From NCBI GenBank assembly GCA_016196755.1, contig JACPXC010000010.1, positions 7,802 to 71,801 of the forward strand: DNA of 64,000 nucleotides, in the 5' to 3' direction. The DNA comes from Elusimicrobiota bacterium. GTDB lineage: Bacteria > Elusimicrobiota > Elusimicrobia > UBA1565. The notes under the pieces were generated by a model. The model worked only from the letters and a program-made list of their open reading frames with translations. It was not told the origin of the DNA and ran no database searches. The position numbers were made by a program, and so were the translations under genes. This document shows, piece after piece, positions 1 through 64,000 of this stretch (its first letter is position 1; each line of letters opens with the position of its first letter).

Positions 1-1533
1 TTGAGCCCGGAGGCCATCTTCCTCTCCGAGGTCAAAGCCGAGAAGGGGCGCCCCCAGGTCATGCACCTGCTGAAGCTCCCGATGCCGGGCTCCTCGGCGG
101 GCAAGCAGACCAAGACCGCGGCCACGCTGAGCTCCGATTTCCTCGCCGACATCGACAAGGTGGCGGCCGTCATCTCCAAGGCGCTCTCCGAGGGCTCGTG
201 GAAGTCCAAGCACGCCATGGTCTCGCTCTCCAGCGAGTTCGGCATACTGCGCTTCTTCACGATGCCGTGGATGGACCGCCGGTTCTGGAAGAGCGCGGTC
301 CCGGTGGAGGCCAAAAAGTACATTCCTATCCCCTTCCAGACCCTGGCCTCGGATTTTCAGGTCTTCGCCCTGCCGCCGGGGGCCGACAAGAAGCCGCGCC
401 TCGGCGCGCTCTACGGCGTCACCCAGCGCAAGAGCCTCGAGAGCCTGCGCAAACTCGTCGAGAAGCTGGGGCTCATCCTCGTCGGCACCGAGCTGGCCCC
501 GGTCTCGGTCGAGCGGCTCTGGGACACTCTTTCCCCGGAGACCGCGGCGACCTCCTATGCGCAGGTCCACTTCGACGGGGGCCAGACTCGGATCCTGGTC
601 TCCGACAAGGGCGTCCCGGTCTTCTACCGCGAGGTCCTGCTGGCCGACGATGCCACCGTCATGGACCGCCGCAAGGTGGACCTGGTGGGCTGCGTCGACT
701 TCACGCGCAAGCAGTTGGGTTTGGGAGAGCCCAAGAACGCGCGTGTCAGCGGCCAGGTCGGCGACATCAAATCCTGGCAGGACGCGTTCGCGCAGGACCT
801 GGGCCAGCCGGTCGCCTACCAAGACACCGACAAGCTCCTGGGTCTGCGCGGCGGCCAGTGGGGCGGCTACGCCTCGATCGGCGCGGCCCTGCGCCACCTC
901 GTCGGCGGCAGCCTGTCGCTGGACCTGAGCGCTATCGGCAAGATCTCCGACGAGGACCGCCGGGCCGCCACGACGATCCTGACCATCGGGGCCGCGCTCA
1001 CCGGCATCATGGTGCTCGTCGGCGGGACCCGCACGGCCATGCTGCACAGCTCCGAGGCCAAGCTCAAGCTGCTGACCACCGAGGGCGGGGTCTACACCGT
1101 GTTCCGCGGCAAGAAGGCCGAGGACATCGCGAACATCATCACCAGCATGCGCGACAAGATCAACTCTTTCGGCGCCCTGACCGCCCAGCAGACCCCTCTG
1201 ACCCGCATCTTCGAGATCATCGCCGAGCGCATCCCCGAGTCGGCCTGGGTCAACGACATCAAGTACGAGAACCCGCTCTCGCTCGACGGCCGCAGGTCCC
1301 TGCGCGTGCTCACCTTGAGCGGCGCGGTGTCCGACAAGAGCCGGGCCATCGAGCAGGAGGTCGCCTACCGGCTCGGCGACAACCTGCGCTCCGACCCGCG
1401 CTTCCTCGAGGCCTTCCCGGTCATCGAGCCCTCCGTCGAGGCCCCGTCCGAGAAGGACAGCGGCGAGGACTCCAAGAAGGTCACGACCTACGTGATCAAG
1501 TGCACCAGCCGCAAGGAGCGGACCGGTGCCTAG
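1..1533 (+). CDS. pilM: Type IV pilus assembly protein, PilM (actin-like ATPase fold) fused to PilN-like TM/periplasmic segment; 5' end truncated by window edge
   Basis: ORF runs to window start (ttg at 1, no upstream context). Internal TM helix (LTIGAALTGIMVLVGG) followed by a PilN-like region. Followed by pilO/pilP/pilQ genes with overlapping boundaries. Confidence 0.6.
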   Translation: MSPEAIFLSEVKAEKGRPQVMHLLKLPMPGSSAGKQTKTAATLSSDFLADIDKVAAVISKALSEGSWKSKHAMVSLSSEFGILRFFTMPWMDRRFWKSAVPVEAKKYIPIPFQTLASDFQVFALPPGADKKPRLGALYGVTQRKSLESLRKLVEKLGLILVGTELAPVSVERLWDTLSPETAATSYAQVHFDGGQTRILVSDKGVPVFYREVLLADDATVMDRRKVDLVGCVDFTRKQLGLGEPKNARVSGQVGDIKSWQDAFAQDLGQPVAYQDTDKLLGLRGGQWGGYASIGAALRHLVGGSLSLDLSAIGKISDEDRRAATTILTIGAALTGIMVLVGGTRTAMLHSSEAKLKLLTTEGGVYTVFRGKKAEDIANIITSMRDKINSFGALTAQQTPLTRIFEIIAERIPESAWVNDIKYENPLSLDGRRSLRVLTLSGAVSDKSRAIEQEVAYRLGDNLRSDPRFLEAFPVIEPSVEAPSEKDSGEDSKKVTTYVIKCTSRKERTGA

Positions 1534-2122
1534 CGTCTCGCTCGGCAAGGCCGACGTCCAGCGCTGGGTGTCGACGGCCGGCACAGAGCTCACCGTCCTG
1601 CGCGACCAGTTCCGCGAGCGCGGCTACAAGTTCTTCATCCGGCCCCTCGGCATGGCCGGGGCGGCGATGCTGGTCGGCTACTATTACGTCTACCTGCCGC
1701 CGCTTGCCCGCGCCTCGAAGGTGGCCGTCGAGCTGGGGGCGGCCCAGGCCACGGCCCAGTACGCCGAGGACTACAAGAACCTCACGGCCCGCCTCGACGG
1801 CCTCTACACCAAGCTGCCGCGCACCGACGATCCCCAGGGCTGGATCCTGGCGGAGGTCCGCAAGACGCTGCGCCAGGAGGGCATCGTCCCGCTCTCGATC
1901 TCCACGCCGACCGACGCCCCGCGGGGAGAGTATCGCTTCATCTCGATCCAGGTCCGCTGCCAGGCCAACTACCCCCAGATCGCCTCGTGGATCTCGCGCC
2001 TCGAGCGCAACGAGTCGATCCTCTTCGTCTCCGAGCTCATCCTGCGCAAGGAAAGCGAGCCGATCGGCTCCAACACCCTCGACGTGACCATCACCACCGT
2101 CGTGCCCAAGGGGGGCGCGTGA
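1526..2122 (+). CDS. pilO: Type IV pilus assembly protein PilO-like
   Basis: 198 aa, N-terminal TM helix then coiled/periplasmic domain. Sits between pilM/N and pilP-pilQ. Start overlaps the stop of the upstream gene. Confidence 0.6.
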   Translation: MPSVSLGKADVQRWVSTAGTELTVLRDQFRERGYKFFIRPLGMAGAAMLVGYYYVYLPPLARASKVAVELGAAQATAQYAEDYKNLTARLDGLYTKLPRTDDPQGWILAEVRKTLRQEGIVPLSISTPTDAPRGEYRFISIQVRCQANYPQIASWISRLERNESILFVSELILRKESEPIGSNTLDVTITTVVPKGGA

Positions 2123-2832
2123 AAGGCAAGGGGCTGGGCTGGGTGATCCTGCTCGGGGCCCTGGCCGTCCCGGCCGTCCTGTTCTTTAAGTGGTGGACCC
2201 AGATGAAAGCGGCCCAGGGCGTCGAGGCCCGCCAGACGCCTCCAGCCGGCGCTCCCTTCGGCGTGCCGGCAGCCTCCCCGCAGGCCGCCCCCATAGCCTC
2301 GGAGGCGGCACTTCCTCGCGATGACGCTCCGTCGCCCGCGCCCGTCCCTGAGACGCCTCCCGCGCAGGCGGCGCCCGAGCCCGCGTTGCCGGCGGAGCCG
2401 GCTCCGGCCCCCGTCGCCGCGGCGCCAACCCTGCTCGCCCAGGCGCCGGTCGAGACGCCTCCGATCGAAGAGCCGAGCAAGCCCCAGGCCATCGAGTACA
2501 TGCCCAAGACCTCGCGCGACCCGATGCTCTCGGTCTCCGACCTGCGCGAGCTCGCCAAGATCAAGTACCAGAAGGAGATGTCCCAGCGTCAGGTCGAAGA
2601 GGCGGCCAAGCCGCCGGAGGAGCCCGCCGCGCCGCCGCCGCGCGCGCTCTGCGAGACCCTCGAGCTGCAGGGCATCATCGGGACCGGCGGCGACGTCGCG
2701 GCCATCGTCAACGACAAGATCGTCCGCGAGGGAGACTCCCTCGGCGGCGGCGTCGTCGTCGAGCGCCTGACGACCCGCACGATTGTCTTTAAGAAGGGCC
2801 GGAAGACGTGCAACAAACGGGTGAGCAAATAG
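2119..2832 (+). CDS. pilP: PilP-like pilot lipoprotein/periplasmic protein with Pro/Ala-rich linker
   Basis: GTG start at 2119 overlaps the pilO stop (GTGA). N-terminal TM/signal, long Pro/Ala-rich region, C-terminal beta domain. Immediately upstream of the secretin gene. Confidence 0.5.
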   Translation: MKGKGLGWVILLGALAVPAVLFFKWWTQMKAAQGVEARQTPPAGAPFGVPAASPQAAPIASEAALPRDDAPSPAPVPETPPAQAAPEPALPAEPAPAPVAAAPTLLAQAPVETPPIEEPSKPQAIEYMPKTSRDPMLSVSDLRELAKIKYQKEMSQRQVEEAAKPPEEPAAPPPRALCETLELQGIIGTGGDVAAIVNDKIVREGDSLGGGVVVERLTTRTIVFKKGRKTCNKRVSK

Positions 2833-2870
2833 CGATCAGCATTCTCCGGCTCGGCCGGGAGGACGCAACG

Positions 2871-4709
<1,839 letters not shown>

Positions 4710-4710
4710 T

Positions 4711-4739
4711 ATTGACAGCCCCCAGGACCGCCGTTATCA
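4711..4739 (+). promoter_or_regulatory. Near-consensus sigma70-type promoter (TTGACA-17-TATCAT) for the pilin gene
   Basis: TTGACA at 4711-4716, 17-nt spacer, TATCAT at 4734-4739. The ATG at 4747 lies ~7 nt after the -10 box, so the mRNA may be leaderless. Confidence 0.5.
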
Positions 4740-4746
4740 TTGCGGT

Positions 4747-5238
4747 ATGAAGATCCGCCGCCGCCAAGCCGGGTTCACGCTCATCGAGCTGGTCGTCGTC
4801 GTCCTGATCATCGGGATCCTGGGTGCCGTGATGGTCCCCGGCTACACCAAGAGCGTCGAGACCTCGAAGGCCGACGACGCCGCGGCGGTCGTCCAGATGA
4901 TCGGGCAGTCCAACCGGATGTTCCGGCTCGACAACAACGCCTACGTGGCCAACGGGACGCTGACCGACTCGATGAACTCGGGGACCTGCACCGCCGGGAC
5001 GACCACGACAGGCCAGCTCATCGCCTGCAACTACCTGGCCTCGCGGAAGTGGGACGGCCTGGCCTATGCCTACTCGGTGGGCACCTCGGTGACGTGCAGC
5101 ATCCCGGGGGCCACCGCAGGCATCGCCTGCGCCAAGCGCACGGGCACGGCGGGCTCGACCTACCTCAACTGGGGCTACGTGATGGACGCCAACGGGCTGG
5201 TCAGCTATTACAACGGCGCGCCCTCACCCCACAATTAG
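4747..5238 (+). CDS. pilA: Type IV pilin / pseudopilin (prepilin with N-terminal methylation motif)
   Basis: N-terminus MKIRRRQAG|FTLIELVVVVLIIGILGAV is a class III signal with a G|FTLIE prepilin peptidase site. 163 aa. Directly downstream of pilQ. Confidence 0.85.
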   Translation: MKIRRRQAGFTLIELVVVVLIIGILGAVMVPGYTKSVETSKADDAAAVVQMIGQSNRMFRLDNNAYVANGTLTDSMNSGTCTAGTTTTGQLIACNYLASRKWDGLAYAYSVGTSVTCSIPGATAGIACAKRTGTAGSTYLNWGYVMDANGLVSYYNGAPSPHN

Positions 5239-6212
5239 GCCGGCGTAACCGTCTCGCGGAGCGCCTTGAGCGCGCGCTCGTGCGCCGCGTAGGCGCCCAA
5301 CCCCAGCCCGGCCCAGGCCAGCTCGCGCGCATGGCGCACGAGCCCGAACGCCAATCCGGCGCGGGGAGGGAGCCCGAGGAGCCCGAAGACCAGGGTCTTG
5401 CCGGCCTCCTGGGTACCGACCTTGGCGGGGACCATGAAGAGCAGGGCGTCGATCACGTTCGAGAGGACCTCGATGCGCAGAGCCGTCGTGAGGTCGATCG
5501 GGACCCCGAGGGCGCGGGCGATGAGCCAGGCCTCGCCGAGGTTCCAGGCGTAGCCCCCGGCGAAAAGGACCACCGAGGCCGCCGAGCGCAGAGGGTGGTC
5601 GGCCAGGAGGGCCAGCAGGTCCCCCGGCAGGCGGCTGACCCAGCCTCTCCAGCCCGGGCGCCCTGCGGCGGGTCCGGCCTGGACGCGGCGCCGCCCCCGC
5701 GGCCATAACCAGACGCCTACAGCACCCACGGCGCAGACGGCTAGGGCGGCCCGGGCGGGCGACTCGTAGGGCGCCACGGCGGGGACCGCCCCGCCGAAGG
5801 CCCAGCCCAGCCCCACGCAGATGAAGAGGACCTGGGCCAACCCCTGGGCGAACTTCGCCGCGACGACGCCGTTGACGCGTACCGCCATCGGTTGGGAGTC
5901 GCTCAAGAGGCTGGCGCGCGCGAACTCGCCCGCTATCGTCGCGCTGGGCGTCAGGTAGTTGACACCGTCGCCCATGACGCGGTAGCGCAGGAGGTCTCTC
6001 AGAGAGAAGGAGGCGGCGTGCTCGGGTCGGAAGGCGCAGCGCCAGGCCCAGGCGTTGAACAGGTGCGCCCCGAGCTCCTGGAACAGGATCGGGACGAAAA
6101 GCCAGCCGACCTGGAGGGTCATGGCCAGCGTCTCGGCGGGGTCCAACTGCCAGAGCAGGAAGGCCAGCATCACCAGGCCAGCGGCAAGGACGGCTTTCTT
6201 GACGAGGCTCAT
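5235..6212 (-). CDS. Lysylphosphatidylglycerol synthase TM region-like (UPF0104 / MprF flippase-like) integral membrane protein
   Basis: Multiple TM helices and a polytopic topology typical of the LPG_synthase_TM family. Start ambiguous (ATG at 6212, 6227 or 6257) because the upstream candidates lie in the inverted-repeat element. Stop overlaps the pilin stop convergently. Confidence 0.5.
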   Translation of the reverse strand: MSLVKKAVLAAGLVMLAFLLWQLDPAETLAMTLQVGWLFVPILFQELGAHLFNAWAWRCAFRPEHAASFSLRDLLRYRVMGDGVNYLTPSATIAGEFARASLLSDSQPMAVRVNGVVAAKFAQGLAQVLFICVGLGWAFGGAVPAVAPYESPARAALAVCAVGAVGVWLWPRGRRRVQAGPAAGRPGWRGWVSRLPGDLLALLADHPLRSAASVVLFAGGYAWNLGEAWLIARALGVPIDLTTALRIEVLSNVIDALLFMVPAKVGTQEAGKTLVFGLLGLPPRAGLAFGLVRHARELAWAGLGLGAYAAHERALKALRETVTPA

Positions 6213-6216
6213 ACTG

Positions 6217-6726
6217 GTGCCATACATTGAGAAGTTGAGAAGTTCGACTCCCGGCACGAAGGTGTGGGTGGGGTCCTAGAACGCCTACAGGAGATCAATT
6301 TACGCGCTTTGGGCGCGTGGATCGAAGGATTGCGATACGGCCGCAATCCTTCGATCAGGAGCAATGAACGGCAATCGGCAATAGGGTTGGCAAGCCTGCG
6401 TGCACGCTTCGCGCACGGATACGGGCCGTTCAAAGACCAAATCACAGGCTGATTCGGAGAGATATCCACCGAGCTGTCCACGTGGACAGTTCCATCAGCG
6501 CCGCGCGCGAAGCGTGCACGCAGCTCGCCGACTCCTTCCGGCGTTCTCCGTTCCAGATCCTCGAATTGCCGGTCGTTCGGCAATTCGAGGATCCACGCGC
6601 CCGAGGCGCGAAAATTTGCATTGGCTCTCATCCCCGCATTGCTCAGCCCTGGTAGCCCAGAGTTCAGTGGCATGATCCAGAAGTTCTATGGACAACGAAC
6701 TTCTCAACTTCTCAATGTATGGCACC
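6217..6726. repeat. Composite ~510-bp palindromic element with perfect 31-bp terminal inverted repeats (GGTGCCATACATTGAGAAGTTGAGAAGTTCG), internal compensatory hairpins and a central CTGTCCACGTGGACAG palindrome
   Basis: Read directly from the sequence: 6217-6247 is the exact reverse complement of 6696-6726. Both arms share conserved blocks (GGGCGCGTGGATC, CTGCGTGCACGCTTCGCGC). Each arm has its own 15-16-bp-stem hairpin at the equivalent position with different sequence. GC is lower (~54%) than the flanks. Confidence 0.85.
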
Positions 6727-6756
6727 GATGGGTGGCCCCGATGGGAATTCTACAAA

Positions 6757-7725
6757 ATGGGGTGGCGGGAGGCCGGGCCTGGGGGCTATACTGCCGATGT
6801 GCGCCGAGGCCCGACGCTGTGGCTGATCCTCCTGCTCGCCTCCGCGGCCGGCGCCGAGCCTCAGCGCTGGCACGAGACCCTGAGCCCGCACTTCCAGGTC
6901 CGCCATGAGGCCGCCTTCGCGCCGCAGGGCCTGACCCTCGACCTCGAGAAGCTCCACAACCGCCTTCGGCTCGACCTGTCGATGTTCGCGCCCTGGATGG
7001 CCAAGGAGCGCATCAACCTATACCTCTACGCCGCTCAGGCCAGCTATCTCCGGGGCCGCTTCCAGCCCCCGTCGTGGTCTAACGGGGTGGCCTTCTACCG
7101 AGACCGGACCGTCGTCACGTTCTCGGGACAGGAGGAGGGCAAGCTCATGCAGGTTCTCGGTCACGAGGCCACCCATCTGCTCTTCGAGGGCTACTGGGGG
7201 GAGCAGGGGAAGACCCCGCCGGTATGGCTCAACGAGGGCCTGGCGATGATGGAGGAGACCGACGCGGAGGGGGCGGCCGGCTCGGACTGGCGCCGGGCCA
7301 TCGAGGCCATGGACCCCAAGGACCTCATGCCGCTGGCGCGCTTCACGAAGATCTCCCCGACCAACGACCTCAAGGACGACCGGCGCGCCGTCACGTTCTG
7401 GTACGTGCAGGCCTACGGCCTGGTCAACTTCCTCTACCGCAGCCGTCCGCGCATGCAGTTCTTCAACTTCTGCGCTCAGCTCCGCGACGGGCGTACGCTC
7501 GAGGAGGCGGTCTGGAAGGTCTACCGCCTCAGGGGCCTGGCCGCGCTGGAGCGCGAGTTCCGGGCGTCGCTGGACCGCCCGGGGCGGCGCGGCCAGATAT
7601 CCTTCGCCCCGCCCTCCGCCTCCGCAGTGCCGCCGCCCTCGGGCCGCGGCGTGCCCATGACCCTCAAGCCCATCGACTTCGGGGACGCCGCCTTCAAGAG
7701 CCTGATGCCCGACGAGAAGAGATAG
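6757..7725 (+). CDS. Secreted zinc metallopeptidase-like protein (HExxH...E gluzincin motif; DUF1570/peptidase-MA-like)
   Basis: HEATH motif (LGHEATHLLFEGYWG) with a downstream NEGLAMMEE glutamate. Signal-like N-terminus (RRGPTLWLILLLASAAGA). Alternative upstream starts at 6688 or 6715 lie inside or adjacent to the inverted-repeat element. Confidence 0.5.
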   Translation: MGWREAGPGGYTADVRRGPTLWLILLLASAAGAEPQRWHETLSPHFQVRHEAAFAPQGLTLDLEKLHNRLRLDLSMFAPWMAKERINLYLYAAQASYLRGRFQPPSWSNGVAFYRDRTVVTFSGQEEGKLMQVLGHEATHLLFEGYWGEQGKTPPVWLNEGLAMMEETDAEGAAGSDWRRAIEAMDPKDLMPLARFTKISPTNDLKDDRRAVTFWYVQAYGLVNFLYRSRPRMQFFNFCAQLRDGRTLEEAVWKVYRLRGLAALEREFRASLDRPGRRGQISFAPPSASAVPPPSGRGVPMTLKPIDFGDAAFKSLMPDEKR

Positions 7726-7728
7726 GGC

Positions 7729-10557
<2,829 letters not shown>

Positions 10558-10559
10558 GG

Positions 10560-12206
10560 CTACGGCCGTCCGGCTTCCTGGCCGGCCAGGGTCCGCCCGA
10601 GGCCCCGCGACACCGAGGAGTCCCGGCGCTCGCCCTCGAGGATCTCGGGGTAGTCCACCGTGAAGTGCAGGCCGCGGCTCTCGCGCCTCGAGAGGGCGCA
10701 GCCGACGATGAGCTCGGCCAGGAGGGCGATGTTGCGCAGCTCGATGAGGTCCCGGGTCAGGAGGTAGCGCCAATAGTACTCCGAGACCTCGCGGCTGGCC
10801 GTGGCCAGCCGCTCCTGGGCCTGGCGCAGGCGCCGGTCGGAGCGCACGATTCCCACGTAGTTCCAGGTGACGCGCCGGATCGAGTCCCAGTTCTGCTCGA
10901 CGACCACGGCCTCCTCGGAAGGCACGGCCCCCTTGGTGTCCCAGTCCAAGACGCGCGGCAGCGCGCGCCGGCTCTCGGTCTCCCAGTCCGCGGCCAACGA
11001 CCGCGCCAGCCGGTGCGCCACGACGGCGCCCTCGAGCAGGGAGTTCGAGGCCAGGCGGTTGGCGCCGTGCAGGCCGGTGTGGGCGGTCTCGCCTACCGCG
11101 AAGAGGCCGGGCATCGCGGTGCGCCCGTCGGGCGCGGTCTCCACCCCGCCGCAGAAGAAGTGCGCGGCGGGGACGACCGGCAGAGGGTCCTTGGCCATGT
11201 CGAGGCCGAACTCGCGGCAGCGCGCGTCGATCGTCGGGAAGCGCTTCTCGAGGAAGTCTCGGGGCCGCGAGGTCATGTCCAGCCAGAGGTGGGGGGCGCC
11301 GGAGCGCTTCATCTCGGCATCGATGGCGCGGGCCACGACGTCGCGGGGTGCCAGGTCCTTCAAAGGATGCTCGCCCTCCATCAGGCGCTTGCCGCCCTTT
11401 GTCAGCAGGACTCCGCCCTCGCCGCGCAGGGCCTCGGAAAGCAGGAAGCGCCGGCCCGACTCGTCGGGACCGCCGGGGTTGTAGAGGCAGGTGGGATGGA
11501 ACTGGACGAACTCGAGGTTGCGGAGCTCGAGGCCGGCGCGAAACGACATCGCCATCCCGTCGCCGGTGGCCACGTCGGGGTTCGAGGTGTAGAGGTAGAC
11601 CTTGCCCGCTCCGCCGGTGGCCAAGACGACCACTCGGGCCTTGAAGGTGGCCACGGTCCCCGAGGGGGTCAGGATATAGGCGCCTAGGCAGCGGTTGCGC
11701 TGCGGGGGGGCCTCCGAGGGATGGCGCTCGAGGATGAGGTCGACGGCGGCGTGGTTCTCGTAGACCTTGATCGCGGGGTGCGCCCGACAGGCCTCGATGA
11801 GGGCGCGCTGGATCTCGCGGCCGGTCAGGTCGCCGGCGTGGAGGATCCGGCGCTGGGAGTGGCCGCCCTCCAGGCCCAGGTCCGGGCTGACGTCGCCGCC
11901 GCTGAAGCGCACCCCCGCCGAGACCAGGCGCTTGATGCAGTCCGGCCCCTCGGCCACGATGCCGCGCACGACGTCCTCCCGGCACAGACCGGCCCCGGCC
12001 TCCAGGGTGTCGCGGACGTGCGAGTCGAAGGAGTCTTCGGGGCCGGTGACGGCGGCGATGCCGCCCTGGGCGTAGCTCGAGTTCGAGCGCATGAGCTCGT
12101 CCTTGGTCACCACGCTGACGCTGCCCAGCGACGCGAGCTCGGCGGCGGCCGAGAGTCCGGCGATGCCGCTGCCCAGGATCAAAAAGTCGGTTTCTACGGC
12201 GTTCAT
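10560..12206 (-). CDS. nadB: L-aspartate oxidase
   Basis: FAD-binding N-terminus (DFLILGSGIAGLSAA). Fumarate reductase/succinate dehydrogenase flavoprotein-like body. 548 aa. Confidence 0.9.
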   Translation of the reverse strand: MNAVETDFLILGSGIAGLSAAAELASLGSVSVVTKDELMRSNSSYAQGGIAAVTGPEDSFDSHVRDTLEAGAGLCREDVVRGIVAEGPDCIKRLVSAGVRFSGGDVSPDLGLEGGHSQRRILHAGDLTGREIQRALIEACRAHPAIKVYENHAAVDLILERHPSEAPPQRNRCLGAYILTPSGTVATFKARVVVLATGGAGKVYLYTSNPDVATGDGMAMSFRAGLELRNLEFVQFHPTCLYNPGGPDESGRRFLLSEALRGEGGVLLTKGGKRLMEGEHPLKDLAPRDVVARAIDAEMKRSGAPHLWLDMTSRPRDFLEKRFPTIDARCREFGLDMAKDPLPVVPAAHFFCGGVETAPDGRTAMPGLFAVGETAHTGLHGANRLASNSLLEGAVVAHRLARSLAADWETESRRALPRVLDWDTKGAVPSEEAVVVEQNWDSIRRVTWNYVGIVRSDRRLRQAQERLATASREVSEYYWRYLLTRDLIELRNIALLAELIVGCALSRRESRGLHFTVDYPEILEGERRDSSVSRGLGRTLAGQEAGRP

Positions 12207-12260
12207 CGACGGGGGAATGTGCTACGATGCTACCAGTTTCACGACGGCCCGTCCACGCGC

Positions 12261-12785
12261 ATGATCCGCACCTTCGGACCTCATAGACCGAGAATCCATC
12301 CGACGGCCTTCGTCCACGATTCGGCGGAGGTGATCGGCAAGGTCAGCCTGGCCGCCCGCTCGTCGGTCTGGCCGCTCTGCGTCCTGCGCGGCGATGAGGA
12401 ACCCATCGTGATCGGTCCCGAGTCCAACCTCCAGGACCTCAGCGTCATCCACACCCGCGCAGGCCACCCGACCGTCCTCGGCCGGCGCGTGACGGTCGGC
12501 CACCGCGTCGTCCTGCACGGCTGCCGGATCGCCGACGGCGCGCTCATCGGGATGGGAGCCGTCGTCATGGAGGCCCGGATCGGCAAAGAGTGCCTGATCG
12601 GCGCCGGCGCCGTCGTCCCGCCGGGAGCCGTCATTGCGGCGCGCCGGCTCGTGGTCGGGGTCCCGGCCCGCGTGGTCCGGCCGCTCACCCCCAAGGAGCT
12701 CCGCGAGGTCCGGGCCGGCATGCGCGAGTACCTCCACCTTTCCAAGATCCACCGCGCCGACTCGAAGCCGGTCTTCCCGCGATGA
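12261..12785 (+). CDS. Gamma-class carbonic anhydrase family / hexapeptide-repeat (LbH) protein (YrdA/PaaY-like)
   Basis: Left-handed beta-helix hexapeptide repeats and conserved His ligands (IHPTAFVHDSAEVIGKVSL...SVIHT...VVLHGC). 174 aa. Confidence 0.8.
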   Translation: MIRTFGPHRPRIHPTAFVHDSAEVIGKVSLAARSSVWPLCVLRGDEEPIVIGPESNLQDLSVIHTRAGHPTVLGRRVTVGHRVVLHGCRIADGALIGMGAVVMEARIGKECLIGAGAVVPPGAVIAARRLVVGVPARVVRPLTPKELREVRAGMREYLHLSKIHRADSKPVFPR

Positions 12786-13549
12786 GCCTCCTCGTGGCCG
12801 CCCTCGTCGGCGCGGCCGCCGGCTGGGCCGGGGCGCGGGCCGCTCAGCGCCGGCGGGAGCTGCGGCTCGCCAGGCTCTTGTCCTTCGCCGCCCACGAGGT
12901 CAACAGCCCCCTGGCCTCCCTCAAGCTCACCTCGGCGGGCTTCCTGCAGGAGCTCTACGGCCCGGTCTCGCCGTCCCACCGGCCCTGGCTGGCGATGATC
13001 CAGGAGCAGACCACGCGCTGCGAGGCGCTGGTAGGCGACCTGCGCGACTTCATCCACCTCGAGATCCACCGCGACCTGGGCCTGCACCTCGAGCCCACCG
13101 ACTTCAAGGAGCTGCTCGAGGAGGCCGTGGCGGCCATGTCGACCGCCTTCGGGCGCGCGGACGCTCCGCTGGATGCTTCGATCCCGGCGGGCCTGCCCGA
13201 ACTCGACGCCGATCCGGACCGCCTGCGGCGCATCGTGCTGGCGATGCTGGCCCACGCCAAGAAGTTCCGGGCCAAGGACGCCGTGAAGGTGGTCGCGACC
13301 TCGAAGCCCGGCGGCGTCGAGGTCGCGGTGTCCTTCACGTCCCTGCCCATCCCCGCCGACGGCCGCGCGGCGATGCTCGACCTGTGGCAACCGGCCCTGG
13401 CGCGCGAGGGCCGCGGCACCTCCTGCGTGGGCCTCGGTCTCGGCTTCGCCGCGCGCCTGGCCGCGCTCCACGGCGGAGCGCTCGATTTCTCGCTCGACGA
13501 CGCCGGCGCCTGCCGGATCGTCCTGCGCCTTCCAGGGAGGGCGGCATGA
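12782..13549 (+). CDS. Sensor histidine kinase (single N-terminal TM, HisKA + HATPase_c), no obvious periplasmic sensor
   Basis: H-box FAAHEVNSPL; ATP-binding G-boxes near the C-terminus. ATGA overlap with the upstream gene and with the downstream receiver gene. Confidence 0.8.
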   Translation: MSLLVAALVGAAAGWAGARAAQRRRELRLARLLSFAAHEVNSPLASLKLTSAGFLQELYGPVSPSHRPWLAMIQEQTTRCEALVGDLRDFIHLEIHRDLGLHLEPTDFKELLEEAVAAMSTAFGRADAPLDASIPAGLPELDADPDRLRRIVLAMLAHAKKFRAKDAVKVVATSKPGGVEVAVSFTSLPIPADGRAAMLDLWQPALAREGRGTSCVGLGLGFAARLAALHGGALDFSLDDAGACRIVLRLPGRAA

Positions 13550-13908
13550 AGATCCTGATCATCGAGGACGACTACGCCTTGGCCGACAACATCACGGCCC
13601 TGCTCAAGCTCCGCGGCCACGAGGTGGGGTTCGCCCCGGACGGCGAGGCGGGCATCGAGGAGGCGCGCAAGTTCCGCCCCGACCTCGTCCTGCTCGACAT
13701 CATGATCCCAAAGGTCGGCGGCTTCGACGCCTGCCGCATCCTGCGCGGCGACCCGCAGACGATGAAAGCCAAGATCGTCATGATGACGGGTCTCGACCGC
13801 ATCGACGACGTGGAGCGCGCGTTCTCCAGCGGGGCCGTCGGCTACATCATCAAGCCCTTCGACAGCGAGCGCCTCTTCAAGAAGATCGACCAGGTGATGC
13901 GGGCGTGA
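13546..13908 (+). CDS. Response regulator receiver domain protein (CheY-like, single domain)
   Basis: MKILIIEDD...LLDIMIPKVGGFD...KPF receiver motifs. 120 aa. Confidence 0.85.
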   Translation: MKILIIEDDYALADNITALLKLRGHEVGFAPDGEAGIEEARKFRPDLVLLDIMIPKVGGFDACRILRGDPQTMKAKIVMMTGLDRIDDVERAFSSGAVGYIIKPFDSERLFKKIDQVMRA

Positions 13909-14609
13909 CCCCGCGCGCCGCGGCGCGCCGCCTTCTGCGCCGCTACGGGCCCCAGGGCTGGTGGCCGACGACCCCGGCGGGCAAGTTCCGTCCGGTCTAC
14001 CGCGCCCGCCGCGGAGCCCCGCCGCCGCGTCAGGCCTTCGAGGTCTGCGTGGGCGCCATCCTGACCCAGAACACCAATTGGGGGAACGTCGAGCGCGCGC
14101 TGGAGGCCCTCCATCGCGCCCGCGCGCTCGACCCCGCGCGCCTGGCCGCGATGCCGCGCCCGCGCCTCGAGCGGCTGATCCGCTCCTCGGGCTATTTCCG
14201 CCAGAAGGCCGAGCGCCTGCGCTCGTTCGCGCGCTGGGCGGGCGGGGCGGCCGAGCTCTCGGGCCGCCTGCGCCGAGGGTCCCTCAAGGCCCTGCGCGAG
14301 GAGCTCCTCTCGCTCAAGGGCGTCGGGCCCGAGACGGCAGACTCCATGCTGCTCTACGGCGGCGCGCGCCCGGTATTCGTGGTCGACGCCTACACGCGCC
14401 GTATCGGCTCGCGCATGGGCTGGTTCCCCGCGGCGGCCGGCTACACCGAGGTCCAGGACTTCTTCACGCGCGCCCTGCCTCCATCCGTCGCCGCGTACAA
14501 CGAAGCCCACGCCCTCATCGTGCGCCTGGCCAAGGAGCACTGCCGGACCAAGCCCGTCTGCCGCGCCTGCCCGCTCAAGGCCGGCTGCGCCGCCGGGAGG
14601 AACGCATGA
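13905..14609 (+). CDS. Endonuclease III-like / HhH-GPD base-excision DNA glycosylase family protein with C-terminal 4Fe-4S cluster motif
   Basis: HhH-GPD motifs (LLSLKGVGPETADSMLLY; VDAYTRRI). C-terminal CxxxxxxCxxCxxxxxC (CRTKPVCRACPLKAGC). GTG start overlaps the receiver-gene stop. Confidence 0.75.
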   Translation: MTPRAAARRLLRRYGPQGWWPTTPAGKFRPVYRARRGAPPPRQAFEVCVGAILTQNTNWGNVERALEALHRARALDPARLAAMPRPRLERLIRSSGYFRQKAERLRSFARWAGGAAELSGRLRRGSLKALREELLSLKGVGPETADSMLLYGGARPVFVVDAYTRRIGSRMGWFPAAAGYTEVQDFFTRALPPSVAAYNEAHALIVRLAKEHCRTKPVCRACPLKAGCAAGRNA

Positions 14610-15676
14610 ACGCCCTCGACCGTCTCGACGCCGCCCGCGCCGCGCTGGCGGAGGACGCCGCGCGGGCCCTGCGCCTCTTGCCCGGAGCGGCCGCCTTGCC
14701 GAGGCCCCTCCGCCCGGAACGCGACCTGGTGGCGGCCGAGGCGCTGCGCGCGATGGGCTTCTTCACCCGGGCGGAGCGCCTCTACGCCGCGGTGCTGGCG
14801 CGCTCCCGCGGGGCGGCCGATGCCGCGCTCCGTACCGAGGCCGCCTTGGGCTCGGCCGCCGGCTTGCGCGCGCTCGGAAAGACCGTCCAAGCCGGCGCGC
14901 GTCTCGCCCTGGCGCGGGGTGCGGGCCTCAAAGGCTTCGCGGCGCGACTGAAGCTCGAGGAGGCGCTGGTCCTGCGCGCCGCCGAGCGTTACGCGGAGGC
15001 CGTGGCGTTGTTGAAGCCGATGCTGGCCGCCTCGCTGCGCAAGCGGGCCTGGGACGAGGCCGCCTTCCTCTTCTGGGCCATCGGCGGCGCTCGGCGCTTC
15101 CAGGGCCGCCTGGCCGAGGCGGAGGCCGCGTTCGATAGTTCCCGGGCCATGGCCAAGCGCGCCGGGGACCGCCCTGGGCAGGGCTACGCGCTCTTCGGCA
15201 TCGGCGGCGCCGCGCGGGTGCGCGGCGACCTGCTCGGTTCCGAGAAGGCGTACGGGGAGGCCGCCCGCCTCTTCGCCGGCTCCGACGACTTCTTCGCCCG
15301 CGCCTACGCCGCCTGCGGCCGCTCCAACGCCTTGCGCCAGCTCGGCCGCCTGGCCGAGGCCGAGCGCGGCTACCGCGAGGCTTACCGCCTCTACTCCAGA
15401 CTCGGCGACGCCGTAGACCTGGCCTACGTCGACTGGGGCTGGGGGGAAGTCCTGCTCAAGCGCGGCGCCCTGAAGCCCGCCCTGTCGCGCTTGCGTGCCG
15501 CCGAGCGCGCTTTCCGAGCCGGCCATGAGACCCGCGGCGTCGTCCTCTGTCTCCACTCCAGCGCCCGGGCGCTCCACTCGCTGGGCAAGACCGCTCAGGC
15601 GGAGCGCCTGTTCTCCGAAGGCTTGGCGCTGGCCCGCAACGCCGGCATCCACACCCACCTCGAATCCTTCACCTGA
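14606..15676 (+). CDS. TPR-repeat protein
   Basis: Ala/Leu-rich helical repeats with TPR-like periodicity (AEAEAAF, LAEAERGYREAYRLYSRLGD). ATGA overlap with the upstream gene. Confidence 0.6.
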   Translation: MNALDRLDAARAALAEDAARALRLLPGAAALPRPLRPERDLVAAEALRAMGFFTRAERLYAAVLARSRGAADAALRTEAALGSAAGLRALGKTVQAGARLALARGAGLKGFAARLKLEEALVLRAAERYAEAVALLKPMLAASLRKRAWDEAAFLFWAIGGARRFQGRLAEAEAAFDSSRAMAKRAGDRPGQGYALFGIGGAARVRGDLLGSEKAYGEAARLFAGSDDFFARAYAACGRSNALRQLGRLAEAERGYREAYRLYSRLGDAVDLAYVDWGWGEVLLKRGALKPALSRLRAAERAFRAGHETRGVVLCLHSSARALHSLGKTAQAERLFSEGLALARNAGIHTHLESFT

Positions 15677-15682
15677 GCTGTT

Positions 15683-17311
<1,629 letters not shown>

Positions 17312-17314
17312 CCG

Positions 17315-18090
17315 CTAGCCTCGAGAAAGCAAAGGCCGCGCCGCCAGCGACTCGAGCAGACGATCGACCTGCCCGCGGTGCGAGAGGACGAACTGCGCCG
17401 CCGAGGTCTTCACTTGGCCGATGCGGATCGTCAAGGCTCTCGGCCCCAGCGTGCGGAAGCCTTCCTCGTCGGTGAGGTCGTCTCCGATGAAGAGGCCCTT
17501 CCAGCCTCCCGTCAGACGCTTGCGGATGGCGTCCAGGGCGTGCCCCTTGTCCCAAGGCACGGTGGAGCGGATGTCGAAGGTCTTCTTTCCACGGAGGATC
17601 CGGTATCTGTCGCGCAGACCCATGAACCTGGCTCGCACCCGGTCGGCGAGGCGCCGCACGTAGCGCTTGGGCACCTTGCGGTAGTGGACGGCCAGGCCCA
17701 GGCGCTTGGGCTCGACGACCGCGCCGGGAATCCCCTTGAGGTCTTCCTCCAACTGGCGCCAGATCGACGCGTCCAACCTGCCGACGTGGGGATGGGTCCA
17801 TTCAAGCCCCGGGCCGTGGATCTGCAGGCCATGATTGCCGGCGTAATAGACGCCTCGGAGCCCGACCCGGCGCTTGATGTCCTCCAGCGCGCGGCCGCTC
17901 AGGACCGCCACCCGGATGTCCGGCCTCGAGATCAAGGCGCGCAGCAGCCGTCGCGTGCCCGGCGTCAGCACCGCGTCTTCCGGAGACCCGACGAGATCCG
18001 AGAGCGTTCCGTCGAAGTCAAGGCCCAGGAGGATGCGCGAGCTGAGAAAGTCGTCTTTCCCCAGGCGATCCTGAACGCGGGTCCAGTCCT

Positions 18091-18094
<4 letters not shown>
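17315..18094 (-). CDS. otsB: Trehalose-6-phosphate phosphatase (HAD superfamily)
   Basis: HAD motif I (LLGLDFDGTLS) and C-terminal GDDLTDEEGF motif. GTG start at 18094 overlaps the otsA stop (GTGA). The 525-aa track ORF is an artefactual upstream extension. Confidence 0.8.
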
Positions 18095-20352
<2,258 letters not shown>

Positions 20353-20479
20353 GGATTAACGCGACTGGATGGCGGCCCGACCATCCAAATCCTCCGGAGA
20401 AGGTCTCCGGACCCTTGCTGACACTCTAGTGTACATCCCTTGACGGGAAGTTGCCAGTGGCGCTCCCTAAGCGGAACCT

Positions 20480-22336
20480 TTACTTCTTGTAGGTGGAGGC
20501 CAGGCGCCGGGCGGCGTAGAAGAGGCCGATGGCCGCGAGGGTCAAGCCCGCGTTGAGCCCGAGGAAGACCGAGGCGGCGGGGAAGGCGTCGAAGAGCAAG
20601 CCCAGGGCCAAGGAGGACAGCAGGACCATCCCGAAGGCCGCGGCGGTCAAGAAGCCGAAGGTGCGTCCGCGGAGCTCGGGGGCCAGGCTCTCCTGGAGCT
20701 TGGAGCGCAGCGAGAGGTCGCTGGCGGCCCAGGACAGCGCGCGGAAAGCGACGAACGGAAGAATCCACCAGACCGACGGCGCGAACGTGAAGACCCAGAC
20801 CCCCAGGAGTCCCACGGACATCAACCCGACCCAGAACGGCGAGCGCAGCTTGGCGGGGGCGGAGTCCGAGAGGTTGGTTCTCATCAGCAAAACGGCCCCG
20901 ATGAGCTCTCCGAAGTTCGAGGCGCCCATGAGCCAGGCGGCCGCCGAGGGGTCGCCCAGCAGGGTCTTGGCCGCTACGGGGATCAACAGGCTCTCGAGCA
21001 GGCGGTGCAGGACCAGCGGGACGGCCAGCGCCAGCGACGCCCAGAGCACCAACTGGGAGGACCGGACCGCCGCGGCCCCGGCCTTGAGGTCTTCCCAGGC
21101 CCGGGCCAAGATGCGCGCGACCCCCCCGGCCGCGCTCCTCGCCGCGGATTCTCCCACGGGAGACGCTTTCATCCTCGAGAAGGCCCAAGCGGCCAGGAGG
21201 AACGCCGGGGGATGGAGGGCCAGGACCGGCACCACGCCGAACATCCTTATGAGCACTCCGGCGAGGAGCGCGCCCGTGACTCCGGCGATCTCGTAGGCGA
21301 TGTGGACCTTCGAGTTGAAGACCTTCAGGTCCTGGCCGTCGTCTCCGATCAGGGTGGGAGGGATGACCTGGCGGGCCGTATCGGAGACCCCTGCCAGGAT
21401 GCCGGTAGCCACATGCAAGCTCAGGATGGCCGCGGGATGGGCCAGGGGAACGCCTAGGACGGCCTGGGCGGCGAAGAGGGAGAGCAGGCCGGCCACCGTG
21501 ACCGCCTGGAGTCCGATGCTCCAGGTCAGCACCTTGGTGGCCGAGTTCCGGTCGAGGAGGCCTCCCCCGACCGAGGAGCCGATGATCTGCGCCAGTCCCC
21601 AGCCCATGGCCATCCCGGCGGCCCATTTCGCCTGTCCGAAGACGACCAGCGCGATGAGCGGGACAGCCAGACCTAGCGACTCCGCCCCGACCTTGAAGAG
21701 CGCGGTACCGGCGATGTACAGGCGCGTCTCGACGGCATCCGGCGTCTTGGGAGCCGGGGTGGACTCCTCTTGAACGGCGTTGACCCGGCCGGCCGCGCGC
21801 CGCAGCCCGGAGCGAAACAGCGCTGGAACGACGGGCGCGTCCACGGCGCCCCGGTCCTCGAATGAGCGCGGCCCCCTCAAGCCGAGCAGGCGCTGGAAGC
21901 CCCGCTCGGCGGTGCCATGCGCCGTGGAAGCAGAGGAGTTGGGAACGGCCGCGGCGTCCTTAGCGGCGGCGACCGTCAGGCGTTCGACGCGGGCGGGGAC
22001 GGACTCCTGGCGCGGGGCGGCCGCCATGGCCTCGCTCCGCGGAACCGCCGAAACGGACGCGGCCGCGCGTATCGCGGCGGCGGTCACCGGCGCGGCCACC
22101 ATTGCGGGGCGCAGGCTTGGGACAGCGAGGAGCGGAGACGGGGTCAGGCCTGACGGCAAGGAGAGGGACGCATGCGCGAGGCCTGCCGCCGGCGCCACGA
22201 CGGCGAAGCCCGGAGCCATCGGACGTACGGCAGGGACGGCTACGGTCCGAGCCAACTGCGCCGCGACCGGTGGGGGGACCGTCGCCAGGGCCAGCGCGGC
22301 GACCAAGAAGCCGGCGAACGTCCGACGGAACCTCAT
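20480..22336 (-). CDS. MFS transporter with N-terminal ~200-aa Ala/Pro-rich secreted/low-complexity extension
   Basis: 12-TM-like hydrophobic profile in the C-terminal 420 aa. ATG at 22336 yields the signal-like MRFRRTFAGFLVAALALATVPPPVAAQ. An alternative start at 22402 is possible. Confidence 0.55.
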   Translation of the reverse strand: MRFRRTFAGFLVAALALATVPPPVAAQLARTVAVPAVRPMAPGFAVVAPAAGLAHASLSLPSGLTPSPLLAVPSLRPAMVAAPVTAAAIRAAASVSAVPRSEAMAAAPRQESVPARVERLTVAAAKDAAAVPNSSASTAHGTAERGFQRLLGLRGPRSFEDRGAVDAPVVPALFRSGLRRAAGRVNAVQEESTPAPKTPDAVETRLYIAGTALFKVGAESLGLAVPLIALVVFGQAKWAAGMAMGWGLAQIIGSSVGGGLLDRNSATKVLTWSIGLQAVTVAGLLSLFAAQAVLGVPLAHPAAILSLHVATGILAGVSDTARQVIPPTLIGDDGQDLKVFNSKVHIAYEIAGVTGALLAGVLIRMFGVVPVLALHPPAFLLAAWAFSRMKASPVGESAARSAAGGVARILARAWEDLKAGAAAVRSSQLVLWASLALAVPLVLHRLLESLLIPVAAKTLLGDPSAAAWLMGASNFGELIGAVLLMRTNLSDSAPAKLRSPFWVGLMSVGLLGVWVFTFAPSVWWILPFVAFRALSWAASDLSLRSKLQESLAPELRGRTFGFLTAAAFGMVLLSSLALGLLFDAFPAASVFLGLNAGLTLAAIGLFYAARRLASTYKK

Positions 22337-22434
22337 CGGCTTGATTGTAGCCGCCTGGCCGGGGCGGCCTCCGGGCCCAAGGGCCCAGGTCATCCGCGTC
22401 AATCGGCCCAGCGCGGCAGGGGCTTGCCTTCCTA

Positions 22435-23163
22435 CTACATCTCGAAGTCGTGGCCCAGGTAGAGCTCGCGGGCCTTGGGATCCTCGACGAGCTCCTTCGA
22501 CGAGCCCTGCATGAGGATCTGGCCGTCGAAGATCAGGTAGGCGCGCTCGATGATGGGCAGGGTCTCGCGCACGTTGTGGTCGGTGATGAGGATGCCGATC
22601 CCCCGGTCGCGCAGCGAGAAGATGGTCTTCTTGAGCTCGCCGACGGTGATCGGGTCGATCCCGACGAAGGGCTCGTCGAGCAGGATGATCTTAGGGTCCT
22701 GGATCATCGCCCGCGCCACCTCGAGCCGCCGCTTCTCGCCGCCCGAGAGGGTCCAGGCCTGCTGTCCGCGCAGGCGCCAGAGGCCGAACTCCTCGAGCAG
22801 AATCCGGACGCGCTCCTCGCGCTCCGCGGCGTCCGGGGTGGTGCGCTCGAGGATGGCCAGCAGGTTCTCGGCCACCGATAGGCCGCGAAAGACGGTGGGC
22901 TCCTGGGCCAGGTAGCCCAGGCCGTGGCGGGCGCGCGCGTACATCGGCTCCTTGGTCACGTCGATGTCGTCGATGAGGATGGCGCCGTCGTCGGGGCGCA
23001 CGAAGCCGACCAAGCTGTAGAACGTCGTCGTCTTGCCCGCCCCGTTGGGGCCGAGGAGGCCGACGATCTCGCCCGAGCGCACCTCGAGGGAGATCCCCTT
23101 GACCACGCGGCGCTGGCCGTAGTTCTTGACGATCTCCTTGGCGGCAAGGCGCATCGGCGTCAT
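22435..23163 (-). CDS. lptB: LPS export ABC transporter ATP-binding protein
   Basis: Walker A GPNGAGKTT, ABC signature LSGGEKRRLEVARA, Walker B ILLDEP. 242 aa. Downstream of lptA/lptC. Confidence 0.9.
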   Translation of the reverse strand: MTPMRLAAKEIVKNYGQRRVVKGISLEVRSGEIVGLLGPNGAGKTTTFYSLVGFVRPDDGAILIDDIDVTKEPMYARARHGLGYLAQEPTVFRGLSVAENLLAILERTTPDAAEREERVRILLEEFGLWRLRGQQAWTLSGGEKRRLEVARAMIQDPKIILLDEPFVGIDPITVGELKKTIFSLRDRGIGILITDHNVRETLPIIERAYLIFDGQILMQGSSKELVEDPKARELYLGHDFEM

Positions 23164-23212
23164 GGTCGCCTCCTACGGATCATCGGTCGACCATTCCCTG
23201 CGCTATGCTCGG

Positions 23213-23911
23213 TCATGGTCGGATACCGCCCTTGTTCGGGAAGTGGATCCAGCCGTGGGCGCGGCCTTTGCCGGTGACGCGCCGCCGAGCGCCGTCGAGC
23301 GCCAAGCCGGTCAACTGGTCGGCCTGCACCGCGGCGGCCCAGTCCGGGCCGCGGGCCGACAAGGTGGGACGCCGGCCGCCGAGCTCGAGTTTCTTCTGAG
23401 CGTGGTAGAAGCGCGCCACCTCGGCGCGTATCTCGCCGCGCTCCTCGCGGAACCAGGCGTCGCCCTCGAGCCGCGCCTCGCGGCGCGGCAGGTCCCAGGC
23501 CAGCTTGCGGGCCCGCCCGCGCCCCTGCTCGCCCCCCGCCGGCTTGAGCAGGTGGATGCGGACCGGGTCGTCGGAGCCGCGGCCGACCAGCCAACCGGTG
23601 CCGTCGCGCCGGTCGTGGGAGGAGCGCTCTCCCTCGGCGGACGCCAGCGTGCCGTCCTCGAGCCGTTCCTCGGCACGGATGGCGCCCCGCGCGTCGATGC
23701 GCCTCTGGTCGTGGTCGTAGAGCGCCCAATCGGCGCGCAGGCGGCGCCCCTCGCGCCGATACTGGACGTCGCCGGTGAACTCCTCCACCTTGTGCGCGCC
23801 GCGCTTGATGTCCCACTTGTTTGAACGGACCACGGAGCCGATGAGCGAGGGCTCTTGGGCGGCGGCGCCGGAGGCCAGCGCAGCGCAGAGCGCGGCCGTC
23901 AAAAGCCTCAT
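23213..23911 (-). CDS. lptA: LPS transport periplasmic protein LptA-like (OstA N-terminal domain)
   Basis: Signal peptide MRLLTAALCAALASGAAAQ. Beta-jellyroll OstA-like sequence. Position between lptC-like and lptB. Confidence 0.6.
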   Translation of the reverse strand: MRLLTAALCAALASGAAAQEPSLIGSVVRSNKWDIKRGAHKVEEFTGDVQYRREGRRLRADWALYDHDQRRIDARGAIRAEERLEDGTLASAEGERSSHDRRDGTGWLVGRGSDDPVRIHLLKPAGGEQGRGRARKLAWDLPRREARLEGDAWFREERGEIRAEVARFYHAQKKLELGGRRPTLSARGPDWAAAVQADQLTGLALDGARRRVTGKGRAHGWIHFPNKGGIRP

Positions 23912-24432
23912 CGCTTGGGAGCCTCGGCCGCCTTGATGCGGGTCTCCTGATGGTAGATGGTGATGTTGTCTAGGGTGGCGTCGGCCTCGAGCCCGCGGCC
24001 GTGGAGCACGGCGTCGGGCCGCTCGACGACCACGGCTTCCTCGGTGCGGAAGCGCTCGGTCTCGGCCGAGTAGTCGAGGCGCTCCGTGCGCAGGACGGTC
24101 TTGTCGGACAGCGAGGTGATGACGACCTGGCCGACCAGGGCCACGTCCTTGCCGTCGCCGCGGACGGTGGCCGTGAGCGAGCGCGCGGTCGAGGCATGGC
24201 GGCCGTCGCGGTAGAAGCGGATCTCCGGGTGGTCGAGGACCGCCGCGCCCTCGAGCGACACGCGGGCGACAGGAGCGTCCAGGGCCCAGATGCGCACGCC
24301 TTTGGCGGTCTGCGTCATCGCGAACTCCTGCATGGTCTGGCTGGCCTCGAGCGGCGCCGGAGGACCCTCCCGCGCGCAGGAGGCGAGGGCCAGCGCCAAG
24401 GCTGGCAAGAGCCTCAGCCCTTCTTGAGCCAA
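23908..24432 (-). CDS. lptC: LptC-like lipoprotein (start uncertain; probable TTG start giving lipobox LALALASC)
   Basis: C-terminal region similar to LptC/OstA-like fold. Lipoprotein signal (LRLLPALALALASC). Sits between kdsA and lptA as in canonical kdsA...lptC-lptA-lptB arrangements. The track ORF 23908..24663 includes an unlikely N-terminal extension. Confidence 0.45.
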   Translation of the reverse strand: MAQEGLRLLPALALALASCAREGPPAPLEASQTMQEFAMTQTAKGVRIWALDAPVARVSLEGAAVLDHPEIRFYRDGRHASTARSLTATVRGDGKDVALVGQVVITSLSDKTVLRTERLDYSAETERFRTEEAVVVERPDAVLHGRGLEADATLDNITIYHQETRIKAAEAPKR

Positions 24433-24664
24433 GGGGTGAGCTCGGCCGGGATATGCCGGATGTTGTAGGGCTTGGGCAGCTGCCTCAGGGCGAAGGTGAC
24501 CGTGAAGTAGAAGACCGTGATCAGCGCGTAGAGGATGCCGAGCGTGCGGGCGTGCCACTTGAAGTCCGGGAACCAGGCGGGCGGGACGCTCAGGTCGAGG
24601 CCGCACTTCTTGCAGACCTTGGCCGTCTCCTTGTTGTCCTGGGTGCAGTTGGGGCTGGGACACT

Positions 24665-24668
<4 letters not shown>
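24414..24668 (-). CDS. Small zinc-ribbon (CxxC...CxxC) single-TM membrane protein, 84 aa
   Basis: VKCPSPNCTQDNKETAKVCKKCGLDL followed by the TM helix LGILYALITVFYFTVTFAL. GTG start overlaps the kdsA TGA (GTGA). High-GC3 codon usage. Confidence 0.5.
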
Positions 24669-27869
<3,201 letters not shown>

Positions 27870-27873
<4 letters not shown>

Positions 27874-28880
27874 GCCGCCCCCTCGGCCAAGGCCGCGCGC
27901 AGTTCCTCGCGCGTCGTCGTCGCCGTGCCGAGCTTGCCCACCACCACGCCGGCCGCGGCGTTGGCGAGGATGGCCGCCTCGAAGAGCTTAGCACCCGAGG
28001 CCAAGGCCAGCGCCATGACGGCGACCACCGTGTCGCCGGCGCCGGTGACGTCGAAGACCTCGCGGGAGCGGGCCGGGATGTGGCGGATGGCGCCGCCGGC
28101 CTCGAAGAGGGTCATGCCCTTCTCGCTGCGGGTGAGGAGCAAAGAGCGCAGGCGCAGGCTCTTGAGGATGCGCCGGCCCAGCGCGCGCACCGCCTCCTCG
28201 CCGGCTTTCGGGGTCAGGCGCATCCCGCCCCAGGCCTCGGCCATGTTGGGCGTGATGCAGTCGACGCCTTTGTAGAGCTTGAAGTGCTCGACCTTCGGGT
28301 CGACGATGACCGGCACCCCGTGCTTGCGGGCGGCGCGCAGGGCCCCGTGCGCCACGGCGCGGGTGACGACGCCCTTGCCGTAGTCGGAGATGACCAGCGC
28401 GTCGGATTGGAGCACGGCGCGGCCCAAGCGCTCGAGCAGCTCGCGCTGGAGGGCGGCCGGCAGAGGGTGGGAGCTCTCGCGGTCGACGCGCACCACCTGC
28501 TGGTGCTCCGCCACGATGCGGCACTTCTGGGTTGTGATGAGGGTCGGGTCGCTGAGGATGGGGGAGGTGTCCATCCCGCGCGCGCGCAGCTCAGCCAGGA
28601 GTTGGCCGCCGGCGGCGTCGGCGCCGATCGCGCTGACCAAGGAGACGGAGGCGCCCAGGGCGGCCAGGTTGCAGCAGACGTTGCCGGCCCCGCCGGGCAT
28701 CCAGGAGTCCTCGCTGACGGCGACGACCGGGACGGGCGCCTCGGGGGAGATGCGGCCGACCTTGCCGCGCACGAACTGGTCGAGCATCAGGTCGCCGACG
28801 ACGAGGACGCGGCGCTTGGGGAACAAGTCGAGCAGCGCGTCAGGACCGCGGCGTTTGACCATGACAGGCGAATATATCAA
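27870..28880 (-). CDS. hldE: D-glycero-beta-D-manno-heptose-7-phosphate kinase (RfaE domain I / HldE kinase half; PfkB family)
   Basis: PfkB carbohydrate kinase motifs (GGAGNV; DVTGAGDT). 336 aa. No fused adenylyltransferase domain. Confidence 0.8.
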
Positions 28881-28893
28881 ATAGGGGGTGAGG

Positions 28894-29982
28894 CTATTTT
28901 CCTTTCCAGACCGGCAGGGTGAACGAGAAAGTGCTCCCTTCTCCCACCGCGCTCGTCACCCAGATCTCCCCGCCGTGGCGTTTGACCAGGTCGCGGCAGA
29001 GGAAGAGGCCGATCCCGAGGCCGCGCTTGACGCCGTCGTCGGTGCCTTGCACCTGATAGAGCCGGTCGAAGAGCTTCTCCGCCTTGTCTCCGGGGATTCC
29101 GCAGCCGGTGTCCTTCACCGAGACTCGGAGGAACTCCGCGCCGCCTTCCCATAGCCCGGCGCTGACCGTCACCGTCCCGCCCTTCGGCGTGAACTTGACG
29201 GCGTTGCCGACCAGGTTGATCAGGATCTGCCGCAGGCGGACCGGATCGGCGTGGGCCGCCGGGAGGTCGTCTGGGACCTCGGCGGAGAGGGCCAGTCCCT
29301 GCGCGGGACGAGACTCGGAGAGCAGGCGCAGGACCTCGTCGATGACGGCCGGCAGCCCGACCTTCTCGGGGACGACGGTCAGCTTCCCGGTCCCGGTGCG
29401 CAGCAGGGCGTCTAAGTCCTCGACCATCCGCATCAGCTGCGCCAGGCTCCGGGCCGCCAAGCCGGTGGCCCGGCGCTGGTCGGGCGTCAGTTCCCCGAAG
29501 ACTCCCTCCTCGAGCGAGCGGACCGCCGTATAGACGCAGGAGAGCGGGACGTTGAGCTCGTGGTTGACGTTGTGCAGGAAGTCTTCCTTGAGGCGCTCGA
29601 GTTCCTTGCGGGCGATGGCGTAGCGCAGGGAGCGAGCCAGGTTGTCGGCGGCCTGCCCCTTGATCAGGTAGTCCTGGGCGCCCTGCTGGAGCGCGGCCAG
29701 CGCCACCGACTCCTCGTCGAGGCCGGTCATCACGACGATAGGGATGGAGACGACGGCGGCCCGGGTCTTTTGAAGCGTGTCGAGGCCCATGCTGTCGGGC
29801 AGCGTGAGGTCGAGCAGGATGACGTCGATGCCACCCTCGGCGACGCGGTCGATGCCGCGCGAGAGGCGGTCGACGACTTCCAGCGCGAAATTCCCGCCCG
29901 GCGTCCGGCTGAGCGCCTTGCCGATCAGGTAGGCGTCGTCGGCGTCGTCTTCTATGAGCAGGACGGAGGTCGTCTCGCTCAT
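28894..29982 (-). CDS. Hybrid response regulator-histidine kinase (REC + HisKA + HATPase_c)
   Basis: N-terminal receiver (LLIEDDADD...ILLDLTLPD), H-box FLHNVNHELNVPL, C-terminal ATPase G-boxes (GLGIGLFLCRDLV). Confidence 0.85.
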   Translation of the reverse strand: MSETTSVLLIEDDADDAYLIGKALSRTPGGNFALEVVDRLSRGIDRVAEGGIDVILLDLTLPDSMGLDTLQKTRAAVVSIPIVVMTGLDEESVALAALQQGAQDYLIKGQAADNLARSLRYAIARKELERLKEDFLHNVNHELNVPLSCVYTAVRSLEEGVFGELTPDQRRATGLAARSLAQLMRMVEDLDALLRTGTGKLTVVPEKVGLPAVIDEVLRLLSESRPAQGLALSAEVPDDLPAAHADPVRLRQILINLVGNAVKFTPKGGTVTVSAGLWEGGAEFLRVSVKDTGCGIPGDKAEKLFDRLYQVQGTDDGVKRGLGIGLFLCRDLVKRHGGEIWVTSAVGEGSTFSFTLPVWKGK

Positions 29983-29989
29983 GGTCGCT

Positions 29990-30799
29990 TCATCGCTCGA
30001 TCTTCTCCAGGTACGCCGAGATGCTGCCGATGATGATGTCGACCTGCATCAGGACCGGGATATGGCGCTCGTCGTCGGTCAGCCAGATCTGCAGGCTGCG
30101 CCCTTTCTGGATGAAGATCCCCTCGCCGCGCAGGACCGGCTCGACGACCACGCAGGAGAAGCGGCCCGCCGGCACCTTCACCGTCTGCTTGCGGTTGACT
30201 TTGATCGTCAGCGGCCAGTTCGACTTGGTGTTGACGTCGAGGATGATCTCGTCGCCCACAGCCAGGCGCTTGGGGCGGAGCAGATAGATGCTCGAGAGGA
30301 TGTCTTGGACCGCCCCGGGGATGGTCCCGGTCGAATAGCTGAAGCCGCCGTCGCGCTCGGTGCGCTTGGACAGGAAGCCCTTGTCCTCGTAGTCGAACAG
30401 GACCCATTCGTCGCGGAAGAAGTGCCCTTCGCGCAGCTGCTTGGAGTAGCCCAGGCTCTTGAGGTCCCCGACGTCCATCCAGGCCTCGTTTAAGTCGCGG
30501 ACCTTATAGAAGCGGTCGGCGAACGGAGTGCTCCTGGCGGTGGAGACGATGTGGTAGGCGGGCTTGCCGTTGAAGTCTACGACCTCCTTTATGGCGAGGT
30601 CCGACTTCCCCATCGACACCACGCCCCACTTGACCTCGTAGGTGAGCTTCTCCGGGAAGAAGTTCACCTTGGTCCAGTCCTGCGAGTACGGAACGGTCCC
30701 GCGCACGAGGTCGGCGGGGGAGGAGACCGTCCGGCTCGAGAGCTTCACCGCGGCGTCGGCCGGTGTCGACAAGAGCAGGATGGCCAATAGCAGGGTCAT
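29990..30799 (-). CDS. DUF3108-like secreted protein
   Basis: Signal peptide MTLLLAILLLSTPADA. Beta-rich body. ATG at 30799 is adjacent to the gmhB stop. Confidence 0.5.
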   Translation of the reverse strand: MTLLLAILLLSTPADAAVKLSSRTVSSPADLVRGTVPYSQDWTKVNFFPEKLTYEVKWGVVSMGKSDLAIKEVVDFNGKPAYHIVSTARSTPFADRFYKVRDLNEAWMDVGDLKSLGYSKQLREGHFFRDEWVLFDYEDKGFLSKRTERDGGFSYSTGTIPGAVQDILSSIYLLRPKRLAVGDEIILDVNTKSNWPLTIKVNRKQTVKVPAGRFSCVVVEPVLRGEGIFIQKGRSLQIWLTDDERHIPVLMQVDIIIGSISAYLEKIER

Positions 30800-31356
30800 A
30801 AGTTCTTGATGATCCAGCGCGCGGCGGCCAGGACGTCGCGGCGGACGGCGGCGGGTTTGAAGGGGGCGCAATGGGGGCGCTCGTGGCGGCCGTGGCCGGT
30901 CAGGACCAGGACGCCGGGCACGCCCAGCGCGCGGGCCAGTCCCAGGTCCGCGCGCTTGTCCCCTATGACGGCGGCGCGCGCCAGCGAGAGGTCCAGCTCG
31001 CGCGCGGCGCGCCGGGCCAAGAGCGCCTTGGGCTTGCGGCAGCCGCAGCGGCGCTCGGGGCGGTGGGGGCAGAAGTAGATGCCGTCGAGCCGGGCGCCGC
31101 CCGCGGCCAGCTGGCGGCGCAGGCGGGCGTGGATGCGCCCCAGGGTGGCGGGGGTCAGGTAGCCGCGGCCGAGGCCGGACTGGTTGCTGACCACCACCAG
31201 GCGGAAGCCCGCCGCGCGCAGCAGGCGCAGGGCCGGCGCGGCCTTGCGGTAGACCCGCATCTCCGAGGGCTTGGTCAGATACCAGCCGGGCCGGTCGGGA
31301 TTGAGGGTGCCGTCGCGGTCGAGGAACACGACAGGTCGGAGGGAGGGGCGGGTCAT
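30796..31356 (-). CDS. gmhB: D-glycero-D-manno-heptose 1,7-bisphosphate phosphatase (HAD-IIIA)
   Basis: VFLDRDGTLN motif I, VVSNQSG motif II, CxxRxPxxxC zinc motif (CPHRPERRCGCRKP). 186 aa. Confidence 0.85.
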   Translation of the reverse strand: MTRPSLRPVVFLDRDGTLNPDRPGWYLTKPSEMRVYRKAAPALRLLRAAGFRLVVVSNQSGLGRGYLTPATLGRIHARLRRQLAAGGARLDGIYFCPHRPERRCGCRKPKALLARRAARELDLSLARAAVIGDKRADLGLARALGVPGVLVLTGHGRHERPHCAPFKPAAVRRDVLAAARWIIKNL

Positions 31357-32474
31357 TCGGGCTCCGCCTCGGCCTCGGGCTCCGGGCCGTCCTTCTCGGC
31401 CGTGCCGCAGACCACGGCGTCCCAGCGCGCGCGTCCCTTCACGATGTCGAGCCGCACGCCCAGGGCGTAGACCTCGCCGACCAGGAGGCGCTGCCAGCCT
31501 TCAGGCAGACGCGGCAGGTCCTTGAAGGTGGTGATCAGCGGCAAACCGCCGCGGACCGACTCGATCGAGGAGAGCTCGAGGGCGGTGTAGGGGTGATGGT
31601 CGGGATAGCGCCAGGTCTGGACGATATCGGCCCCGGCCCTGCGCACTTCCGACTCGAAGGAGGCGGGAGAGCCGATGCCGCTCAGGCAGACCACGCGGCG
31701 GTCCTTGAGCCAGCGCAGGCCGTGCCGGCCGTCGCCCTTGAGGTCGTAGAGCCCCTCGGCCTTATGCACGGCCTCCGCCACCGGCAGCTCGGGGCTGACG
31801 GCGGCGATCGCCGCGCGGAGCTCCTCGAGACGGCCGGCCGGGGCCAGGTCGGAATGGGTGATCACGGCCAGCGCGGCGCGGCCCAGGGCGGAGAACGGCT
31901 CGCGCAGGTCCCCGGCCGGCAGCAGCCGCCCGCCGCCGAAGGGGTCGAGGGCGCTGAGCAGGACCACGTCGGCGTCGCGGGCCAGGCGGCGGTGCGAGAA
32001 GCCGTCGTCGAGCACGAGCACGTCGGGCTCGTAGTATTCCATCGCGGTGTTGGCCGCGGCGACGCGGTCGGGGGAGACCAGGATGGGCACCCCGAGGCCC
32101 TTGAGGGCGCGGTGCATCATCCACGGCTCGTCGCCGGTCTCCTGCCAGGGCACCTCGCGCTGGTCCAGGAGGACCTGCACGTCGCGCCCGCGGCGGCTGC
32201 GGCCGTAGCCGCGGCTCAGGATGGCGGGCTTGAGGCCGCGCTTGCGCAGGGTCTGGGCCGCCAGCAGGACGGCCGGGGTCTTGCCGGTGCCGCCCACGGT
32301 CAGGTTCCCGATGCAGACCGTGCGCCGCGCCACGCGGCGCCCGCGCAGCAGGCCCAGGGAGTAGGCGCCGTTGCGCAGCCAGACCACGGCGCCGTATACC
32401 CAGGAGAGCAGGACGAGGGCGGCGCGGCCCCACCAGGCCTGGCGCAGGCGCTCGCGCCGCGCCGCCGCGCTCAC
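31353..32474 (-). CDS. lpxK: Tetraacyldisaccharide 4'-kinase
   Basis: P-loop [12 protein letters not shown]; LpxK family body. GTG start overlaps the upstream stop (GTGA). Track ORFs 31353..33680 and 31762..32433 are artefacts. Confidence 0.8.
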
Positions 32475-33508
32475 GACGGCCTCGCGGTCAGGCTCAGGAC
32501 CTTCTCGCAGGCCGCGAAGACCCTCTCGGCCTCGAGGTCGCGCAGGCACTCGAGCTGGGTCGGACAGGAGTTCGAGCGGCAGCCGATGCAGGCCAGCTCC
32601 TCGCGGCGCACGACGGCGTGCAGCGGGGAGTCCGGCGGGTTCCAGGCCGCCGGGTCGCTCGAGCCGTGGACGGTCACCGTCGGCACCGAGCGCGCGGTGG
32701 CGATGTGGCGGGGACCGCTGCAGTTGGTCACGACCAGGCCGCAGCGGCCGATGAGCGCCGCCAGCTGGCGGATCGAGCGGGTCTCGGGGGAGAGGTGGGC
32801 GGCCGTGCCGATGCCGTCGCGCACCTCGCGCGCCAGCGCCTCCTCGCCCGGCCCCCAGAAGACCAGGAGCCGCGCGCCCAGCTTGTCGCGCAGCAGGCGC
32901 CCCAGCGCCGCATAGCGCGCGGCGGGCCAGCGCCGGGTCTCGCGCCGCGAGGCGGGGACGAGCCCGACCAGGAGGCCGCCGGGCAGGCGCAGGCGGCGGG
33001 TGGCCGCGTTGGCGAACTCCTCGGAGTCGGGGTCCGCGCTCATGCGCGGCAGATAGTCCCCGGCGTCCGCGTCGAGGCCGAGCGAGCGCAGCATCAGGAT
33101 CTTCTCGAGCGCGCTGTAGCGCGCCCGGTCGGCGGACTGCGTCATCGGATGGGTGTAGGCCCAGCGGTGGGAGACGTGACCGGGGCCGGCGCGGACCGGG
33201 GCGCGGCTGGCCGCGGTCAACGCCGCGGTGCGCGGGTTGCCCATGAAGTCGATGACCCAATCGTAGCCGGCGCGGTTCACTCGGAAAAGCCAGTATAGAT
33301 AATTGGCCGGGGCCGACCCGTAAAGCAGGACCCGGGTCAGGTCGGGATTGCCGTGCAGGACCTCGTGGCAGGGCGGCTCGACGAGAAAGTCCAGCTCGGC
33401 GGCGGGGTGGAGCTTGCGCAGGGCGCGGACGGCCGGCGTGGTGAGGATGACGTCGCCCACGCGGCGCAGCATGATGACGAGGATCCGGCGCGGGGCGGGG
33501 AGGCTCAT
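32471..33508 (-). CDS. ADP-heptose:LPS heptosyltransferase (GT9; WaaC/WaaF-like)
   Basis: RILVIMLRRVGDVILTTPAVRAL N-terminus. C-terminal GT9 motifs (LVVTNCSGPRHIATARSVPTVTVHG). ATG at 33508 overlaps the upstream stop. Confidence 0.8.
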   Translation of the reverse strand: MSLPAPRRILVIMLRRVGDVILTTPAVRALRKLHPAAELDFLVEPPCHEVLHGNPDLTRVLLYGSAPANYLYWLFRVNRAGYDWVIDFMGNPRTAALTAASRAPVRAGPGHVSHRWAYTHPMTQSADRARYSALEKILMLRSLGLDADAGDYLPRMSADPDSEEFANAATRRLRLPGGLLVGLVPASRRETRRWPAARYAALGRLLRDKLGARLLVFWGPGEEALAREVRDGIGTAAHLSPETRSIRQLAALIGRCGLVVTNCSGPRHIATARSVPTVTVHGSSDPAAWNPPDSPLHAVVRREELACIGCRSNSCPTQLECLRDLEAERVFAACEKVLSLTARPS

Positions 33509-34299
33509 AGCCGGGCCCGTCCGCGCGAGAGGTTGAGGCGGAAATCCAGCATCCAGTCGTCGCGGCGTACGAGCAGGCGCTTGAGCGGCCCGGCGGCACG
33601 CGTCCAGGCGCGCGGCGCAAGGCCCTGCTTGACCCCGTAGTCGCAGGAGTAGCCGGCGGCGTAGACGGCGGCGCGCACACGCTCGTCGTAGGCGCCCGCC
33701 CCGAACGGGTAGGCGAAGGCTGCGGCGCGCCGTCCCAGCTCGGCCTCGATGCGGCGTTTCGACTCGGTCAGCTCCCAGGCTAGCGCCTGGTCGTCGAGCG
33801 CGCGAAGGTCCGGATGGGACATGGTATGGGAGCCGAAGTCCACCAGCCCCGAGTCCGCCAGGGTACGGGCCTGCTCCCAGCTCAGCGTCCTCTGCCAGGG
33901 CTCGACGGCCGGGTCCTCCCAGCCGTTGCGGCGTCCCATCCAATCGGCCACCAGGAAGATCGTCGACTTCACGCCCAGCGCCTTCATGACCGGGAAGGCG
34001 TTCTCGAGGTTGTCGGCGGTGCCGTCGTCGAACGTGACGACGGCGGGCTTGGCCGGCAGAGAGTCGGGGTCGGCGAGCTGGGCGGCGAATACGGGCTGGT
34101 ACCCCGCGGCCAGCAGGTGCTCGAGCTGGGCGCGGAAGTCCGCGACCCGGACCCAGAGCTTCCCCAAGCGGCTGCGCGCCGGAGGATCGCCCACGCGGTG
34201 GTACATGAGGCCCGGGATGCCGTCCGCCTTGGGGCGCCACCAGTTCCAACGCGCCGAGAAGCCGGCGGCAGCCGCGGCGCCAAGCAGGAGTCCGGTCAC
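33505..34299 (-). CDS. Polysaccharide deacetylase (NodB/CE4 family), N-terminal TM anchor
   Basis: NodB motifs (VVTFDDG; HTMSHPDL). GTG at 34299 overlaps the GT2 stop (GTGA). Confidence 0.75.
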   Translation of the reverse strand: MTGLLLGAAAAAGFSARWNWWRPKADGIPGLMYHRVGDPPARSRLGKLWVRVADFRAQLEHLLAAGYQPVFAAQLADPDSLPAKPAVVTFDDGTADNLENAFPVMKALGVKSTIFLVADWMGRRNGWEDPAVEPWQRTLSWEQARTLADSGLVDFGSHTMSHPDLRALDDQALAWELTESKRRIEAELGRRAAAFAYPFGAGAYDERVRAAVYAAGYSCDYGVKQGLAPRAWTRAAGPLKRLLVRRDDWMLDFRLNLSRGRARL

Positions 34300-35054
34300 G
34301 GCCCGAGCTCGGCCAGGCGCGCGTACTTGAGCCAGGTGTGGAAGGCGGAGAGCCCGGCCCAGGTGACGCCCGGCCGGCCGTCCAGGATGCCGCCCTTGAG
34401 GACGAGCCGCGCGAAGAGCTCCCAAAACGGGCGGAGGTGGTCGGTCCAACAGGCGCGGCGGCCCGCCTCGTGACGACGGCGCGCGGCGCGCTCGGTGTAG
34501 CGCTCCATCTTCTCGATGTACTCGCCGAGGTCCCGGTAGGGGACGTGGCGGACCGGGGCGCGAAGGCGCCCTACCGGCCCGTCGAGCGAGACCCCCTCGT
34601 GGACGTGATTGCCGCCGAAGCCGCCCTTTTCGCGCTTGAACAGCCGAAGGTGGCGCTCCCCGCCCAGCCCGCCCCAGCGCAGGACGCGGCCCATGAACTC
34701 GACCTCGAACGGAAGCGTGAAGCCGGCCCGGTCGCGGGGGTCGTAGACCGCCGCGGCCACTTCGGCGGCCAGCTCCGGGCTCAGGCGCTCGTCGGCGTCG
34801 AGCGAGAGCACCCACTCCCCGGCGGCCAGATCGACGCACGCCTGCTTCTGCACGGCGAAGTCGTCGAAGCGCCGGCGCGCGGTCCGCGCGCCCCAGGCCT
34901 CGGCCAGGCGGCGCGTCCCGTCGGCCGACTCGCTGTCGAGCACGACCGCCTCGAAGCCGGGGGCCAGCGCCGCGCGCAGCGGCTCCAGGCTGGCCAACAG
35001 GGCCGGAAGGTCGCGCTCCTCGTCCTTGGCGATGACGCAGACGCTGAGCTTCAC
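34296..35054 (-). CDS. Family 2 glycosyltransferase (LPS core-type, WaaE/KdtX-like)
   Basis: LSVCVIAKDEERDL...VVLDSESAD...SLDADE (DxD). 252 aa. Confidence 0.75.
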   Translation of the reverse strand: MKLSVCVIAKDEERDLPALLASLEPLRAALAPGFEAVVLDSESADGTRRLAEAWGARTARRRFDDFAVQKQACVDLAAGEWVLSLDADERLSPELAAEVAAAVYDPRDRAGFTLPFEVEFMGRVLRWGGLGGERHLRLFKREKGGFGGNHVHEGVSLDGPVGRLRAPVRHVPYRDLGEYIEKMERYTERAARRRHEAGRRACWTDHLRPFWELFARLVLKGGILDGRPGVTWAGLSAFHTWLKYARLAELGP

Positions 35055-36175
35055 GCGGCGGCCTCGAGCAGGCGGCGGTCGACGGCCAGCGCCGCGTCCC
35101 CGGTGGCGGCCAGGCTAAAGCGCGTAAGCGAGCGCGCGGCCGCGGCCGCCCGCGAGCCGGCCTCGGCGGGGCCGTCCAGCGCGGCGAGCAGGGCGGACGC
35201 CAGGGCGGCCGGGTCGCGCGGCGGCACCAGCCAGGCGCTGTGCCCGTCCTTGGCCACCTCGGGGATGCCTCCCGCCGTCGTCGCCACGATCGGCACGCGG
35301 CAGGCCATGGCCTCGAGCAGGACCGAGCCCAGGCCCTCGCCCCACGACGGCTGGCAGTAGACGTCGAGCGCCTGCAGCCAGGGGCGCGGGTCCTCCTGGT
35401 GCCCCGGGAAGCGCACCGCGCCGCGCACGCCCAGCGAGTCGGCCAAGGCCTCGAGTTCGGGGCGGAGGGGGCCGTCGCCGACGATCAGGAAGCGGGTCTT
35501 CGGACGCCGGGCCACGACGGCTGGGACGGCGCGCAGGAGGTTGGGCTGGTCCTTGTGCGGGACCATGGCGGCGAGGTTCCCGACCCACTCGTGCCGGGGA
35601 TCGAGGCCAAGGCGCGCGCGAAGCGCCCCGCGGTCCGCGCTCGGCCCCCACGGTTCGGCCGCGCCGACCAGCCCGGCCTCCTCCGCTCCCAACGGCAGGG
35701 AGTCCGGGATGACGTCGACGCGCCTCGCCTCCACGCCGTCCTCGGCCAGGATGTCCTTGATGGCCTTGGAGACGGCGATGAAGGCTCCGGCCGAGCCGTA
35801 TTTGAGGCCCGGCCCCAGCGCGCCGCGCAGGCGGAAGTCGACGCGCCGGTGCGCCACCCAGGCCGGGCCGCCGAGGCGGCGCGCCAGCGAGGCTAGCCCG
35901 GCCCCGTGCGCGGTGTGCGCGTGCAGGACGGCGCCGGGCATCGCGGCGGCCCGAGCCAGGCGCCAGGCCGAGACCGGGTCCCACTCGCTGACGAACGGCA
36001 GGTTCATGACCGAGAAGCCCAGCGCCCGCGCCCTGGCTTGGAGCGGCGCGCCGCTGCGGCAGACCACGACGTTGTCGTGACCGCGCCGCCGGGCATGGGC
36101 GGCCAGGTAGAGGAGCTGGCGCTCCCCGCCGCGGAAGCCGCGCTCGCTATCGAGATGGAACAGGGTGTAGGGCAT
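35051..36175 (-). CDS. Family 4 glycosyltransferase (GT4, LPS core/outer-core type)
   Basis: C-terminal GT4 E-x7-E region (PSWGEGLGSVLLEAMACRVPIVATTAGGIPEV). ATG at 36175. The longer track ORF is an artefact. Confidence 0.75.
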   Translation of the reverse strand: MPYTLFHLDSERGFRGGERQLLYLAAHARRRGHDNVVVCRSGAPLQARARALGFSVMNLPFVSEWDPVSAWRLARAAAMPGAVLHAHTAHGAGLASLARRLGGPAWVAHRRVDFRLRGALGPGLKYGSAGAFIAVSKAIKDILAEDGVEARRVDVIPDSLPLGAEEAGLVGAAEPWGPSADRGALRARLGLDPRHEWVGNLAAMVPHKDQPNLLRAVPAVVARRPKTRFLIVGDGPLRPELEALADSLGVRGAVRFPGHQEDPRPWLQALDVYCQPSWGEGLGSVLLEAMACRVPIVATTAGGIPEVAKDGHSAWLVPPRDPAALASALLAALDGPAEAGSRAAAAARSLTRFSLAATGDAALAVDRRLLEAAA

Positions 36176-37211
36176 CGGTGTAGGCGCGTTCGGTGGCGTC
36201 GAGGAAGGTCTCGAGCCGGAAGAGTTCCTCCCAGCGGCGGCGCGCGGCCCGCCCCTGGCGCTCGCGCAGAAGGGGGTCGTCGCCGAGCTCGAGCAGGGCG
36301 GCGGCCAGCGCCGCGGCGTCGCCGGGCGGGACCAGGCGGCCGGTGACGCCGTCGGACACGTACTCGGGCAGGCAGCCCACCGCGGCGGCGATGACCGGGC
36401 GGCCCAGGGCCATCCACTCGACGGCCGCGCGCGACACCGCCTCCGAGCCCAGCGAGGCGACCACACCGGCATGGCAGCGCCGCATGTACTCGAAGGCGTC
36501 CGGGACGTGGCCTTCGAAACTGACGCGGTCGGCGATCCCCAGGACGGCGGCCCGCTCGAGCAGTTCGCGGGCGGTGAGGTTCTCCGTCCGGCCGACCACC
36601 GTGAGCCGCAGTTCCGGACGCTTTTTGGCGGCCAAGGCCAGGGCCTCGAGCAGGACGGCGTGGCCCTTGACCGGGTCGAGCCGTGCGACGATGCCGAACA
36701 CGGCGGAGCCGCCGGGCGGGGGGACGACCGGCCCGGGGTCGGAGAGCCCTTCGTAGACGACCGACCCCGGGACTCCGAACGTCGAAAAGCGCTCATCGAA
36801 CTCCTTGAGGATTCTGCGGTTGGCGGCGATGAAGCCTCGAGTGCGCGACCAGACCAGGCCCGCGCCGGGCCGGCGCTTGAGGGCACGGGAATCGCCGCGG
36901 GTGCGCACCACGGCCGGGCCGGAGCGCCCGCAGAGGAAGGCGGCCAAGGTCTGCGCCGAGCCGGTATGGGCGACCATGAGCTCGGGCTTGAAGGCCTCCA
37001 GGGCGCGGCGCAGGGCCGCCAGCTCGAGCCAAGGCTGGCGGAAGCCCAGGGTCTCGAGCCCCGCGCGGCGGGCGGCTTCGAGCGGCGCCGCGCCGGCCAG
37101 GCCCCAAAACTCGACGGCATGCCCGCGGCCCGCCAGGCCGGCGGCGGCGCGCACGGCGTACTGGGTCAAGCCGCTGTCGTAGGGCTCGTCGTCTAGGTGG
37201 ACGATCCTCAC
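36147..37211 (-). CDS. Family 4 glycosyltransferase (GT4)
   Basis: GT4 motifs (ASLGSEAVSRAAVEWMALGRPVIAAAVGCLPEYV). GTG at 37211 overlaps the upstream stop (GTGA). Confidence 0.75.
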   Translation of the reverse strand: MRIVHLDDEPYDSGLTQYAVRAAAGLAGRGHAVEFWGLAGAAPLEAARRAGLETLGFRQPWLELAALRRALEAFKPELMVAHTGSAQTLAAFLCGRSGPAVVRTRGDSRALKRRPGAGLVWSRTRGFIAANRRILKEFDERFSTFGVPGSVVYEGLSDPGPVVPPPGGSAVFGIVARLDPVKGHAVLLEALALAAKKRPELRLTVVGRTENLTARELLERAAVLGIADRVSFEGHVPDAFEYMRRCHAGVVASLGSEAVSRAAVEWMALGRPVIAAAVGCLPEYVSDGVTGRLVPPGDAAALAAALLELGDDPLLRERQGRAARRRWEELFRLETFLDATERAYTDALHPVPSR

Positions 37212-38740
37212 GCGGGCACCTTCCGTCTCAGCAGTCCCCGGGCCGCTTCGAACACCTGCTCCACGGTGATGAGGCGCATGCACAGGAAGTGCCCCTCGGG
37301 GCAGGCCTTGGCGCCGTGCAGGCCGCAGGGCCGGCAGGCCAGGTCGGCCTCGAGGACCTTGTGGCCGTCGCCGTAAGGAAAGAAGCCCAGCTCCTTGGTC
37401 GTCGGCCCGAAGAGGGCCAGCACCGGGACGCCGTGGGCGGCGGCCACGTGCATCGGGCCCGAGTCGTTGGTGACGAGGAGGTCGAGCTTTGCCGTCAGAG
37501 CCAGGAGCTCGGGCAAGGTGGTCCGCCCGGTCCAATCGAGGACGGGGACCCCGGCCGCGGCGGCGATGTCGGCCGAGAGCGCCTTGTCGCCCGGCCCGCC
37601 GAGAAGGACGACCTTGGCCGAGGCCTCTTTCGAGAGGCGGGAGGCCAAGGCCGCGAAGCGCTCGGGGAACCAGCGCTTGGTGGGCCAGATCGAACCGGGG
37701 TGCAGGCCGACGAGGGGAGAATCCCCGACGCCGGCCTCGGCCAGGCGCTTGTCGATGGCGGCGGCGGCGTCGCCCTCGCGGCCCTTGGTCAGGTAGAGCG
37801 AGTCGGCCGGACCGGCGCGCAGGCCGGGGGCCAGGGGGAGGAGCAGGGCCAGGTTCCGCTCGGCCTCGGGGGCGCCCCAGGGGAAGGCCACGGTCTCGTG
37901 GAACAGGAACGCGCCGGCGCTGGAGGAGAAGCCGATCCTCCGCGGGATGGCGGCCAGGCGGGCCAGGAGGGCGCTGCGGAAGCTCCGGTGGGCGACGAGG
38001 ACGAGGTCGAAGCCGCGTCCACGCAGCTCGCCGGCCGCCGACCAGAGACCGCCCAGGCCGCGGTGCCGGCCGCGCTTGTCGTCGACTAAGACCTCGTCGA
38101 CCTCGCGGCAGGCCTTAAAGACGTCGGCGGTATCGGGCCTGGTGAGGACGGTCAACCGACAGCCGGGGATGACTTCCTTGACGCGCTTGGCCATCGGCAA
38201 GGTCAGCAGGGCGTCGCCCAGAAACGAGGTCTGCATGACGAGGACGTTCTTGGCCGTCGGCGTGGGGCGATGGGTGTTCCCGGGGCCGTAGTCGCCGAGG
38301 TGGAGCTCGCGATGGACGACCGGGACGCCCCAGGCCGAGAGCGCTTCCAGGTAGCGCTCCAGGGTGTGCTTGGCCAGGGCGGGGGAGGACCAGCGGAAGA
38401 GGACGTAGAGGCGCCGGGCCAGGGCGTGCTTACGATAGGCGGCGATCTTGGGTATCCCGCTGAGCTTTCGGAGCAGGATGGTCCGGCCCGTGCCGTGGAG
38501 GTCCAGGAGGTGAGTGAAGCCGCGGTTCCGGATAATCTTCAAGGCTCCGAAAAACCCTGGAAAAGAAATCACTTCATCCACGAATGGATTGCCGGCCAAG
38601 ACCGCCGAGAACTGCGGCTTCACCATCACGCTGATGCGGCAGTCCGGCCAATGGGCCTTGAGGTTGCGGTAGATCGGGGCGGTCAGGACCACGTCTCCAA
38701 GGGAGGAGAGGCGCAAGACCAGGATGTTCGGGGCGGCCAC
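37208..38740 (-). CDS. GT9 heptosyltransferase with duplicated N-terminal Rossmann half (510 aa)
   Basis: Two GT9 N-domain signatures (ILVLRLSSLGDVVLTAPIYRNL... and VLVMQTSFLGDALLTLPMAKRV...). A single C-terminal GT9 domain (VTNDSGPMHVAAAHGVPVLALFGPT). Confidence 0.7.
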   Translation of the reverse strand: MAAPNILVLRLSSLGDVVLTAPIYRNLKAHWPDCRISVMVKPQFSAVLAGNPFVDEVISFPGFFGALKIIRNRGFTHLLDLHGTGRTILLRKLSGIPKIAAYRKHALARRLYVLFRWSSPALAKHTLERYLEALSAWGVPVVHRELHLGDYGPGNTHRPTPTAKNVLVMQTSFLGDALLTLPMAKRVKEVIPGCRLTVLTRPDTADVFKACREVDEVLVDDKRGRHRGLGGLWSAAGELRGRGFDLVLVAHRSFRSALLARLAAIPRRIGFSSSAGAFLFHETVAFPWGAPEAERNLALLLPLAPGLRAGPADSLYLTKGREGDAAAAIDKRLAEAGVGDSPLVGLHPGSIWPTKRWFPERFAALASRLSKEASAKVVLLGGPGDKALSADIAAAAGVPVLDWTGRTTLPELLALTAKLDLLVTNDSGPMHVAAAHGVPVLALFGPTTKELGFFPYGDGHKVLEADLACRPCGLHGAKACPEGHFLCMRLITVEQVFEAARGLLRRKVPA

Positions 38741-38874
38741 GGGCTATTATAGTAACTACCGACGAGGAGGGGCACCTTCGGTGGGGGCCCACGCTGAAGG
38801 CCGGCCCTAGGGCCTAGCTCCGCCGGGGACCCACGCCACTACCGCCGGAGCCGACGGCGACGCATCCTGACCTC

Positions 38875-40077
38875 ATGCGCCGAGCCCTTTTCATCGAGAC
38901 GAACTTCTCCGGGGTCGACGCCGTGCTCCGCTGCCGGGCGGCGAGGATCGAGCCCCTCCTCGTGACCGCCGGCCTGGCCGGCCTGGCCGACAAGCTCCCC
39001 GCGGGCAGTCTCGGTCGCCTGCGCGCCGCGGCGACGATCGTCCAGGTCCGGGACCCGCTCGACGAGGAGGCCCTAGCCCCGGTCGCGGCCCGCCTGCGGC
39101 CCGACGCGATCCTGAGCTTCTCTCAGGCGCACACCCTCGTCGCCGCTCGGCTGGCGCGCCGCCTGGGGCTGCGTGGAGCCGACCCCGCCGCGGTGGCCGC
39201 TCTCAACGACAAGTTCGCCATGCGCGGCGCCCTCGAGCGGCTGGGGCTCGAGTCGGTCCGGCGCCTCCTGGTGCGGCGTCCCGAAGAGCTCGACGGGGTG
39301 CCCCAGTCCGTGGGGTTCCCTTTCGTGGTCAAGCCCACCCGCGGCTTTGCCAGCGTGGGGGTGGCCGTTTGCCGTTCCCGGCGGGAGCTGGCGCGCCTGC
39401 GCCATACCCTCGCGCGGGAACTCCTGCCTTGGATCGCCGAGGAATACTTCGAGGGCCCGCTGGTCAGCGTCGAGACCCTGACCCTGGGGCGAGGCCGGCA
39501 CCAGGTCTGGGGCCTCTCGGACCGGGCCCTGACCCACGGGGTCGTCGAGGTAGGCTCATCGTTCCCGGTCCGTCCGCCCGGCTGGCGCGCGGCGGTGCGG
39601 CACACTCTGGCCTGCCTCGATGGGATCGGGTTCGACCTGGGCGCCGCGCACACCGAACTGATCCTGACCGCCTCCGGCCCGCGCATCGTCGAGATCAACG
39701 CCCGGGCCGGCGGCACCGGGCACACGCAGATGATCGACGCGGCCTCCGGCCGCTCGGTCTGCCTCGACGTCGTGCGCGCCCACCTCGGTCTTCCCGTCGA
39801 GCCCTGGACGCCTCCGGCACGGACGGCCTCCCGGTATTCGTTCTGGAGCGCGCGCAAAGGCGTGATCCGGGCCCTTCCGCGCGCGGCGACGGCGCGGCGC
39901 CTCGAGGGTTTCTCGGACATGTGGCTGTTCAAGCGCGAGGGCTCCTCGCACGAGGGGCTGCGCACGAATTTCGACCTGCTCGGGCAGATCCTCTGCGTCG
40001 GGCCCGATCTAAAGAGGGCCGCCGCGCTGGCACGCGTGGCGGCGCGGACTCTGCAGGGCGAGGTCCGGATCCAATGA
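38875..40077 (+). CDS. ATP-grasp domain protein (carboxylate-amine/L-amino-acid ligase-like)
   Basis: ATP-grasp fold motifs (FPFVVKPTRGFASVGVAV; EEYFEGPLVSVE; IVEINARAGG). 400 aa. Confidence 0.75.
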   Translation: MRRALFIETNFSGVDAVLRCRAARIEPLLVTAGLAGLADKLPAGSLGRLRAAATIVQVRDPLDEEALAPVAARLRPDAILSFSQAHTLVAARLARRLGLRGADPAAVAALNDKFAMRGALERLGLESVRRLLVRRPEELDGVPQSVGFPFVVKPTRGFASVGVAVCRSRRELARLRHTLARELLPWIAEEYFEGPLVSVETLTLGRGRHQVWGLSDRALTHGVVEVGSSFPVRPPGWRAAVRHTLACLDGIGFDLGAAHTELILTASGPRIVEINARAGGTGHTQMIDAASGRSVCLDVVRAHLGLPVEPWTPPARTASRYSFWSARKGVIRALPRAATARRLEGFSDMWLFKREGSSHEGLRTNFDLLGQILCVGPDLKRAAALARVAARTLQGEVRIQ

Positions 40078-41270
40078 GCGGCGCGGAGCGCGTCGCCGCG
40101 GCCTTGTTGCGCGACCGCGCGCTTCCCTCCGAGGCATGCTACCTCCTTCCGGCCGGCGCGCGCTCCTGGGCGGCACTCTCCGAGACGAGCTATCTGGCCC
40201 AGAGACGCTTCTACGAGGCGGCTGCGTGGAGCGCCCTGGGCGGACCGGCATGGTTCAGGGGCTGCCGGCGTCCCGGCGAGCTCGCCGTCGTCGGCTGCGG
40301 AGTCGGCCACGGGTTGGGCGAGATCGAGCTCCTTAGCCGCCTCGTCGCCGATCCGGCCGGGCCGCGAGTGCTCTATTGGGCGACCGACACCTCGGAGATC
40401 CTGCTTGGCGAGCACCTGGCCCGGCTGCGCGCGGCCCTGCCGGGAGCGCTGGGGGCGGGCCGCCTGCGCGTGGCTTCGGCGTGCGCCGATATCCTGAGAC
40501 TGAAAAGCGTCATCGACCTCCCGCCGGAGGTCCCGGTCCTGGCCACGGCCTTCGGCAACACGCTGGGGATCCGTCCCGGCTTGGTCATGCCGTTCATGAA
40601 GCAGTTGGAGCGCTCCTTCGGCCGGCGGCCCCGCGCCCTGCTGGCGGGGATCGGCGTCGCCGGCCGCCAGCCCTGCCGCTATCCCGCCGAGGCTTTCGAG
40701 TTTTTCCTCGAGACCCTGCGCGCGCTTGCGGCCGAGGGGGCTCTGCGCGCGGGGCCGGGAGAGTTCACCGCCGCGCCCGGGAGGCTCAACCTCCCCGTCG
40801 CGCGGGGAGCGCACCGTCTCAAGGCCTCGGGACCGCGCCTAGGCGACGTCTACCGCCTCCGCTACCGCCTGTCCTTCCCGCTGGGCTCGCCCGCGGTCGC
40901 CGACGCGCTGCCGGCCGGAACATGGCTCACGCTCGTGTCCGCCGTCCTTTTCGATCCTTCCGCTTTGCTGCGCCAGTTGCGCGCCTGGGGCTACGGCGCC
41001 GCCGCCGCGGCGCCGATCATGCCTGCCAACGGAAGGGAGTACGCGGTCGTCGCGGCGTTCTCCGGCACGCTTGCCTCAGGGCGCGTAGGCTTTGGCGAAG
41101 GGGTAGACGCCGATGCCGGCCAGCAGCACGCCGAGCAGGAAAACGATGAAGCCGTTCTCGAAAAGCGCGAGAAAGATGCCCTCCAGCTTCGGCCTGACGA
41201 CCAGCTCGCGGCGGCGGCCGCGCCGGCTGATGCCGATGTGCATGTCCATGGCCGCGGCCCCGGAAAATAG
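40074..41270 (+). CDS. SAM-dependent methyltransferase of the EgtD-like (Methyltransf_33, histidine-N-alpha-methyltransferase-like) family; 3' end uncertain
   Basis: ATG at 40074 overlaps the ATP-grasp stop (ATGA). Gly-rich SAM motif VVGCGVGHG followed by VLYWATDTSEILL, resembling the EgtD pattern. The frame stays open to 41270, but codon GC3 drops after ~41080 where it runs antisense to the 41076..41387 ORF. Confidence 0.5.
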   Translation: MSGAERVAAALLRDRALPSEACYLLPAGARSWAALSETSYLAQRRFYEAAAWSALGGPAWFRGCRRPGELAVVGCGVGHGLGEIELLSRLVADPAGPRVLYWATDTSEILLGEHLARLRAALPGALGAGRLRVASACADILRLKSVIDLPPEVPVLATAFGNTLGIRPGLVMPFMKQLERSFGRRPRALLAGIGVAGRQPCRYPAEAFEFFLETLRALAAEGALRAGPGEFTAAPGRLNLPVARGAHRLKASGPRLGDVYRLRYRLSFPLGSPAVADALPAGTWLTLVSAVLFDPSALLRQLRAWGYGAAAAAPIMPANGREYAVVAAFSGTLASGRVGFGEGVDADAGQQHAEQENDEAVLEKREKDALQLRPDDQLAAAAAPADADVHVHGRGPGK

Positions 41271-41387
41271 CGAAACGACGCCGCATGCCGCCACGACGGC
41301 TCCGAGGACGGCGAGCCAGGCGAAGGGGGTGAGGCGTCCGAGGTCGAAAAGGGCTTCTTCGAGGGCTTGGACGAACGGAGGCATCAA
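41076..41387 (-). CDS. Small two-TM membrane protein (103 aa), translationally coupled to upstream gene
   Basis: High GC3 codon usage. Two hydrophobic helices. TTG/ATG start overlaps the stop of the 41384..42916 gene. Confidence 0.45.
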   Translation of the reverse strand: MMPPFVQALEEALFDLGRLTPFAWLAVLGAVVAACGVVSLFSGAAAMDMHIGISRRGRRRELVVRPKLEGIFLALFENGFIVFLLGVLLAGIGVYPFAKAYAP

Positions 41388-42916
41388 CGGGCGGTCAGAA
41401 AAGCCGCGGCCGACCGCACCGCGCGAGAGAACCTAGGCCAGGCCAAGTCGGGATACTCGGCTGCGGTCTCGTGCGCCTCGGCCAGCAGTTCGTCGGCCAA
41501 ACGGCGCGCCCGCTCCGGGTCCATGCGGCCCGCCGTGGCGAAGGTGGGCGTCCCGCCCGAGGGGTTGGCGGCCTGCTTGAGCGCCGCGGCGCGCTCGAGC
41601 TTGTCGTAGTAGTTGCGTAGGGTCTCCTCGCTGGGCGCCGGGCGGGACAGCACCGTCCAGACCATCTGGGCGAGAAGCCCCAGGGCGCCGACGAGGAGGA
41701 TGGGCCAAGCCGCTTGGATATCCATTGCCGCCAGCCCGAAAGGGGCCAGCCCGTATAGTTTACCGCTTCCGGCGAAGGTGCGGTGGGCCCAGCCGGGCTT
41801 GAGCAGGCCTTTCGCCTCGAGCTCTCCGGAGAGGCGGATGAGGCCCGAAACGTCGGCGCCGCCGGCGCGGGCCGCGTCGAGGATTTCATCTAAGTGCTTG
41901 CCCATCGACTCCGGGGTCGACAGCCCGCCGTCCATGACGGCCCGGATCGACTTGCCCTCATGGATGCCGTAGGTGAACTCCCAATCCGGGCCGACTTGGC
42001 GCATGCGGGCCTTCGAGAAGTCGGTGCGGCCGGGCCCCGCGGCGCCCGCGCGGAGCCAGCGGAAGAACTCGTTGTTGCGGGCTATGGTCACGGCCCTCGC
42101 CGCGTCCTTGAGGTGGAGCGAGAGGATCGAAACGGCATCCGGCGTGGGGCGGCCCTGCTCGTCCTTCTCGGGCCAGCGGGCGCTCTTGAGGCTGCGGGCG
42201 AACGCGGCTTCGACCTCGGCGTCGTCGGCCTCGGTCTCCGCCAACTCGTCGGCGATCTTGATCCAGTCGGCAAGGCTCAAGGACGCGTCGGGGTCCATGT
42301 TCATGAGCAGCGAAAGGATGGTGACGTGCATCCCGCTCTGGCGGGCGGCGACGCTCAGCAGCCGGCCCTGCGTCATGAGGCCGCGCGTGAAATCGTCCCG
42401 TCCTTCATCGGGGGCGGCCGGTTGGAGGCCGTTCTTGGACGGGCCGGCGCCCTTGCCGTCGGCGGAGACTCCGTCGTCGGAGACGCCATTGCGGACCGTC
42501 CGGGTGCCGTCGAAGAGGGCATTGAGGCGGAGCGGTTGTATCTTCGCCTGGCCGCGCCCGCCGGGCTTCACGCCCAATGCCTCGGAGACTGCCTGGGGGA
42601 TGGATTTGCGCTCGGCGGCGGCGGCCGGAGCCGAGGCGGCGGGCAGAGGGACGGCCGTCCGGGCGGCTATGGCGGCCTGAGCCCGGGCCGGCGCTACGCT
42701 CAAGGCCGGCCGGATGCTTGATGTGAGGGAGGGCACGCTCAGCGACGGAAGCGACAACGAAGGGGTGAGGGAGGGCTGAGCCGACTGGACGCCGGCCGCG
42801 GCGCCGGCAACGCCGGGGACGGCCCCTAACGGGGCCACGGGCGCGACGGTGCGCACGGTCTGGGCGCGGAGCATGGGCGCCGTCAGCAAGACGGCCAAGG
42901 TCGCTAGCACGCGCAT
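41384..42916 (-). CDS. Hypothetical secreted/membrane-anchored protein (signal peptide, Ala/Pro/Ser-rich linker, C-terminal TM), no recognizable domain
   Basis: MRVLATLAVLLTAPMLRAQ signal. Internal TM helix AAWPILLVGALGLLAQMVWTVL near the C-terminal third. 510 aa. Confidence 0.45.
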   Translation of the reverse strand: MRVLATLAVLLTAPMLRAQTVRTVAPVAPLGAVPGVAGAAAGVQSAQPSLTPSLSLPSLSVPSLTSSIRPALSVAPARAQAAIAARTAVPLPAASAPAAAAERKSIPQAVSEALGVKPGGRGQAKIQPLRLNALFDGTRTVRNGVSDDGVSADGKGAGPSKNGLQPAAPDEGRDDFTRGLMTQGRLLSVAARQSGMHVTILSLLMNMDPDASLSLADWIKIADELAETEADDAEVEAAFARSLKSARWPEKDEQGRPTPDAVSILSLHLKDAARAVTIARNNEFFRWLRAGAAGPGRTDFSKARMRQVGPDWEFTYGIHEGKSIRAVMDGGLSTPESMGKHLDEILDAARAGGADVSGLIRLSGELEAKGLLKPGWAHRTFAGSGKLYGLAPFGLAAMDIQAAWPILLVGALGLLAQMVWTVLSRPAPSEETLRNYYDKLERAAALKQAANPSGGTPTFATAGRMDPERARRLADELLAEAHETAAEYPDLAWPRFSRAVRSAAAFLTAR

Positions 42917-42964
42917 CGCATCAAGGATAACGGCTTTCCCGTCGAAGCGGCAGAGGCCGAGGGC

Positions 42965-44239
42965 CTAGGCGGAACCCAGGTCTTTAGAAAGCGGCAATAG
43001 CCAATCCGCCGCGCGCTCGGTGGCCCCGGCGAAGCCGTCTGCCGCGTTCTTCGCGTTGCGGCCCATGTTGCGCAGGCGCTCAGGGTCGCCGAGCAGGGAC
43101 TCGAGCCCCCGGGCCAGGCTGTCGGCGTCCGACACGCGCAGGCAGCCTCGCCCCTTCTCGAGCGTCGCGGCCTCGGCCTTGACCGCGTCGAGATGGGGTC
43201 CGAAGAGGACGGGGACGCCGAGCATCGCGGGCTCGAGCACGTTGTGGCCGCCCGAGCCCGGCAGCAGGGTGCCGCCGACGAAAGCGGCCTGGCCCGCCGC
43301 GTAGAGCGGGCCCAGGACCCCCATCACGTCGACGAGCAGGCACTGCGGCTCTTCGGCGAAGGGCAGGAGCTCCGACCAGCGCGTGAACGGCAGGCCTGCC
43401 TTGCGCACGAGCTCGGCCACCTCGGCCGAACGCTCGGGATGGCGCGGGGCCAAGATGAGCTTGAGGCCCGGCACCGCGGCCTTGCGGTGCGCGGCCAGGA
43501 CCAGCTCCTCCTCGCCCGGACGCGTGCTGCCGGCCACCCAGCAGGGGGAGTCCTTGAACAGCGCGCGCACGCGCTCTAGCGCGGCCGAGATGTCGTCTGG
43601 AGCAGGGGGGCGCAGGTCGTACTTCGTGTTGCCGGTGACGGCGCCGGCCTCCACGGGGACGCCCAGAGCCTCGAAACGGACCCGGTCCTCCTCGGTCTGG
43701 TAGCAGGCCCGGTGAACGCCGCCCAGGGCCAGGGCCGCCAGCGGGCGGGCCAGAAGCCAGCGACGGGCCGAGCGTTCGCTCAAGCAGGCGTTGACCAAAC
43801 CTATGGGGATCCCTCGGCGCTGAGCGGCCACCAAGGACATCGGCCAGAGCTCGCTCTCGGCGGCGATCAGCGCCGCGGGCTGCAGCCGGTCGAGGAAAGC
43901 CGAGACGCAGAGGAAGAAATCCGCGGGTACCAGGTAGGCCGCGGCCACGCCGGGCAGGGTCTTGGCCTTCTCGCGTCCGGCGGCCGTCGAGCAGGTGACG
44001 ACGACGGGCAGGCCCTTCCAGCGCGCGAGCAGGCGCTCCAACGCCTGCGTCTCGCCCACCGAGGCGGCGTGGACCCAGAGGACGGGGCCGGAACCGGTCC
44101 AGGCCGGACGCCCGAGCCGCTCGCTTAAGTCGGCAAGGCCCTCCTTGAAAGCGCCCCACCGTCCCGCCTTGGCCACCCCGGCCAGGGCGGCCAGAGCCAC
44201 GAGCGGGAAGAGGAGCTGGTAGGCTGCGAGGAAGATCAC
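42965..44239 (-). CDS. waaA: 3-deoxy-D-manno-octulosonic acid transferase (Kdo transferase)
   Basis: KdtA N-domain (WVHAASVGETQALERL) and C-terminal glycosyltransferase domain. 424 aa. Adjacent to lipid A acyltransferase-like gene. Confidence 0.85.
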   Translation of the reverse strand: MIFLAAYQLLFPLVALAALAGVAKAGRWGAFKEGLADLSERLGRPAWTGSGPVLWVHAASVGETQALERLLARWKGLPVVVTCSTAAGREKAKTLPGVAAAYLVPADFFLCVSAFLDRLQPAALIAAESELWPMSLVAAQRRGIPIGLVNACLSERSARRWLLARPLAALALGGVHRACYQTEEDRVRFEALGVPVEAGAVTGNTKYDLRPPAPDDISAALERVRALFKDSPCWVAGSTRPGEEELVLAAHRKAAVPGLKLILAPRHPERSAEVAELVRKAGLPFTRWSELLPFAEEPQCLLVDVMGVLGPLYAAGQAAFVGGTLLPGSGGHNVLEPAMLGVPVLFGPHLDAVKAEAATLEKGRGCLRVSDADSLARGLESLLGDPERLRNMGRNAKNAADGFAGATERAADWLLPLSKDLGSA

Positions 44240-44868
44240 GCCACGAGCCGGTCGGCCGTGTCGACGGCGCGGTTTAGGGCCGCCTCGAGCTCGGCCGTCT
44301 TGGCCGCGTCCTCGTCGCCGGGGCCGACGCGGATCAGCGGCTCGTGGACCACGACAGCTTTGGAGAAGGGCAGCGGGACGTGGAACTTGTCCCAGGACTT
44401 GCGCAGGACCAGGCGCCGGCTCGTGGCGCAGGCCAGAGGCAGGATCGGCGCGCCCGACAGGCGGGCCAGGGCCACCACGCCGGGCTTGACCTTCCGCGCG
44501 GGGCCCTTGGGGCCGTCCGGGGTGATCCCCACCCGGCGTCCCGCGGCCAACTCCTCGATGAGCTCCTTGGCGGCCGCAGCACCCCCGCGCGAGGATGAGC
44601 CGCGCGCCGCGTTGATCCCGGAGAGCGTCATCGTGCGGGCGATCATCTCGCCGTCGCGGCTGCGGCTGACGAGGACGGTAGCCAGGCTGCCGCGGTGGGT
44701 CCAGGTGAAGAAGACCTGGCGCTGGTGCCAGAAAGCGTAGATGAAGGCGCCGGCGGCCTCGGCCTGGCGCAGGTGCTCTCGCCCATGCACGCGCAGGCGC
44801 GAGGTGACCCCGACGAGGGACACGTAGCCGTAGGCGGCGTAGGGGACCGCCGCGCGCAGCAAGTCCAA
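44236..44868 (-). CDS. Lysophospholipid/lipid A acyltransferase-like protein (DUF374/LPLAT family)
   Basis: FWHQRQ (HX4D-like acyltransferase motif variant). 210 aa. Start overlaps the waaA stop. Confidence 0.55.
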   Translation of the reverse strand: MDLLRAAVPYAAYGYVSLVGVTSRLRVHGREHLRQAEAAGAFIYAFWHQRQVFFTWTHRGSLATVLVSRSRDGEMIARTMTLSGINAARGSSSRGGAAAAKELIEELAAGRRVGITPDGPKGPARKVKPGVVALARLSGAPILPLACATSRRLVLRKSWDKFHVPLPFSKAVVVHEPLIRVGPGDEDAAKTAELEAALNRAVDTADRLVA

Positions 44869-44870
44869 AC

Positions 44871-45452
44871 CTACTTCTTCGACGCGGTCTTGGCGCCGCG
44901 GCGGCCCTTGCGGGCTAGCCAGCTCACGCAGAAGGCGCGCGAGTGGCCGGGGCGGAGAGTGCCCGCCTCGGCCGTGACGCCGACCTTGGAGCCGTCGAGC
45001 TTGGCCAGGACCTTGTCGAGCGCCTCGGAGCCCTCGAGGTAGCCGATGGGGGAGAGGTCACAGCGCTCGTCCTCGACCTCTTCCTTGATGAGCGAGATGA
45101 TGAATTGGACGGCGCGCTCGCCGGCCACCGCCGCGGCGGCGTCGAGGGCCTTCCCCGAGGCGGGGTGCTCGGTGCGCAGTTCGTCGAGGGCCGCGGCGAA
45201 GTCCGGGCCCAGCGTGGTGACGGCCAGGGTGTGGGCCACGCCGGGGACCGGCGAGAGCGCGGCGGTCTCGGGGGAATCGGGGCCGTAGGAGTCGAAGAGA
45301 ACCGAGGGCTTGAGGCTTTTCTCGGCCCGGTCGAGCAGGGCGGCCAGCTTGGCGTCGTCGAGGCCCGGAAGGGGGGCGTTGGCCCCGCGCGTCACGCGAC
45401 GGCGGATCTCCTTGAAAGGCAGGCGCATGTTGAAGTCCCGGATCTTCCTCAT
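44871..45452 (-). CDS. Hypothetical protein (193 aa)
   Basis: ORF with high GC3, no recognized motif. Located between secF and the acyltransferase gene in the co-directional array. Confidence 0.4.
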   Translation of the reverse strand: MRKIRDFNMRLPFKEIRRRVTRGANAPLPGLDDAKLAALLDRAEKSLKPSVLFDSYGPDSPETAALSPVPGVAHTLAVTTLGPDFAAALDELRTEHPASGKALDAAAAVAGERAVQFIISLIKEEVEDERCDLSPIGYLEGSEALDKVLAKLDGSKVGVTAEAGTLRPGHSRAFCVSWLARKGRRGAKTASKK

Positions 45453-45479
45453 GACTTCCTCCCGACCGACGCCGCGGCC

Positions 45480-46451
45480 TCAGCCGCGGCGATGCTTGCC
45501 GTGCGGCTTGCCGCCGCCGGCCGAGACGACCGGCTCCGCCAGCGCGGGGCGAGCCCCGCCGCGGCGCGTCTCCCACTCGTAGACCATGGGCGTCGCCACC
45601 GCGATCGTCGAGTAGGAGCCGACGAAGACGCCGAAGGTCATGCACAGCGCGAAGTCGTGGATGACCGCGCCTCCGAAGAGCAGGAGGGTCACGACGGTGA
45701 TGAACACCAGGCCCGAGGTGATGATCGTGCGCGAGAGGGTCTCATTGACGCTGATGTTGAGCAGTTGGTCGAGCGGCTCGCGGCGGTTCATCGTCAGGCG
45801 CTCGCGGATGCGGTCGAAGATGACGATCGTGTCGTTGATAGAGTAGCCGGCGAGAGTGAGGAGGCCGGCCACGAGGGTCAGGTCGAACTCCAGGCCGAGG
45901 AGGCTGACCAGGCCGGCGGTGGCCAGCACGTCGTGAGCCAGGGCGATGACGCCCGCCACGCCCCAGACCGGGTTCGCGAAGCGGAACCCCACGTAGATGA
46001 CGATGCCGAGCAGGCAGAAGAAGATCGCGAAGGAGGCCTGTTTGAAGAGATGGGCGCCTACCGTCGGGCCGACGAACTCCTGCGAGTCGACCCGGAACTT
46101 GGCCGCCGGGTCGGCGGCGGCGAGCTTCTTGAGGAACTCCTCGACCAGGGTGGCGTCCTGGTCCTCGCCGCGCGACTTGAGACGGATCTGGTACGCGTCG
46201 GTGCCCGTGAAGCGCTGGGGGATGGCGTCGGGGAAGCCCGCCGACTCCAGGGTCTTGCGCAGGGCGCCGATCTCCACCGGAGTCTCGTAGGTCAGCTGGA
46301 CGACGCTGCCGCCCACGAAGTCGATCGAGTAGTTGAAGCCCTTGACCGCGAGGACGATGAGGCTGCCGACGACGACGACGATAAAGACCGCGAAGGACTT
46401 GAACCGGGCGCCGATGAAGTCGAAGTGGGTCTTCTCGGAGAAGAATTCCAT
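45480..46451 (-). CDS. secF: Protein-export membrane protein SecF
   Basis: SecF N-terminus (DFIGARFKSFAVFIVVVVGS...GFNYSIDFVGG) and C-terminal 6-TM SecD/F domain. 323 aa. Confidence 0.9.
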   Translation of the reverse strand: MEFFSEKTHFDFIGARFKSFAVFIVVVVGSLIVLAVKGFNYSIDFVGGSVVQLTYETPVEIGALRKTLESAGFPDAIPQRFTGTDAYQIRLKSRGEDQDATLVEEFLKKLAAADPAAKFRVDSQEFVGPTVGAHLFKQASFAIFFCLLGIVIYVGFRFANPVWGVAGVIALAHDVLATAGLVSLLGLEFDLTLVAGLLTLAGYSINDTIVIFDRIRERLTMNRREPLDQLLNISVNETLSRTIITSGLVFITVVTLLLFGGAVIHDFALCMTFGVFVGSYSTIAVATPMVYEWETRRGGARPALAEPVVSAGGGKPHGKHRRG

Positions 46452-46458
46452 GGGGCCT

Positions 46459-47872
46459 CTATACCTTGAGCTCGTCCATCTGTCCCGAGGAGAGCAGGGA
46501 GTCGAAGATCATGCGCGTGACGACGATCGCCGTGAACATCGAGCAGACGATGCCCAGGGTCAGGGTGACCGCGAAGCCCTTGATCGGGCCGGTGCCGAAC
46601 TGGAACAGGAACAGCGCCGCGATCAGCGCGGTCAGGTTGCCGTCGACGATGGCCGAGAAGGCCTTGTCGTAGCCGGCGTCGAGTGCTATCCGGGCCGGCT
46701 TGCCGGCCTTGAGCTCCTCGCGGATGCGCTCGAAGATCAGGACGTTGGCGTCCACCGTCATGCCCACCGAGAGGAGCAGGCCGGCGATGCCCGGCAGGGT
46801 CAGGGTGGCCCCGAAGTAGGCCATGAGCGCCAGGGTGAAGATGAAGTTGAGGACCAGGGCCGCGTCGGCCACCAGGCCGCCGACCCGGTAGTAGACCAGC
46901 ATGAACACGAGGACGATCCCCAGGCCGATGCAGGCCGCCCGGGTCCCGGAGCGGATCGAGTCCTCGCCGAGGGTGGCGCCGATCGTGCGCTCCTCGATGA
47001 TGCGCAGGGGGGCGGGCAGGGCGCCGGCGCGCAGGACGATGGCCAGCTTGCGCGCCTCCTCCATGGTGAAGTTCCCCTCGATGATGCCGGAGCCGCCGCG
47101 GATGGGGCTGCGGATGGTCGGGGCCGTCTGGACCATGCCGTCGAGCACGACGGCCATGTTCTTGCCGACGTTGGCCGAGGTCAGCTCGCCGAATACCTTG
47201 CCGCCCTCCGGCTTGAACTTGAAGGCCACGATGGGCAGCCCGTTGTCCCCGGTCTCCACGCGCGCCGAGTCGAGCAGGGCGCCGGTCAGGGGGACCGTGT
47301 CGCGAAGGACGTAGAACTCCGCGCCGCGGCCGCGCCGCAAGGTCGAGCCCGCGGGAAGCATGGCCGCCGCCGCGGTGGAGAGCTGCCCGCCGGCGAAGGG
47401 GTCGCCGACCTTCTCGTAGATCTTGGTCGCCGCGTCCCGCGCGGCCTGGGTGTCGTCGACCATGCGGAACTCGAGCAGGGCGGTGGTGCCGATGATCTCC
47501 TTGGCGGCCTGGACGTTCTTGATGCCCGGGAGCTGGACCACGACCCAGCGCTCGCCCTGGCGGGCGATCAGCGGCTCGGCCACGCCCAAAGCGTCGACCC
47601 GGTTGCGCAGGATCTCGATGGCGCGCGCCAGCGCGTCCTGCACGTCGGCGTCCGGGGGAAGCTTGTCGACGGCCAGCTCCATGAGGAGGTGCGAGCCGCC
47701 GCGCAGGTCGAGGCCCAGGTTCAAGAGATGCTTGGGGCGCAGGCGCGCCATCTCCAAGCGGTCGCGCTGGACGGCGTCCATCGTGTACCAGTCGATCGAG
47801 GGATAGGCCATGAAGCAGGCGAGGACGAATAGGAAGACCACGCCGGCCCACTTGAGCTGGATCTTGGTCATG
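46459..47872 (-). CDS. secD: Protein-export membrane protein SecD
   Basis: ATG at 47872 (MTKIQLKWAGVVFLFVLA). Periplasmic P1 domain and C-terminal SecD/F TM domain. The track ORF extends artefactually to 48081. Confidence 0.9.
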
Positions 47873-47875
47873 GCG

Positions 47876-48190
47876 TCAGGCCTTGTCGGCGGTCTCGGCC
47901 GTCGAGGCCAGCTCGGGGCCGTTGGCCAGCTTGGCCACCGAGGCGCGGGTGATGCGGACCTTGAGGCTGTCGCCGAGCTTGACGTCGAGGTCGGGGCCGC
48001 GCAGGTCGACGATGACGGCGTACAAGCCGCCCGAGGTGACGATCCGGTCGCCCTTCTTGAGGGCGGCCAGCATGGCCTCATGCGCCTTCTGCTGCTTCTG
48101 CTGGGGGCGGATCACCAGGAAATAGAAGATAGCGACCATCGCTATCAAAGGGACGAATCCCGCCAACGGGTTGGGCTGGGCGCCGTTCAT
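47876..48190 (-). CDS. yajC: Preprotein translocase subunit YajC
   Basis: Single N-terminal TM (LIAMVAIFYFLVIRPQQK) with canonical YajC motif. 104 aa. Upstream of secD. Confidence 0.85.
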   Translation of the reverse strand: MNGAQPNPLAGFVPLIAMVAIFYFLVIRPQQKQQKAHEAMLAALKKGDRIVTSGGLYAVIVDLRGPDLDVKLGDSLKVRITRASVAKLANGPELASTAETADKA

Positions 48191-48231
48191 GCTTTTCTCC
48201 TAATAAGAACCATCGAAATCCGCGTGCGATT

Positions 48232-49356
48232 CTAGCAAATGCCGCCCCGGTATTTGTCGAGGAAGGCTTTCCGGTCGGCCTCGAAGCGTCCCGCGACGAC
48301 GGCCTCCCGGATGCGCGCCATCGTGGCCAGGTTGAAATGGACGTTGTGGATCGTCAGCAGCCGGTAGGCGGCCAGCTCGCCGGCGCGGTAGAGGTGGCAG
48401 AGATAGGCGCGCGTGAAGGTCCGGCAGGTGTAGCAGGCGCAGCCGGGGTCCAGGGGTTCCTGGTCGTTGCGGAACGCTCCGTTCTTGATGTTGAGCCGGC
48501 CTCGGGAGCTCATGATCAGGCCGTTGCGGGCCACCCGGGTCGGCCAGACGCAGTCCATCATATCGACGCCCAGCGCCACGGCGTCCCAAAGGTCCTCGGG
48601 CGTCCCCATGCCCATGAGGTAGCGCGGCAGGCCCTCGGGCAGGGCGTCGAGAGCCTCGGCCAAGGCGGCCCAGGTCTGGGCCTTCTCCTCGCCCACCGAG
48701 AAGCCGCCGATGGCCACGCCGTGCGGGCCGGCCGAGACGATGTGCTCGGCCGCGCGACGGCGCAGGGGGCCGTACACCGAGCCCTGCAGTATGGGGAAGA
48801 ACAGATGGCCGCCGCCGGTGCGCGCGTCCTCGCGCTTGAAGGCCTCCACCGAGCGGTCGGTCCAGCGCATCGTGCGCTCGAGCGCCTTGCGGGCCTGCTC
48901 CTCGGTGCAGGGGTAGGGCGGACACTCGTCTAGCGTCGTCCACATGTCCGAGCCCAGGCGCGCCTGCAGGGCGATCACGCTCTCGGGGGTCAGGAACTGC
49001 GGCGAGCCGTCCAAGTGGGACTTGAAGACCACGCCCTTGTCGTCGACCTCGCGCAGGTCGGCCAGGCTGAAGATCTGGAAGCCCCCGGAGTCGGTGAGGA
49101 TGGCCCCGTCGTAGGCCATGAACTTGGCCAGGCCGCCGTGGGCCTCGATGACGTCGGGGCCGGGACGCAGGCCGAGGTGGTACGAGTTGGCGAGGATGGC
49201 GCGCATCCCGAGCGCCTTGATATCGTCGGCGCCGAGGGCTTTGATCGTGCCCTGGGTGGCCACCGGCATGAAGACCGGCGTCTGGACCGGGCCGTGCAGG
49301 GTCTTGAGCGTCCCTGCTCTGGTCTTTCCGTCGCGGGACTCTATTGTGAAGGTCAT
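48232..49356 (-). CDS. tgt: Queuine tRNA-ribosyltransferase
   Basis: TGT family motifs (TPVFMPVAT; zinc site CxCxxC...H: CACYTCRTFTRAYLCHL). 374 aa. Confidence 0.9.
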   Translation of the reverse strand: MTFTIESRDGKTRAGTLKTLHGPVQTPVFMPVATQGTIKALGADDIKALGMRAILANSYHLGLRPGPDVIEAHGGLAKFMAYDGAILTDSGGFQIFSLADLREVDDKGVVFKSHLDGSPQFLTPESVIALQARLGSDMWTTLDECPPYPCTEEQARKALERTMRWTDRSVEAFKREDARTGGGHLFFPILQGSVYGPLRRRAAEHIVSAGPHGVAIGGFSVGEEKAQTWAALAEALDALPEGLPRYLMGMGTPEDLWDAVALGVDMMDCVWPTRVARNGLIMSSRGRLNIKNGAFRNDQEPLDPGCACYTCRTFTRAYLCHLYRAGELAAYRLLTIHNVHFNLATMARIREAVVAGRFEADRKAFLDKYRGGIC

Positions 49357-49457
49357 TGAATCTTAACGCACACTGTTATACGCGCACGCAGTTAGCCCGT
49401 TCCGCGCGGCGTCTGAACACATTGGGCATGATAGTTAAAGGGACTTGGAGAGCCGGA

Positions 49458-50963
49458 TTATCCGAGGGCTCGTTTAAGTAACCGACTAAGTGCTTCCGAC
49501 AGGCCTGATTCCAGTAGTTCCTCTAACTCGCCCGCCCTATGGTCTAATGCATCCGTGGACTCGGTATACACGAAGCGAAACGCGTCAGTCGTTGTGCGAA
49601 TTCTTTCTCGAATGGATTCGCGCGAAGGCCCTTCGACTGCAATGTCTTCCATTTCGCCAAACGTTGTTACAGCCATTACCCCAGCATCTTTGCCGGCTCC
49701 ATGGATTGAGACAACGAATCGAAGCTGTATCCCATCAAGCCGAAGACGCAGTTGAGTCCAGGCAGTAAAAAATGAGAAATCCGCGAAATGTCCAGCTTCA
49801 TGCGCCGAGTCAATAATCTGCACTCGGAACCAGGAACTCATCGGGTCGGGCGGTTTTTTGCTGTCGACAAGGAAATTAGGCTTATGACCTCGCTCGGCAA
49901 GAATTCTTTTCAACTCACCTGCGCGGCGCTTGCACCATGCGTCAATCCTTCCATGAATCCCAATCGCCCGCGCTTCAAGTGCTTTCTGTCTCTTAGTGAG
50001 CTTTCTGTTCTTTAGCTCGGCCAATTGGTCGGCTAACGTATGAGCGATATCGAGGGAAAGAGCCTTGGACTCGACCTGAGGAGGACTCTCTAACTCACCC
50101 GTCAATCCGGCACTTTCAAGACGGATGAAGAGCTTTATCAACTTGTTTAAGTCACCATCATTGGCCGCATCAAGAGCCTTGATGTAATCCTCTCTATGAA
50201 ATCGGTCGACAACGAGAGGCGCAAACTTATGCCGTTCAAGGACGAGCATGGTCAAAGCGCGGGCTACTCTGCCGTTCCCATCTGCAAAAGGGTGGATTCG
50301 AACGAAAGAGTGGTGCATCCAGGCGGCTTTGATGATTGGATGAATATTGTTGTTGGAGTCGAGAATCTCAAAACAATCCACCAAGTGATCCATCTCAGAG
50401 GCGACATGTTCAGGTGGCGTGTACTCAAGAAGTATGTCATCGCTTCTCAAAACATGGTTGGCCTGGGTTTTCCATGCGCCATGGTCTAGGGCAACATCTA
50501 TGGGGATTCCGCGAGCATCGTGCGCCATGTACGTCGCCTGGGTTCGAGTCAGGGAAACGTGCAATTCTTTAATGAATGACGTTGAAAGTTGCCTCGAGTT
50601 GCGAACAAAGTCCAAAACCATTTCCAAGCTGTCACGCTGAGCTTTAAGCGTTTCAACTGTTCGCTCATCGATTTGTCCGCCGGTTCGCTCGATAACATCT
50701 TTTGAAAATCCCTCCGCCACAAGCGTAAGGGTTAGGCCCCACTCGATATTGTAAAGGCGTTCGATAATCCCAGTTTCAATTGCAAGACGACGCAGCGTTC
50801 GTTGACGAATTCTTACAATTTCTGGCTCGGGCAGGCCGGAGAGATAGGTTGCCCATGCTTGCCGCAATGCATCTAGTGCCGCGATGGAACCGTTTGTTTC
50901 AACCTTGCCTGGATCCAACGCTTGAATGCGTTGCCAAGGGATTGTCTTGCTAGGAGTATTCAT
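49458..50963 (-). CDS. Fic-family protein (FIC domain HPFxDGNGR; N-terminal inhibitory-helix motif TxxxEG) with ~200-aa C-terminal extension, on a low-GC island
   Basis: Catalytic motif HPFADGNGRVAR and upstream TLVAEG ([ST]xxxE[GN]) motif. 501 aa. Gene and its ~100-bp flanks are ~50% GC versus ~70% in the neighbours. Confidence 0.85.
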   Translation of the reverse strand: MNTPSKTIPWQRIQALDPGKVETNGSIAALDALRQAWATYLSGLPEPEIVRIRQRTLRRLAIETGIIERLYNIEWGLTLTLVAEGFSKDVIERTGGQIDERTVETLKAQRDSLEMVLDFVRNSRQLSTSFIKELHVSLTRTQATYMAHDARGIPIDVALDHGAWKTQANHVLRSDDILLEYTPPEHVASEMDHLVDCFEILDSNNNIHPIIKAAWMHHSFVRIHPFADGNGRVARALTMLVLERHKFAPLVVDRFHREDYIKALDAANDGDLNKLIKLFIRLESAGLTGELESPPQVESKALSLDIAHTLADQLAELKNRKLTKRQKALEARAIGIHGRIDAWCKRRAGELKRILAERGHKPNFLVDSKKPPDPMSSWFRVQIIDSAHEAGHFADFSFFTAWTQLRLRLDGIQLRFVVSIHGAGKDAGVMAVTTFGEMEDIAVEGPSRESIRERIRTTTDAFRFVYTESTDALDHRAGELEELLESGLSEALSRLLKRALG

Positions 50964-51081
50964 CGTTGATTGAGCTCGCGATTTTACAAATTATGGCTGC
51001 TTCCCGCCCCCCAGTTCCTATCCAAAAGGTCTAACTGGGTCAATCGGCATGAACCGGAATATAATCCGCTCATGAACTAAT

Positions 51082-52137
51082 TCAGAGGATGAGCATCGCA
51101 TCCCCATAAGAAAAGAGACGATATCGTTTTGCGACGGCTTCCCAATAGGCGTCAAACAGCCGCTCCTTGCCCGCGAAGGCGCACGCCAATAGAAGCGGCG
51201 TCGAGGCCGGCTGGTGAAAGTTGGTCTGCAGGACGTCGACCGCCTTAAACATGTGGCCCGGCAGGATATAGAGGGAGGTCTCCCCTGATAACGGAGCGGC
51301 CGGTCCGACCCCGACCCCTTTGGCGAAAACAGTCTCAAGCGTCCGCGTGGCCGTCGTCCCGACCGCCACGACCCGGCCGCCGCGCGCCTTGGCGGCCTTG
51401 ATAGTCTCCGCGGCCGCGGCGGGCACCTCGTAGCGCTCCGGGAGCATCTCATGGAGGCGGGCGTCCTCGGCGACGATGGGCCGGAATGTGCCGAGCCCCA
51501 CGTGGAGCACGAGTTCGGCGGTAGCCACGCCGCGCGCCGCCAAGGCGGCCAGGACCTCCGCGCTATAGTGGAGGCCGGCCGTAGGCGCGGCCAGGGAGCC
51601 CGGCTCGCGGGCATAGACGGTCTGGTAGCGGGCCTTGTCCTCGGCGCCCGATGCCGGAGCGCCCGAGCGCCGCCGCCGCGAGCGGATGTAGGGCGGCAGG
51701 GGGGGCAGCCCGACGGCCTCCAGCAGGGCCCGGACCTCGGGCGTCGAGAAGCGGACGAGCCAGGTTCCTTCCGGAGTCCGGGACTCGACGTCGGCCGTCA
51801 CGCCGAGGCCGAACTCGAGCCGGACGCCGGGCTTGAGGCCGTTGCACAGGGCGGTCCATAGCCCCGGGGCGGACTCGGCGATGACCAGCAGCTCGGCCGC
51901 GCCGCCGGTGGTCTTGCGCCCGACGAGGCGCGCGGGCACGACCTTCGAGCGGTTGAGGACGACGCAGTCGCCGGGCGAGAGCAGGGAGGGCAACTCGCGG
52001 AAAGTCCGGTGCTCGAGGCCTCCGGCGCGCCGGACCACGAGCAGACGCGAGGCGTCCCGGTCCGCGGCGGGGGCGGCGGCGACCAGCTCCTCGGGGAACT
52101 CGAACTCGTACTCCGAGCGGGGCAGGGGCTCCGTCAC
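51082..52137 (-). CDS. queA: S-adenosylmethionine:tRNA ribosyltransferase-isomerase
   Basis: QueA family sequence (...PPLPPYI...GLHYS...VGTTATRTLE). GTG start at 52137 overlaps the upstream stop (GTGA). The 526-aa track ORF is an artefact. Confidence 0.85.
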   Translation of the reverse strand: MTEPLPRSEYEFEFPEELVAAAPAADRDASRLLVVRRAGGLEHRTFRELPSLLSPGDCVVLNRSKVVPARLVGRKTTGGAAELLVIAESAPGLWTALCNGLKPGVRLEFGLGVTADVESRTPEGTWLVRFSTPEVRALLEAVGLPPLPPYIRSRRRRSGAPASGAEDKARYQTVYAREPGSLAAPTAGLHYSAEVLAALAARGVATAELVLHVGLGTFRPIVAEDARLHEMLPERYEVPAAAAETIKAAKARGGRVVAVGTTATRTLETVFAKGVGVGPAAPLSGETSLYILPGHMFKAVDVLQTNFHQPASTPLLLACAFAGKERLFDAYWEAVAKRYRLFSYGDAMLIL

Positions 52138-53296
52138 TCGCCGGCCTGCTCGAGGTCGGCGCCCGGGAAGTAGAGGGCGAGGATCTGCTCGTAATCGCGG
52201 CCGGCCTCGGCCTGGCCGCGCGCGCCCCACTGGCAGAGGCCGACGCCGTGGCCGTAGCCGCGCCCCTCGAAGTCGAAGCCTTTGCGCCGCTCGCGGATCG
52301 CCTCGAAGCGGACGCTCTTTAAGTCCTTGGTCCCCAGCCAGCGCCGGAACTGGTTCGCGCTGACGCGCGACCAGCCGGCCTCGGTCTTGAGGCGCAGCTC
52401 CTTGAGCCAGCCGGCCCTGCCGCGCCGGCCCTCCCGGACGTCCAGGAGCTGGGCCACGGTCAGCCCGTTGCGGTTGAGCGCGGCGACGATGTCCGTGCGG
52501 GGGAAGTAGGCCTCCCAGCGGTAGTGCGGCGAGGCCTTGCACCAGCGGTCCTTGACCCCGGCCAGGGGCGCGTCGGAGTCGCCGCCCCAGACCTCGGCCG
52601 GGTCGCTGGTATGCCCGCCGCAAGTCGAGTGAAAGTAGACTCTGAGCGGCTTGCCGCGCCAAGACAGGGTCTCGCCGGCGGTGGCGCGCACGGCCTGGCG
52701 GACCCGCTCGGACTCGGTGGTCAGGCCGGTGTAGACCTGGCTCAGCGTGTCGTCGGTCAGGTCGAAGCCGGCGGCCTCGTGCTTGCCGAGGCTGTTGAGC
52801 GCGAAGGTGCGCGAGACCACGGCCTGGGCCTTGAGCGCCTCGAGCGGCCAGTCCGGGCTCATCTCGTGGGGCAGGACGCCGAACAGGTACTCCTCGAGGC
52901 CTAGCTCATCGACCACGGTGAGCGTGCCGTCGGGATTGGGGCGGAAGACCAGGTTGCCGCGGTACTTGCGGGCCCCGATCGACACGAAGTCGTCGGGACC
53001 GCCCGGCAGGAGGCGGGCCGGCCCCTTCATGAGGTGCGGCCCGAAGACCAGCCCGGGCTTCGCCGCCACGCTCTCGGCCTCGACCGGGTAGTCGCGCCCC
53101 GAGACCAGGCTGACCAGCTCGCCGGTGGCCTGGTCGATGGCCTTGAAGGCGCCCGAGGGGCGGAAGGTCGCCGACGGCGCCGAGGCGAGTATGCCCACCG
53201 CGATGATGCGGTCGGCCCGGCGCGCCGCGGAGGATTCGGCGCCGGCCGGAGCTCCCGGCCCCGTTAGGGCCAGGAGCAGCGCCGGGACCAGCGCCC

Positions 53297-53300
<4 letters not shown>
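52134..53300 (-). CDS. SpoIID/LytB-domain protein (amidase enhancer-like), secreted
   Basis: Signal peptide [14 protein letters not shown]. SpoIID-like motifs (AQAVVSRTF; [10 protein letters not shown]). 388 aa. Confidence 0.75.
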
Positions 53301-54318
<1,018 letters not shown>

Positions 54319-54322
<4 letters not shown>

Positions 54323-54930
54323 AGTCTCCTCAGGGACAGACGGACCAGTTCTTCGACGGCGGCCTCGCGCCCTTCGAGGTCGCGGGCCACCGAATCCAAA
54401 GCCAGGCGCGACTCAGCGGGTTTGTAGCCAAGGGCTGCCAGCGCCTCGAGGGCGCGGGCCTGCGGGCCGGAGGCGGGGGTCGGGGAATCGTAGCGGGGCG
54501 CCGGACCGGCGGAGGGCAGGCCGACCTTGTCCTTGAGTGCGGCGACCATCTTCTCGGCGGTCTTGCGCGAGAAGCCGAACACCTTGACTAGGCCGGGGAC
54601 GTCGTTGGCCGCCAGCGCGCGCAGGAACTCGGGCTGGGAGCGGGAGGCCTTGTCGAGCGCCTCGAGGGCCTTCTTGGCGCCCGTGCCGGGGATCTCCCGA
54701 AGGAGCAGGAAGAGCGCCTTCTCGTCGCTCGAGAGAAAGCCGTAGAGGGTCGTGCCGCCGCCGTAGAGCGCGGTCGACTCGCAGACGTGCAGGAAGGCGG
54801 GGCTGCCGGGGGCGGGCAAGCGCGAGGCGGTGTGGGGCGTGACCGAGACCTCGTAGCCCACGCCGCCGGCCTCCACGATGACGCGCGCGCCGTCGCGCTC
54901 GACGACGGGGCCGCGCAGGGTGGCGATCAC
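54319..54930 (-). CDS. ruvA: Holliday junction branch migration protein RuvA
   Basis: [13 protein letters not shown]-terminus, HhH motifs. 203 aa. Between ruvC and ruvB. Confidence 0.9.
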
Positions 54931-55442
54931 TTTCGGCCCCCGACCCGGTCGAGGACCCGCAGGCCCCGGATCCGGCCGGCGCGCATATGGCAGAGGGCGA
55001 TGGCGGCCGCGTCGGCCGTGTCGTCGGGGCGCATAGGCTCGGCCAGCTTGAGCGCCACCTGGGTCATGCGCTGCATCTGGGCCTTCGCCGCGCTCCCGGA
55101 GCCCGTGATCGCCATCTTCACCTGGCGGGGATTGTACTCGCGGACCTCGAGGCCGGCCTGGGCCGCGGCCAAGAGGACTACGCCGCGGGCCTGCAGGGTG
55201 GCGCGCACGGTGTGGGCGATCTGGACGAAGAACATCTCCTCGACGGCCACCGAGGCCGGAGCGTGGTCCTTTAGGATGGCGCTCAAGGCCTGGTGGATGA
55301 TGCGCAGACGTTCCGCCAGAGGCGTGCGGGGCGAGGTCTTGAGGCAGCCCGAGTCGACGAGGCGCGGTCCGCCGTCGCCGGGCTCCAGCACCGCCCAGCC
55401 GGTCTCGGAGACGCCCGGGTCGATCCCTAGGACGCGGCTCAC
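54927..55442 (-). CDS. ruvC: Crossover junction endodeoxyribonuclease RuvC
   Basis: VLGIDPG N-terminus. RNase H-like catalytic residues. 171 aa. Confidence 0.9.
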   Translation of the reverse strand: MSRVLGIDPGVSETGWAVLEPGDGGPRLVDSGCLKTSPRTPLAERLRIIHQALSAILKDHAPASVAVEEMFFVQIAHTVRATLQARGVVLLAAAQAGLEVREYNPRQVKMAITGSGSAAKAQMQRMTQVALKLAEPMRPDDTADAAAIALCHMRAGRIRGLRVLDRVGGRK

Positions 55443-56191
55443 TATTTCTCGAGGGCCGCTAGGACTTCGTCCGGGATGTCGAAATTCGCGTAGACGTTGG
55501 CCACGTCATCGTGCTCCTCGAGCGCCTCGATGACCTTGAGGTTCTTCTCGGCGCCGGCGCGGTCGACCGTGACGGAAGTCTTGGGCAGCATGGCCACCTC
55601 GGCGGACTCCGGGGTGAGCCCCTTGGCCTTGAGGCCGTCGCGCACAGCCTCGAAAGAGTGCTGCGTGGTGAGGACCTCGTAGCCGGACTCGTCGGTCTTC
55701 ACGTCCTCGGCGCCCAGTTCCAGGGCCAACTCCAAGAACGCGTCCTCGGCCATCGCGGCGCGCGGCACGGCGATGACCCCGCGCTTCTCGAAGAGGAAGG
55801 CCACGCAGCCGGGCGTGCCCATGTTGCCGCCGTGGTTCTCGAAGATCCGCCGGATCTCGTTGGTCGTCCGGTTGCGGTTGTCGGTCGTGCCCTCGCAGTA
55901 GATGGCGATGCCGCCGGGGCCGTAGCCCTCCATCGTCAGCTCTTCATACACCACGCCTGGGATCTCGCCGGTGCCCTTCTGCACCGCGCGCTTCACGTTC
56001 TCAGCCGGCATGTTCACCGCGCGCGCGTCCTCGATGGCCTTGCGCAGGCGGGCGTTGGACTCCACCTTGCCGCCGCCGATCTTGGCGGCGATGGTGATCT
56101 CACGGGAGCACTTCGTCCAGACCTTGCCTTTCTTAGAGTCCTGTGCCGCCTTGCGATGCTTTATGTTGGCCCACTTGGAATGTCCACCCAT
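55442..56191 (-). CDS. yebC: YebC/PmpR family DNA-binding transcriptional regulator
   Basis: MGGHSKWANIKHRKAAQDSKKGK N-terminus. ATG at 56191. The track ORF begins at an upstream in-frame ATG, 56254. Confidence 0.9.
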   Translation of the reverse strand: MGGHSKWANIKHRKAAQDSKKGKVWTKCSREITIAAKIGGGKVESNARLRKAIEDARAVNMPAENVKRAVQKGTGEIPGVVYEELTMEGYGPGGIAIYCEGTTDNRNRTTNEIRRIFENHGGNMGTPGCVAFLFEKRGVIAVPRAAMAEDAFLELALELGAEDVKTDESGYEVLTTQHSFEAVRDGLKAKGLTPESAEVAMLPKTSVTVDRAGAEKNLKVIEALEEHDDVANVYANFDIPDEVLAALEK

Positions 56192-56223
56192 GGTCGCTCC
56201 TTGGTTGCACCGTCGAGACGCAA

Positions 56224-57210
56224 ATGATAACAAATCCGTCCATGACGGAAACATTCAAGCGTTCCCTCCAAGCGGCCCGTGAGGGAGCGGCCTACGCGCC
56301 CGCCGGCTCACCGGGATTGGTCTCGGTCCGCGGCGCCGGCCGCGCCGGCTTTCTGCACGGCCAGCTCTCGGCCGACGTGAAGTCCCTGGAGCAGGGCCGC
56401 GGCGTCCCGGCCTGCCTCTTGAACGTCCAAGGGAAGATCGTCAGCCCGCTGGGCCTCTTCGCGCTGGCCTCCGAGCATCTCATGACCGGCCCGCGCGAGT
56501 CGCTGCCCGCTGCCGCGGCCGCTTTGGCCAGGATGGCTCCGCTGGCCGACTGCGAGGTTGAGGATATGACGGGTCAACGTGCCGCTTGGCTCCTCATCGG
56601 CCCGCGCCGCGCGCTCGTGCTCGAGGCGCTGGCCGGCCGGCCCTGCGACCCCGGCGTCGACGGGGCGCGCACCATCCCGACCTCGGCCGGCGCGGCCCTG
56701 GTCCTGGCCGACTTCTTAGCCGGCCCCGAGGCCCATCTCGTGTTCGCGCCGCGCGGAGGCGAAGACCGTTTCGCCGGCATCCTGGCCGGCGCGGCCGAGA
56801 CCGCCGGCGCCCTGGAACTGCCGCCCGCCGCGCTCGAGGTCCTGCGCGTGGAGGCCGGCGCGGCGGCCTGGGGCCGCGAGGCCGGACCGGACTGCTTTCC
56901 TCAAGAGATAGGCCTGGAGCGCGCGGTCCAATCCAATAAAGGCTGCTACCTCGGCCAGGAGGTCATGGCCCGCCTTCGCGACCGCGGCCATGTGAACCGC
57001 GTGCTGGTCAGCCTCCTGTTGGATGCTCCCGCGGCTCCTGGCGACGCGCTCGAGGACGAGGATGGGCTGACCTTGGGCAGGCTGACCAGCGTGGCTCCTT
57101 CCGCCGCCGGCACTTTGGCGCTCGGGTTCATCAAGCCCGAGCGGGCCGCCGCGGGACAGCGCCTGGCCGTCCGCGCCGGGGCCGCGCGCGTGCCCGCGGT
57201 GGTCCGGTGA
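56224..57210 (+). CDS. Folate-binding protein YgfZ / aminomethyltransferase (GcvT)-like family protein
   Basis: GcvT/YgfZ-like fold indicators (KGCYLGQEVMARL). Divergent from yebC. Confidence 0.6.
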   Translation: MITNPSMTETFKRSLQAAREGAAYAPAGSPGLVSVRGAGRAGFLHGQLSADVKSLEQGRGVPACLLNVQGKIVSPLGLFALASEHLMTGPRESLPAAAAALARMAPLADCEVEDMTGQRAAWLLIGPRRALVLEALAGRPCDPGVDGARTIPTSAGAALVLADFLAGPEAHLVFAPRGGEDRFAGILAGAAETAGALELPPAALEVLRVEAGAAAWGREAGPDCFPQEIGLERAVQSNKGCYLGQEVMARLRDRGHVNRVLVSLLLDAPAAPGDALEDEDGLTLGRLTSVAPSAAGTLALGFIKPERAAAGQRLAVRAGAARVPAVVR

Positions 57211-57992
57211 ACCGTCGCGTCCTCGTCACCGGCGCCACCTCGGGGCTGGGCAAGGAACTCGCCGTCCAGCTGGCGCGGCGCGGCTGGAAGGTGGCGCTGA
57301 CGGGCCGCCGGCAGGCCCAGCTCGACGAAGCCGCCGCCGCCGTCAAGGCGGCGGGGGGGACCGCGCTGGCCCTGCTGGGAACGACCTCCGACGCCGCCGT
57401 CGTGAAGGACCACTACGCGCGCATCCGCAAGGAATGGGGCGGCCTCGACTGGGCCATACTCAACGCCGGCGTCGGGGGCCGCATGGACGCCAAGGCCTTC
57501 GAAGCCAAGAGCGTGGTCGACACCTTCGAGATCAACGTCTTCGGCGTGGCGTACTGGATGGAGGCCGTCCTCCCCGACATGGTGGCCGCCGGCTCCGGCA
57601 CTGTCGCCGCGGTGTCGAGCCTGGCCGGATACCGCGGATTTCCCGCCACCGGCCCCTACTCGGCCAGCAAGGCCGCCGTCAGTACCTTGCTCGAGTCGGC
57701 CCGCGTGGACCTGCTCGGCACCGGCGTGCGCGTCGTCACGCTCTGCCCGGGCTTCGTCAAGAGCGAGCTCACCGACCGCAACGACGCCAAGCAGATGCCG
57801 TTCCTGCTCGAGACGGAGGACGGCGTCCGCCGCATCATCGAGGGGGTCGAAGCGGGGCGGCGGGTCGTCCATTTTCCCTGGCAGCTCTCGCTCTTCGTGA
57901 TCTACGTCCTGCACAACCTCCCGGGCTGGTTCTACGACCGCATCTCCGCGCGCCTGCGCCGCAGCAAGCGGCCGCCCGCGCAACAGCCATGA
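57207..57992 (+). CDS. Short-chain dehydrogenase/reductase (SDR)
   Basis: TGATSGLG Rossmann motif and catalytic YSASK. GTG start overlaps the upstream stop. Confidence 0.85.
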   Translation: MNRRVLVTGATSGLGKELAVQLARRGWKVALTGRRQAQLDEAAAAVKAAGGTALALLGTTSDAAVVKDHYARIRKEWGGLDWAILNAGVGGRMDAKAFEAKSVVDTFEINVFGVAYWMEAVLPDMVAAGSGTVAAVSSLAGYRGFPATGPYSASKAAVSTLLESARVDLLGTGVRVVTLCPGFVKSELTDRNDAKQMPFLLETEDGVRRIIEGVEAGRRVVHFPWQLSLFVIYVLHNLPGWFYDRISARLRRSKRPPAQQP

Positions 57993-58003
57993 TATTGACC
58001 CCC

Positions 58004-58032
58004 GGGAGCCGCGCTCCTACAATGAACCCGCC
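58004..58032 (+). promoter_or_regulatory. Near-consensus sigma70-type promoter (TTGACC-17-TACAAT) upstream of tRNA-Arg; shares TGATATTGAC motif with pilin promoter
   Basis: TTGACC 58004-58009, 17-nt spacer, TACAAT 58027-58032. tRNA begins at 58042. Confidence 0.55.
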
Positions 58033-58041
58033 AGTCGCAAC

Positions 58042-58114
58042 GCGCCTGTAGCTCAACGGATAGAGCAGCGGTCTTCGGAACCGCTGATGGGGGTTCGATT
58101 CCCTCCAGGCGCAC
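58042..58114 (+). tRNA. tRNA-Arg (anticodon TCG)
   Basis: Cloverleaf read by hand: acceptor GCGCCTG/CAGGCGC, D-stem GCTC/GAGC, anticodon stem GCGGT/ACCGC with loop CTTCGGA (anticodon UCG), T-stem GGGGG/CCCTC with TTCGATT loop, discriminator A. No encoded CCA. Confidence 0.85.
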
Positions 58115-58118
58115 CCTA

Positions 58119-58210
58119 TATCTGGTGTCTATCTGGTGTCAGTGTTTCGGATGTTTCGGAAGTTCAGCTTACTTGCTGAACTTCCGAAACATCCGAAACA
58201 CTGACACCAG
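58119..58210 (+). terminator. Tandem 11-bp direct repeat (TATCTGGTGTC x2) followed by a 36-bp perfect-stem hairpin with 6-nt loop, immediately 3' of tRNA-Arg; possible terminator or element-attachment remnant
   Basis: 58133-58168 is the exact reverse complement of 58175-58210. No U-tract. Local GC is lower (~47%). Confidence 0.5.
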
Positions 58211-58219
58211 GGAGCTCCG

Positions 58220-59410
58220 ATGAGATTAACAATCCCGCAATCAATTTTCCTCGCGGCCGGCCTATTCTTCCTATTGTGCCCGGCGCCAGATACCGCCTCG
58301 GCTGCGAGCCGTTCCGCGAAGGAAGTGGAACAGGCTCGCGCCGCGCTTGGGGCCAAAGCGTTGGGACTCCTGCACAGAGCCATGGTACACGAGGATTCCG
58401 AGGCGAGGGTCATGGCCGCTGAGCAGTGGGGGCCGGTCGGCAACCCAGCGGCCAGATCGCTGCTCCGGCGCGCGCTCAAGGACGCCAGCCCCTACGTGCG
58501 CATCGCCGCCGCCGGCAGCCTGCTCGAGTTGGGCGACTCCTCGGGCGTCAAGGTCGTGGAGGCCGCCGCGCTCGAAGGCCCCCGCGGGGCCAAGACGGAC
58601 GGGCCCCTGGCCGCGATGGAGGAGCTGCGCGCCATCGCCCGCAACAAGATCCGGGCCACCGCCATCCGGGCCCTGGCCCACATGGCCGTCCCCGAGGCCT
58701 TGCCCACCCTGCGCAAGGCTTACGGCGAAGGCGACGCCGCCGTGCGCGACGCCGCCGCCGCCGGCCTGGCCCGGCTCGGCGACTCCACCGCCCTCGACCG
58801 GCTCTCGAAAGCCCTGGCCGACGAGGACCCCGGCGTGAGAACCAAGGCCGTGCAGGCCCTCACCGACGCCGCCACCCCGGCCGTCGTCGCTCTCGTTAAG
58901 CCCCTGGCCGAGGACCCGGTCTACCAGGTCCGCGCCGCGGTCATGGAGGCGCTCGGGGAGTCCGGCAGCCCGCTGGTCCTGCCCGAGCTCCTGGGCGGCC
59001 TGCGCGACCAAAACGAGATGGTGCGCTCGAAGGCCGTGGCGGCCCTTGGCCGTCTCGGGACCCCGGCGGCCGGCCAGTACCTCGAGGAGGCCAAGAAAGG
59101 GGCAGCCAACGTGTATATGGAGCTCCTCGCGGTGGCCGGCTTGGCCCGGCTCGGCGAACCGGTCGACCTGGCGCCGGCGCGGCGCGCCCTCTATCAGCCC
59201 GACGTGGACACGCGTCTTCTTGCCGTCGAGGTCCTCGAAGCCGCCGCGGGCCGCGCGCGGGCCAAGTCCTCCGAGGCCGACGAGACCGCCGCCCTCGAGG
59301 ATCTGGAGACAGCCCTCGACGACGCCGAGATGAAGGTCCGGGTGCGCGCCGCCGCGGCCTTGGTCCGCCTCCTTCAGAAGGCCCCCGCCAAGCCCGGAGC
59401 GCCGCGGTGA
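58220..59410 (+). CDS. HEAT/PBS-lyase-type repeat protein with signal peptide
   Basis: Signal MRLTIPQSIFLAAGLFFLLCPAPDTASA. Repeated ~30-aa units (VRIAAAGSLLELGD, VRDAAAAGLARLGD, VRTKAVQALTD). GGGAG SD. Confidence 0.65.
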   Translation: MRLTIPQSIFLAAGLFFLLCPAPDTASAASRSAKEVEQARAALGAKALGLLHRAMVHEDSEARVMAAEQWGPVGNPAARSLLRRALKDASPYVRIAAAGSLLELGDSSGVKVVEAAALEGPRGAKTDGPLAAMEELRAIARNKIRATAIRALAHMAVPEALPTLRKAYGEGDAAVRDAAAAGLARLGDSTALDRLSKALADEDPGVRTKAVQALTDAATPAVVALVKPLAEDPVYQVRAAVMEALGESGSPLVLPELLGGLRDQNEMVRSKAVAALGRLGTPAAGQYLEEAKKGAANVYMELLAVAGLARLGEPVDLAPARRALYQPDVDTRLLAVEVLEAAAGRARAKSSEADETAALEDLETALDDAEMKVRVRAAAALVRLLQKAPAKPGAPR

Positions 59411-62400
59411 GGGCCCTGGCCCTGCTGCTGGCCTTCGCCGCTCCGGCCGGCGCGGTCATGAGGGGCCCCCACGCCGATACCGACGCCCGCCGTTTCGGCC
59501 TTGACCAGCCCCAGACCGCGCCCGCCGTCGCCGCTCCCGCGCGACTCAACGGCGAAATCGACGCATTCAACCGCTCGCACCGCGGACGCTGGAACATGCG
59601 CTTCGGCCTGCAGGGCGTCGGCCCGCAGGGGACGACCGAGGCCCGCCTCACCGCCAAGGAGGCCGGCGAGCTCTTCCTGCGCGAGCGCGGCCTCTCCCTG
59701 GGCCTGCGGCCCGAGCAGTTGCGCCTCGCGATGGCCCGCACCCAAGGCGGCATGCACCACCTCCTTTTCGAGCAGATCGTCGACGGCGTCCCGGTGGAGC
59801 TATCCTCCGTCAAGGTGCACCTTGACGAGAGCGGCGCCGTCATCGGGCTCAACTCGTCGTTTAAGCGCAACGTGCGCGGTTCTCCGGTGCCCGTCCTGGG
59901 CGTCGCGCAGGCCGCGGCCAGCGTCGCCGCCGACCTGGGCGCCGCGCCCCCGGCCGAGGGCCGTCTGGTCTGGTTCCCGCCGCCCGCCGGCGGGAGCCCC
60001 GCGCTGGCCTGGAAGTTCCGGTCCGAGGCGGGGGGGAGCTGGGTCTATTATATCGACGCCCGCGACGGCCGTGTCCTCCTGCGCTACAACGACTTGCGCT
60101 TTCAAGCCTGCGTGACCTCGGGCACCATCCGCGCCATGGTCCACGACATCGACCCCAACCGCCAGACCGTCCAAGGCGTAGCCGAGTCGCGCCCGATCAA
60201 GAACCAGCGGGTGTTCATCGGAGACGCCAACAACTCCGTGCTGACCGACGCGAACGGCCAGTTCTGCTCGGCGGTCAACGGAAAGATCTTCACCCAGCTC
60301 CAGGGGCCCTTCGTCTCGATCTCCAATTGGAACGGCGCGGCCGCCCACTACGACAACGGCGGCGGCGTCTGGACGACGTTCTCCACGCCCCTGCAGTCCG
60401 ACCACCCCTACGCCGCCAACGCCACGGTCATCTCGACGATCAACGCCCCGGCCGGCGCGGTGAAGGTCATGCCGGTCTTTGCCGCCATGGACGTCGGATC
60501 CTTCGACCTGGCCGACGGCGACCTGGTCATCACCGACAACGACCAACTGGCTATCCTGGACTCGGCGGGCAACTCGGTGGCCACCTATATCGGGAACCGG
60601 ACCGGCCTGCGCGGGGCCGCGGTACCCGGCAACCAACTCCGCCTGCGCCTTAAGACCAACGCGACGGGGGCCCGCAACGGCTTCTCGATCTCGGTGTCGA
60701 GCTACCTGACCCTCACCAACAACCCCTTCCTCGCCAACAACCAGACCGCCACCTTCACCTGGAACACCACCCAGACCCTGGACGGCACGCTCGACGAGCC
60801 CAACCTCTTCTACCAGCTCAACCTCATGCACGACTACTTCCGCAACGGCCCCAACGCCGGCGGCGAGGCGCCGATCGACAAGGTCGTGCCGGTCATGGCC
60901 CGCGCCGGTCCCAACCTCGCCAACGCCTTCTACGACCCGCTCCACCAGAACCTGACGATCGGCGACGTCGCGTCCGGCTTCGCGCTCGACGCCACGGTCG
61001 TGCGCCACGAGTACACCCATTTCGTCGTCGACCAGATCTATCCGGTCATCAACTTCGGCCAGCACGGGGCGATCAGCGAGGCGCTGGCCGACTACTTCTC
61101 GGCCAGCTCGCTGAACCTGTCCACCATCGGGAGCTTCACGGGAGCGCAGTTCGGCCACGGCTCCCTGCGCGAGCTCGACTGTCCGACCAAGGCCGCCTGC
61201 ACGCTCTTCCCGACCAATTGGACCGGCGTCATCCACGAGGACTCGCGGATGATCAGCCAGACGCTCTGGAGCATCCGCGGCGACCTTATGGCCCTGCCGG
61301 TGCCGGGGGCCGTCAACGGCAAGGCCTGCGCCGACGGCCTGGTCTTCGGGGCCATGTTCTTCTATCCCGACAGCTTCGCGGACTTCGAGCTGGCGATGAA
61401 GACCATGGCCGAGCGCGCGGCCGCCGCGGTGCCGGCCTGCGGCGGGGCGGTCGACGCGGGCCTCATCGAGAACCGCTTCTCCAACCACGGCATCAACATC
61501 GCGGCGGGAGACCAGGACGTCTACGAGCCCAACGACGGTATCGCCTCGGCCACCGACATCACGACCGCCGCGGTCGTCAACGGGCGGATATTCCCGAACG
61601 CCGACCAGGACTTCTACGCCCTCGGCGCCGCGGCCGGCCCGATGGCGATCACGCTTTCGCTGCCCGAGGTCGCCGGCCTCCCCGGCGTCTATACGGTCTA
61701 CGCGATGACCCTGATAGACCGCACCTTCAACGTCGTGGCCACCAAGCAGCCGCCCATCGACATCAACCCGACCCTGAGCGGGAACTGCCCGGACTCCGAC
61801 TGTCAGACCTCGGCCGGTCAGCTCGTCCTCAACTACGACAACCCGTCCGCCAACCAGTTCTACCTCCTGGTCTCCGCGGCGCCGGGGGACGAGGGCGCTA
61901 TCACCAACACCAACTCGACCCGCTTCTACTCCCTCTCGGCCGTCTACCCGCGCGTGGGCCCCGCGGCCGCGGGGATCGTCAGCGCCCAGTTCGACCGCGA
62001 CACCATCGACTTCTCGGTCTCGGTCTCGACCTTCGTCACCGGCCAGGCCTACCAGTTCACCCACGCGCGCCTGCGCGACCACACCCAGGCTCCCCTGAGC
62101 GGCACCGAGACCAATTCCGTGGCCCCCTTCCTGACCCTGATCTCCTCGACGAGCACGCAGGGCCGGATCACCGGCCGGGTACGGCTGGCCCCGGGGTTCA
62201 CGGCCCGCTATCCGTCGGCCGGCACCGTCCACCTCGAGATCTTCGCGGTGACCCCTCTAGGCCACAGCCAGTCGATGGGCTTCTCGAACGCCATCGCCCT
62301 GACCGCCTCGGGGACCAGCCTCACGGCCTTCAACAACCTCTTCAATCCGGCGCGCGGGGAGAAGGCCACGATCAAATGGGAGACCCAAGCCTCCGGACGG

Positions 62401-62595
62401 ATCCTCCTGCGCCTGTTCACCGTCGCCGGCCAGCACGTGCTGACCCTGCTCGACGAGGAGCGCCCGGCCGGCAAGGGCGCAATCGACTGGCCCGGGGTCA
62501 ACAGCATCGGCCAGCGCGTGGCCAGCGGCGTCTACATCCTGCACATCGACGCCCCCGACCTCGACGAGACCAAGAAGATCGTGGTGGTCAAATAG
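59407..62595 (+). CDS. Large secreted zinc metalloprotease (M4 thermolysin-like/M36-like; FTP/PepSY propeptide region, HExxH) with C-terminal Ig-like T9SS-type/FlgD-Ig-like sorting domain
   Basis: Signal MRALALLLAFAAPAGA. PepSY-like region (GMHHLLFEQIVDGVPVELSSVKVHLDESGAVIGLNSS). Active site VVRHEYTHFVVDQ. C-terminal ...RVASGVYILHIDAPDLDETKKIVVVK resembles T9SS C-terminal sorting domains. Confidence 0.7.
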   Translation: MRALALLLAFAAPAGAVMRGPHADTDARRFGLDQPQTAPAVAAPARLNGEIDAFNRSHRGRWNMRFGLQGVGPQGTTEARLTAKEAGELFLRERGLSLGLRPEQLRLAMARTQGGMHHLLFEQIVDGVPVELSSVKVHLDESGAVIGLNSSFKRNVRGSPVPVLGVAQAAASVAADLGAAPPAEGRLVWFPPPAGGSPALAWKFRSEAGGSWVYYIDARDGRVLLRYNDLRFQACVTSGTIRAMVHDIDPNRQTVQGVAESRPIKNQRVFIGDANNSVLTDANGQFCSAVNGKIFTQLQGPFVSISNWNGAAAHYDNGGGVWTTFSTPLQSDHPYAANATVISTINAPAGAVKVMPVFAAMDVGSFDLADGDLVITDNDQLAILDSAGNSVATYIGNRTGLRGAAVPGNQLRLRLKTNATGARNGFSISVSSYLTLTNNPFLANNQTATFTWNTTQTLDGTLDEPNLFYQLNLMHDYFRNGPNAGGEAPIDKVVPVMARAGPNLANAFYDPLHQNLTIGDVASGFALDATVVRHEYTHFVVDQIYPVINFGQHGAISEALADYFSASSLNLSTIGSFTGAQFGHGSLRELDCPTKAACTLFPTNWTGVIHEDSRMISQTLWSIRGDLMALPVPGAVNGKACADGLVFGAMFFYPDSFADFELAMKTMAERAAAAVPACGGAVDAGLIENRFSNHGINIAAGDQDVYEPNDGIASATDITTAAVVNGRIFPNADQDFYALGAAAGPMAITLSLPEVAGLPGVYTVYAMTLIDRTFNVVATKQPPIDINPTLSGNCPDSDCQTSAGQLVLNYDNPSANQFYLLVSAAPGDEGAITNTNSTRFYSLSAVYPRVGPAAAGIVSAQFDRDTIDFSVSVSTFVTGQAYQFTHARLRDHTQAPLSGTETNSVAPFLTLISSTSTQGRITGRVRLAPGFTARYPSAGTVHLEIFAVTPLGHSQSMGFSNAIALTASGTSLTAFNNLFNPARGEKATIKWETQASGRILLRLFTVAGQHVLTLLDEERPAGKGAIDWPGVNSIGQRVASGVYILHIDAPDLDETKKIVVVK

Positions 62596-63765
62596 ATGCG
62601 CCGCGCGGCCCCCGTCCTGGCCTTCATCCTCCTCGCCGGCGTCCCGGCACGGGGGGAGAACGTCGGCACCACGGCGGCCCCGGTCCTGCAGATCCCGATG
62701 GGCGCGCGCGCCTCGGGCATGGGGACGGCCTTCACCGGCCTGGCTTCGGACATCAACGCCCTCTATTACAACCCGGCGGGACTCAGCGTCATGCCTTGGC
62801 GCGAGGCCGCGTTCATGTTCCTCAAGGGCATCGACGACCAGTCGATCCAGCACTTCGCGCTGGGCGGCCCGATCCCCTTCTCCGGCCTCATCGGCGAGGG
62901 CTACACCTCGATGGGCGGCAGCATCCTGATAGCCTCCCACGGCGACATCGAGATCAACCGCCTCAACCCCGACGGGACGCTGGGCTCGAGCGAGTCGCGC
63001 GAGGCGGGCTCGGACCTCGTGGCCACGCTGGGCTACTCCGAGCGCGTGGCGACCTTCGAGGTCCCTATCCGCCGGGACACGATCCGCCTCGAGCACACCA
63101 TGGGTGTCAACGGGAAGTACATCCGTTCGACCCTGGCCGAGAGCTATCGCGCCACGGCCTTCGCGGGGGACCTCGGCTACCTCATCCGCGCGCCGGACCA
63201 GGGCTTCGGCATCGGGGCGGCCATCCTCAACATGGGCCCAAAGATGACTTTCATCGAGGAGGGCGACCCCCTGCCTCTTACCTACCGCGCCGGGGTCTCC
63301 TGGCGCCCGAGGCTGCCGGAGACGATGACCCTCCCGGCCCGCCAGGAGCTCACGCTGGTCGGCGACGCCGTCTACCTGGCGCGCGAGCGGGCCTGGCGTG
63401 GGATGGTCGGCGCGGAATGGGCGGCGCTGCGCCAGTTCGCGGTCCGCCTCGGCTACCGCCTCAACGACGAGGTGGCCGGCTTCACGGTCGGCTTCGGCGC
63501 GGGCATCTCGTCCTTGAGCGTCGATTACGCCTGGAACATGACCGACGCCCTCTCCAACACCCACCGCTTCGCGTTCACCTGGCGCTTCGGCCGGGTCCCC
63601 GACCGCGACCGCGAGAAGCGCCGCAAGCCCTTCATCGAGAGCATGCCGGAGCGCGAGGACCTCAAGGGCATCGAGGAGAAAAAGCCCGACCTCATCGACC
63701 AGCCCCAGCGGCCGCGCCGCGAGGTCCCCGAGAATCGGCGCGGCGCGCCGGGCTGGATCTACTAG
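62596..63765 (+). CDS. FadL/OMPP1-superfamily outer-membrane beta-barrel protein (PorV-like)
   Basis: Signal MRRAAPVLAFILLAGVPARG. N-terminal FadL/PorV-type motif GMGTAFTGLASDINALYYNPAGL. C-terminal aromatic residues (AFTWRFG). Starts 1 nt after the protease stop. Confidence 0.6.
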   Translation: MRRAAPVLAFILLAGVPARGENVGTTAAPVLQIPMGARASGMGTAFTGLASDINALYYNPAGLSVMPWREAAFMFLKGIDDQSIQHFALGGPIPFSGLIGEGYTSMGGSILIASHGDIEINRLNPDGTLGSSESREAGSDLVATLGYSERVATFEVPIRRDTIRLEHTMGVNGKYIRSTLAESYRATAFAGDLGYLIRAPDQGFGIGAAILNMGPKMTFIEEGDPLPLTYRAGVSWRPRLPETMTLPARQELTLVGDAVYLARERAWRGMVGAEWAALRQFAVRLGYRLNDEVAGFTVGFGAGISSLSVDYAWNMTDALSNTHRFAFTWRFGRVPDRDREKRRKPFIESMPEREDLKGIEEKKPDLIDQPQRPRREVPENRRGAPGWIY

Positions 63766-63805
63766 CGCGTAAATAGCCCGGTCCGGTTGTTGTAGAATCG
63801 CCCGA

Positions 63806-64000
63806 ATGAAGCCCCGCCGTTGGGCGTTGCCGGCCGCCGCGTGCTACGCGATGCTGGTCGCCCTGACCTGGACCTTCGAAGGCCACGCCGCCCAGAAGCT
63901 CCAGCCGCGCGGCATGGACGGGTTCGGCGAGCTGCGCCAGCCGGCACGGCGTCCCGGCCCACCCTCCTCCTCCGGCTCCAAGGTGCCCTTCTCGAGCATC
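63806..64000 (+). CDS. Hypothetical protein, N-terminal fragment (signal-peptide-like), truncated by window end
   Basis: ATG at 63806 (MKPRRWALPAAACYAMLVALTW). The ORF continues past the window edge. Confidence 0.3.
   Translation, partial: MKPRRWALPAAACYAMLVALTWTFEGHAAQKLQPRGMDGFGELRQPARRPGPPSSSGSKVPFSSI

Follow-up and report, generated by a model that had tools for sequence, protein, structure and literature searches.

Element A is a 511-bp, noncoding foldback insertion located between two divergently transcribed genes, one flippase-like and one encoding a peptidase, in a metagenome-assembled genome (MAG) of an Elusimicrobiota bacterium. The whole stretch of DNA that was analyzed, 64 kb in length, is referred to as the window. 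Element A is probably a lineage-specific, non-autonomous foldback mobile insertion that belongs, together with two smaller palindromes carrying the same end design (elements B and C), to a small, undescribed MITE/REPIN-like family in this Elusimicrobia lineage. It is unusual, not categorically new. The family would add a probable mobile-element group to a phylum for which metagenomes are nearly the only source of data. At the same time, the locus offers a clean natural case of an apparently leaderless gene cut off from its promoter and thus a test case for the tolerance of a long structured leader.

Boundaries, Terminal Repeats, and Composition of Element A

The limits of element A are set by perfect terminal inverted repeats (TIRs) of 31 bp and by its absence at orthologous loci.

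6216..6726, no strand assigned: element A, noncoding foldback insertion, 511 bp
6216..6246, plus strand: left TIR, composed of the tip GGTGCCA, the spacer TACA, two copies of TTGAGAAG, and TTCG
6696..6726, minus strand: right TIR, the exact reverse complement of the left TIR

All 31 positions of the repeat, GGTGCCATACATTGAGAAGTTGAGAAGTTCG, are identical in the two TIRs. In 100 shuffled versions of the window, none contained any match, even with up to three mismatches allowed. A preliminary description of this DNA had identified the perfect repeats as well as the tandem repeat within them (two copies of TTGAGAAG at 6227–6242), and both are borne out. However, its left arm was off by one position; the element starts at 6216 and measures 511 bp rather than 510 bp. 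The low GC content that had been noted (~54% versus ~70%) likewise stands as a difference, with computed values of 56.9% for element A and 69.6% for the window. Inspection of the flanks (ACT on the left and GAT on the right) revealed no target-site duplication, in agreement with the earlier reading.

Empty Sites at Orthologous Loci

The preliminary description had suggested that the orthologous intergenic regions of relatives be compared for presence or absence of the element. Four such loci were examined, L001 (GCA_004322435.1), L002 (SRR22387960), L003 (SRR22452311), and L004 (GCA_023249735.1). All four harbor the same divergent LPG_synthase_TM/Peptidase_MA_2 gene pair, separated by 40–80 bp, and lack element A. 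Their peptidases share 63–73% amino acid identity with that of the window. Once element A is subtracted, the window aligns colinearly and in the same orientation with each of the four loci; in the BLAST comparison with L002, the alignment ends at 6211 and restarts at 6747. As judged from these alignments, element A is a real insertion and not native sequence. The relatives with empty sites are different species (~74–78% DNA identity), and the insertion is therefore undatable from these genomes.

A chimeric palindromic join in the assembled contig is extremely improbable. The source is indeed a MAG, and mis-assembly can create palindromes. Nevertheless, the arms of element A are just ~77% identical overall and differ by indels, both flanks are colinear with the relatives in the same orientation, and related elements are present at a second locus and in an independent assembly.

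Flanking Genes and a Putatively Displaced Promoter

The two genes and their putative promoter elements are arranged as follows.

5235..6212, minus strand: flippase-like/LPG_synthase_TM gene, 325 aa (Pfam PF03706, E = 2e-25), with its ATG 3 nt from the left TIR
6747..6752, minus strand: putative −10 box TAGAAT, displaced from the flippase-like gene, in a context, CCGCCACCCCATnTTGTAGAAT, common to L002
6787..6792, plus strand: −10 box TATACT of the peptidase gene, intact, 6 nt 5′ of the GTG and 60 nt to the right of element A
6799..7725, plus strand: Peptidase_MA_2 gene, 308 aa, GTG start, 100% identical to NCBI HYZ75_04875

The flippase-like ORF is undisrupted and matches its Pfam family over the full length, and its ATG at 6212 agrees with NCBI record MBI3297471.1. 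It carries only the LPG_synthase_TM/flippase-like domain and is thus not a full MprF. Both annotated starts (ATG 6212 and GTG 6799) fall outside element A. The mirror-image N-terminal peptides that had been ascribed to the two ORFs are a product of reading maximal ORFs. An exact look-up of the nine ORFs overlapping element A found none on record, and for annotation purposes the long ORFs running out of the element are artefacts.

In the four relatives, both genes have a conserved arrangement of a −10 box, 5–9 nt, and the start codon. The flippase-like gene is preceded by TAGAAT, TAAACT, or TAAAAT at 5–9 nt upstream of its start codon, and the spacing of the peptidase box, TATACT/TAGACT-N6-start, is kept in L001–L004. 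The placement of these −10-like hexamers so close to the starts suggests leaderless transcripts; both divergent genes are apparently leaderless, with the spacing kept across five genomes. In the window, TAGAAT (6747–6752) is 534 nt from the flippase-like ATG as opposed to 5–9 nt in the relatives, and its position and conservation point to a promoter role. Since this hexamer is now to the right of element A, the insertion would have separated the flippase-like gene's ATG from its −10 box, with the −10 box and start of the peptidase gene kept. Transcription of the flippase-like gene presumably now passes through a rod-forming leader of 0.5 kb, or else the gene is poorly expressed or down-regulated. 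The left TIR was considered as a source of an outward promoter, but the candidate hexamer, TATGGC, 6 nt upstream of the ATG, is without the conserved final T. A promoter scan of element A yielded only one weak, inward-facing site at a junction and no convincing outward promoter.

These observations bear on the possibility that element A is a native cis-regulatory region, namely a cruciform or an operator for a dimeric protein that controls the flippase-like and peptidase genes, as had been proposed earlier. Its position between divergent genes and its symmetry would suit such a role. However, the sequence is missing at 4/4 orthologous loci, where the intergenic regions span only 40–80 bp, its GC content is foreign, and the conserved −10 box is separated from its start codon by the element rather than flanked by it. 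A native operator is thus very improbable.

Modular Interior and Folding

Between the TIRs, element A contains two pairs of conserved blocks, two homologous hairpins, and a short perfect palindrome.

6297..6323, plus strand: inner conserved block 1, left, holding the small hairpin ACGCGC-TTTGG-GCGCGT; partner 6590–6616
6320..6356, no strand assigned: left-arm hairpin, perfect 15-bp stem, 7-nt loop
6396..6418, plus strand: inner conserved block 2, left; partner 6501–6523
6474..6489, no strand assigned: perfect 16-bp palindrome CTGTCCACGTGGACAG, off-center within the central spacer
6501..6523, minus strand: inner conserved block 2, right; partner 6396–6418
6556..6593, no strand assigned: right-arm hairpin, a homolog of the left-arm hairpin, with a perfect 16-bp stem and a 6-nt loop
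6590..6616, minus strand: inner conserved block 1, right; partner 6297–6323

The presence of conserved blocks in both arms, as originally described, is confirmed, with 24/27 identical positions in block 1 and 22/23 in block 2. In contrast, the three inter-block spacers show no significant similarity between the arms (z = 0.2, 1.9, and 1.1 against shuffles). The interior is accordingly modular, not the uniformly diverged, long imperfect palindrome that it had been taken for. The 16-mer CTGTCCACGTGGACAG is indeed a perfect palindrome; it is located at 6474–6489 rather than at ~6468–6483 and does not mark the center of symmetry, as the midpoint of the TIRs is 6471 and those of the inner blocks are 6456–6460.

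The two hairpins share 27 identities in a 39-column alignment. Their stems differ at four compensated positions and by one added pair, so that the earlier observation of 15- and 16-bp stems with preserved pairing is upheld. In both arms, a small GC hairpin is followed by the long hairpin. The whole element is predicted to fold into a near-continuous rod on both strands (−292 and −283 kcal/mol; z = −17 and −16), and each arm folded alone gains modestly over shuffles (z = −2.9 and −4.3).

The compensatory changes had been read as a sign of selection on structure, and two head-to-head genes for structured RNAs were among the candidates. In this case, the arms would encode a pair of small RNAs, convergent or divergent, or else a long structured leader with a regulatory role, possibly as cargo of a mobile element. 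The homologous hairpins do keep perfect pairing despite four double substitutions and an added pair, the order of small and long hairpins recurs, and the native promoter, provided that it is still active, would transcribe the entire element as a leader. The changes are real, yet self-templated repair of a DNA hairpin yields the same pattern, and they can be explained by such DNA-level templating as easily as by selection on RNA. The gain in folding of the single arms over shuffles is only modest, the arms provide just two sequences for covariation, no intrinsic terminator was found inside element A, and the one promoter-like site, at a junction, is weak. In addition, Rfam covariance models produced no match to element A at gathering score, and at E ≤ 10 only spurious miRNA-hairpin matches far below threshold were returned. 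Structured RNAs as the basis of the arms are quite unlikely.

Coding Capacity and Search for Further Copies

Element A is small and has no detectable coding capacity. Its longest ORF, 154 aa on the minus strand, has a GC3 of 0.61 compared with ~0.9 for real genes of the window. No homologs of this ORF, which served as a proxy for diverged copies, were found in 5.8 billion proteins or among 1.84 billion representatives. It has no Pfam match either, and Pfam searches at E ≤ 1 with six ORFs of the element gave nothing meaningful.

Dispersed copies, which had been named as the mark of a MITE, were sought at several levels. Within the 64-kb window, there is no second copy of the TIR or of the inner blocks. 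Exact-pattern scans of the TIR core in GTDB representative genomes, a set that does not include the source MAG, and of the TIR in JGI metagenomes returned no real copy. The same holds for a block 1-gap-block 2 pattern in metagenomes and IMG/VR and for the TIRs of A, B, and C in IMG/VR; these collection scans recover exact matches only, and diverged copies would escape them. The one GTDB match was unrelated, a tandem (GAGAAGTT)n array at 4528–4631 of locus L005 in a Prevotellaceae UBA4301 MAG with a chance likeness to the 8-mer sub-repeat. No match to element A was obtained by blastn against plasmids and phages, and when A and B were compared at low stringency (blastn) with the window and every fetched locus, only chance-level matches appeared. 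The window, unannotated ORFs included, has no gene for a transposase, RAYT, or integrase.

Elements B and C and a Shared End Design

Two further palindromes resemble the ends of element A. Element B was recovered by a window-wide search for inverted repeats; element C is found in a related MAG.

58133..58210, no strand assigned: element B, perfect 78-bp palindrome, 36-bp arms, 6-nt spacer
2768..2852 of locus L007 (GCA_016218495.1, JACRDU010000004.1): element C, 85-bp palindrome, arms 33/35 complementary

Element B resides 17 nt downstream of tRNA-Arg(TCG) and 9 nt upstream of the ATG of a HEAT-repeat gene. It is absent from the orthologous loci L006, L007, L008/L009, and L010. In the window, 104 nt separate the tRNA-Arg end from the ATG, versus 5–15 nt at these loci, indicating by sequence comparison that element B is also an insertion. 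Its arms match at 36/36 positions and read CTGGTGTCAGTG TTTCGGATG TTTCGGAAG TTCAGC, such that each end consists of CTGGTGTCA, the spacer GTG, the tandem units TTTCGGATG TTTCGGAAG, and then TTCAGC. Element C is situated between tgt and queA-like genes. Its arm, GGTGCCAGGGGACA ACTGTCGCA ACTGACGCA ACT, begins with the tip GGTGCCA and contains the tandem 9-mers ACTGTCGCA and ACTGACGCA.

The ends of all three elements are thus built alike, from a GGTGYCA tip and a spacer of 3–7 nt, followed by a tandem pair of 8/9-mers and the beginning of a third unit. The TIRs of A and B align with 23/35 identical positions, a value equaled or bettered by 4/2000 random windows. Only the 7-nt tip and the architecture are common to A, B, and C; the sub-repeat sequences differ, and a single cognate enzyme is for that reason not obvious. 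It is very unlikely that the tip is shared by chance at the exact ends of the three elements. Across the 64-kb window and ~109 kb of fetched relatives' loci, no palindrome outside the family approaches the 31–36-bp terminal repeats of A, B, and C; other hairpin stems reach at most 17 bp, and other inverted repeats are at most 90% complementary. The GC contents of A, B, and C are 57%, 47%, and 58%, respectively, compared with 70% for the host. Neither a target-site duplication nor a fixed flank motif was detected at their six ends.

Junction Duplications and Possible Modes of Insertion

Comparison with the empty sites uncovers an additional feature at one end of both A and B.

6720..6745, plus strand: tandem 13-nt duplication at the right junction of element A, TGGCACCGATGGG, made up of the TIR tip and flank, and then TGGCCCCGATGGG
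58119..58140, plus strand: tandem 11-nt duplication across the left junction of element B, two copies of TATCTGGTGTC

The duplication at 6720–6745 is extra relative to L001–L004, and the net insertion at element B relative to L006 amounts to 78 + 11 nt. What was gained in both cases is the palindrome plus a tandem junction copy, composed of a few flank nucleotides and a 7–8-nt tip, at one end only. Element C has a junction duplication in degenerate form only. Slippage during replication where a hairpin has its base may be one source of this signature, and an asymmetric transposition intermediate may be another.

The notion that element A is one-off foreign or rearranged DNA, itself immobile, has to be weighed against this background. 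It would then be what is left of a larger, decayed element or a hairpin captured during double-strand-break repair, for example, and its likeness to B and C would reflect a common source or a host process. No second copy of A was found in the window or in the collection scans, there is neither a target-site duplication nor a transposase in the window, and an island of foreign GC with a Fic gene shows that the genome takes up foreign DNA. However, the same tip and sub-repeat layout recurs in three independent palindromes, which occupy three loci of two genomes, the inverted repeats within elements are perfect while the spacers are unconstrained, and A and B bear the same junction-duplication signature. 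A one-off acquisition is therefore unlikely.

For the preferred reading of element A as a non-autonomous mobile insertion, it is hypothesized that the GGTGYCA tip and the sub-repeats form the recognition and cleavage site of a recombinase or transposase. This enzyme would be supplied in trans, and element A would behave in the manner of MITEs or REPINs. The minimal form, two ends around a short spacer, is represented by B and C, and element A has in addition ~450 bp of nested inverted-repeat modules and the two hairpins. The modular interior is consistent with nesting or accretion of inverted-repeat modules inside a minimal element of the B/C type. Because target-site duplications are absent, perfect symmetry within elements contrasts with large differences between elements, and the junction duplication is confined to one end, a hairpin or single-strand mechanism is at least as favored. 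An IS200/IS605- or RAYT-like mechanism is accordingly indicated at least as much as classical DDE cut-and-paste.

An extension of this proposal, which is itself unlikely, is that A, B, and C make up a new class of Elusimicrobia elements mobilized as hairpins (single strands). Such elements would have iteron-like tandem binding sites behind a GGTGYCA cleavage tip, move without target duplication, leave or duplicate a 7–8-nt tip fragment, and be able to nest into rods such as element A. As a corollary, the double-stranded 0.5-kb leader ahead of the previously leaderless flippase-like gene might be processed (e.g., by RNase III), restoring its expression. If the tip, sub-repeat, and junction signature does reflect a distinct transposition chemistry, it would indicate an unrecognized recombinase-substrate pair.

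Relationship to Known Mobile Elements

Prokaryotic MITEs are small (~0.5 kb or less), noncoding elements with TIRs and a lower GC content than the host, which form stable hairpins and occupy intergenic positions near gene starts (PMC10969869). Element A has these properties in common with Correia/NEMIS, RUP, ERIC, Chunjie, and MITEAba12: its TIRs match at 31/31 bp, its 511 bp contain a 154-aa ORF without homologs, its GC content is lowered, and it is intergenic, is predicted to form a stable hairpin, and sits beside a gene start, where expression can be altered. Insertion polymorphism is also evident, as A and B are each absent from four relatives, which are different species at ~74–78% DNA identity. 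On the other hand, none of A, B, and C has a target-site duplication. The direct repeats that flank MITEs decay in older copies (PMC10969869), and hence a missing duplication weakens membership without excluding it. Additional differences from MITEs are the tandem sub-repeats within the TIRs of element A and an interior of nested inverted repeats instead of unique sequence. A near-identical, multi-copy family of A was not found in the 64-kb window or in public scans, B and C being related but different.

Among the candidates of the preliminary description, the MITE-like element is the one best supported, by the empty sites and by the ends of B and C, although the dispersed copies, target-site duplication, and transposase expected of it were not found in the sequences covered. 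Element A is not classed here as a MITE in the strict sense, in view of the absent duplication, a copy number assessed for only 64 kb of the source genome, and the lack of a parent transposase in the window.

For REPINs, movement in the form of single-stranded hairpins with the help of an IS200-like tyrosine transposase has been proposed, and their excision is asymmetric, leaving behind ~6 bp of the conserved end (PMC3116915). This remnant is reminiscent of the 7–8-nt tip fragments beside A and B. Like REPINs, elements A, B, and C are inverted doublets of conserved ends around a less conserved spacer, are predicted to form hairpins, and lack target-site duplications; A is extragenic, and B (78 bp) and C (85 bp) fall within the size range of REPINs. 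Unlike in REPINs, the ends are not REPs, i.e., short imperfect palindromes, as the TIRs hold direct tandem 8/9-mers. Element A is, moreover, five times longer than a REPIN. REPIN systems further include a cognate single-copy gene for a RAYT (a Y1 HUH tyrosine transposase) that is bordered by the repeats, together with tens to hundreds of REPIN copies; the window has no RAYT gene, and no hundreds of copies were seen.

The IS200/IS605-derived palindrome-associated elements (PATEs) have no target-site duplication and rely on DNA hairpins near their ends. Element A is similar in its lack of a target-site duplication and its putative reliance on hairpins. However, the ends of PATEs are asymmetric and lack long TIRs, and insertion occurs 3′ of a fixed tetra- or pentanucleotide, whereas no common flank of this kind is seen at the six ends of A, B, and C. 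Eukaryotic foldback (FB) transposons have long inverted termini in which short sub-repeats are arrayed in tandem, and they can snap back over their entire length. Inverted termini with tandem sub-repeats and the capacity to snap back are likewise features of element A, but FB transposons are eukaryotic and have much longer repeat arrays and target-site duplications, and no evolutionary link is implied. The GGTGYCA tip was also considered in light of dif/Xer sites, integron attC sites, Tn3 or IS1 ends, and oriT nic sites; these resemblances are short, and none is claimed.

Other Variable Loci and Features of the Window

In SRR22452311 (L010, 2783–3649), an extra gene of 288 aa without a Pfam match lies between an adh_short gene and the tRNA-Arg, a further sign that the neighborhood of this tRNA is variable. 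The window also contains a low-GC island at ~49360–51080 (~49–57% versus 70%) that is not flanked by inverted repeats and encodes a Fic/DOC-family protein of 501 aa (49458–50963, minus strand; Pfam E = 4e-18). This island occupies the tgt/queA intergenic region, the same site that accommodates element C in L007 and other sequence in L008, and this region may be an insertion hotspot. Elsewhere in the window, an nhaA-I riboswitch-candidate RNA was identified by Rfam at 20367–20414 on the minus strand, with a score of 52.4 bits, above the gathering threshold.

Follow-up and report, generated by a model that had tools for sequence, protein, structure and literature searches.

A horizontally acquired single-gene class II Fic protein with a family-specific C-terminal domain, inserted between queA and tgt in an Elusimicrobiota bacterium

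Class II Fic enzymes carry their inhibitory helix in cis, at the N-terminal end of the protein, and members of the class such as FICD are physiological regulators, not toxins. The class I systems FicT/FicA, VbhT/VbhA and Doc/Phd contain toxins of the Fido superfamily that are horizontally mobile and often reside in accessory DNA. Sofic-type Fic proteins are toxic AMPylases that function in phage defence (PMC12249575). A route by which restriction-modification (R-M) genes insert with long target duplications has been described by Furuta et al. 2010 (PMC2853133), and is marked by long duplications of variable length, repeats that span start and stop sites, low-GC inserts and operon-like target sites.

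The gene described here lies in a 64-kb stretch of DNA (the whole of which we call the window) and belongs to a subfamily, Fic-CTD, that bears some likeness to each of these systems. With single-gene SoFic defence it shares a lone Fic gene and a sporadic, accessory distribution, and both are proposed to act through toxic AMPylation. Profile searches link the Fic core to PADLOC SoFic (5.7e-25) and to PDC-S04, but with SoFic the alignment is limited to profile positions 89-258 of 361, and the NCBIfam SoFic equivalog NF046030 reaches 46.5 bits where 550 are required, well short of a full-length SoFic match. An AS1-like 47-aa downstream ORF, as in SoFic (PMC12249575), cannot fit in the 101-nt trailer of our gene, and the C-terminal domain also differs. 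More generally, identity to class II Fic proteins (BT_2513/PDB 3cuc, human FICD/HYPE and SoFic) is only 14-24%, and the C-terminal half of the protein resembles neither the SoFic-type wHTH nor the FICD TPR in origin. In contrast to FicT/FicA and Doc/Phd, the gene has no upstream antitoxin ORF and encodes its inhibitory motif in cis. At 501 aa its product is 2.5-4 times longer than these toxins, and it scores 12.7 bits with the Doc model TIGR01550, below the cut-off of 38.65, with a motif that here reads GNGR.

The locus and its reading frames

The features on which the analysis rests are as follows.

48232..49356, minus strand: tgt, 374 aa (Pfam TGT, 9e-140), the native downstream neighbour, whose start codon bounds the insert and whose product shows 100% identity to a protein of an NCBI 'Elusimicrobia bacterium' MAG
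49357..51081, no strand assigned: foreign inserted segment of 1725 bp, GC 0.50, defined by composition and by alignment to the empty-site relatives L112 and L113
49357..49457, minus strand: non-coding trailer of 101 nt, GC 0.53, separating the Fic stop from the start of tgt
49458..50963, minus strand: Fic-family ORF of 501 aa with an ATG start, a class II Fic with a family-specific C-terminal domain
49461..50078, minus strand: C-terminal region, residues 296-501, found only fused to Fic
50238..50588, minus strand: Fic core, Pfam PF02661, residues 126-242
50259..50294, minus strand: active-site motif, H224-PFADGNGRVA-R235, matching HxFx(D/E)GNGRxxR
50709..50726, minus strand: codons of the inhibitory-helix motif, T80-L-V-A-E84-G85, matching (S/T)xxxE(G/N)
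50964..51081, minus strand: non-coding leader of 118 nt, GC 0.47, separating the queA stop from the start of the Fic ORF
51082..52137, minus strand: queA, 351 aa (Pfam Queuosine_synth, 4e-113), the native upstream neighbour, whose stop codon bounds the insert

The insertion site is the junction of the queA stop and the tgt start in the string ruvCAB-spoIID-queA-tgt-yajC-secDF. As originally predicted, a single gene of 501 aa, the only ORF in the insert, separates tgt (start 49356) from queA (stop 51082). It is co-oriented with the queA-tgt operon. All its neighbours in the window are housekeeping genes, and no defence-related gene is found there.

Neither a sigma-70-like promoter nor an antitoxin-size ORF was found in the leader, and nothing resembling a terminator was seen on the minus strand of the trailer, which leads one to expect read-through into tgt. 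An Rfam search of both spacers for structured RNA returned nothing at E <= 1. Given its orientation, and with no promoter or terminator of its own in evidence, transcription of the Fic gene probably enters from queA and continues into tgt, as part of a queA-Fic-tgt transcript. The absence of a cognate antitoxin ORF, also foreseen, was confirmed for the insert: the longest ORF in the 118-nt upstream spacer has 29 codons and lacks an (S/T)xxxE(G/N) motif. This is to be expected, because a class II Fic carries its own inhibitory helix.

The Fic core and the C-terminal domain

Assignment of the protein to the Fic/Fido superfamily is secure. Pfam PF02661 matches with 66.6 bits (cut-off 24; E 3.8e-18), sequence matches in the PDB include 3cuc (3.6e-21) and FICD (1e-15), and the Fic fold is present, with a helical core around the active-site loop and a beta-hairpin flap; the hairpin predicted at residues 144-158 fits the target-docking flap. 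The canonical Fic motif named in the original prediction, HPFADGNGRVAR, occupies residues 224-235, and the 28 family members aligned do not vary at its H, P, F, D, G, N, G, R, V and R positions. The TLVAEG segment at residues 80-85 likewise fits the inhibitory motif as proposed (for both motif definitions see PMC3667792). Glu84 is kept in 27 of the 28 members (Asp in the other) and Gly85 in all of them, while the Ser/Thr position varies in the same alignment (T, H, Q, K). A helix is predicted around this motif at residues 75-83, at a low pLDDT of 50-60.

Comparison with a 91%-identical homologue (P0001) gives a dN/dS of 0.043 for the Fic ORF, and 0.032 for its C-terminal domain. The gene is under purifying selection, which speaks for a functional gene. 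We infer that the protein catalyses nucleotidyl transfer of the AMPylation type and that the helix bearing Glu84 is autoinhibitory.

The C-terminal extension of about 200 aa had been noted as having no known family, and searches agree: this region has no sequence match in the PDB and no match in Pfam or BFVD. The structural model (pLDDT 92 for the domain) predicts a helix of about 55 residues, an antiparallel sheet of five or six strands together with short helices, and a helix at the C-terminal end, an arrangement for which there is no close solved fold. A profile search with the C-terminal domain gave 349 representative clusters; all seven of the longer matches examined (323-723 aa) carry Fic, and the short ones look like fragments. 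This module most likely serves in oligomerisation and/or in recognising a partner or signal that governs when inhibition is released.

Family contexts and possible function

The subfamily is found in Elusimicrobia, Myxococcota, Acidobacteriota, Rokubacteria and Actinobacteria, where its members are annotated only as 'Fic family protein', and our literature search found no paper on it. A scan of contigs with the family alignment and the generic pattern HPF[AS]DGNGR yielded, among the matches listed, at least three useful distant actinobacterial members (L007-L009), one of which (L008) comes from the cultured Micromonospora sp. NPDC047670. The gene has spread across phyla as a lone gene, and in most high-GC hosts it forms a one-gene trough in GC content. 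No neighbour is kept across the ten contexts compared, no conserved partner or antitoxin gene was found in them, and no shared regulatory motif was found in the upstream and downstream flanks of eight loci. The suggestion that the gene might turn up on phage or plasmid contigs met with no success: no full-length homologue (at least 80% of the query) occurs in PLSDB or INPHARED, and IMG/VR yielded nothing.

We consider it reasonably probable that this is a horizontally acquired single-gene class II Fic acting as a conditional toxin, that is, an AMPylase of abortive infection, defence or stress dormancy. A cytoplasmic class II Fic with an AMPylation-type active site HPFADGNGRVAR would be held in check by Glu84 of the TLVAEG helix, making a separate antitoxin unnecessary. 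The module following the Fic core (long helix, alpha/beta domain and terminal helix) would serve in oligomerisation and/or signal recognition, and once released the enzyme would AMPylate an essential host protein. De-AMPylation may be a further activity, as in other Glu-bearing class II Fic enzymes. The case for a toxin or defence role comes from the behaviour of the family rather than from the window: the gene is accessory and solitary, one copy (L121) adjoins a type I HsdR and a PD-T7-4-like gene, another (L114) has a full-length HEC-03B match at a distance of 2.7 kb, and one member (P0297) is an AbiEi-Fic-CTD fusion.

The strongest competing explanation, although on balance we think it unlikely, is that the protein is a regulatory (de)AMPylase like FICD or EfFic, which reversibly modifies a specific protein of its own cell, for instance a chaperone or a translation factor, and has merely been spread by horizontal transfer. 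The nearest solved relatives include FICD and BT_2513, both of class II with the inhibitory Glu, and the strong purifying selection on the gene fits such a role. About seven of the ten family contexts are metabolic and are not defence islands, and some copies are fully ameliorated to their hosts' composition: L118 (GC3 0.865) sits tightly in a metabolic operon with spacers of 15 and 13 nt, and L009 (GC3 0.89) is similarly ameliorated and placed. Moreover, both AMPylation and de-AMPylation of EF-Tu by SoFic are reported in a 2026 preprint. Against regulation of an endogenous protein stand the patchy distribution of the gene, its absence from the nearest relatives, its occurrence at a different locus in each genome, where no nearby partner or target gene is conserved, and the defence-gene neighbours and AbiEi fusion described above.

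Origin and route of the insertion

Composition sets the insert sharply apart from its surroundings. In 300-bp windows, GC is 0.49-0.53 from about 49400 to about 51200 and 0.65-0.77 on either side, as expected from the predicted 1.7-kb segment of about 50% GC against about 70%. The exact insert (49357-51081) has a GC of 0.501, giving z = -8.0 relative to the other 295 windows of 1725 bp (mean 0.703, sd 0.025, minimum 0.639). In 500-bp windows it is the sole dip below 0.58 in the 64 kb, with a marginal value of 0.58 at 6201. The codon usage proved equally foreign, with a GC3 of 0.50 against 0.88-0.97 in the neighbours (about 0.93) and a CAI, calculated relative to neighbouring genes, of 0.17 against 0.60-0.81. 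An intrinsic AT-richness of the family, maintained by the codon choice of toxins, was rejected in view of the ameliorated copies L118 and L009.

The insert has no significant flanking repeats. The best local alignment between the upstream and downstream flanks reaches z = 1.0 against shuffles, in keeping with the earlier failure to find flanking direct repeats by eye. A 12-nt direct repeat (83%) and a 16-nt inverted repeat (81%) in the two spacers are at chance level; for the direct pair our own estimate of the chance expectation is about 0.5, and a decayed target duplication or terminal repeats were rejected, as was a weak similarity between the leader and the 5' coding region of tgt (z = 1.0). 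An integrase-borne island found no support either, the insert being a single ORF with no significant repeats and the only tRNA of the window lying at 58042-58115.

In two other family members, L087 and L091, perfect target duplications of 64 nt (z 50) and 35 nt (z 14.5) enclose only the Fic ORF, and both were confirmed in independent assemblies; one of them ends on the stop codon of the upstream gene, and no mobility genes are present. Thus the one-gene unit appears to move on its own. These one-gene inserts, known from filled sites alone, resemble the insertions of Furuta et al. 2010, although their cargo is a Fic gene and not an R-M pair, and the window copy has no duplication above 30 bp. 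It is tempting to speculate that Fic-CTD is a selfish single-gene abortive-infection or addiction module with a new C-terminal sensor or oligomerisation switch, which moves between phyla as a bare ORF via long target duplication and prefers stop/start junctions of operons, but we regard this full picture as doubtful.

It is more doubtful still that the lone gene is what remains of a larger mobile or defence cassette whose other genes (for example a KaiC-like ATPase, a coiled-coil protein and a 158-aa protein, or an integrase) were deleted after insertion. The idea comes from the closest homologue (L001-L003), which occupies another locus, upstream of rplU, in a different Elusimicrobia MAG. There it is the last gene of a four-gene low-GC block of about 4.5 kb, preceded by the three genes just named, and its start overlaps the 158-aa ORF by 4 nt. 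By tblastx, L001 and the window have only the Fic gene in common. The low-GC non-coding flanks of the window copy (118 and 101 nt) are also longer than those of L087, L091 and L118 (13-43 nt). Nevertheless, the 82% DNA similarity between the window and P0001 is confined to the ORF and starts precisely with the Fic start codon, the trio is specific to the L001-type locus and absent from the other eight family contexts, and the perfect duplications in L087 and L091 surround the Fic ORF alone.

The original prediction had pointed to related genomes as a source of empty sites, and direct adjacency of tgt and queA was indeed seen. In the nearest relatives, L112 (Tgt 88% identical) and L113 (75%), the queA stop overlaps the tgt start (TAATG, GTGA), and alignment to them places the edges of the insert, to the base, at the queA TGA and the tgt ATG. 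Six more distant relatives also have an empty site, making eight across the clade in which queA abuts or overlaps tgt. Relatives carry inserts of 0.9-4 kb at the queA/tgt and tgt/yajC junctions, encoding an H+-pyrophosphatase, an MBL-fold hydrolase, a PMT_2 glycosyltransferase and an Rce1-like protein; these are ordinary genes of near-native GC, and a defence-gene hotspot around tgt was rejected.

That the Fic gene was ancestral at this site and lost in the relatives is very improbable. The closest empty-site relative is admittedly not very close (dS 0.6-1.2 in housekeeping genes), but the GC3 and CAI of the gene and the eight empty sites argue against ancestry, and independent, precise deletions restoring the stop/start overlap shared by L112 and L113 are unlikely. 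The abrupt step in composition in a metagenome-assembled genome might suggest an assembly or binning artefact that joined a low-GC fragment to a high-GC contig, yet this has a negligible chance of being correct: a separate 11-kb Logan contig (L006) carries the same queA-Fic-tgt order, 99.96% identical over 2.7 kb across both junctions, the edges fall exactly at stop and start codons with the gene co-oriented with the operon, and one-gene troughs of this kind are seen again in many independent assemblies from other hosts.

The insert is therefore a horizontal gain of a single foreign gene, a clear but fairly ordinary case. Of the 'recent horizontal acquisition' originally proposed, the horizontal part stands; 'recent' holds in a relative sense and rests on the unameliorated GC3, because dS to the closest relative with an empty site already amounts to 0.6-1.2.

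As an event, the insertion in the window is a textbook single-gene horizontal acquisition, useful for annotation and not surprising. The wider interest lies in the family: Fic-CTD is a well-conserved subfamily whose C-terminal domain lacks a Pfam family or a close solved fold, and which repeatedly appears as a lone foreign gene in operons, twice with long target duplications of the kind known from R-M genes. If it is a one-protein defence or toxin module, it would bring a new regulatory domain to Fic biology, and a poorly understood insertion mechanism would extend beyond R-M systems.

A low-GC segment between queA and tgt

The segment 49357-51081 is the sole real GC trough in the 64-kb window: sliding-window GC falls from 0.65-0.77 outside to 0.49-0.53 at ~49400-51200, and the segment as a whole has a GC of 0.501 against a mean of 0.703 (sd 0.025, min 0.639) in 295 other windows of the same length (z = -8.0). 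It holds one long open reading frame (ORF), which encodes a 501-aa Fic protein. The order on the minus strand is ruvB, SpoIID-domain gene, queA, Fic ORF, tgt, yajC, secD, secF, with the following coordinates nearest the segment:

53297-54322, minus strand, ruvB
52134-53300, minus strand, SpoIID-domain gene
51082-52137, minus strand, queA
49458-50963, minus strand, Fic ORF
48232-49356, minus strand, tgt

GC3 of the Fic ORF is 0.50 against 0.88-0.97 in seven neighbours, and its CAI, with these neighbours as the reference set, is 0.17 against 0.60-0.81; its codon usage is clearly foreign. Recomputation thus returned the coordinates and the compositional break of the original prediction, and the Fic and TLVAEG motif strings that it had read are both found in the translated ORF.

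An NCBI 'Elusimicrobia bacterium' MAG encodes a protein with 100% identity to the Tgt of the window; the closest other Tgt sequences among those with contigs retrieved are 88% (L112) and 75% (L113) identical. Both of these contigs carry the order yebC-ruvCAB-spoIID-queA-tgt-yajC-secD, as in the window, with the queA stop overlapping the tgt start (TAATG in L112, GTGA in L113), and queA abuts tgt in six more distant relatives (Tgt 58-64%). The alignment with L112 runs to the queA TGA and restarts at the tgt ATG, so the insert is 1725 bp long, with edges exact to the base at a stop and a start codon. A chimeric assembly is argued against by L006, a separately assembled Logan contig with the same arrangement, 99.96% identical over both junctions. 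From the GC, the GC3 and these empty sites, we conclude that 49357-51081 is a horizontally acquired insertion, as had been proposed. The proposal that it was also recent stands only in part: GC3 is unameliorated, but the closest empty-site relative, L112, already lies at a dS of 0.6-1.2 in flanking housekeeping genes, so that recency rests mainly on GC3. As an event in this genome, the acquisition is an ordinary one.

There is no integrase in the insert, and the only tRNA in the window (58042-58115) lies far away. No significant direct repeat flanks the insert by computation, as had been judged by eye, and no significant inverted one. Neither of the spacers, which measure 118 nt (GC 0.47) and 101 nt (GC 0.53), contains an Rfam match, a sigma-70-like promoter or, on the coding strand, a terminator-like site; both arrived with the gene or have decayed. 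The queA/tgt stop-start overlap has been replaced by 1.7 kb, so tgt has lost whatever translational coupling to queA it had, and is now preceded by a 101-nt foreign leader. From the arrangement, co-transcription of the Fic gene with queA-tgt is expected.

Gene order near tgt also varies among more distant Elusimicrobia-like relatives (L093:1820-5001, L101:208-1101, L093:6113-9081, L097:1994-6051, L102:936-3294, L096:6107-9755). Two contigs have an MBL-fold hydrolase in the queA|tgt gap, with or without a PMT_2 glycosyltransferase, and three have an H+-pyrophosphatase between tgt and yajC. Defence cargo at these gaps was considered and rejected, the genes being ordinary and their GC near-native.

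The Fic core and its C-terminal domain

Residues 126-242 match Pfam Fic at 66.6 bits, and among solved structures BT_2513 (3cuc, 3.6e-21) and FICD (1e-15) give the best sequence matches, which bears out the Fic assignment. The motif H224-PFADGNGRVA-R235 fits HxFx(D/E)GNGRxxR, the adenylylating Fic signature (PMC3667792), and its residues are invariant across the family alignment. T80-LVA-E84-G85 fits the (S/T)xxxE(G/N) inhibitory-helix motif, as the original prediction held, and its position N-terminal to the core defines a class II Fic protein (PMC3667792); E84 is kept in 27/28 members and G85 in 28/28, with the Ser/Thr position variable. The structure model is weak here (pLDDT 50-60), so any structural placement of Glu84 is tentative. 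Neither spacer has room for an antitoxin ORF, in agreement with the earlier failure to see one, and membership of class II, with the inhibitory motif in cis, accounts for its absence. The protein is no SoFic orthologue (NF046030, 46.5 against a 550-bit cut-off), its matches to PADLOC SoFic and PDC-S04 are confined to the Fic core, and it is not Doc-like.

The C-terminal region (residues 296-501), previously described as ~200 aa of unknown function, finds no match among PDB sequences by profile or in BFVD, and no convincing Pfam match in any member. Modelled alone from 19 sequences (pLDDT 92.2), it is predicted to fold as a ~60-residue helix followed by an antiparallel sheet that includes two short helices, and then a ~25-residue terminal helix; the folds closest to it belong to protein-binding or dimerising modules and not to enzymes. 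Searched with a profile of the region, 1.84 billion representatives gave 349 clusters (106 at E <= 1e-10), nearly all of ~480-520 aa proteins with the domain at ~300-500, or obvious fragments. The longer matches examined (323-723 aa) all carry Fic (7/7), and the domain therefore appears restricted to this Fic subfamily. Against the 91%-identical homologue P0001, dN/dS is 0.043 overall and 0.032 in the C-terminal region, and the region is therefore functional; the canonical active site is likewise intact and under selection.

Spread of the family and modes of insertion

More than 120 listed clusters contain relatives of full length (~500 aa) with 50-60% identity; those with a named source come from Elusimicrobia, Deltaproteobacteria, Vicinamibacteria, Rokubacteria and Kofleriaceae. 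Near-full-length distant members (38-43%) occur among the matches listed in Actinobacteria (L007, L008, L009). We examined ten contexts apart from the three actinobacterial ones, and found no conserved neighbour; the Fic gene is always alone. The family is thus accessory, carried as a lone gene and distributed across phyla. Most high-GC hosts show a one-gene trough (0.54-0.62 against 0.65-0.73) coinciding with the ORF, and in the low-GC host L087 the gene equals its host in GC. The copies in L118 and L009 are almost ameliorated (GC3 0.87-0.89), which rules out an intrinsically low GC. The L118 copy (L118:3986-5519, GC3 0.865) sits within an acyl-CoA metabolism operon, with gaps of 15 nt to the upstream gene and 13 nt to the downstream one, and shows long-term retention in some hosts.

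P0001 comes from another high-GC Elusimicrobia MAG, where it occupies a different locus and stands last in a low-GC block of ~4.5 kb (L002:243-4565 = L001:5184-9506, also in L003) directly upstream of rplU-rpmA-obg, together with a KaiC/AAA_25-like ATPase (428 aa), a coiled-coil protein (351 aa, weak SMC/JetC-like matches) and a 158-aa protein whose ORF overlaps the Fic start by 4 nt; the block may be a multi-gene system using the Fic. DNA similarity to the window copy (82%) runs from the start codon to 28 nt before the stop, and dS (49458-50963 against L001:8001-9506) is 1.27. As similarity is confined to the ORF at this dS, the two are probably separate acquisitions from related lower-GC donors (~50% for the window copy) rather than a recent host-to-host exchange. 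GC3 of both copies (0.50 in the window, 0.59 in L001) is far under the ~0.9 of the host, reflecting either separate recent low-GC imports or slowed amelioration of this gene.

Two relatives carry flanking repeats. A perfect 64-nt direct repeat with a terminator-like hairpin (L087:6919-6982 and 8547-8610; z = 50 against shuffles) encloses an 18-nt leader, the Fic ORF and a 43-nt trailer, and recurs in the independent assemblies L088 and L089. In a Kofleriaceae contig, a perfect 35-nt repeat (L091:6949-6983 and 8552-8586; z = 14.5), also in the independent assembly L092, encloses the ORF with a 17-nt leader and a 33-nt trailer, and corresponds to the 3' end of the upstream malic-enzyme gene, TGA included. 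Judged from the flanking repeats, both structures match the 'insertion with long target duplication' of restriction-modification (R-M) units, where low-GC inserts lack mobility genes, variable duplications exceed 30 bp and often span a start or stop codon, and insertion in operon-like structures is occasional (PMC2853133). No comparable repeat was found at the window copy or the other seven loci. The window insert shares with L091 a beginning immediately after the upstream stop codon, and lies inside an operon. The L087 insertion directly follows the terminator of a 40-codon ORF (L087:6788-6910, MNDQKNVSEGAKASKKLVWETPKMEEVSERVMAQPYIRFT), which may encode a RiPP precursor peptide and belongs to a PqqD / radical-SAM / UbiA / polyprenyl-synthase cluster.

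Likely role

The predicted enzyme would AMPylate a host protein in an ATP-dependent manner, with Glu84 of the cis inhibitory motif keeping the activity off until relieved. The C-terminal helix and domain may govern partner binding or the state of oligomerisation; both FICD (PMC6826200) and Sofic (PMC12249575) are controlled in their activity by dimerisation.

The original prediction raised a toxin or defence role, for which three relatives are suggestive only. The neighbourhood of one member (L121:2462-9533) includes genes for a type I HsdR, a DUF4145 protein resembling PD-T7-4 and a GIY-YIG protein, and in another defence-like neighbourhood (L114:1933-3315) the Fic gene is 2.7 kb from a full-length match (1e-154) to the candidate defence protein HEC-03B. 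P0297, a 723-aa homologue from the representative library, has an N-terminal AbiEi (PADLOC 9e-28; Pfam AbiEi_4/DUF6088) fused to Fic and the C-terminal domain, so that Fic in effect stands in for the AbiEii toxin. Against this, most contexts are metabolic and the window neighbourhood is pure housekeeping, and the main rival is an FICD-like regulatory (de)AMPylase. That the insert lies between two queuosine genes is probably a coincidence, as none of the other family members is found there.

The window gene was acquired horizontally and encodes a Fic enzyme, predicted to inhibit itself, from an uncharacterised subfamily that has a C-terminal domain of its own. Micromonospora sp. NPDC047670 (L008, NZ_JBIDDA010000008.1), a cultured isolate, could act as an experimental host for a family member, and the subfamily merits modest follow-up on account of the C-terminal domain, of its movement as a bare ORF and, in two relatives, of long target duplications like those of R-M units.
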